Shown here piece after piece: positions 1-33,047 of a stretch of 33,047 nucleotides of DNA. Under the pieces are notes generated by a model. It saw only the letters and a list, made by a program, of their open reading frames with translations. It was not told the origin of the DNA and did no database searches. Numbering within the stretch: the first letter of the stretch is position 1; each line of letters begins with the position of its first letter. Source of the stretch: a virus (taxonomy: Duplodnaviria; Caudoviricetes); the IMG/VR virus record IMGVR_UViG_3300044296_000036, positions 1-33,047 of that record. One strand, given 5' to 3'. A program made the translations under genes and the position numbers.

Positions 1-452
1 TAAGTACCTGCGATGCCTGAAGCGATGTGCGGGTAGCCTGCAATGCAGGTAACAGCAGTCGCGTTAGAAATCGAGGACGTTGCAACAAGGCCAAACACCG
101 CGCCACCCGACACAACAGCATCATCCAGCACGCCGGAAGTTGCCGTGGTGTAGAGCGGGACGTTCGGAGCGCAGTTCGCAGCCAGGTTAACCATCACCTT
201 GCCGCCAAGTTGCACCCAACCGTAATAGCCCGAAGCAATCGAAGTCTGAGCGAAACCAATACGCTTGCAAGTCGCTGCAAGAGTCGTGGTCATCATCTGC
301 GCCTTTTGGGTGTCATAAACAGCGACAGCCGCATAGGTGCTGATTTCAGACAGAGCTTGGACATACACGGCTTGACCGCCGTCGGACAGGTTGACTACCG
401 TACCGGTCGTGAATTGCGAAGTCGAATCCACATTCGTCAGGGTAACGCCTGC
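1..452. repeat. Left copy of terminal direct repeat (overlap with 32596-33047), indicating a circular/complete genome
   Basis: Manual alignment of 1-452 with 32596-33047: colinear, no indels, about 16 substitutions. Confidence 0.95.
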
Positions 453-479
453 GGTGTTGCTAACACTAAAAGTAGGCAT
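1..479 (-). CDS. Putative capsid decoration/minor head protein (159 aa, MPTFSVSNTAGVTLTNVD...GIAGT); first base of the stop triplet falls just off the left edge
   Basis: ATG at 479 with AAGGAG RBS directly after the capsid stop. Same frame as the 32595-33026 ORF in the repeat copy. Small, Ala/Thr/Gly-rich, directly downstream of the MCP. Confidence 0.7.
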   Translation of the reverse strand, partial: MPTFSVSNTAGVTLTNVDSTSQFTTGTVVNLSDGGQAVYVQALSEISTYAAVAVYDTQKAQMMTTTLAATCKRIGFAQTSIASGYYGWVQLGGKVMVNLAANCAPNVPLYTTATSGVLDDAVVSGGAVFGLVATSSISNATAVTCIAGYPHIASGIAGT

Positions 480-491
480 TTTCTTTTCTCC

Positions 492-1724
492 TTAAGCAAT
501 CAGCACGCCGCAGAACTGCGGGCCGCTGCTCGTCAAATTACCTGCCCAACCAATAAGCTTAACAATCATTCTGTTACTTTCAGCCTTTCGGCTTACTGAC
601 CCTTTCGGGCGGGGATGCCGCTTCGGACTTCCCTCCGAGCTTTCCTTTGTTATGGCTCGGTTCAGACTATCGCATCCGCTTTCGCGGCCCTCTCACTTAG
701 TCGTTCACGCTGCTTTCGCTTGCGCCCTGTCGCCCGCTGCCGGGCTTCCAAGTCAATCAGAGAAGGTTTAAAGACGCCATTAGTGCAAAGTAGGTTTAGC
801 GTCTTGGTTCACAGCTTGGCGTTCGCCACCAATCGGAACGAAGTTACGATCAGCGTGCGGACGGAACATCAGGTATTTGGTGTTGAGGAACCACATATGG
901 TTTGCAGTAGCGGCTGAACCAATACCGCCATCCAACACCACGTCCGATGCCATGCCAGCGCCGAAGTATTTCAGCGAGGCAAAACCAGCGCCAGCCATCG
1001 ACGAACCGCTATCGGTAATCCGCTGGATCGCTTGGAGCGATTGCAGATACAGACGATAGTAGTTGTTGTCGGCCACGATCAGGTCAGGCTTATCAGTACC
1101 ACGGATCAACTGAACAGCGACCGCATCCATATACTGCTGGATGTTGGAAGCCGAAACAGCAGCAGAGCCGTTAGTCACGCCGGAATAAGCAACCGAGCGC
1201 CAGAACGACCACGTAGCACGATCAATGCCGCCGTAAGTACCCGTCGACGGGCTGTCAGGCACAGCAGCGCCCAAGCCGGTCAGGTTCTTACCAGCGTTAC
1301 CAGTGCCGTCAAGGTACAGGTCGCCGCTAATGCGGTTAGCCAGTTGAGCCTCGGCAACAGCCATACGACCGTCCAACAGGTCGATGATTGCTTCTTTGCC
1401 GCTGTTCTGAATCATCTCAAGGCCGCTGATCGACACTGCCGACGCGTACTGAGTGATAGAGAATTGAGCCGAAGAAATCGGGCTGTTCTGAGACACGTTC
1501 AACACTTCATAGCCGCTATAGCTATTGGTGTTGTTGGTGGTGCTGTCGTTATACATAATTTCTTGCAAAATTACGTTACCGCCCGAGAAGGTTTTGACGT
1601 TTCCGCGTTCCTTCAGGCGGCGCAACAGCGCGTTGTTGTTTGTTACGTTATCAGCGAGTTCACCAGTTCGGCTTTGAATGTTAGTGGCGATGATGTCGCT
1701 GATAGAACTATTGGCAAATGCCAT
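492..1724 (-). CDS. Major capsid protein, spliced: join(798..1724, 492..566), 333 aa
   Basis: Capsid-like sequence (MAFANSSISDIIATNIQSR...) after the scaffold gene. Removing the intron joins ...NQDA in frame to IVKLIGWAGNLTSSGPQFCGVLIA-stop. Confidence 0.9.
567..797 (-). ncRNA. Group I self-splicing intron, 231 nt, no internal ORF
   Basis: 5' exon ends GACGCU, pairing with IGS GGCGUC (U.G at the splice site). P3 CCUUCUC/GAGAGGG, P7 GACUA/UAGUC, P8 CCGC-GAAA-GCGG, several GNRA hairpins, terminal G before exon 2. Confidence 0.93.
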
Positions 1725-1743
1725 GATTTTCTCCTATCAGGTT

Positions 1744-2721
1744 TTAGAGTCGATCTGCCATGCTGTCGAACTGCTCAGCAAGCATTGATCGGCGATCTTG
1801 CGCTTTGGTAGCCGTTGTCGCGCCGGGTGCGGCACTTCTGACACTAACCGCTGCCGCTCTAGCCTTCTTTGCAGCTTGATTCGCTGCGACCTTTTGCTGA
1901 GTCTCAATCTTGGCTTGTTGGCTTTGCTGGACTTGCTGATAAAGGTTGTCGTCTAGGCGTACTGCTTTTTCGTAGGCTTCTTCCAACGTGGATGCAACAC
2001 CGCTGTTTAGCAGTGCAATCATCGTCGGTCTTGCTTCTTCAAAATGCTCAGCCTGCAAAGCGAAACTGTTGATCTCGCTCATCAAAGACTGATTCTGCAA
2101 CTGCTCCTGCTGCTCTTTCCAACTCATCACTTCACCGCGAACCTTATTCAGTTCTTGCTGAAGTGCTGAAATATTCGGGTCAAACGGTTGTTGTTGCAAC
2201 TCGCCACCCAAATTCACACCGTATTGTTGCGCCAAGCGCATAAACAACTGTTGTTTCTGCTGCGGGTCACTATATCGCAACGCGTGATCCGCTTCCATCA
2301 AAGCTTTGACCGCTTGCGTCGGCTCAATTCCAAGCCCACGGATTGTTTCCATGTACGGGTTCAAGACTTCTTGAAACTGGTCTGCCATGCGTGCTTTTTC
2401 CATCAGCGGCTGCACACCGGCCTTCATCTGTTCTTCGCGCTGCCAGGCGTATTCTTTCATCCGATCATCGGCAGTCTGCCAAACATCGTGATAGTCTTTT
2501 TTCCACGATGCAGGGGGGCGCTTCCATACTGGCTCTTGGACAGGCTCTTGCGCCTGCTGAACCATTGTTTGCTCGGTTTCTTTGGCTACAAATTTGCCTT
2601 GCTCATCGCGGGGCGTTTCAACTACTTCGACTTGCGGGGCGCTTTCGACTTGCTCAAACTGCTCCAGCAGCTTTTCTCTGCGGGTATCTTCGACGGGTGC
2701 AATTGCGTTCAGATCAGCCAT
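1744..2721 (-). CDS. Capsid scaffolding protein
   Basis: Acidic, Gln-rich, helical 325-aa protein directly upstream of the MCP; PPASWKK motif typical of such scaffolds. Confidence 0.8.
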   Translation of the reverse strand: MADLNAIAPVEDTRREKLLEQFEQVESAPQVEVVETPRDEQGKFVAKETEQTMVQQAQEPVQEPVWKRPPASWKKDYHDVWQTADDRMKEYAWQREEQMKAGVQPLMEKARMADQFQEVLNPYMETIRGLGIEPTQAVKALMEADHALRYSDPQQKQQLFMRLAQQYGVNLGGELQQQPFDPNISALQQELNKVRGEVMSWKEQQEQLQNQSLMSEINSFALQAEHFEEARPTMIALLNSGVASTLEEAYEKAVRLDDNLYQQVQQSQQAKIETQQKVAANQAAKKARAAAVSVRSAAPGATTATKAQDRRSMLAEQFDSMADRL

Positions 2722-3063
2722 TTATCTCTCCCTGTGGGGGTTGCGGGTAAAACGTGCATCGTCTCGCAGTTTGTTCAAAATCTTGTTTGCGTCTGCGTGA
2801 GTCATATTCGCTAATTGCGCCCTCAAGACTTCTTTACGATTGTCTTTTGGTGGCGCAATTTTTGTTTCCATCTTTTCGTTGCCGACTTCTATGCAGCCAT
2901 GCGCCCGCAAATGCTCTCGATGGCGACTGCGGCTAGTAATCATTGATCCGTCAATCATGGATTGATAAGGCTGAATGTCGGGCATTACATGATGCACCGC
3001 AATTGGTTGGTGCTCGCTTACTTCTATTGCTTCGCCGTCAATGTAAATCCAGCGTTTTCTCAT
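2722..3063 (-). CDS. Phage hypothetical protein (head module)
   Basis: ORF abutting neighbours; MPDIQPYQSMIDG...RHREHLR..GCIEVGNE motif recognisable from phage head regions. Confidence 0.7.
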   Translation of the reverse strand: MRKRWIYIDGEAIEVSEHQPIAVHHVMPDIQPYQSMIDGSMITSRSRHREHLRAHGCIEVGNEKMETKIAPPKDNRKEVLRAQLANMTHADANKILNKLRDDARFTRNPHRER

Positions 3064-3407
3064 AGCAGTAACAGAATTTCCTCATCGTCCGTTTCGATAT
3101 GCTGATTCCATATTTGTTCAGCATTCTTAAGATCGGCAATCAACTTATCAAAATCAAGATTGCTTGTCAATATTTCTTGTTTTGTAACATATTTTAACGG
3201 TTCAACGACTTCCGGTATATCTTCCTTGCCTTCAACAATTCTTTCGTACAGGTCTAAAACCTCGGCGCGGCGCTTTTCCCGACTAGCCTTTTCCCGCTCA
3301 AATCGATCTTTGAGTTTGTCGCCGTCATGGGTATCAAGGTCGATCAGCGTGGGAACATAATCCCAAGTCGCTTCGTCCCATGTGCCGGTGTCCCATCCCC
3401 CGTTCAT
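3060..3407 (-). CDS. Hypothetical protein with Trp-Asp-rich N-terminus
   Basis: 4-nt overlaps with both flanking genes; GGWDTGTWDEATWD start; acidic DDEEILLLL end. Confidence 0.7.
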   Translation of the reverse strand: MNGGWDTGTWDEATWDYVPTLIDLDTHDGDKLKDRFEREKASREKRRAEVLDLYERIVEGKEDIPEVVEPLKYVTKQEILTSNLDFDKLIADLKNAEQIWNQHIETDDEEILLLL

Positions 3408-5665
3408 GTGGCGATTTCAACTCCGACCGCTTTACCGTCAGGGCCACGGATAATCCGTTTGGGCGCAGCCATGACATTTAGCAAATTGTCAATTTTGCCA
3501 GCAGTTTGATCGTGCAATAGCGCCATATCCTGCTGCAACTTCTCGACGTTTTGCAGCGCCATCTGCACGCCTGTTCCAAGCTCGGCAGTCATGCGTTCAG
3601 CGGATGCGGTTGCAGCCTCAACGAGCGGAATATCCACGCCAGGATTCGCTCCGATACGCGCCACGGTAACTTTTGTTACTGCGTCGAGTTCTGTTTTCCA
3701 GCGGTTATATTGCTCTTCCATTTCGGCTTTTTGGCGCTCAAAGTCTAGTTTCTGAGCCTCCATTTGCGCCCGCATCTGTTCAATTTCGACTTCGCGCTGT
3801 GCTTTCGCCTGCTCAAGCTGCAATTTAGCCTGCTCGACTTGCATATTTGCTTGCATCTTGGCTTGTTCTAGCTGCCCTTCTGCTTGCATTTTTGCCTGTT
3901 GCAATTGCTGCTCGGCTTGCATCTTCATCATTTCGGGATTGGGTTGCTGTTGCGGCGCAGGACGGCTAACGATTTGATTGATGCCTTGATCTATTGCGCC
4001 TTCAATCTGACGCGCACCCTTGAACGATGCCACCATGAATTTCATCGTTTCGCCAATCATGGGCACAAGTTCGGGCGCTGCTTGACCAAGCGGCAATGCT
4101 TCGCGCAAGAACGATCCCAAGGCCGATATAAATTCAGCCCGATCCCGTTTCATTTGTTGTTCGTCCAATTGCACGAGGGAATCCGCAGCCACTTCGATTC
4201 TGAAGTTCCGCAGCGGTTTGTCTTTCAGCAACATCAATGCTTGCGGGATCAATTGTTGATCTTCGGGTTGCATCTGATCGGCTGCGGCGTACTTGAGAAT
4301 TGTTTCGGGCTGAAACTTGGTGCAAATAATCTGCGCTTTTAGTCGCAATAAGCCCGATGCAAACAACGCCACATCCTCTTGCATTGACCGCAGCCGGATC
4401 GAGGCATATTGCCCCTTGATTTGCTGTGCTGTGGCCGTCTCAGACGCAAACGACGAACCTCGGATAATGTCCGATAGACCTGTGATTTCGTAAATTTGGT
4501 TTTTGATCTCAGTCCGAGCCTGATAGCACTGGATCAGCGTCGCGGCAATCATGTCGATGGGCAGGAAGTCAATCGCGCCTTTCAGACCGCCTTTCTCGCC
4601 AAACGCCATCCAAGAGTCAACCGGCAGTAGAGCGTTGTTCTCGCCCTCAGTCATCAGACGCTGCAAAGCGGGCTGCGACGCGTCATAAACGCCCCTAACG
4701 CGCAAAGCCTTGACCAAGCCATCTATCCGGTCAGACAGAATATCAAGCTCGTTAGCCTGATCCTGGTACAGCACAAAATCAGGAACCGGCACGAGGGTGT
4801 CGCTCGTCATCGTTGCAAACAACGGTTTTGGGCAGGGGAAAAATCCTTCGACTTGCAAAGGATCGTCCCGCTCGTCAATGATGTTGGGCATCGACTTGCT
4901 GAACCAATAAACCTTTCCGGTTTCTTTGTCCCAGTATTCACAAATCTTTGCGCGGGTGTGTTCCTTAGTCGATTGACCATACTGCTTGAGGGTGTCTGGG
5001 CCAGCATCAAAAGGAATCTTGTTGCCGACTTCCTCGCCGAAACGCTCGATGAGTGCTTCGCGGGTCATGTAAACCCACCGCCATACCGCCGTCACTTCTT
5101 CCCATGTACGCGCTACTGCATGGCCAAAGTCTTTCCAATGCACGTAGTCAGTCGGAGCGCATTCGTCCTCGATTTCCTCAAGCGGTTCTGCCCCGTTCAT
5201 TTGTTCGTCGAGGCTTTCCACGTCCTCGGTTATCTCTAGCCCATCTTCGGGCATATCAATAGCTTTAACGTGCGGCTCATAACGCACCCAGGACACGCCA
5301 CGACCGCCAAGGAAACGATCCTCGACGCAATGCTTCATCGCGCTGCGAAAGTCGGTGTAATGCTCGATTTCAAAGTCTAGCGCCCGCTCTATCAGCAAGG
5401 ACGCAACCCGTCCCACTTGGTCATTGTCGCCAAAACGCCGCGACACATCGGCTTTCGGTAGACGCGCATAAACAGCGGGGATCAGCGTTTGTACGTTTGA
5501 CCAAAGGATATTGAACTTGGCCGTTTCGTTGGTGTTTTGGCTGCGATTGTCGTCCCGATAACGCTTGATGATCTTTTGGGTGCGGGCTTCCCACTTCTTA
5601 AAGTCGTTATCGTAAGCTGCAACGATATGCAGCAGCTTCTGCAGTCCTGTGCTTTGTAGTTCCAT
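3404..5665 (-). CDS. Portal protein (P22-like, long C-terminal coiled-coil barrel)
   Basis: 753 aa between terminase and scaffold; FNILWSNV and GLSDIIRG..ETATAQQIK motifs; Gln-rich helical C-terminus. Confidence 0.9.
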   Translation of the reverse strand: MELQSTGLQKLLHIVAAYDNDFKKWEARTQKIIKRYRDDNRSQNTNETAKFNILWSNVQTLIPAVYARLPKADVSRRFGDNDQVGRVASLLIERALDFEIEHYTDFRSAMKHCVEDRFLGGRGVSWVRYEPHVKAIDMPEDGLEITEDVESLDEQMNGAEPLEEIEDECAPTDYVHWKDFGHAVARTWEEVTAVWRWVYMTREALIERFGEEVGNKIPFDAGPDTLKQYGQSTKEHTRAKICEYWDKETGKVYWFSKSMPNIIDERDDPLQVEGFFPCPKPLFATMTSDTLVPVPDFVLYQDQANELDILSDRIDGLVKALRVRGVYDASQPALQRLMTEGENNALLPVDSWMAFGEKGGLKGAIDFLPIDMIAATLIQCYQARTEIKNQIYEITGLSDIIRGSSFASETATAQQIKGQYASIRLRSMQEDVALFASGLLRLKAQIICTKFQPETILKYAAADQMQPEDQQLIPQALMLLKDKPLRNFRIEVAADSLVQLDEQQMKRDRAEFISALGSFLREALPLGQAAPELVPMIGETMKFMVASFKGARQIEGAIDQGINQIVSRPAPQQQPNPEMMKMQAEQQLQQAKMQAEGQLEQAKMQANMQVEQAKLQLEQAKAQREVEIEQMRAQMEAQKLDFERQKAEMEEQYNRWKTELDAVTKVTVARIGANPGVDIPLVEAATASAERMTAELGTGVQMALQNVEKLQQDMALLHDQTAGKIDNLLNVMAAPKRIIRGPDGKAVGVEIAT

Positions 5666-6663
5666 TATTCACGTCCTAGAATGTTCAGCAAACCCTCATT
5701 GCCGGGAAAAACCACAAAATTGCGAGTGCCTTCGCCTTTTGCCCGTGATCCTTCATCTAAATATTTAATGCCGGGAATATTTGCTTTTCGCATATCATCT
5801 GCCCAATAAGAAGACATTCCTTCTTTTAATCTAGGAGCTAGCCATTCGCCTATTATTTGATCATCTTTAGGAAGATTAAACGAAACTTTAGACAAAAAAC
5901 TTTTTACTTCTGCAGGCTGTTGATTAAATGGTTTATCCCAATCTAACATCCGAGCCACGGCTTCGTCAGGCAAATCTACTTTGTAAAGATTACCTTGATT
6001 TGTTCTAATACCACCGGATGCTCTTAATTGTTCAAGTTTTTGCAAATCTCGCATGGCTTTTGCAGCAACTTCTGGATAATCTGCGTCTGGGCTTGCATAT
6101 TTTTGGGCTGTTTCAATAGCTTTATTTAAATTTCCTTTTCTTATTTCTGCTCTAACATTCAAATGTTCAAGTGAACTAGGATCAAACAAACCATTGGACG
6201 TTAAAAATTTATCTTTTGATATTGTGGTTTGATAATCTTTTGCCACGTTTGGAGATTCTGCAACGTAATGCCCATAACCATACGCTTGTGCGCCTTCACC
6301 TGTGCCAATTTTCGTAGGATCAAACTCACCCAACGGATTTTTTGCAGTAGCAACAAAGCGATGCGGTGAGCCGTGATACACAATCGGCGCTGCCATTGAT
6401 ACTGCTTCCATTGCTCTTGCTAGATTGCGTTCCTGCACATCCTCGGGAACACCAAAGACCGAGCCGCGCCAAAACTTAGTACGCGCAAGATCATTCACAG
6501 CATTGACCGGTTCAGCCGAACCATAGCTAGAACCCGTTCCCAATGCCTTTAGTGCTCCGACTAACCTGCTCGGAACTTTGGCAAGTTGTTGCGCCATTGT
6601 CGGAGGTGCAGCCGTTGCGCCTTGATATGCCAGTGCCGCCGCAATCCTTTCTTGCTCTGTCAT
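5665..6663 (-). CDS. ADP-ribosyltransferase-like protein (domain type seen in phage polyvalent proteins) with Ala-rich N-terminal leader
   Basis: VYHGS...FD..KIGTGEGAQAYGYGHYVAE...LYKVDLP...IPGIKYLD...NFVVF motif series. Confidence 0.65.
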   Translation of the reverse strand: MTEQERIAAALAYQGATAAPPTMAQQLAKVPSRLVGALKALGTGSSYGSAEPVNAVNDLARTKFWRGSVFGVPEDVQERNLARAMEAVSMAAPIVYHGSPHRFVATAKNPLGEFDPTKIGTGEGAQAYGYGHYVAESPNVAKDYQTTISKDKFLTSNGLFDPSSLEHLNVRAEIRKGNLNKAIETAQKYASPDADYPEVAAKAMRDLQKLEQLRASGGIRTNQGNLYKVDLPDEAVARMLDWDKPFNQQPAEVKSFLSKVSFNLPKDDQIIGEWLAPRLKEGMSSYWADDMRKANIPGIKYLDEGSRAKGEGTRNFVVFPGNEGLLNILGRE

Positions 6664-6947
6664 TTGTTACGCTCCGAGATAGCGCGAGCCTTTGCGCGAG
6701 CATCTTCTTTGCTGGATGCGCCCCATGCCTTCAAAGCCAGCGCAAGTCGGGTAGGTTTGCCGTTCTTCTCCATTGAGCCAGGCATATTCCCCATGCGGGC
6801 AAGAAACGAAGCGCGACGCGGGTTGTCACCAGCCTTGACGGGAGGCTTTAGCGTGCCGCCAGTTTCAGCGTGATAGCTCGCTCGCCCTTTGGCATTCAGA
6901 CCGCCCTCGGGGTTCTTACCCTCGCTTCTTGTCCATGCTGCGCTCAT
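6660..6947 (-). CDS. Small basic phage protein (DUF6321-like)
   Basis: GGLNAKGRASY...LKPPVK..DNPRRASFLARM motif; ATGA overlaps. Confidence 0.7.
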   Translation of the reverse strand: MSAAWTRSEGKNPEGGLNAKGRASYHAETGGTLKPPVKAGDNPRRASFLARMGNMPGSMEKNGKPTRLALALKAWGASSKEDARAKARAISERNK

Positions 6948-7099
6948 TTTTTCTCCGGCTTTGCAGTCTTTGCAGATTCGCGGAAGTCTTTAGCAGTCGG
7001 CGCACCGGGTTCGCCAGGCTTACGCATACGCTCACCTGAACCGGCTTTTATCCGTTCCTGCTTCGCTAGGATGTTGGCATATAGCCCGGCTTTGTTCAC
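6944..7099 (-). CDS. Small basic phage protein, 51 aa (GTG start)
   Basis: GTGA overlap with upstream stop; GLYANI.AK..RIKAGSGERMRKPG..GAPT motif. Confidence 0.7.
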   Translation of the reverse strand: MNKAGLYANILAKQERIKAGSGERMRKPGEPGAPTAKDFRESAKTAKPEKK

Positions 7100-7404
7100 G
7101 AGAACACGCCCACACCAATCACCGTAGCACCAGCACCGGTTGTTACCTTCCACGCACCATTCGCAGAGCACATATTCATTTCTACGCTGTAAACGCCCGG
7201 AACAAGCGTTGCTGAACCTGTAAGCAATGGAATGGAAGTAGCACCGTCCAGCAGGGTCACAGTTGCCGTGGCCACGGTGTTCACGCTAATAATCAGCCTG
7301 TGCAAATAGTCGCCCGTTGCGCCGCTGCCGCCCAATACTTGCGCTGTTTGACTAGCCGCTACGGTTTCATAGGCATAGCGATACGGATAAGAAACGCCGC
7401 TCAT
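7096..7404 (-). CDS. Small beta-rich hypothetical protein, possibly virion-associated (102 aa, MSGVSYPY...)
   Basis: ATG overlapping the terminase stop (ATGA); Gly/Ala/Thr/Val-rich. Confidence 0.7.
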   Translation of the reverse strand: MSGVSYPYRYAYETVAASQTAQVLGGSGATGDYLHRLIISVNTVATATVTLLDGATSIPLLTGSATLVPGVYSVEMNMCSANGAWKVTTGAGATVIGVGVFS

Positions 7405-8732
7405 ATTCTTGCTCTCCTGGGTTGTTGAGTTGCCCACATATCGTTGAGGGTAACTGTGTTTGACGGGCCTACCATCAAAGGCTTTGCTACATCCGGCGCT
7501 TTGATAGCCGGTTCTTGCCTCCATGCAATCGCCATCATACGAAAAGCGTCAGCAGGGTGGCTAGTCCAATCATGTCTTGGGGTTTGTCTGAAAGCCTTTT
7601 TATCCTCGTCGTATTCGCGCTGATACTGCTTCAGAGCCTCGATGCCCTCGTAACATTTGTGATCGAACCATACGCGAGGAAGCATGTGTCTTACGGCTTG
7701 GATGCCGTCTTGCACCGACAGATCAGGGACGATAGCCAGCGACGCAATGCCCAAATGCTGCGCGAGTTGCTCGATGACGCTTTTTCCACCGCTGGCAAGG
7801 GTTTTGGCTTTCGCATCGTGCGGGAGCCAGTGCTTACCATAGCGATAACCTCGGCCCTCGATAACTTGTGCAAGCTCCTCAATGTTTGCGCCCGATACCG
7901 CGTAAAAGTCGACAACATGGATTTCTCCCCGCACGACTTGATACCACCAAATAGCCGTATCGTCCCGATAGCCCAAGTCCCATGCCGTATGCACAGGCAG
8001 GTTAGGGTCAACAGAAACAGTCGTTACTCTGCCCTCTTGTTCGGCTTCCCTTAATTCTTGTCCGTAAAAAGCTCCGAGGATTGCAGCTTCAAATGAGCAT
8101 TCGTATTCCTGCAAATACTGATCCTCGGACAATTGCGCCCTTGCTGCCGATAACTCGGATGGTGGCAACAAGCCCGACGAAGAGGCGGGGAGGCGCAGCA
8201 GGAACCACTCGTGAGGGGAACGAGTGGCGTTTTCATAAACCGACCAAAACTGATTTTTGCCTTTAGGCGTACCACCAAAGACTGCCCAACCTTGTTTATC
8301 AGACAGCGCCGGACGGATGACATTGCCCCATACGCTTGGCCTAAAGTCGCCGTACTCGTCCATGTAAATACCGTCGAAACCTAAGCCCCGCATGGCATCC
8401 GCATTGTCTGCACCGAACAACCTGATCTTCGCCCCGTTCATCAGGGTTACGGTTAGTTCAGCCTCGTTGCTGTCATTGATGATCGGCTGAGCAAAGTTCT
8501 TCAAGTAATCCCAAACAACGCTTTTCGCCTGGCTGCGGTACGGTGCAATGTAGCCAAACAGCGGATAGGCCGATCGACAGGTCGCCGCTGCCCTGATAAC
8601 GTCATTGATAGCTGCGACAGTCTTTCCTGCTCGCCGGTGGGCTACGAGACAGCCCCACCGCTGCGTCCTTGCGTGGAACGGCAAGAATGCGGGTCTGGGC
8701 GCATATGGAAGGATTATTTCGGATCGGCCCAT
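7401..8732 (-). CDS. terL: Terminase large subunit
   Basis: Walker A-like HRRAGKT, Walker B YMDE, GTPKG coupling motif, nuclease motifs AWDLG and H.ADAFR. Confidence 0.97.
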   Translation of the reverse strand: MGRSEIILPYAPRPAFLPFHARTQRWGCLVAHRRAGKTVAAINDVIRAAATCRSAYPLFGYIAPYRSQAKSVVWDYLKNFAQPIINDSNEAELTVTLMNGAKIRLFGADNADAMRGLGFDGIYMDEYGDFRPSVWGNVIRPALSDKQGWAVFGGTPKGKNQFWSVYENATRSPHEWFLLRLPASSSGLLPPSELSAARAQLSEDQYLQEYECSFEAAILGAFYGQELREAEQEGRVTTVSVDPNLPVHTAWDLGYRDDTAIWWYQVVRGEIHVVDFYAVSGANIEELAQVIEGRGYRYGKHWLPHDAKAKTLASGGKSVIEQLAQHLGIASLAIVPDLSVQDGIQAVRHMLPRVWFDHKCYEGIEALKQYQREYDEDKKAFRQTPRHDWTSHPADAFRMMAIAWRQEPAIKAPDVAKPLMVGPSNTVTLNDMWATQQPRRARI

Positions 8733-8953
8733 CGGATAACCATTTCCTGCGGCCCGCCCTCATTTCCTACGTTTTCAGTCCTAGCCAAGTCAGGAACAAC
8801 CTTTTTTAACAGAATGTCAGCCGCCTTAACCTGCGTTCCTGATAGCTCAATCTCGCCTTCAACATGCTTTAGCAGGCGATTCATAATCTGACTAGCTTGG
8901 ATTTTCTCTCTCCAAGCATCAGATAAAGTTATCTTTCTTTTCCTAGCCGCCAT
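8714..8953 (-). CDS. Putative terminase small subunit
   Basis: Small helical protein overlapping the terL start; ILLKKVVPDL motif. Confidence 0.65.
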   Translation of the reverse strand: MAARKRKITLSDAWREKIQASQIMNRLLKHVEGEIELSGTQVKAADILLKKVVPDLARTENVGNEGGPQEMVIRWADPK

Positions 8954-8990
8954 GTGATTGATTTGTAACAGAAATTGTAAACATACTTAG

Positions 8991-9158
8991 TTAATATTTA
9001 CTATCCATTTTCTTCATGGCTTCGGCTAACCTTTTGCCTTTGTCAGCTTGGTTGAACTCTTTGGCGACCTTAACCGGTACGCCGACTTTCTTAGCGAATT
9101 TGGGGTCGTGAGCGGCCGCCGCCATCATGCGGGCCTGTGCTGGAGAGTGACTAGGCAT
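8991..9158 (-). CDS. Small basic phage protein, 55 aa (MPSHSPAQARMMAAAAHDPKFAKKVGVP...), absent from the ORF track
   Basis: Translated by hand; ATG overlaps the upstream TAA; recognisable phage motif. Confidence 0.75.
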   Translation of the reverse strand: MPSHSPAQARMMAAAAHDPKFAKKVGVPVKVAKEFNQADKGKRLAEAMKKMDSKY

Positions 9159-9526
9159 TATTTCAGAAACCTTAGTTTGTAGAGCGTCGAATCAATTTGA
9201 TCCGCAATCTCGTCCACGATGTTCTGTAACTGGCTTTCGCTCGGCAAATCCTTGCGAATATTGTTGACGAACTCTTTTATCTGAGTCAGGTACGGAACCG
9301 GTTCTGTCGCTAGGTGAAACTTTTTCGGGTAGTCCGTGATAATGTCATAGCACCCTTGATACGCTTCTGCCCACTTGTCTGCAAGCTCGACGATTGCGTC
9401 GTAATACTCGCCCAATGCCATGTGCTGCGCGAATGACTTGGTTTGCAAGTGCATGAAGTGAGTGACGGTTGCTGAGTGAAAAAGAACACTGACAAACGCT
9501 GCCGCCGATTCGTTGTATTTCGACAT
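9158..9526 (-). CDS. Ferritin/Dps-like four-helix protein (DUF5856-like)
   Basis: H..HLQTKSFAQH.AL..YYD.I..L.D...EAYQG and LQNI.DEI...IDSTLYKL motifs. Confidence 0.75.
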   Translation of the reverse strand: MSKYNESAAAFVSVLFHSATVTHFMHLQTKSFAQHMALGEYYDAIVELADKWAEAYQGCYDIITDYPKKFHLATEPVPYLTQIKEFVNNIRKDLPSESQLQNIVDEIADQIDSTLYKLRFLK

Positions 9527-9553
9527 TTTTCACCCTTTTTCAGCAATAACTCA

Positions 9554-9582
9554 ATGATATTTGCAATTTTTTAGGCTGTCAA
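9554..9582 (-). promoter_or_regulatory. Sigma70-type promoter ahead of the packaging/structural operon
   Basis: TTGACA (9582-9577), 17-nt spacer, TATCAT (9559-9554) in an intergenic gap. Confidence 0.75.
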
Positions 9583-9875
9583 GCGCGTAATTTGACCATT
9601 TGAGCAATCATGATTTCCACCGTATCTTTGACTCCTTGCTTGTCTCGCACGATTGCTCGACACCCTGTCCATTGCAGCGCAAACTTTTGTTGATCCTCCG
9701 TCTCCTTGCCTTTTGGCCCTTTGACTTCAACGAGCCATGTAACGCCGCCAAACGCGACAAGAAGATCCGGGACGCCTCTACCCATCGGGGCAAGGGATAA
9801 GACCGCACAGCCGCGCATTTTGAATTCTGTAACGATCTCTTGATGATTTGCATCAACTTTGGCTGCGCGTCTCAA
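9579..9875 (-). CDS. VRR-NUC-like PD-(D/E)XK nuclease (putative junction resolvase)
   Basis: RRAAKVDAN...GVPDLLV......LVEVK motif. Confidence 0.8.
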   Translation of the reverse strand: MRRAAKVDANHQEIVTEFKMRGCAVLSLAPMGRGVPDLLVAFGGVTWLVEVKGPKGKETEDQQKFALQWTGCRAIVRDKQGVKDTVEIMIAQMVKLRA

Positions 9876-10096
9876 TGGGATGCCTTCTCAATAGCTTTCG
9901 CAGTCTCAATCTCGGCAATGACTTCCGGTCCAGTTTCTATTGTGATTCGCATGTCCTTGACCAACAGCTCCATGCACACGCCTTCTGAAAGTTCTGTTTC
10001 GCTGTAGTCGCTCTCAGCCTGGCCAAACTCAAGGAATGCCGTACAAATCCCATGCAGCACCCGCAACGCTTCTTCTTGGCTTACTTTTGGAAACAT
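9872..10096 (-). CDS. Hypothetical protein
   Basis: ORF overlapping both neighbours within the operon. Confidence 0.6.
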   Translation of the reverse strand: MFPKVSQEEALRVLHGICTAFLEFGQAESDYSETELSEGVCMELLVKDMRITIETGPEVIAEIETAKAIEKASH

Positions 10097-10374
10097 AGTT
10101 CTGTTGTCCTTTGTAACAATTCTTTTTCTGTCCCGTACCTGCGCTCAAATTCCTTGCGCCAGGGATGCCGACTTACATACTCGGGCGTGTTTCTGCCGCT
10201 TCTGTGATGGGTCGGACATAGGCATATCACAAACATTTCACCCGCCCGTTTGCTGCCGTTCAAGACGTGATGAATATCGCCCTCTGACTTTGTGTCGTGG
10301 AACAACCTGCACACAATACACCCCAAATCTCTAACCTTGACGTGCCACTCGCGCTCAAGTTTTGTCAATATCAA
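10081..10374 (-). CDS. Ref-like HNH zinc nuclease
   Basis: GCIVC...IHH...CLCPTHHR...FERRYGTEKELL pattern. Confidence 0.75.
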   Translation of the reverse strand: MILTKLEREWHVKVRDLGCIVCRLFHDTKSEGDIHHVLNGSKRAGEMFVICLCPTHHRSGRNTPEYVSRHPWRKEFERRYGTEKELLQRTTELCFQK

Positions 10375-10654
10375 CTCCCATTTCCACCGAAGCCGCCATC
10401 AGCCAATCAAGCCATTCGCTGAATCGAGTCTTGTTGTATTTGCTTGTTCGCCTGCCTAGCATTACAACGCCCCCATTCAGCCCCATAGCCAGCCGTGGCG
10501 ACGTTTCACCCTCAAAGGCGGCTGTCAGTACGTCCTTCCACTCTTCGGCGCTCATGCGCGTTTTTGAGCCGTTTATGAACCACATCTTTTGCCTCGACCA
10601 AGCCTCTAAGATCGGCCATTGCGCCGCGTTTTGATCGAGGGTGCGGTCATTCAT
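10355..10654 (-). CDS. ninB: NinB/Orf-family recombination protein
   Basis: RTLDQNA..W..L...S.Q, EEWKDV, G.RTSK motifs. Confidence 0.8.
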   Translation of the reverse strand: MNDRTLDQNAAQWPILEAWSRQKMWFINGSKTRMSAEEWKDVLTAAFEGETSPRLAMGLNGGVVMLGRRTSKYNKTRFSEWLDWLMAASVEMGVDIDKT

Positions 10655-10878
10655 TTATTCCCCCTTGCGCGGATAGCTTCGGCGCACCATGTCGCCAACA
10701 CATCCTCGCCCTCATACTCGGCGTCGATGGCATCACACAACTTCGCACACGCCTCGCGTTCTTCGGCGGCAATCAACTTGGCAAATTGTTCTAACTCATC
10801 TGAATAAAACTCATACTGACGGAAGTGTTCATATACTAAATAATCTTTAGCAAGTTCTTTAATTCGTTCAGTATTCAT
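10651..10878 (-). CDS. Hypothetical phage protein
   Basis: FAKLIAAEEREACAKLCD...CAEAIRARG motif common in phage nin regions. Confidence 0.7.
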   Translation of the reverse strand: MNTERIKELAKDYLVYEHFRQYEFYSDELEQFAKLIAAEEREACAKLCDAIDAEYEGEDVLATWCAEAIRARGNK

Positions 10879-11287
10879 AGTTCACCGTCGCCAAGTTTTC
10901 TTGCAGCAATTTCGCACCGTTTTTCAGGTGGAAGTTTCGCGCCATATCAGTCTTAGGCGACATAGTGACAATGCGAAACCATCCTTTTTTTCTGATTCTT
11001 TTAACCAGCGCATTCACCAGCTTGCTACCGCATCCCGGTTTGTAAGACCAAACCGAATACAGTACGACAAGGCTTGAAGTAGGTATCCAGCCCGTTACGA
11101 AAAGTTCGCGTTCTGTTTTGGGTATTGATTCCGGTTGACTGACGCAAACGACAGAGCATATCTGCCGATCTTCCACCCACGCATAAACACAACGGTTGCC
11201 ACCTTCAACGCGACGCTTGGGACTGATACTTGGGCGCACAGGGTCATCGCGCAGGATCGGGTCGGGGTCAAGTAGCTGGACGATCAT
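10868..11287 (-). CDS. GNAT-fold acetyltransferase-like protein
   Basis: YSVWSYKPGCGSKLV (motif A-like) and SPKTDMARNFHLKNGA (motif B-like). Confidence 0.55.
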   Translation of the reverse strand: MIVQLLDPDPILRDDPVRPSISPKRRVEGGNRCVYAWVEDRQICSVVCVSQPESIPKTERELFVTGWIPTSSLVVLYSVWSYKPGCGSKLVNALVKRIRKKGWFRIVTMSPKTDMARNFHLKNGAKLLQENLATVNYEY

Positions 11288-11703
11288 GCTCCCCCCTTAA
11301 TGTTGTGGGCGGCTTCTACAGCGTCAATCAAATCGTAGTCATGCCAGTCATTTTCATCGGCTTGACGGGCAATCTCATCTCTCTGTTCTTCCGTCAGAGG
11401 CTGGCGTTGTGGTGGGGATGTATAAAGAGGAATTGTATGTTCCTCGGTTTGCTCCCACACAATACAATCTGTGCAATCTTCGTCCTCACGCATCCACGCC
11501 ACGGGCTCTTGTTTCTCTGCCTCTTGCGGTGGCACACCCTCAGCGTAAACAGTCCCACAAGTAGTGCATTGCAAACGCACAGGCTCTTGCTTCTCTGCAT
11601 CCGCGATGGCTTGGCGTAGACTGACACAAGCAGCCAACTCAAACAGCAACTGCTCATCTGAGAATGTTTCGATGCTTCGTTCCCATTTTGTGTCTTTGCT
11701 CAT
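11284..11703 (-). CDS. Mosaic hypothetical protein with repeated AEKQEPV junction motif
   Basis: ORF with ATGA overlaps; EPVAW...PLYT.PPQR.PLTEE motif. Confidence 0.7.
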   Translation of the reverse strand: MSKDTKWERSIETFSDEQLLFELAACVSLRQAIADAEKQEPVRLQCTTCGTVYAEGVPPQEAEKQEPVAWMREDEDCTDCIVWEQTEEHTIPLYTSPPQRQPLTEEQRDEIARQADENDWHDYDLIDAVEAAHNIKGGA

Positions 11704-12020
11704 ACGTTTTCTCCTGACTCTGCTTTGATTAAGTTTGCCGCAACGTGCCAGTAGTTGTGTAACCCATTTGCCGCCTCGTGTTGCACCATCAATAGGTTCA
11801 CAATACGTTGTCGCTCTGCCCTGACTGCGGCTTCTTTTGACTCATGTCGCTGATTTGCTGTTTCATCGACACGATCTTGCGATGTGTCGTTGGTAGCGAC
11901 ACTTGTCTCCGCAATCGCTTGGCGTAGTGATGTGATTGTTTGTTTATTATTTGGATAGCCGCTAATCTTGTCGGCGCGTTCCAACGCCTCAAGCGCCTGT
12001 TTCATAGCTTCAATGCTCAT
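11700..12020 (-). CDS. Hypothetical phage protein (MSIEAMKQALEALE...)
   Basis: ATG at 12020 overlaps the upstream TGA. Confidence 0.7.
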   Translation of the reverse strand: MSIEAMKQALEALERADKISGYPNNKQTITSLRQAIAETSVATNDTSQDRVDETANQRHESKEAAVRAERQRIVNLLMVQHEAANGLHNYWHVAANLIKAESGENV

Positions 12021-12325
12021 TTTGCCACCCATACGCGACACATACGACCGCTCGCGCCTTTCTTCTTGCCATCGGTATAAACCAAGTCCATACGCTCTAA
12101 CTCGCTCATCCTGCGAGCCACCGCGTTATGGTCTAGGTCAGTCCTTGCAGCAATGTCATAGATAGTGCCGGGCTGTTCTAATGCCGCGATGATGATGCCA
12201 TGATGTTTCGTGGCTAAATCAGTTGCCTGATCTGCTGCTGCATGGCTCGTATCAGGATCGGTGTTACGCACTCGAGGAAACTGCAAGTTCGGAAAGTACC
12301 TGTTCAGTATCATTTTTTTATCCAT
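12017..12325 (-). CDS. Winged helix-turn-helix DNA-binding protein
   Basis: R.TDPDTSHAAA, then TIYDIAARTDLDHNAVARRMSELERMDLV. Confidence 0.7.
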   Translation of the reverse strand: MDKKMILNRYFPNLQFPRVRNTDPDTSHAAADQATDLATKHHGIIIAALEQPGTIYDIAARTDLDHNAVARRMSELERMDLVYTDGKKKGASGRMCRVWVAK

Positions 12326-12486
12326 TCATAGAAAAGGTTATTTTCTGTTGCCCTCACTTCAACTACTGAAAACTCAGCCGCAAACGCCCTCACAATTGCC
12401 GCTGATTCGGGCATAGCTGCTGCCCGTTCCTCTCGCGTCATGTTCTGAACGCGCACTGCTGTTGCAACTCTTTCTCTCCAAGTCAC
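12310..12486 (-). CDS. Hypothetical protein, 58 aa (probable GTG start)
   Basis: GTGA overlap with upstream stop; the longer called ORF would overlap the upstream gene by about 100 nt. Confidence 0.55.
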   Translation of the reverse strand: MTWRERVATAVRVQNMTREERAAAMPESAAIVRAFAAEFSVVEVRATENNLFYEWIKK

Positions 12487-12827
12487 GCTGCCCGTAATCG
12501 CAGGCGATATTGCGTCATGTCCTCGCCCGGTCTTGCTGGCACTCCGATCTTTCTGCCGTATTCCATCGTCAGTTGATCGCTTGTCCACCAGGCTACGACT
12601 TTCTTCTCAGGCATTGATATCTCATCGTCGAACCGTTCGCCATTGAGCCAGCTTGCGGGATGCGGAATATATTGCTTGTCCCTTCCTTCAGCAGTCCACA
12701 TTCGCACATGATCATCAATAGCTTGAAGTGCTTTTTGTTGCTGCTCGGCAGTTAGCTTTGACCACGCTTTTTGGGCGTCTTTGCGGGCGACTTTTTTGGG
12801 ATATTTGCTGTAGAAATTGTCGAACAT
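12483..12827 (-). CDS. Replication-initiator-like protein consisting of the C-terminal domain only (114 aa)
   Basis: GGAGG RBS; FDNFYSKYPKKVARKDAQKAW...YIPHPASWLNGERFDDE resembles the C-terminal domain of phage replisome organisers. Confidence 0.7.
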   Translation of the reverse strand: MFDNFYSKYPKKVARKDAQKAWSKLTAEQQQKALQAIDDHVRMWTAEGRDKQYIPHPASWLNGERFDDEISMPEKKVVAWWTSDQLTMEYGRKIGVPARPGEDMTQYRLRLRAA

Positions 12828-12934
12828 CTTGCCTCCATTTCTCTTATGTCTATTGCTGCGTCTGCTACCCCATGCCAATCTTGCTGCCTGACTTTTAGCA
12901 TCAGGTACTCAATCATCACTTGTTTATCTGTCAT
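12752..12934 (-). CDS. Small hypothetical protein (WHGVADAA.DIRE motif)
   Basis: First ORF after the structured RNA; its 3' tail overlaps the next gene. Confidence 0.55.
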   Translation of the reverse strand: MTDKQVMIEYLMLKVRQQDWHGVADAAIDIREMEARCSTISTANIPKKSPAKTPKKRGQS

Positions 12935-12940
12935 AGGTAT

Positions 12941-13130
12941 CTGCTCTGTGGTGAGCGCATTTAGCCTTAGCCTGTGCGCCCTTTAGTCTGCTCTGCGGAG
13001 CCGCGACATTCGTCAGCCTTTCGGTCATGGATGCTAACTTCGCCGTCCATTTGTGCGCTGTTTCAGACCTTAGCCACCAGTAGCGCTGTCCACTCGCATC
13101 GCTGTTGCTCTCATTGCCCAATGCGGTGTA
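12941..13130 (-). ncRNA. Candidate ~190-nt multi-stem, pseudoknotted RNA, family unassigned
   Basis: At least five local stems and three to four cross-pairings found by hand in an interval with no credible CDS. Confidence 0.6.
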
Positions 13131-13134
13131 GTCC

Positions 13135-13266
13135 AAAAGAAAAACCCACCTACGGCTGGGCTTCAGACCTCGACGGAAGTGAGCAGATTGCGGCGCTTTG
13201 CTCTCGACAGCCGAAGCCCATGCGTAGATGGGTTCGTACCGCAATCTTTTCACGCTTCCGGCGTGG
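13135..13266 (-). ncRNA. C4-like antisense RNA with upstream a1/b1-type target hairpin and U-tract terminator
   Basis: Long stem 13234-13143 followed by UUUUUCUUUU. Loop CCGCAAUCU and bulge CUUCCG are complementary to upstream AGAUUGCGG and CGGAAG. Confidence 0.7.
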
Positions 13267-13291
13267 CCCGATCTTTCTCTCGGACAGGCAT

Positions 13292-13320
13292 AGAATGGCA
13301 TAGATAAACGGGCGTGTCAA
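13292..13320 (-). promoter_or_regulatory. Sigma70-type promoter for the C4-like RNA and replication region
   Basis: TTGACA (13320-13315), 17-nt spacer, CATTCT (13297-13292), directly after the cro stop. Confidence 0.65.
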
Positions 13321-13542
13321 CTACTGCTGCGGGACGATCTCTGCCACCATCTGCTTAACGGGGATGTAATCCGCAGGATTGACCTTCAGAGCGCCCTCAG
13401 TGACCACCTGCAGCTTGTACGCCATCCCTTCGGGGATTTGCCCCCTCTTGCCCCATTGCGCCACTGCTTGCGACGTAATGCCCAATGCCTCGGCTAGCTT
13501 GCGACGAGTGCCAAAATGCTGTTCTGCTTCTGCGACTTTCAT
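13321..13542 (-). CDS. cro: Cro-like HTH transcriptional regulator (73 aa)
   Basis: GGAGG RBS; FGTRRKLAEALGITSQAVAQW....IP...AYKLQ. Confidence 0.88.
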   Translation of the reverse strand: MKVAEAEQHFGTRRKLAEALGITSQAVAQWGKRGQIPEGMAYKLQVVTEGALKVNPADYIPVKQMVAEIVPQQ

Positions 13543-13554
13543 GATGCCTCCTAG

Positions 13555-13700
13555 AGTGAAAGAAAACTTGCAAACAATCGTATCCTGTGCAAACATCCCT
13601 TGTCAAGCATCCTTTCAAGAATTAACATATCTTTACAATTTTCCTTTGCAACAAGCGTTGACTTATGCTCACAAGGTAAGTAAAGTCTGTCTTGCAGTAT
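13555..13700. promoter_or_regulatory. Divergent promoters with operator-like dyads
   Basis: Minus: TTGACA(13606-13601)-18-TACGAT. Plus: TTGACT(13658-13663)-17-TAAAGT. Imperfect AAG-N4-CTT dyads such as TGAAAGAAAACTTGCA and TCAAGCATCCTTTCA. Confidence 0.7.
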
Positions 13701-13726
13701 CCAATTGACAACAACAGGAGCAACAA

Positions 13727-14020
13727 ATGAACCTCTGCAAAGACTGCGCTCACTACAAGAAAAACGCCGACAACATCGAAGCATCTGAATGTATGCGCAA
13801 ACCTGCTTTCTCGCCGATCAGCGGGAATTTGCTGCCGACGTATTGCAACCTCGAGCGTGCAGCCTGGGGAACGTGCAAGCCCGAAGGCAATCACTTTACT
13901 GTGCCGATGACGCAAGACGAACTCGACGCGGATCGTGAAATGAAGTCACGCGAGTGGGAACGGTGGATTGGCCCTGGCGACACTGATTATGAACGGCTCA
14001 ATAGAAAGCTCGGAATATGA
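13727..14020 (+). CDS. Cys-rich hypothetical early protein
   Basis: AGGAG RBS; CKDCAHY...C...C...C pattern. Confidence 0.75.
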   Translation: MNLCKDCAHYKKNADNIEASECMRKPAFSPISGNLLPTYCNLERAAWGTCKPEGNHFTVPMTQDELDADREMKSREWERWIGPGDTDYERLNRKLGI

Positions 14021-14091
14021 TCGGCGACCGCGAAGTGGCTATCGGCTTCACAATCATTTTTCTTCTTATCGTTACGGGGGTGCTGTCATGA
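14017..14091 (+). CDS. 24-aa hydrophobic peptide (MIGDREVAIGFTIIFLLIVTGVLS)
   Basis: Fills the gap exactly, with ATGA overlaps at both ends. Confidence 0.55.
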   Translation: MIGDREVAIGFTIIFLLIVTGVLS

Positions 14092-14702
14092 ACAAATCAG
14101 AATCAATCACCAACCTAGCTACAGCATTGGCTATGGCGCAAATGAACATCAAGGGCGCAATTAAAGACAGCGCCAATCCGTTTTTCAAATCAAAGTATGC
14201 CGATCTGTCCTCGGTGGTCGAGGCGATCCGTCCTGCTTTTGGTCAATGCGGGCTAAGCTACGTGCAGCGGATTGAGCCAAGCGACAGAGACGAAGTGCGT
14301 GTCGAAACAATCTTGATGCACGCATCCGGTGAGTGGCTATCCTGCGGAGTGTTGAATTTGCCAGTTAGCAAGGCAGACGCCCAGGGTTACGGTAGTGCTT
14401 TGACCTATGCCCGCCGCTACAGCTTGTCTGCTGCTTGCGGTGTTGCGCCCGAGGATGATGACGGCAATGCAGCCACCAAAGCATCGCCTAAGTCGATTCC
14501 GGCCTCGGTATGGGACACCATGCCCGCCGACGAACAAAAATTCTTGTCTGACATTGCGGAGGAAGTCATTGCCAAAATCAACTTAAATGATATTGAGGGC
14601 GCAAAAAAATACATTGAAGATCAGAACCTTGATGCCGATGAAAAAACGGCATTGTGGTCACGATTCGATAGCAAACAACGTGCAACAATGAAGAAAGGCT
14701 AG
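14088..14702 (+). CDS. erf: ERF-family single-strand annealing recombinase
   Basis: NPFFKSKYADL, H.SGEW and GSALTYARRYSL......EDDDGN signatures. Confidence 0.93.
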   Translation: MNKSESITNLATALAMAQMNIKGAIKDSANPFFKSKYADLSSVVEAIRPAFGQCGLSYVQRIEPSDRDEVRVETILMHASGEWLSCGVLNLPVSKADAQGYGSALTYARRYSLSAACGVAPEDDDGNAATKASPKSIPASVWDTMPADEQKFLSDIAEEVIAKINLNDIEGAKKYIEDQNLDADEKTALWSRFDSKQRATMKKG

Positions 14703-14704
14703 TC

Positions 14705-14959
14705 ATGGCTTACATACCAAAACCCGGCAGCTTTACGCTGTTTAAGAATGCCAAGAAAGAAACCGACACCCACCCCGATTATCGAGGCGATGGGATGGAC
14801 ATGAATGGCGAACCTGTATGGGTGTCAGCTTGGATCAAAGAGGGCGCTAAAGGCAAGTTCATGTCTTGCAGTATGCAACATAAGAACAAAGATCAGCCCA
14901 AGCCTAAGAAAGCCGCAGGCGATTTGTCTGACATGGATGATGATATCCCTTTTAATTAA
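14705..14959 (+). CDS. Small single-stranded DNA-binding protein
   Basis: LFKN...HPDYRG...VSAW motif and acidic DMDDDIPF(N) tail; next to erf. Confidence 0.75.
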   Translation: MAYIPKPGSFTLFKNAKKETDTHPDYRGDGMDMNGEPVWVSAWIKEGAKGKFMSCSMQHKNKDQPKPKKAAGDLSDMDDDIPFN

Positions 14960-15002
14960 AACGGGTCTATAATGGTTGTACCTCATGCACAGAAGATACA
15001 AC

Positions 15003-15440
15003 ATGGCTCGTTTCAAAGAATGCTTTAAGTGCAAGACCGTTCAGCCGTTAACTGAGTTCTACAAACATCAAGCAATGGCTGACGGTCATCTCAACAAATG
15101 CAAAACTTGTACCAAAAATGATGTGGCAACGCATAGGTTGCAAAATCTTGAAAAAATACGCGCTTATGACCGACGAAGAGCAAAACTTCAACATCGGATT
15201 GATAAGTCTGTTGAAATCAATAAACGATGGCGCAGCAATGATCCTCGTCGCGCAAAAGCACATAGCGCAGTTGCCAGAGCATTGAAAAGTGGTCAATTAA
15301 TCCGATTGCCATGTTTTAGATGCAACAAAGAAAAAACTGAAGCGCATCATGAAGATTATGACCAACCATTAAGCGTTGTTTGGCTTTGTAGCGTTTGCCA
15401 TCATCAAAGGCATCAAGAATTGAAAACACAATCTTTCTAG
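15003..15440 (+). CDS. HNH-like zinc-finger endonuclease
   Basis: N-terminal CxxC..EFY..CxxC; C-terminal CFRC...EAHHEDYDQPL.VVWLC..CH..RH; AT-richer than its flanks. Confidence 0.75.
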   Translation: MARFKECFKCKTVQPLTEFYKHQAMADGHLNKCKTCTKNDVATHRLQNLEKIRAYDRRRAKLQHRIDKSVEINKRWRSNDPRRAKAHSAVARALKSGQLIRLPCFRCNKEKTEAHHEDYDQPLSVVWLCSVCHHQRHQELKTQSF

Positions 15441-15446
15441 TCAAAC

Positions 15447-15587
15447 GGGGGAAAGCGGATGCTGTGGGTGTGTTCACCGGCGTGATTTCCGGCGTCCCAC
15501 AGACGCAGCGAGTACCCCACCCCTTTACGGGGGAAAGCATCGGCGCTCTGCGACAACGCAGGGTAGCGCATCCGGTGCAAGTACCCC
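15447..15587 (+). ncRNA. Two tandem hairpins, each closed by a loop-E/sarcin-ricin-type motif
   Basis: GGGGGAAAGC...GC(G/A)AGUACCCC at 15447-15518 and 15529-15587, with different but paired interiors. Confidence 0.65.
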
Positions 15588-15604
15588 ACCACCAAGGAAC
15601 AACA

Positions 15605-15916
15605 ATGAATAATTTCAATTACTTTGATGAAATTTTGAAATGGGCAGAGGATCGCAATCTAGTGCATGGAAGCAATATGCAAGCGCAGACGGTCAAGCTG
15701 CTAGAAGAATGCGGCGAACTTGCTGCTGGAGTGGCCCGAAAAGACATTGACAAAATTGTCGATTCAATTGGCGATGCTGTTGTCGTGTTAACCATTCTTG
15801 CCGCACAGGTAAAAGTCCCTATTGAGGAATGTATCGACTTGGTATGGCAAGAAATCCGTTATCGCAAAGGCAAAATGGTCGATGGTGTATTTATCAAGGA
15901 AAATGACAATGGATGA
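15605..15916 (+). CDS. mazG: MazG-like nucleotide pyrophosphohydrolase
   Basis: AAGGA RBS; KLLEECGELA....D.IGD.VVVL; RKGKMVDGVFIKE tail. Confidence 0.85.
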   Translation: MNNFNYFDEILKWAEDRNLVHGSNMQAQTVKLLEECGELAAGVARKDIDKIVDSIGDAVVVLTILAAQVKVPIEECIDLVWQEIRYRKGKMVDGVFIKENDNG

Positions 15917-16286
15917 AGAAGCCCAAACCATCGCTTGCACTCAGTTGCTGGCAAATGTTGTCACACTGGCTGTGCTTGATGCTTGCCTAAAGCCCGTCAA
16001 ACGCAACGATTCAGCTAGGCACAAAGTCCCCGTCGCTCAAGACAAAGCAATGGATGCAATGATGTTTCTGATGGACGGAGCGCAGCATTACGTCGAAATG
16101 ATTGGCATGGATGGCGAACGGTTCAAAAAGCAACTGATCAAATCCATGTACGACGACACCGACAATTACTTCACCAAGCAAATCACCGGAGAACAACGCC
16201 GCAATTTTCGATTCAATCTTTACTTTTGGCAAAACAACCCTGCACGACGCAGATTCTTACCGGAGGAAGAAGATGAGACTAGCTGA
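15909..16286 (+). CDS. Hypothetical protein
   Basis: AAGGA RBS; overlapping operon arrangement. Confidence 0.7.
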   Translation: MDEEAQTIACTQLLANVVTLAVLDACLKPVKRNDSARHKVPVAQDKAMDAMMFLMDGAQHYVEMIGMDGERFKKQLIKSMYDDTDNYFTKQITGEQRRNFRFNLYFWQNNPARRRFLPEEEDETS

Positions 16287-16536
16287 CGCAATCAACTGGA
16301 TGATGACTTACGACGCACTACAACCCGACTTGATCGACGTATCTAACTGGAGGCCGCACGATCCACGCCGATACGACGAAAAACGGAAAGAGTGCATCAA
16401 GTACCTGCGCGAACGAAACCTTTACATCCTTGATGGCAAGTTCACCCCGACAAAATCTAGTCATACCGATGTTAGCGTTGCCTTTAACCGCGCCCGCCAG
16501 CAGCAGGGGGAAACTTTGATACAGGTGGCAAAATGA
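16273..16536 (+). CDS. Hypothetical protein
   Basis: GGAGG RBS; overlaps neighbours. Confidence 0.7.
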   Translation: MRLADAINWMMTYDALQPDLIDVSNWRPHDPRRYDEKRKECIKYLRERNLYILDGKFTPTKSSHTDVSVAFNRARQQQGETLIQVAK

Positions 16537-16787
16537 AAATGCTTTGCTTTGCAGTCATCATTCTTAGCGGTTGTGCATCGCTTCAGCCTCCCACTACCGT
16601 ACCCGAGGCCATCTCAAGCCTACAAGTGGAAAAAGAAGTCCCGCCGCTGTCCAGGCTTGAAGTCATCAACGGCATTGGTGAGTGCGAGAAGGCCGGTATG
16701 CGCCCCGTAGTCATCAGTACCAAGCGTAAAGTCAACAATCAGCTAGTCCCGTCTGTGGTGGATGTTACATGCCTGCCCAAGCTCTGA
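16533..16787 (+). CDS. Putative lipoprotein
   Basis: Signal peptide with LSGC lipobox. Confidence 0.75.
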   Translation: MKMLCFAVIILSGCASLQPPTTVPEAISSLQVEKEVPPLSRLEVINGIGECEKAGMRPVVISTKRKVNNQLVPSVVDVTCLPKL

Positions 16788-17179
16788 AACCACGCGCCCG
16801 TCAGATCATCGAAGCCATGCGCGAAGTGTTGCGCCGCGACTTGGAAATGACAGGTTTCAACATTGCCGAAGTCTTGAACGAGGATGTTGGCACTATCGGA
16901 AGCTATCTCAACAGCATGGCAAAAGATGAATTAGTGTTCCGAATGGGTCTGCGACTTCAATACAACGGCCGGACGCGCACCAAACACATGCTGTGGAGGC
17001 TTAACCACAAACTTATCAGAAAGCTAGAAAATGAGGAAACAGCGACGATGGCGACTGAAGGAACATCCAGCGCAATGCACGAAATGTCAAGAGATCAAGC
17101 CGCCAACAGAGTTCAACTTGACAAAATACAAAACGCTCTTGTCTTGGTGCAAAGCGTGTCACCGCGCTCTGTGCCTTGA
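16769..17179 (+). CDS. Winged-HTH-like protein
   Basis: MTGFNIAEVLNEDVGTIGSYLNSMAKDELV pattern. Confidence 0.6.
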   Translation: MPAQALKPRARQIIEAMREVLRRDLEMTGFNIAEVLNEDVGTIGSYLNSMAKDELVFRMGLRLQYNGRTRTKHMLWRLNHKLIRKLENEETATMATEGTSSAMHEMSRDQAANRVQLDKIQNALVLVQSVSPRSVP

Positions 17180-17204
17180 TCGTTATCATAGGGGAAAACT
17201 ATGA
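17031..17204 (+). CDS. 57-aa zinc-finger protein, absent from the ORF track
   Basis: Hand translation: ...QCTKCQEIKPPTEFN....LSWCKACHR...; stop overlaps the next ATG. Confidence 0.6.
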   Translation: MRKQRRWRLKEHPAQCTKCQEIKPPTEFNLTKYKTLLSWCKACHRALCLDRYHRGKL

Positions 17205-17371
17205 TTTTCTTTGGCGGCTTGTTTATGATTGTTCTATCGTTTGCTGTGTTCATTGCGTTTTGCGATCCAATCAACGACAAACGAACATGGCTTGAAGATT
17301 CTTGTGCTGCTGTGATGATGATGGGCTTGGGAATCGCTATTATTGGCGCAATCGTATGGGTGGCATCGTGA
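17201..17371 (+). CDS. 56-aa membrane protein with two hydrophobic segments
   Basis: MIFFGGLFMIVLSFAVFIAF...MGLGIAIIGAIVWVAS; 4-nt overlaps on both sides. Confidence 0.6.
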   Translation: MIFFGGLFMIVLSFAVFIAFCDPINDKRTWLEDSCAAVMMMGLGIAIIGAIVWVAS

Positions 17372-17547
17372 AAGACTATTCAGAAAGCATCTTGGAAGTC
17401 GATAGGCTACGCAAGGAAATTCACAATGCCGCGCTTGCTAAACAATGGTGGAAAGCCTCTGCATTGACCAACGATCTTCTTGTGGCCGTTGCTGAATTGA
17501 AAATTGAATTTCACGACCGACAAAAGGAACAAAATGGAAAACTATGA
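17368..17547 (+). CDS. Hypothetical protein (GTG start, MKDYSESIL...)
   Basis: GTGA overlap with upstream stop. Confidence 0.6.
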   Translation: MKDYSESILEVDRLRKEIHNAALAKQWWKASALTNDLLVAVAELKIEFHDRQKEQNGKL

Positions 17548-17704
17548 GCGTTGCAAAGTGTGTGACGTTGCTTTCAAGCCTGGCGATAAAGTGATGTGGT
17601 GCAAAGTCAATTCATGCCCCGAGACTGAACAGCGGGTTATGAGTGAACAGCAATATCGGTGGGTGATGAAGAAAAAAGCCGCGCCTCATCAGTTCGACGC
17701 TTGA
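17534..17704 (+). CDS. Small Cys-containing hypothetical protein
   Basis: AAGGA RBS; CxxC...C....C; 3' end overlaps the lysozyme gene convergently. Confidence 0.55.
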   Translation: MENYERCKVCDVAFKPGDKVMWCKVNSCPETEQRVMSEQQYRWVMKKKAAPHQFDA

Positions 17705-18137
17705 CCAACCCTGGCAGGACTTTGCCCCCTGCCTTGGTGAATTTCATAAACTCAGCCGCAGCCGCTTGATAATCCCTCCGCAAAACCTTCTGACGGAGGG
17801 TGCTGCGCTGTAGTGTTCCCAAACCAAGATTGAAAGCAAAGCAGACGAGAGCATCAAATTTGCTTTGGGTAAGCTCGCCGCAATACTGGGTAACGCCGCG
17901 TTCAAATCGAGCCAAATCGCTAGCAAGAATTGCATAAACCTCCTCTTTGCTCCACACGCGATTATCTTCGGGATGTAAGTCTACTTTCAGCCGATCAGCC
18001 ATTGGTAACTTAGCTTGATCGGGATACATGACATGCCCGATACCAATAGTCCACAAATTCGCAGGGCATCGGTAAGGCTTGTAACGCACGCCCTCGTGGT
18101 GTTCGATCATCTTGAGGCACAGCGGCGAAACTTTCAT
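17637..18137 (-). CDS. Endolysin, GH24 lysozyme
   Basis: HEG.R..PY.CPA..WTIG.GH, FDALV.FAFNLG.G.L..STL, GLVKRR. Confidence 0.95.
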   Translation of the reverse strand: MKVSPLCLKMIEHHEGVRYKPYRCPANLWTIGIGHVMYPDQAKLPMADRLKVDLHPEDNRVWSKEEVYAILASDLARFERGVTQYCGELTQSKFDALVCFAFNLGLGTLQRSTLRQKVLRRDYQAAAAEFMKFTKAGGKVLPGLVKRRTDEARLFSSSPTDIAVHS

Positions 18138-18658
18138 CGCTTGAATGCCTGGCCACCGAAATAGAAAGCAATGATGCTGCTGAAAATGATCTGTGAATCG
18201 TCATCCCACAAGTTGTTCAGCGCCACATCAAACGCCACGCCCGTCTTGAAGGCGTACAGGAAGCCAAATACATCAACGAACACTAGCAGCAAAAACATGC
18301 CGTAGGCGATGCCAGGACGCACCATAGCGCGAGCGTTGACCACCCATTGACTAGCACCCTTGGCGCTGTCCGTATCGTGCTGTAGAAGGGCGATTTTCTC
18401 GGTTACAGCGACTTGCTGAGACTGAACAGCCAGTTCTTCAGTCCGGCTTTGCGCTTGCACCTTGATCTGCTCGGTCTTGATTTCCTCAATCTGCTTTTCA
18501 AGCTCAAAACCCGCTTTCTTTAGCTCCAGTTCGCGCTCAATCTGCATCTGCGCCAAAGCAATCTCGTGTTTCTTGTCGGCGCGGTCTTGGAAGAACGATA
18601 GGATCGACGGCAAACCGCCCATCAGGAATGAAAGCGAACTTGAGATAAGAGATAGCAT
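18134..18658 (-). CDS. Putative holin-like membrane protein
   Basis: N-terminal hydrophobic segment, coiled coil, then WV...RAMVRP-TM-TM-FYFG.. pattern; adjacent to the endolysin. Confidence 0.6.
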   Translation of the reverse strand: MLSLISSSLSFLMGGLPSILSFFQDRADKKHEIALAQMQIERELELKKAGFELEKQIEEIKTEQIKVQAQSRTEELAVQSQQVAVTEKIALLQHDTDSAKGASQWVVNARAMVRPGIAYGMFLLLVFVDVFGFLYAFKTGVAFDVALNNLWDDDSQIIFSSIIAFYFGGQAFKR

Positions 18659-18659
18659 T

Positions 18660-19193
18660 TCAGCCTCTATAATAGATTGCAACGAATACGATGATGCCGC
18701 CGATGCCGAGAACAACAAATATTCCCGCAGTCATCATGGCTTGCTCAAATTCTTCTTTTTTCCTTGCAGCGCGATCTTTGGCTAACCTTGCTTTACGGAT
18801 AGCCTCTCGATTTGCCTCGTCTTGCTCGCCGCTGATTCTGTCTCGTTCTGCACACAGTTCGGCATACAAATCCATTTCGCCCTTGAGAGCGAACATATCG
18901 CGCAATTCGCGCTCAAACTCCCTCGCCTGCTTGCGCTGCATGACGATGGTAAAAGCCTGCGACAGTGCAGATTCTTGCGCTGCGGCTTCCTTCGGATCAT
19001 CAGATTTTGGCGCTGTTTTTGCCGCCTCGACCTGCTTGGCGGCTTTCTCAATCTGACCTTGTGCGGTGAAAAACTTGGATAGCTCTCCGTAACAATCACG
19101 GATTTCCTTGCCCATGTTGATCGCCTCTTTAACAAAGGCGACCGACGTTTTAGCTACGGCAAACGCTGCTCCAATCGTTACGGGGTCGATCAT
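18660..19193 (-). CDS. Coiled-coil protein with C-terminal transmembrane helix
   Basis: MIDPVTI.. start; hydrophobic C-terminus; lysis region. Confidence 0.7.
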   Translation of the reverse strand: MIDPVTIGAAFAVAKTSVAFVKEAINMGKEIRDCYGELSKFFTAQGQIEKAAKQVEAAKTAPKSDDPKEAAAQESALSQAFTIVMQRKQAREFERELRDMFALKGEMDLYAELCAERDRISGEQDEANREAIRKARLAKDRAARKKEEFEQAMMTAGIFVVLGIGGIIVFVAIYYRG

Positions 19194-19197
19194 TCAT

Positions 19198-19362
19198 TTA
19201 GCCCCCTGTTTTTGTCACTATATGCAGCAACAAAAGAATGATTGCGCCAGCGCAAGCCAGCAAAATAGATTCAAGCCGCTTGATGCGAAGGATGGATTCT
19301 TTCCACCGCTCAGCACATACGGCCTCATGGGCTAGAAATTTCGCAGCAAGATCAGGTTCCAT
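19198..19362 (-). CDS. Small membrane protein (HEAVCAER type), lysis region
   Basis: HEAVCAERW....RIKRLE followed by a TM helix. Confidence 0.7.
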   Translation of the reverse strand: MEPDLAAKFLAHEAVCAERWKESILRIKRLESILLACAGAIILLLLHIVTKTGG

Positions 19363-19552
19363 TGATCTTCCCCATAATTTCGTCAATCGTTTCTTGCACT
19401 TCCCAGGAGTTGCCATTCATGCCAAATGCAACGGTGACTTTTGTGCCGTCCTCTTGCGTGTTCTCAAAAAACGACATTATCGCCTCGGCATTCAGGATCA
19501 AACCTTCACCGATACGGCCTTTGGTAGCATTGGTCAAACGAATGAGCTTCAT
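19352..19552 (-). CDS. Hypothetical protein
   Basis: ORF overlapping neighbours. Confidence 0.65.
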   Translation of the reverse strand: MKLIRLTNATKGRIGEGLILNAEAIMSFFENTQEDGTKVTVAFGMNGNSWEVQETIDEIMGKINGT

Positions 19553-19908
19553 ACTTGCTCAACCCAAGAAATCGTGGCCTCATCCCACGAATACCGCTTG
19601 TCGTCCGTCGGCATCGGAACCGGAGCATTCCACAAACAGGTATCCTCATTCAGCACCCATGACGGATATGGCTGCGGCGGGATAAACGCATCGCGCTGTG
19701 CATCGTAGGTGTAGCCAAGACCCGCGTAATTTTTGCGGAATGGAGTACCGCCTAGAGCGTGAACACCGCCGTGCGTGTTGTAGCTGGTCTGCTTGTAAAC
19801 GTCACCAGTACGGGCGGTCAGTTCGTCCTCTTTGCCGTTGTCCTCATCCCTGCCAACCACAACGAAGTCAACAATGTTGTTTGAATCTAAGCGAGCAAAA
19901 TGCGCCAT
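19549..19908 (-). CDS. Tail-fibre-associated protein
   Basis: MAHFA...QTSYNT...FRKNYAG.GYTYD..RDAFIPPQPYPSW motif, downstream of a Gly-rich fibre gene. Confidence 0.75.
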   Translation of the reverse strand: MAHFARLDSNNIVDFVVVGRDEDNGKEDELTARTGDVYKQTSYNTHGGVHALGGTPFRKNYAGLGYTYDAQRDAFIPPQPYPSWVLNEDTCLWNAPVPMPTDDKRYSWDEATISWVEQV

Positions 19909-19916
19909 GATTTTTC

Positions 19917-20765
19917 CTATGCAAACGAAACGGTTTCGCTAGTTGTCGATGTAGCGGTAACAGTATAAATTTTGTACCCGCCGCTGGTCGTAGAGGTCTG
20001 CGTCACGCCACCGGAGAATGTTGCGGTGTAGGTGCTAGGAATCTTGATGATGACAACACCTGAGCCGCCAGCGCCGCCAGTGCCGGAAGAAGAAACCGCA
20101 CCAGCGCCGCCGCCACCGCCACCAGTATTTGCTGTGCCGGATGTTGCTGTGCCGGAAGCTGATCCTGCGCCGCCGCCGCCAGTACCGCCAGTTCCCGGAT
20201 TTCTTCCGCCACCGCCACCGCCGCCAGCACGAGTTACAGATGAACCAGTAATTGATGATGCAGTGCCATTCCCGCCATTTTGACTAGATGCTGTTGCACT
20301 TGCGCCACCACCGCCGCCACCTTGCGTATCGTTTCCACCTCCAGCAGCACCATTGCTGCCTTGACTTGGAGTTGTGGATGGCGTGTTACCTGATCCAGCA
20401 GTTCCGCCAGCGGCATAACCACCACCGCCTGAGCCTCCGCTACTTGCTTGCCCGCCTGTATCACTTCCACCTTTGCCACCACCCGTTGATGTATTTGTGG
20501 AAAATACGGAATTTGAACCGCTTGTCGGGGCGCTTGTTCTAGCTACTGCGCCAACACCACCGGCGCCAATTGTGACGGTGTATGCAGTGCCAAAACTTAA
20601 AATTTGACTAGTAAATTCTCTATATCCACCAGCGCCACCACCACCCCCGTAATTAGTGCCCGTGAGAACCTCGGCCCCACCACCACCACCCCCTGCTACA
20701 ACAAGGTAGTCAGCAATAATTCCAGCAGCGCCACCAGCAAGGAAAAAATTTTTAGCTGCGAACAT
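19917..20765 (-). CDS. Glycine-rich tail-fibre tip/adhesin protein
   Basis: YLVVAGGGGG...GGSGGGG...ANTGGGGGG...GGSGVVII polyglycine motifs. Confidence 0.8.
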   Translation of the reverse strand: MFAAKNFFLAGGAAGIIADYLVVAGGGGGGAEVLTGTNYGGGGGAGGYREFTSQILSFGTAYTVTIGAGGVGAVARTSAPTSGSNSVFSTNTSTGGGKGGSDTGGQASSGGSGGGGYAAGGTAGSGNTPSTTPSQGSNGAAGGGNDTQGGGGGGASATASSQNGGNGTASSITGSSVTRAGGGGGGGRNPGTGGTGGGGAGSASGTATSGTANTGGGGGGAGAVSSSGTGGAGGSGVVIIKIPSTYTATFSGGVTQTSTTSGGYKIYTVTATSTTSETVSFA

Positions 20766-21766
20766 TATGGTGTGTATCCTTGAGCGATGCTGCCGTACCA
20801 GTTCGTTCCGTCAGCGATGAAGGTCAGAATGTCCATTTTTCCAGCAGTTGCCGTGATTGTCGGAGCGCCTGAAGTGCCCCACTTTACGCCCGTAAACGTC
20901 GCCGTTCCATTGCCTGTTGAAGCTGCTTGCTTGAGCAATAGAACAAACGATTTGCCAGCCGTAGCAGTCGGCATCGTGAACGTGCAAGCCGTGGAAGCGG
21001 TTAACGTAGCGGTTTGAACCGTTCCATTAGTCAGCGCGATAGTGTTGGACGATGTAACCGTTCCAATTGCGACAACGCTTTCGACATAGTTTGTCACAGT
21101 CGGGTTAGTAACAGTCGGGGTCGCAATCGTCGGGCTAGTATCTAGCACCATTTTGCCAGTACCCGTTACTGCGCCGGTAAGCGTCACGCCGCCATAGGTC
21201 AACGTCCCGCCGATAGTCTCATTGCCCGAGACATTCAGATTCGTAAAGCTGTTACCGTTCAGCAGTTGGAATCGAGTGCCGTCATACTCAATCAGCACCA
21301 CTTGGCCAGCAACCATGTCACCAGCAACTAGCGCAGTTGATCCTGTGCGTGTGATTGACTTAGACCCAACGCCGTCAATGTTGATCGTCACCGCGCCGGT
21401 ATTGGTATTGGCTACAACAAACGAGAACTGATTGCCCGCAGCGTATGCAGTAAGCGCAGGAGTCATTGAGCCAGTAAGGGTATCCGTACCCGATACAGTC
21501 ACTAGCTTGTCTGTGCCACCTTGTATTTGCGAATACCTGGCGGCATCAGTCCCAACAGTCGCAGCGCCCAAGCCGGTAATTTTGAAGCCGGACATGGGAA
21601 TATTGGCTGTGACAGTCGTTTGACCGTCTTTAGTGATTGCGGTACTCAGACCGTTCGCCAAATCCGCAGTTAGCGCATTAAACGCCGTCGAGGAAATGAC
21701 TGTGCCCGCTACAACGGGCTGCCCCGCTGTATTGATTTGGAATGTCCCGCTGCCATTGTAGCTCAA
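20765..21766 (-). CDS. Tail fibre protein (333 aa; proposed TTG start, MSYNGSGTF...)
   Basis: GGAG 8 nt upstream of the TTG; Thr/Gly-rich beta repeats; C-terminal KWG..GAPTIT...DILTF..DGTNWYG domain. Confidence 0.8.
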   Translation of the reverse strand: MSYNGSGTFQINTAGQPVVAGTVISSTAFNALTADLANGLSTAITKDGQTTVTANIPMSGFKITGLGAATVGTDAARYSQIQGGTDKLVTVSGTDTLTGSMTPALTAYAAGNQFSFVVANTNTGAVTINIDGVGSKSITRTGSTALVAGDMVAGQVVLIEYDGTRFQLLNGNSFTNLNVSGNETIGGTLTYGGVTLTGAVTGTGKMVLDTSPTIATPTVTNPTVTNYVESVVAIGTVTSSNTIALTNGTVQTATLTASTACTFTMPTATAGKSFVLLLKQAASTGNGTATFTGVKWGTSGAPTITATAGKMDILTFIADGTNWYGSIAQGYTP

Positions 21767-21819
21767 AGTTGCATCTCCCATGAAAAAGGCATAAACTGTC
21801 GTTTTGACAGGAGATGCCA

Positions 21820-22377
21820 ATGACTTACCAAGTCAACAAAGTTATCCCATGTTCCCAATGCGGAAAGCCTTCCATAGCGCGTCATTTATGCCGCTCCCAT
21901 TACAACGAAGCATGGCGCAATAAGGAATTGTCTCAGCATTCGGGAATTACTGTTTACGAATCGTTTGATGCCAAAGTCAAAAAAACTACCGGTTGTTGGC
22001 TTTGGACTGGAACAAAAAATGGCAATGGATACGGCATAGTTTTGATTGGTGGCAAAGGTATTCGCGCTCACAGATTTTCTTATGAAAGATTTGTTGGCAA
22101 AATACCTGACGGCAAAATAATTATGCACAAATGCGATACCCCTGCTTGCGTAAATCCCAAGCATTTGCAAGTAGGAACTAAAGCTGAAAACAATGCTGAT
22201 ACCGCAAAAAAAAGACGACACAATTACGGGCTTAACCATTGGAATGGTCGCCTTTCGACGCAAGATATTGATGCAATTCGACAAAGCAATGAAGTGCATC
22301 GAATTCTTGCCGAACATTATGGTGTTAATCAAAGCCATATTAGTCGAATCAAATCAGGAGAAGCGCACAAAAAATAG
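21820..22377 (+). CDS. Free-standing HNH homing endonuclease, antisense to the structural operon
   Basis: Zn finger, CWLWTG..GYG..RAHR.SY..HKCDTPACVNPKHL..GT..EN..D core, C-terminal HTH; AT-rich; GGAG 6 nt before ATG 21820. Confidence 0.92.
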   Translation: MTYQVNKVIPCSQCGKPSIARHLCRSHYNEAWRNKELSQHSGITVYESFDAKVKKTTGCWLWTGTKNGNGYGIVLIGGKGIRAHRFSYERFVGKIPDGKIIMHKCDTPACVNPKHLQVGTKAENNADTAKKRRHNYGLNHWNGRLSTQDIDAIRQSNEVHRILAEHYGVNQSHISRIKSGEAHKK

Positions 22378-22378
22378 C

Positions 22379-24307
22379 TCATTGTTGTGCCCCTTGCGTA
22401 GTTGCTTGCCCTGTTGCTGCGCCTGTCATACCTGCACGCCTTGCGCGTTGTGCGTTAATTTGCTGGATGAATCTGTCAAGGTCTTGCAATTCCATTTTTG
22501 CTGCCGGCCCTTGCTTCATTAACAGTTCTGCAAGTTTGTTGCGCGTTGATTCGGGCATTTGCCTAGCAGACAATGCATTGCCAAAGTTCTGCATAGCGCC
22601 CATTAGGTTACCGCGACTTACATCCATTGCCCCGCGCCCTATGTCACCTGCTGCGCCTAGTTCTTCTGCCGCTGCGAGTCGTGATGCTGTTTGCGATCCT
22701 CGCCCAACACTTTCCATCTGCTTTAGTTTGCCTTCTTTTGCAATTTCAGCAGAAAACCGTCGGAAATCATCACCAAATGCCATGCGTAGCGGTTCGCTTG
22801 TCTTGGATTCTTTCCACATCTTCAACAAAGTAGTTTGCCCGCCCTCCGTGCCTGCTTTGTCGCGGATTGCTTGAATTGTTCCAAGCCTAAAAGCCTCAAG
22901 TTCGCTAGGAGACATTCCCTTAATGATTGAAGGCAAGTCCACCACATCCTCGCGGAATATCTCTCGACCACGCTGCAATGCTGCTTGTGCTTCAGCAGGG
23001 CCAGCAAATGCATCACGCGCCATCTTATAGATTGAATTGCCGTTTTTGTCTTTTGGCGACAATTCGTCAAGTTTGCGCGTCAATTCGTTACGAAGATTGT
23101 CTGTCGCTCGACTTTCTGCTGTGGCTTTAAAATTAACCTTTTCTTTTTCGCCAATAGTCCACAATGCTTTTTTCAGCGTGTCTAACGCTTCAAACGATAA
23201 ATCATCGCCTGCTTTAATTTTTGACAAATCAAGCGGAGTTTTTCCTTCTCTGCGAGCTAAATCTTGCGCGGCTTTCCATGCGTCCGGTGCGCGTTGAATC
23301 AATTTTTCTAGACTGTCATCCACCCGAATCGACATTCCGCGCAGTTGCTCGTACAACGGCGCAGCCTTCGCAGCTTGCTCTGCAATAAACGCATCTTCGG
23401 TTGCCTTGAAACCTTTGCTTAACCCTGTGGCTTCTTCTGCCGCACCAACAATCCTGCTTGGTCGTCCGGCTTGACGCTCACGAATTGCCCGTTCCATTGT
23501 TTCTTTAGCCTTACCAGGAAGGGTCGCCAACACATCAGCTAGGCGGGTCGTACTCTGACCACCTATATCGGCTATTCGCGCCTCAGGCCCTAGCGTTTCA
23601 AGCCTTGCCATGCCTCTAGTTGCAGGCGTGCTAAGTGATCCCGGCTGTTCAAATACTGAACCCCGAGGCACATCCCTAAACAACGCTTCAGCAAGCCGCA
23701 TCCTTGCAGCATCTTGTGCTGCCGGAGGCAACATCCGCTGCGCGATCTGACCGCCGACAGCGCCTAACATTCCCCCTGTAGCTTGACCTGCTGCACCCAA
23801 ACCGCCGCCCAATGCTGCACCTTGCGCTACATCGCTAACCATTCCGCTTACATCTTTGGCTGTGGATTCTCCCAAACCACCAGCCGCGCCAGTAATTGCG
23901 CCGCCCTTTAAGGCTTGAGCAATCCGCGCCGCGGGGGTCATCATGGTAGCCGCTTGCGTTGCAGCACCTAGCGGAATCATTGCCGTAGGCGCTGCCGTCA
24001 TGCCTCGCGTGATAGCGCCGGTAATCGGATATTCCTTGCCAAATTGTTCAGTCATGCCGCGAACATAATCACGGGCGGCTTGGTAACGCTCGCCCATAGA
24101 TTTGTCACTGAATGGCGCACCAAATGCTGCTGCACCTGCGCCCGCAAGTTCGTCAAGAAAGCCAAATGTCGGCCCTTGCAAAGCGTTAACCGCCCCTGCA
24201 ATTGATGAACCTCCCGGCGCATTGATTGCTTCGCGCCCTGCACGCGTTGAGGGAGATTCTTCCCTGTCTGCGCTAGTCACTAATACAAAACCTTCCGGCA
24301 AAGGCAT
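22379..24307 (-). CDS. Internal virion/DNA ejection protein
   Basis: Large Ala/Gly-rich helical protein with GPTFGFLDELAG motif; third gene of the ejection block. Confidence 0.75.
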   Translation of the reverse strand: MPLPEGFVLVTSADREESPSTRAGREAINAPGGSSIAGAVNALQGPTFGFLDELAGAGAAAFGAPFSDKSMGERYQAARDYVRGMTEQFGKEYPITGAITRGMTAAPTAMIPLGAATQAATMMTPAARIAQALKGGAITGAAGGLGESTAKDVSGMVSDVAQGAALGGGLGAAGQATGGMLGAVGGQIAQRMLPPAAQDAARMRLAEALFRDVPRGSVFEQPGSLSTPATRGMARLETLGPEARIADIGGQSTTRLADVLATLPGKAKETMERAIRERQAGRPSRIVGAAEEATGLSKGFKATEDAFIAEQAAKAAPLYEQLRGMSIRVDDSLEKLIQRAPDAWKAAQDLARREGKTPLDLSKIKAGDDLSFEALDTLKKALWTIGEKEKVNFKATAESRATDNLRNELTRKLDELSPKDKNGNSIYKMARDAFAGPAEAQAALQRGREIFREDVVDLPSIIKGMSPSELEAFRLGTIQAIRDKAGTEGGQTTLLKMWKESKTSEPLRMAFGDDFRRFSAEIAKEGKLKQMESVGRGSQTASRLAAAEELGAAGDIGRGAMDVSRGNLMGAMQNFGNALSARQMPESTRNKLAELLMKQGPAAKMELQDLDRFIQQINAQRARRAGMTGAATGQATTQGAQQ

Positions 24308-25762
24308 TTATCTTGCTCCTTGTACGGGTTGCCAAGTTTTCCCGCCATCGGTCGACATAATTTCTTGACCAGTAGCGGGATTTCTTGCCCGCATTGGTTG
24401 TTGCGTTTGTTGTTGAATCCGCTGCATTCCCGGCCCTGCTTGCACATTAAGACCGGCAACCGCATTGCGGCGGTTTGCAGCTTTTTGTTCAATGACTTGC
24501 GGAGAATCACCCGGCTGCGGAAAGTATTGTCGCTGAGCATTGGCAAATTCCGAAGAACTAATTGAAGCTCCGGATTCTTGACGAAGGATCGCATTAACAA
24601 AGTCCCGTTGCGCCTGTTCTATTTGCTGTTGCTGCGGGCTTTGCGTGACGTTCAACATTGCACCCACACCCTCGCCAACAAACGGCAATGCTTCTCCTGC
24701 ACGTTTAAGTATCCCCGGCTGAACTTTCCCACCTTGACCAATATCATTTAGTATTTGATTTGCCGCGGCTGCGCGAGTAGCAAACAATGTCCCTTTCGCT
24801 TGCGATTCAGTCAAAGCCTTGCCGCTTTGCAGTGGAGTACCTGCCGGGGTCAGAACCGGAGTAGCTGTGCCTGTGCGCGGATTGAAACCAACTGCACCGC
24901 TATCAGTTTCGTGATAACTCATTGCAGGGTTTTGCACTTGCCATTGCCGCAGTTTCAAATCTTCAAGGCTAATTCCAAGTCGTTGCGCTTCTTGTCTTGC
25001 TCGTTGCTGTTGATCGGCAGAAAGACTATTAAACGCTCGATCTGCTAGTTGTTTCTCTTGCGTTAGTCGCGCTTGCGTATCAGGAGAAATAACTTGCTGT
25101 GCAGGGCCAAGATTCTTGCGTTCGCCAGATTTAGTGATGCCGTACAAAGTTGGCACACCCTCATCATTCATGAGAACTTTTGTTTCTCTGATTTCATCTG
25201 GCTTCGGCATATTGAATACCGGCCTAAATGTGCGCGGATCAATCAGCGTTTCGCCTTCTTTGACTGATATAGGTGCTTTGGGTGTCATTTGTGAAAGCAA
25301 TTGAGACATGGCAATTTGACGCGCTTGCGGATCGCGCAAACTAGCCAAAATGCTAGGGTCAACCGTTCCAGGCGCACGCGCTGCCACCGCAGGTTGATTA
25401 GGCATAAAGTTGCCTTGATCGTCCAAAGCAGTAACTGGAGGGCGCTCCGGCAATGCTTCTTGCCCTTTCATGTGCCCAAACAAAGTCGCAATGTCTGACG
25501 CGCTTTCTCGTTGCGCTCTTTCGCCCAAGGCTTTTTGCTCTTGAATTAGGTCTCTTTGAGTCTTGCCAGCAACATAGCCTTGCAGCATCTTTGCAAGACT
25601 AGTAAGCGGTGAAGTGCGAGCCTGAATGCCGTTGTAGTTAAAAGTCTCAGCAGGCTGAAAGGCTTGTTGCTGCATGAGTTCGGCCATGCGCTGCCGACGC
25701 GCAATGTCGGCCATTTCCGTTTGGTACGGATTGGGCAGTGTGAAGCTAATTTGTTCAGCCAT
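24308..25762 (-). CDS. Internal virion/DNA ejection protein
   Basis: Gln/Ala-rich; FVNAILRQESGASI...YFPQPGD motif. Confidence 0.72.
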   Translation of the reverse strand: MAEQISFTLPNPYQTEMADIARRQRMAELMQQQAFQPAETFNYNGIQARTSPLTSLAKMLQGYVAGKTQRDLIQEQKALGERAQRESASDIATLFGHMKGQEALPERPPVTALDDQGNFMPNQPAVAARAPGTVDPSILASLRDPQARQIAMSQLLSQMTPKAPISVKEGETLIDPRTFRPVFNMPKPDEIRETKVLMNDEGVPTLYGITKSGERKNLGPAQQVISPDTQARLTQEKQLADRAFNSLSADQQQRARQEAQRLGISLEDLKLRQWQVQNPAMSYHETDSGAVGFNPRTGTATPVLTPAGTPLQSGKALTESQAKGTLFATRAAAANQILNDIGQGGKVQPGILKRAGEALPFVGEGVGAMLNVTQSPQQQQIEQAQRDFVNAILRQESGASISSSEFANAQRQYFPQPGDSPQVIEQKAANRRNAVAGLNVQAGPGMQRIQQQTQQPMRARNPATGQEIMSTDGGKTWQPVQGAR

Positions 25763-25775
25763 TTTTTTACCTCAA

Positions 25776-26747
25776 TTAGAAGCCAAACAAGCCTTTGAAA
25801 GCTGTCGGATTAGATGTATAAGCACCAAGTCCTGCACCAAGCAAACCACCAAGGCCAGCCATGTTTGCATTTTGCTGCGCTGATTGAATGCCATATTGCG
25901 TCAAAGCGTTCTGATTTGCTGCTTGAGCGCCTGCAAAAATTGGTGGCGGTGCAACTTGTGCAGGTTGATAGCCTTGAAATTGCGGCATCTGAATCTGTGA
26001 GCCTGAAAGCAAACCAGTTATTTCATTTAACGGCCCTTGACGTTCTGCAAGCTGTCTTTGTCTTTCTTGCAAGTCTGCGGCATTTTGCGCTGCCATCAAT
26101 GATTGTTGCTCGTTAAATCCTTGAGCGCGAGCACCAGTATCAAGGTTAATTCCTTGCAATGCAGCTTGCGTCAACAAGTCGTTTCGGTTCTGCGCTTCTT
26201 GCGTCTGTGCAGTGCGATAAGCCTCTGAACCTGGCGTGATGCCCTGATTGATTAACTGATTTTCTAAAGCGGCTTGACGGCGTTGCAATTGAGGCTCAAG
26301 ACGAGACATGATCGCTTCTTGTCCCGTTGTTCCTGCATTGACAGGCATACGCGCCAAATTGGACAAATCAAGCCTAGTTTGCAACGGGCCTGCTGCTGTT
26401 CCTGTAGGGGAAAACGGTTTGTTCAATACATCCTGTGCAGTCGTTGCACCGGTTTCGCCCAATTTTGCTAGTAATTGCTGAACTCGTTGTTGCGTATCAA
26501 ATGTGGTTTGCGCTGTAGGTGTTAGCGTTTGCCTAACTGTTGGCTGATTTGTAGACGGGTCAAACGTAACAAGTTGAGTGCCAGCCGGCGTGTAAACATT
26601 AGGATTGTTGATGTATCCTTGTTTAATCGCCGTTTCAACATTTGCCGCGCCTTGCGCTTTTGCTGCATCCGCTGGATTGTAAGTTTGAATTTGTGGCGCA
26701 GCGGGTTGCGAACCGCCGCCAAAAATTGCACTAACTATGCCGCCCAT
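25776..26747 (-). CDS. DNA pilot/ejection protein (323 aa, MGGIVSAIFGGG...)
   Basis: GGAGG RBS; Gln-rich with Gly-rich hydrophobic termini. Confidence 0.72.
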   Translation of the reverse strand: MGGIVSAIFGGGSQPAAPQIQTYNPADAAKAQGAANVETAIKQGYINNPNVYTPAGTQLVTFDPSTNQPTVRQTLTPTAQTTFDTQQRVQQLLAKLGETGATTAQDVLNKPFSPTGTAAGPLQTRLDLSNLARMPVNAGTTGQEAIMSRLEPQLQRRQAALENQLINQGITPGSEAYRTAQTQEAQNRNDLLTQAALQGINLDTGARAQGFNEQQSLMAAQNAADLQERQRQLAERQGPLNEITGLLSGSQIQMPQFQGYQPAQVAPPPIFAGAQAANQNALTQYGIQSAQQNANMAGLGGLLGAGLGAYTSNPTAFKGLFGF

Positions 26748-27178
26748 ATAGCCTCCAGTTTCTTCATGTAGCGCGGCTGAATCCATTTTTCAGCATCGCT
26801 TTTCATCAATCCATAAATACAAATGTCGCCATACTCTCCAGCATCACGCATTACACCTTCCAATTTTGCGCCTAAATGATGAGCAAAACGCCGAGATTTT
26901 TTGTTTCGTTTGTCTATCAAACCAGTAACACGTTTGCAATTATTTTTCACAAAAGCATAGTGCATCACCGTCGAAATAAAGCCTGGCGTTATCGCATCCG
27001 CTGAAATGTGCATCATGATATTTGGCGCAATGTAGCCATTGAACACCACGCCAGCGATAAGCTCCTCGTCATCATTGACAAGCCCAAACGCGACAAACAG
27101 CCCCCAATCCGGCGATCGTCCTTGCTTTTGTGCGACATAGCGCCCAATGAGTTCTTTCGGCTCGGTAATGATTTTCAT
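26735..27178 (-). CDS. GNAT-family acetyltransferase-like virion morphogenesis protein
   Basis: YAF....CKRVTGLI...NKKSRRF..HLG.KLEG.MR; lies between nozzle and ejection genes as in P22-like phages. Confidence 0.75.
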   Translation of the reverse strand: MKIITEPKELIGRYVAQKQGRSPDWGLFVAFGLVNDDEELIAGVVFNGYIAPNIMMHISADAITPGFISTVMHYAFVKNNCKRVTGLIDKRNKKSRRFAHHLGAKLEGVMRDAGEYGDICIYGLMKSDAEKWIQPRYMKKLEAIWAA

Positions 27179-28740
27179 ATACCAGCCCACCCGGTTTGAT
27201 ACACCACGTCGGTCGATGCCCATTCAATCTGAATTCCGCTGCTTGCGCTTTTCAGTTGAATGCCGCCGCAGTAACCGATGCCTGTAATGCCTTGCCAATT
27301 GTTCGTAATGACTGAATCCGAACCCCATACGCCAACATCCCACAACGACGTACCCCACACACCATAAGACTGCGGGCTAAACGATAGTGCCGCTGTAGTG
27401 TCTTGAATGTCAAAATCGACGTTCATGCCGACAAAAATAGCGGGTTGTCCGTTTGTAAACAAGCTCGGCCTAGCGCGTGTGAAATACTTCTTAACGCCAC
27501 GAGAACCGTAGTAATTGAATGCTTGCAGGGTATTGGCTTGAATGTTTCCTGTGTTGTCTTGATAGTCCAGCGTCCAAGCCTTGCCTACAAAACCATTCCC
27601 GCCGAAATACGGGTCATCGTTGTAGATTTCCCAACAGTTAGCATTCCAGTTCGTAAAGTTGCACCACGCCTTTGTGATGTTGTTCATCACATATTGTTGC
27701 TGCTGAGATCCTTCGCTTACGGGCACATTCACAAACAAAGCGTTGTTCTTTGCGTTGTATAGAATCTGCCAGCCAAAATTGTTTTGGTAAGTACGCGTCG
27801 CCTCTGCAAATGCGCCTTGTATTTTGTCTGATAGCGCGATCCTCGGATCAAGCCGCGAACTCTGCACAGCCGATGCAAGCGGATACAGACCGTCAAGAGT
27901 CAGAATCAGCAAGTCGCCGGAATACTTGAACATACAACGCTTGCCGATGGGAGTACCTAGCTTCCAAACCCCAATGAGCGCCCACGTTGATGCAGAAGCA
28001 GGATCAGTCCCTCGATAGGCGACGATTTCGCCATTACTCGTCACAAAAACTAGGTTGTCGTCAGCACCATAACCTGCGTCAATAGTCCATGTTCCGATGG
28101 CCACAAGATAACCACCGAACCGACAAATCGAACTCAAATCTAGCGGTTCAGCAGCACCACCGACTGAGGAAGTCGGCAAGTACCATGCCTTGAGGGTGTT
28201 CTTTTGAATGAACCACACTCGATTTTTGAACAGCGTCACATCGTCAAGCGTCGTCGTTGTCACGCCTGTGATAGCAGGAGTCGAAGCGCCTGTGATCGAA
28301 GTCCATGTCGTGCCGTTGTAAAGCAATGGCGCATCTGTGCCGTTGGCGCAATACATGTAAGAGCCGCCAGGCGTTGAGACGTTGACATATTCCCATCGGT
28401 TGCTGCTCAATCCTGAGACGACAGCAGCACCTACAGCACCGCCTGAAGTCACATCGTAAATTTTGCCTCCAGCAACAGCAAATAGTTTTTCCGACGCACC
28501 GCCCGAGTAATTGAAGAGGCTTTCAACCTGCCCCGAAATACCCGTTGCGAATTGCTGATAACCGCCCCGCAGGTTCACGCTTGAAACAGTGGGGAACATA
28601 TTTGTTAACTGCACCGCGTCGGTCGGTTCCATGTTGGCCAACGAATCCCGAGCGTTCCAGCCACCGATGGGGGCAGGCAATGAAGCCACTTGCGCGGCTG
28701 TGCCTTGCACCATCATCCTGCGGCGTGCGCTGATAGCCAT
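27175..28740 (-). CDS. Tail nozzle / DNA stabilisation protein (P22 gp10-like)
   Basis: 521-aa beta-rich protein with PAPIGGWNARD N-terminal motif; follows the adaptor. Confidence 0.8.
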   Translation of the reverse strand: MAISARRRMMVQGTAAQVASLPAPIGGWNARDSLANMEPTDAVQLTNMFPTVSSVNLRGGYQQFATGISGQVESLFNYSGGASEKLFAVAGGKIYDVTSGGAVGAAVVSGLSSNRWEYVNVSTPGGSYMYCANGTDAPLLYNGTTWTSITGASTPAITGVTTTTLDDVTLFKNRVWFIQKNTLKAWYLPTSSVGGAAEPLDLSSICRFGGYLVAIGTWTIDAGYGADDNLVFVTSNGEIVAYRGTDPASASTWALIGVWKLGTPIGKRCMFKYSGDLLILTLDGLYPLASAVQSSRLDPRIALSDKIQGAFAEATRTYQNNFGWQILYNAKNNALFVNVPVSEGSQQQQYVMNNITKAWCNFTNWNANCWEIYNDDPYFGGNGFVGKAWTLDYQDNTGNIQANTLQAFNYYGSRGVKKYFTRARPSLFTNGQPAIFVGMNVDFDIQDTTAALSFSPQSYGVWGTSLWDVGVWGSDSVITNNWQGITGIGYCGGIQLKSASSGIQIEWASTDVVYQTGWAGI

Positions 28741-29648
28741 CAGTTTGTACCGTAGCCCGAATCGGGAATGTTGTCGTAGCCAATGAGAACCGTACCCGGC
28801 CGCGGGGCAAGCGACAGATTAGCAGACGACATATCGAGAGCTTTCGCTGCTTCCATTTCTGTCAGGTAATTACGCATCATCGCCGTGGTGTCAAAGCCTT
28901 TCGCCTCAAAATACTTTAGCTTAGTAGCGTTGACCATCAAGCGATCAGGATAGATGCAGGTGTCAGTGTCAGCCGTAAACGAGTTTTTGACAGTCCCATC
29001 AGCAGCATTTGCCCACCCTTTGCTGCGATACTCAAAGCCCAAGTATTCAGACGTGGACATACCTGGCCAAATCTGAAAGTATGCACCGAGCAAACGCCAA
29101 CGAATACGCGGGCCAGTTGAGATATAGCCCGACAACAGCCACTCCCACTGCTGTGCGTCCTCAGGGCCGAGCATTTCCCAGTGCTTGGATTTGTCCCACA
29201 TCGTGCGCGGGACAAGAGCTTCGTAATCCGTGGGAAGGCTGTAGCGGATTTTCTGAAAATATGCCGTTGCAGCAGTACCGTTAGCAGAAAAATCCTGATT
29301 GACTGTGACTTGCGTTGCAGAGTCTACAGAGACGATATAAGTATTCTGATTGATGCCTGTGCCTTGAACTTGATAAGTTGTATCAAGCCCCGCAGTCGAT
29401 GCCATTGTGATCGTGCGGGCGGCGGTCGTCCAAGTGCCGGTAGTCGTGATCCACTGCGTATAGAAAGTGTGCTGCTTTGTCAGTTCCCGCCAAGCGTGGC
29501 GACGGAGAAACTCATATCCATTCGCGTTCATCAACGCGAGAATTTGGATAACGTCTTGGTTCGTGTTTCCTGCTACGCTTGTCGGGGTTGCAACGCCAAG
29601 CTCGTTAGTTACTTGCTGCACTAACTCCAGCATCGTCGTCGTGGACAT
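28740..29648 (-). CDS. Head-tail adaptor protein with inserted Thr-rich beta domain
   Basis: TMLELVQQV..ELG....W.EL...YSLP.D pattern; position before the nozzle. Confidence 0.75.
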   Translation of the reverse strand: MSTTTMLELVQQVTNELGVATPTSVAGNTNQDVIQILALMNANGYEFLRRHAWRELTKQHTFYTQWITTTGTWTTAARTITMASTAGLDTTYQVQGTGINQNTYIVSVDSATQVTVNQDFSANGTAATAYFQKIRYSLPTDYEALVPRTMWDKSKHWEMLGPEDAQQWEWLLSGYISTGPRIRWRLLGAYFQIWPGMSTSEYLGFEYRSKGWANAADGTVKNSFTADTDTCIYPDRLMVNATKLKYFEAKGFDTTAMMRNYLTEMEAAKALDMSSANLSLAPRPGTVLIGYDNIPDSGYGTN

Positions 29649-30171
29649 TTTCTTTCCTCGGTCGGCCCGGACGACGCTGCTCTAAAAGCATCGCCATCTG
29701 CGCCTTAAGTTCTTCAAGCTCTGCACGAGTCTTTTCCAACTCGCCACTCGAAACGCTTTGATTCTTGTTCAACAAATAATTGCGAGCACGTTCGCGCAGT
29801 CCCACGCCACCCATGCCAACCCGTTGAAGCTGATTATCGCTTGCCGTCGCAACTTGTTCAACCGTCTGAAACTTGAGAATCTGCAACTCGGCTAGTTGGT
29901 TGTCCGTCAACTCGTCAGGGCGATCTTGAAACCAATCTTTCAGCGGCGTGCCGATAACCGGCCCATCGTTGTTTTGCATTTGGAAATGCAACCATTGGCG
30001 CGGAAAGCGTTCTTTATGGTCATCCCGAACCGGCTGATCTATCACATTTGTTTTATCGCCAGGTACAACGATTCGGACAAACGGCTTGCCTTTATGCGGG
30101 TCTTTCTCTTGGGTGTAAAACTCAACGTAGAGTTGAGCATCCGCATTGTTGATATCTGAATCGAGTGCCAT
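29605..30171 (-). CDS. Hypothetical protein with HhH-like segment and RRPGRPRK tail
   Basis: GGAG RBS; TVEQVATASD.QLQ..GMG motif. Confidence 0.75.
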   Translation of the reverse strand: MALDSDINNADAQLYVEFYTQEKDPHKGKPFVRIVVPGDKTNVIDQPVRDDHKERFPRQWLHFQMQNNDGPVIGTPLKDWFQDRPDELTDNQLAELQILKFQTVEQVATASDNQLQRVGMGGVGLRERARNYLLNKNQSVSSGELEKTRAELEELKAQMAMLLEQRRPGRPRKENVHDDDAGVSAASN

Positions 30172-30189
30172 AACGCTCTCCTGTGGGGA

Positions 30190-30555
30190 TTAGGTTTTCG
30201 TGCCGTTGATGCTGTACCAAATACTGTTACTGACTGCAAACAAAATGCTAGTGTGATCTTTGCTGATACTGGACGACGTGGTTTGATTGATCGTCGTCGT
30301 TGATTCGTACGGGTAAACTTTTAAAGTGCTGTTACCCGAATTGGCGATAAAAATTGTCATTCCTGCTTCAGTCGGGGGTAATTTTACACCCGTCCCCGAT
30401 GCCACGGTATCGACAGAATTGTAAACAGAAACCAGTTGCGTTGCATCGTTTCTCGTCGATCCAGCAGCGACAATATCGTCCTTGCCGTCACCGCAAATCG
30501 AAACGGTCGAAAGCTGGCTGATGCCTGATCCTAAAACGCGGCTCGGAATGCTCAT
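30190..30555 (-). CDS. Ser/Thr-rich putative virion protein
   Basis: Beta-rich, GTGVKLP motif, within the head operon. Confidence 0.65.
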   Translation of the reverse strand: MSIPSRVLGSGISQLSTVSICGDGKDDIVAAGSTRNDATQLVSVYNSVDTVASGTGVKLPPTEAGMTIFIANSGNSTLKVYPYESTTTINQTTSSSISKDHTSILFAVSNSIWYSINGTKT

Positions 30556-31028
30556 TTAAACCCCACCACCCGCAGATCGCGCTGCGGGACATGGAAATAC
30601 GGTTGTTCAAATCTGACCATTTTCAGCCCGACTAGCATCATCAAATCGCCAATTTGCTGCTTAGAATAGCACCAATGATGCCGCATTGTCTCAGGCTCGG
30701 GCATTCCGAACAAAGCGCGACCGATCAAATCATCCTTTCTGATACCTTGATCCCACAATTGCATGATGTTGTCCAAACAGGGCATTTCCAGCGACAACTG
30801 ACCACCAGGCTTTAACAACCTCACCCATTCGCGCAATGTTTGTTCGGCTTTCAGCACCGGAATATGCTCAAACAGGTGATTGGCCGATATTTCATCTGCA
30901 TAATCATCGGGCAAATCAATTTTTGTCACATCGGATAATAAATCCTGCTCTCCGGTGCAATCCACATTGATCCAGCCTGGCCAAGACCTATCACCAGCCC
31001 CTAAATGGAGTCGAATACGCTCTGCCAT
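30552..31028 (-). CDS. Class I SAM-dependent methyltransferase
   Basis: LHLGAG motif I, W.NVD, H.FEH, W.RLLKPGG. Confidence 0.85.
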   Translation of the reverse strand: MAERIRLHLGAGDRSWPGWINVDCTGEQDLLSDVTKIDLPDDYADEISANHLFEHIPVLKAEQTLREWVRLLKPGGQLSLEMPCLDNIMQLWDQGIRKDDLIGRALFGMPEPETMRHHWCYSKQQIGDLMMLVGLKMVRFEQPYFHVPQRDLRVVGFK

Positions 31029-31837
31029 TTGCGCCCCAAGGTTTCCGGTGAATAGTGCTGCTGGATGTATTGCTGTCCTGCCCGCACCAAAGCGTTTAAT
31101 TCGCTCTTATAGGCTTGAACAAACTGCAACCCACCCTTAACAGGGCCAAGGTAACAAAAGTGCCTAAATTCCTTGTTTATAACAATCTTACTCGTTATTA
31201 CAAAGCAACCCGCCATGATTGCATTGATGAGCCGGTTCGCGCTTTTGTAGGTTTCTTCCTTGCTCGGCAAAATCACGACATTGCGTTGCCGTAACAAATC
31301 TTCCTGTGCTGCCGACGACCACGGTATGCACTCAATTACATCATTCGGGCCGGTGCAATACGCCATGTCGTAACGCTGCAACATTTGTTTGTAGGGCAGG
31401 ATTTCATTCAAATTGCTTTGATGCCCGAGCCACAAGAATTTTTCGCCGTCAGCATGGGGTTGCCCGCTGTTTTCCCAAGTGTCGGGAATTATGTGTGCCT
31501 CTTTTTGCACATATTCGTGAATTCGTCGCGCCATTTCCTTAGACGGACACACCACTGCATCAGCTTTTCGAGCCATTTCTGCATAAATTTCCCCTAGCTT
31601 TGGATGCAAAAAATGATCGTCGCAAATGTCTACAACCGCTTTTGCGCCCCTAGCTTGCACCTGCTCAAACATCACTAAATCGTCGGGCTGCGGCTTGGAA
31701 AACACCGTGATATCTGCGCCTCGAGCATTCAATCTTGAGTGATAACCGCAATAAGCTGAAGGCATAGCCGCCCGCAGTCGGTACGATGCCATGTCAGCAC
31801 CGCCAGCATGAATGAACGTCACGCGGCGAGTTTGCAT
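31001..31837 (-). CDS. Glycosyltransferase-like protein (GT-B type)
   Basis: ASYRLR, VVDICDDHF, ADAVVCPS..M, WLG...N, KSANRL..AI.AG.FVI motifs. Confidence 0.7.
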   Translation of the reverse strand: MQTRRVTFIHAGGADMASYRLRAAMPSAYCGYHSRLNARGADITVFSKPQPDDLVMFEQVQARGAKAVVDICDDHFLHPKLGEIYAEMARKADAVVCPSKEMARRIHEYVQKEAHIIPDTWENSGQPHADGEKFLWLGHQSNLNEILPYKQMLQRYDMAYCTGPNDVIECIPWSSAAQEDLLRQRNVVILPSKEETYKSANRLINAIMAGCFVITSKIVINKEFRHFCYLGPVKGGLQFVQAYKSELNALVRAGQQYIQQHYSPETLGRKWQSVFDSI

Positions 31838-32595
31838 TCGCTCCGAACCCGCAGGATTTCAGCTATCAACCCATCGCCCCGAGCTTCTATCGTAATGTCG
31901 GGCATGACAGTAAACACAAGTTGAAACTCATTCGCTTGTTGCGCCATTGCCATATTGCTTACAAATCGCTTGCGGTGCGGCGCTTCACCAACAAAGATTT
32001 CGATGGTCTTGCCTGCTTTTTCGCCGGTGAATCGCTTCACTCCATCTTCACGGATGCAAGAGTCATAGCCATACAAAATGAACTTGCGAAAGCCTAGCAA
32101 ATAACCGATGTTAATAGCCCGTAGGCCGGAAGTCGTCCCACCGCCCACTGCAAGTCTTTTTCCAATTGCCTCGCATTCAGCGTTTTGGCTCCAGGAATGC
32201 CATAGCAGCACGTTCTTGTCAGCGAGCCAATCAAACATCACAGGCGGGCAGCGCGAAGCCACCATGTATACCGTGTGATCGTTCTTTTTCTGAATGCAGT
32301 TAGTTCTGTCTCGTGGGTCAAGATCAACCCACAAATCAGGCTCTATGCCGTTGTCGCATAGGAAATCATGTGCGCCTTTGATCGCGCAGATAGTCTTGCC
32401 TTGCTCTCTGTGTTTGCGTATTTCGTCAACAAACTCAGGCATGGAAGGCCCGCTCCCCACTAGCACGAGTGTTCCATCGTGCCGAGCGGGGGCGGGTTGA
32501 AGCTCTGGAAGTCCACGCGCAAGCGCAGAACGAATGAAGTCTGAATTTTCTTCAGGCGATCCCGCCGCCTGCACAGAGATTTCCAGTTTGTGCAT
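31819..32595 (-). CDS. DUF115/Maf-like glycosyltransferase-fold protein (also annotated MptE-like)
   Basis: LVLVGSGPS, GIEPD...LDPR, GGGTTSGLRAI.....LGFRKF.LYGYDS. Confidence 0.75.
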   Translation of the reverse strand: MHKLEISVQAAGSPEENSDFIRSALARGLPELQPAPARHDGTLVLVGSGPSMPEFVDEIRKHREQGKTICAIKGAHDFLCDNGIEPDLWVDLDPRDRTNCIQKKNDHTVYMVASRCPPVMFDWLADKNVLLWHSWSQNAECEAIGKRLAVGGGTTSGLRAINIGYLLGFRKFILYGYDSCIREDGVKRFTGEKAGKTIEIFVGEAPHRKRFVSNMAMAQQANEFQLVFTVMPDITIEARGDGLIAEILRVRSECKLAA

Positions 32596-33047
32596 TAAGT
32601 ACCTGCGATGCCTGAAGCGATGTGCGGGTAGCCTGCAATGCAGGTAACAGCAGTCGCGTTAGAAATCGAGGAAGTTGCAACAAGGCCAAACACCGCGCCA
32701 CCCGACACGACAGCATCATCCAGCACGCCGGAAGTTGCCGTAGTGTAAAGCGGGACGTTCGGAGCGCAGTTCGCAGCCAGGTTAACCATCACCTTGCCGC
32801 CCATCTGCACCCAACCGTAATAGCCCGAAGCAATCGAGGTCTGAGCGAAACCAATACGCTTGCAAGTCGCTGCAAGGGTCGTGGTCATCATCTGCGCCTT
32901 TTGGGTGTCATAAATTGCGACAGCCGCATAGGTGCTGATTTCAGACAGAGCTTGAACATACACGGCTTGGCCGCCGTCGGACAGGTTGACCACCGTGCCG
33001 GTCGTGAATTGCGAAGTCGAATCCACGTTCGTCAGGGTAACGCCTGC
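32595..33047 (-). CDS. Second (allelic) partial copy of the putative capsid decoration gene; 5' end lies off the right edge
   Basis: Lies in the terminal overlap; differs from the left copy by two residues (M/L, I/V). Confidence 0.75.
   Translation of the reverse strand, partial: AGVTLTNVDSTSQFTTGTVVNLSDGGQAVYVQALSEISTYAAVAIYDTQKAQMMTTTLAATCKRIGFAQTSIASGYYGWVQMGGKVMVNLAANCAPNVPLYTTATSGVLDDAVVSGGAVFGLVATSSISNATAVTCIAGYPHIASGIAGT
32596..33047. repeat. Right copy of terminal direct repeat
   Basis: Matches 1-452. Confidence 0.95.

Follow-up and report, generated by a model that had tools for sequence, protein, structure and literature searches.

In initiators of the lambda type, the N-terminal domain opens the DNA via iterons and the C-terminal domain recruits the helicase. 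The viral genome studied here (the window: all 33,047 nt of IMG/VR record IMGVR_UViG_3300044296_000036) appears to encode only the second of these parts, which raises the question of how its DNA is opened for replication. The initial annotation, made from the sequence alone, proposed that a densely pseudoknotted RNA of about 190 nt, encoded just upstream of a truncated initiator gene, takes the place of the missing origin-binding half. Here we examine this proposal by comparing the locus with its relatives in viral and bacterial genomes.

Genome and replication module

The phage genome of about 33 kb is 98% complete according to CheckV. The ends of the window share about 450 nt (1-452 and 32596-33047) with scattered differences, and one virion gene is present at both ends; because of this overlap the genome looks complete. 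PHROGs matches include capsid, portal, terminase, Erf, SSB, NinB and Cro. With the same database, neither a cI-like repressor nor an integrase could be recognised; cro is present, and a divergent promoter region lies at 13550-13727. The annotated lack of a helicase, primase or polymerase agrees with our searches: no such family was found among 56 ORFs of at least 44 aa (PHROGs) or on 30 ORFs (Pfam), and the DnaB_C profile, run over the whole record, is absent from the window. The genome may encode a small loader of an unrecognised type. Cumulative GC skew does not switch clearly at the RNA element, and its turn near 14 kb tracks a change of coding strand. The features of the replication module are listed in Table 1.

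Table 1. Features of the replication module and their positions in the window
Feature	Position	Strand	Details
Cro-like gene	13321..13542	-	P22_Cro, E 1.8e-18; phrog_409; replication module directly behind
Putative sigma-70 promoter	13292..13320	-	TTGACA 13320-13315, 17-nt spacer, weak -10 CATTCT 13297-13292
Attenuator-like leader	13135..13286	-	two 5' hairpins, long hairpin 13234-13143, U-tract 13144-13135
RF02932 5' domain	13008..13128	-	cmscan and covariation
P1	13128-13119/13101-13091	-	covariation
PK1 CAG/CUG	13104-13102/13080-13078	-	97.4% paired, covarying
P2	13086-13082/13059-13055	-	covariation
PK2 GGUC/GACC	13069-13066/13026-13023	-	4/4 Watson-Crick in 53/54 sequences
T-loop-like UGAAACA	13065-13059	-	accompanies P2
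P3 (AUGGA/UCCAU)	13050-13046/13031-13027	-	interlocked with P4
Conserved GGCGAAG	13044-13038	-	in the 5' domain
P4 (GUUAGC/GCUGAC)	13038-13033/13017-13012	-	interlocked with P3, covarying
Direct-repeat unit 1	12987..13011	-	identity covariation with unit 2; partly in loop of a short stem
3' stem-loop GGGCGCA/UGCGCUC	12953..12981 (12981-12975/12959-12953)	-	covariation; loop GGC invariant in A1
Direct-repeat unit 2	12940..12962	-	3' end of the RNA; predicted R-loop nucleation site
Small ORF, 60 aa	12752..12934	-	overlaps initiator start; in many, not all, relatives
C-terminal-only initiator, 114 aa	12483..12827	-	helical domain 1-74 and small helical domain 76-114

The 114-aa protein had been described as resembling only the C-terminal domain of phage replisome organisers. 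PHROGs bears this out: the protein matches only the C-terminal part of phrog_270 (E 1.1e-16), phrog_9474 and phrog_9327, and the family match begins at its residue 2. Full-length relatives have HTH_36, DUF1376 or Phage_rep_org_N before the same C-terminal part. They add a winged-helix domain and a linker in which iteron-like repeats and purine tracts are visible by eye; the purine-rich tracts that follow the iterons are of CAGAG type and resemble the ends of the RNA repeats described below. Judged by these matches, the 114-aa protein corresponds to the C-terminal half of a winged-helix initiator, without the winged-helix domain and the iteron-bearing linker. There is no iteron array either, as had been noted: among the 20 of 21 repeat families listed for 12200-13750, all are two-copy families.

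The AlphaFold model of residues 1-74 (pLDDT 90.7) resembles viral replisome organisers and a RepA-like initiator in fold, with a weaker match to a phage DnaD (TMq 0.85, E 0.04). Among solved structures, Foldseek gave no match at E <= 0.001, VIA nothing clear (best Z 5.3 and 5.4) and a sequence search a best E of 0.04; the DnaD-like structure 2zc2 matches weakly (Z 3.4, rmsd 2.6, 56 aligned). The ESM Atlas yielded only viral clusters without names and a weak Phg_2220_C lead. A presumed likeness to DnaT found no support from PF17948, which gave no match. The 60-aa ORF has no family match in PHROGs or Pfam. In many relatives an A-run at the junction of the small ORF and the initiator is a possible frameshift site. 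The interval between the RNA and the short initiator is an insertion hot spot in loci L001-L036, with DNA methylases, a Mom-like enzyme and a glucosyltransferase-like gene.

The RNA element and its covarying structure

The structured element is real and is an already catalogued RNA motif. The sole Rfam match in the window is RF02932, Betaproteobacteria-1 (cmscan, 13128-13008, minus strand, 75.5 bits, E 2.3e-12, cut-off 49.4), and it spans the full model, positions 1-120. A comparison with Rfam, plasmid-linked motifs included, had been suggested in the initial annotation; it brought no match to ARRPOF, GEBRO or PAGEV up to E 10 in 12300-13800. The annotation had thus recognised a dense pseudoknotted RNA correctly and had overlooked both its Rfam family and a leader of about 150 nt upstream.

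Rfam types RF02932 as "Gene; sRNA". We attribute the motif to Weinberg et al. 2017, and we take its architecture to be three stems and three pseudoknots. The element shows this build, with PK1 and PK2 paired as given in Table 1 and P3 and P4 interlocked. A blastn search with the element against cultured phages gave no match, nor did one with a homologue of the element against plasmids. The main-text passages of PMC5737381 do not name the Betaproteobacteria-1 motif. A literature search that included few subscription papers and, for PMC5737381, main-text passages only returned no paper on the function of the RF02932 motif, and nothing on a link with truncated initiators, on a 3' repeat domain or on sister elements.

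A degenerate sequence pattern found at least 120 viral loci, and their total is estimated at about 280. Alignment A1 comprises 52 non-redundant sequences: 45 passed a strict stem filter (the window among them) and seven were re-added by eye; four sequences without the usual 3' part were excluded. In A1, 84.3% of cells pair, compared with 66.5±0.6 in shuffles (0/500 as high) and 37.6-43.9% with partners slid. Three of the six P4 pairs are fixed by the search pattern, and the remaining three vary compatibly in 54/54 sequences. PK2 has 20 distinct targets among the sequences; shuffles predict 9.1±2.5 fully paired sequences against the 53/54 observed. The main stems and the three pseudoknots (PK1, PK2 and the P3/P4 interlock) are confirmed by covariation. 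Judged by nested folding energy, the RNA does not stand out from shuffled sequences (z = -0.47, 63/200 shuffles as good), so the structure rests on covariation.

All motifs quoted in the initial annotation exist where it placed them. Covariation in A1 upholds the stems P1 (CGCAUUG/CGAUGCG), P2 (GCGCU/AGCGC), AUGGA/UCCAU, GUUAGC/GCUGAC and GGGCGCA/UGCGCUC. Three proposed cross-pairings fell. In place of GGUCU/AGACU, GGUC pairs with GACC in 53/54 sequences, and a partner at the AGACU position occurs in 3/53; GCGA/UCGC is exact in 3/54 and has any partner in 9/54; UGGU/ACCA clashes with the covarying CAG/CUG pseudoknot (97.4% paired). GCUC/GAGC, which has no separate count, lies outside the top 45 covarying column pairs. 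Among the findings that the annotation had named as speaking against its proposal were a lack of covariation among homologues and protein-level conservation of an overlapping 125-aa ORF. Covariation was found, and the reading frame is open in only 1/26 distinct relatives, for which reason we rejected the ORF as a coding sequence.

The label "T-loop" for UGAAACA is borrowed from tRNA structure. The conserved GGCGAAG is reminiscent of the J4/2 strand of HDV-like ribozymes; an HDV-like ribozyme was rejected, since the helix order derived from covariation does not fit it. Divergent RF02932 variants occur in phages of 50-67 kb (L058, L078, L081, L091, L096, L103, L105, L123; L051, L075, L099) and have G-rich 5' parts and different 3' domains without the usual repeats.

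Mutual exclusion of the RNA and full-length initiators

Protein-first searches gave 173 loci with a short initiator, of which 123 were left after de-duplication and 85 had at least 3 kb upstream. Exactly one element was found in 83 of the 85 loci (82 of the 83 on the initiator strand), two elements in none, and two loci had no detectable element. The element is the RF02932 RNA in 42 loci and belongs to class II in 20, IIb in 9, IV in 6, III in 3 and V in 3; 20 of these 41 non-RF02932 matches had themselves served as model seeds. The held-out phage MW202674 from GenBank combines a short initiator with a class II element (E 1.3e-33). C-terminal-only initiators of other families likewise follow the RNA (L040; L113; L247, before a DUF6475 gene; L261, before DnaB).

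None of the 66 full-length-initiator loci with at least 2.5 kb upstream carries any element, and 24 of the 66 have the same C-terminal domain as the short initiators; the further 14 of 80 full-length loci, with a shorter flank, also gave no match. Over whole records, RF02932 was found in 0/50 full-length cases, 18 of which are at least 90% complete, versus 47/48 records of the positive set, where the exception is a class IV phage. There was one match per record, save for a single record, which has copies at both ends. HTH_36 is above the cut-off in 0/48 element-bearing records, and the A4 matches in element-bearing records fall in open frames of at most 157 aa. Comparison of the RNA-first loci with 102 initiator queries revealed no similar N-terminal domain; the sole "N-half" matches came from one truncated query. 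None of the 19 records in which a short initiator matched has DnaB_C. The loci come from related phages and the counts are non-independent, so Fisher p-values overstate the association. The initial annotation had asked whether the RNA occurs equally beside full-length initiators: it is absent from all 66 such loci and all 50 such records.

Sixteen loci covering classes II-V gave no Rfam match at the gathering cut-off. Class II/IIb elements, about 230 nt long, lie in the same slot after the leader (L164, L170, L182, L183, L184, L193, L197, L211, L234 and others); covarying stems and a pairing of a loop with the 3' end are visible by eye, and no Rfam match was obtained in the loci scanned. Classes III (L173, L189, L230), IV (L021, L035, L168) and V (L196, L217, L380, L382) are conserved in this slot as well. 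Class IV has a G5-TA-G6 tract, which to our mind recalls mitochondrial CSB II. In L206, the leader and then a non-coding stretch of about 300 nt occupy the interval from about 860 to 520 nt before the short initiator; the six models miss this stretch, which is possibly a further element class.

Occurrence in other settings

The initiator family of the window is found in the flank of 21/52 RNA-first phage loci; 31/52 are without it, which speaks against an origin. Some of these other loci have a primase-helicase or a helicase/primase nearby, which an R-loop origin would likewise serve; in others, no replication gene was recognised. Also against an origin are 13 records, at least 90% complete, that have neither this initiator nor DnaB_C. 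The initial annotation had also asked whether the RNA occurs only with N-truncated initiators: it was absent from the full-length loci and records, and it is not confined to truncated initiators. A role of the RNA in place of the origin-binding half is partly supported. It withstood the refuting conditions that could be examined, given the covariation, the non-conserved ORF and the absence of the RNA from full-length loci and records.

In a genome collection, 20/120 pattern matches passed the profile and about 17 of them look real; 5/5 chromosomal copies tested were above the Rfam cut-off. Chromosomal and prophage copies of RF02932 are mostly betaproteobacterial. Four flanked copies in betaproteobacterial chromosomes lie beside TniQ/TniB/Tns genes, again a point against an origin, and several are near the ends of Tn7-like islands with TniQ/TniB/Tns and defence-type genes and have their repeats intact. 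Within 4 kb of the 20 genome-collection matches, no initiator of the A2 family turned up. Copies in Tn7-like or defence-type islands are L246, L292, L306 and L313, as well as L507, where the RNA comes right behind the third large gene of the dnaA region. Such copies may be an island origin, a priming site or an anti-phage decoy.

The island copies, near which no initiator was found, would suit a trans-acting sRNA, a ribozyme or a cis-regulator of the variable downstream genes (methylases, nucleases), linked with truncated initiators by shared ancestry only. The Rfam type and the wide variation of the downstream genes point the same way. We nevertheless consider a role of this kind unlikely: it leaves unexplained that several dissimilar elements occur one at a time in one slot, that 0/66 full-length loci carry any and that several truncated initiator families stand behind the RNA, and the genomes would then be without an origin-recognition device.

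Promoter and leader

In the putative promoter, TTGAC is invariant in 27 distinct aligned sequences, and the -10 box of relatives is TACTGT or TAATGT at unchanged spacing. A consensus scan does not list this promoter, because its -10 box is weak. The same scan, which can miss promoters, found none on the opposite strand facing the RNA.

The leader that follows can form rival folds: its 5' segments 13261-13255 and 13246-13239 are complementary to the hairpin segments 13179-13174 and 13193-13186. Its fold has z = -5.06 (0/200 shuffles), and in 20 distinct leaders the rival folds are within about 1-9 kcal/mol of each other. One of them ends in a terminator-like hairpin and U-tract, and a scan lists a terminator-like site here. 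Compensatory changes in the leader pairings were seen by eye. We take the leader to resemble the antisense leaders of P1 c4 and P4 CI; the two share with it paired 5' segments and a rival terminator fold and are alike in build only. The window copy gave no Rfam match up to E 10, c4-type included.

The leader is present in 33/36 close relatives, and the three misses have less than 700 nt upstream. It is followed by the RNA in 31 of the 33 and by a different element in two. In L357, L398, L430, L433, L447 and L455, a leader of the same build runs straight into a full-length initiator gene. We infer attenuation by the leader, which may serve as a copy-control device. Six sequencing runs matched, all with small word shares; of four compared with the window, the two recorded as RNA gave one contig each, covering the leader only (13151-13303 and 13133-13253), and these contigs show neither strand nor ends and so speak neither for nor against expression.

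With P1 placed automatically and hence noisily, 25/51 loci directly follow a U-tract. Where this tract is missing, -10 boxes lie immediately before P1 in 7/26 loci versus 2.2 in controls, a weak excess subject to the same noise. Some homologues follow a stop codon without a clear promoter. These would fit another possibility, in which melting by transcription frees the non-template strand to fold into a DNA signal read by the host's primosome or primase, like the single-strand initiation sites of plasmids and small phages. Covariation cannot separate RNA from DNA of the same sense, and the G-T/G-U wobbles put the folding on that strand; in passages of PMC5737381, Weinberg et al. remark that plasmid-linked motifs could act as ssDNA. 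Against this reading, about half of the loci lie behind a U-tract, and a tethered DNA strand would hardly fold into three pseudoknots. The element also has UGNRANA T-loop-like and GNAA loops, and such loops belong to a class of RNA-type motifs. We regard folded ssDNA as decidedly improbable.

Co-varying repeats in the 3' domain

A 3' domain of about 70 nt lies outside the RF02932 model. Its stem GGGCGCA/UGCGCUC is 73.8% paired in A1, with changes on both sides in 5/7 pairs. Mutual information also revealed column pairs that change to the same letter, not to the complement: 13010/12961, 13007/12958, 13003/12955, 12991/12944 and 12990/12943. These columns form two gapped direct repeats of about 23 nt, mostly 46-64 nt apart. 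The initial annotation had noted a motif that occurs twice; the two copies of CAGAGCAGA are real, and they turn out to be the ends of these longer co-varying repeats.

The longest word common to both units has a mean of 7.0 nt versus 4.39±0.16 with swapped partners (54 distinct sequences; 22 loci that the parser was unable to split were left out). The whole-unit score of unit 1 against its own unit 2 is 9.33 versus 3.77±0.31 swapped, and the own partner is the best one in 34/51 sequences. No third copy or complement of the repeat was found within -400/+500 nt (less in shorter loci) in 27/27 cases. For two segments that are kept identical, while the RNA holds no complement to them, the best explanation is that both pair with the same strand, namely the DNA template. 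Alternatively, the 5' part of each unit could compete for a common partner strand within the RNA; column 191 pairs with either unit. The repeats are purine-rich in phages (282/364 nt) and not in chromosomal copies. The A+T fraction in the 100 nt after unit 2 is 0.57 in the window versus 0.50 genome-wide, and in homologues 0.64 versus about 0.54; this may reflect merely non-coding DNA. The repeat module also occurs in the class V element (four loci viewed), and by eye there is no such repeat in classes II and III.

Paired identical repeats look like binding sites, and the nascent transcript might simply tether the truncated initiator or a host factor via the repeats or the core, with no RNA-DNA hybrid. 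Such a tether would account for the same mutual-exclusion data, and the CAGAG-type tracts after the iterons of full-length genes resemble the repeat ends. Yet the repeat sequence does not follow the protein: the repeats differ between L101 and L048, whose proteins are 96% identical, and between L079 and L107 (76% identical). Repeats that do not track the initiator sequence argue against simple protein-binding sites. Moreover, near-identical proteins stand behind different element classes (L021, L035), and the repeats persist where no such protein is nearby. A protein tether is therefore improbable in our view.

A possible mechanism of initiation

In the loci compared, the RNA and the DNA-binding half of the initiator did not occur together; opening of the DNA at the start of replication is therefore a likely task of the RNA. 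It is probably a cis-acting replication origin that replaces the DNA-binding domain of the initiator and the iterons. Given an origin role, we would expect it to act through an R-loop. This explanation as a whole, an RNA acting in cis as the origin through an R-loop, is the best we have and, in our estimate, has about an even chance.

The R-loop origin would work in four steps. Transcription would start from the promoter behind cro, and the attenuator-like leader would set the frequency of RNA synthesis. The 5' domain, supported by covariation, would then fold and present repeat unit 1. RNA polymerase would open unit 2 about 50 nt further on, and unit 1 would pair with the exposed template strand; the outcome would be a lasting RNA-DNA hybrid running into A+T-rich DNA, comparable to the rG/dC contact of ColE1. 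Finally, the hybrid would provide a primer and/or a displaced single strand, where the C-terminal-only initiator would recruit the host helicase machinery.

In its most general form the proposal is tentative, and we hold it with somewhat less than even confidence: in a widespread strategy of phage replication, the DNA-binding halves of lambda-O-type initiators may have been swapped repeatedly, in several families, for interchangeable folded RNAs (RF02932 and at least four further classes), with a self-matching repeat that guides template invasion and with the opened DNA passed to a stand-alone C-terminal domain.

Comparison with known systems

The window element matches all 120 positions of RF02932, and the Rfam model is without the 3' repeat domain of about 70 nt and the leader. 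RF02932 is an sRNA in Rfam, whereas here it is tied to phage replication modules.

According to passages of PMC4412123, an rG/dC contact is essential for the persistent hybrid of ColE1; passages of PMC5043065 treat the start of the persistent hybrid by the transcript as speculative even for ColE1. Compared with these passages, the element would be like ColE1 RNA II in two respects: a structured RNA, here with a putative promoter, is used instead of melting by an initiator and iterons, and an upstream RNA segment contacts the downstream template strand, which is a prediction here (PMC5043065, PMC4412123). Unlike RNA II, which is about 550 nt long, the element has about 190 nt and no Rfam match to ColE1-type RNAs. 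It has variable, gapped co-varying repeats instead of a G/C run, and it keeps a truncated initiator gene, while the ColE1 type has no element-encoded initiator. Control is apparently by attenuation, and the consensus scan found no antisense promoter; the replicon is a phage, not a plasmid.

The T4 origins oriF and oriG similarly combine a phage promoter with a following unwinding region where the transcript would persist as a hybrid. T4, however, supplies a replisome of its own, and the passages of PMC4412123 used for this comparison describe a promoter and a DUE as sufficient and mention neither a folded RNA domain nor repeats. The action of the element would resemble that of the R-loop origins of ColE1 and T4, but it belongs to neither family. 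With lambda O and the replisome organisers (phrog_270, 9474, 9327, 678, 16167) the module shares the slot after cro, the leader type and the C-terminal domain; this genome has neither the winged-helix domain nor the linker iterons, nor a recognised loader or helicase next to the gene. ARRPOF, GEBRO and PAGEV are likewise structured non-coding motifs tied to replication regions, according to passages of PMC5737381; none of them matched here in Rfam, and the element homologue had no blastn match in plasmids.

Significance

Relative to the literature searched, the swap pattern, the repeat domain and the interchangeable sister elements are new; the RNA itself is a known orphan. This orphan structured RNA, RF02932, gains a testable function, and at least four further candidate RNA classes come from one genomic slot. 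A mining rule follows: to search upstream of C-terminal-only initiators. If the repeat is a guide, matched changes to both copies would be freely programmable and could yield compact RNA-started replicons, and the onset of a persistent hybrid from a transcript could be studied on the element as a clean model. For phage biology, an RNA origin of this kind would account for the replication of many phages of about 33-37 kb in which no helicase, primase, polymerase or origin-binding domain is recognised.
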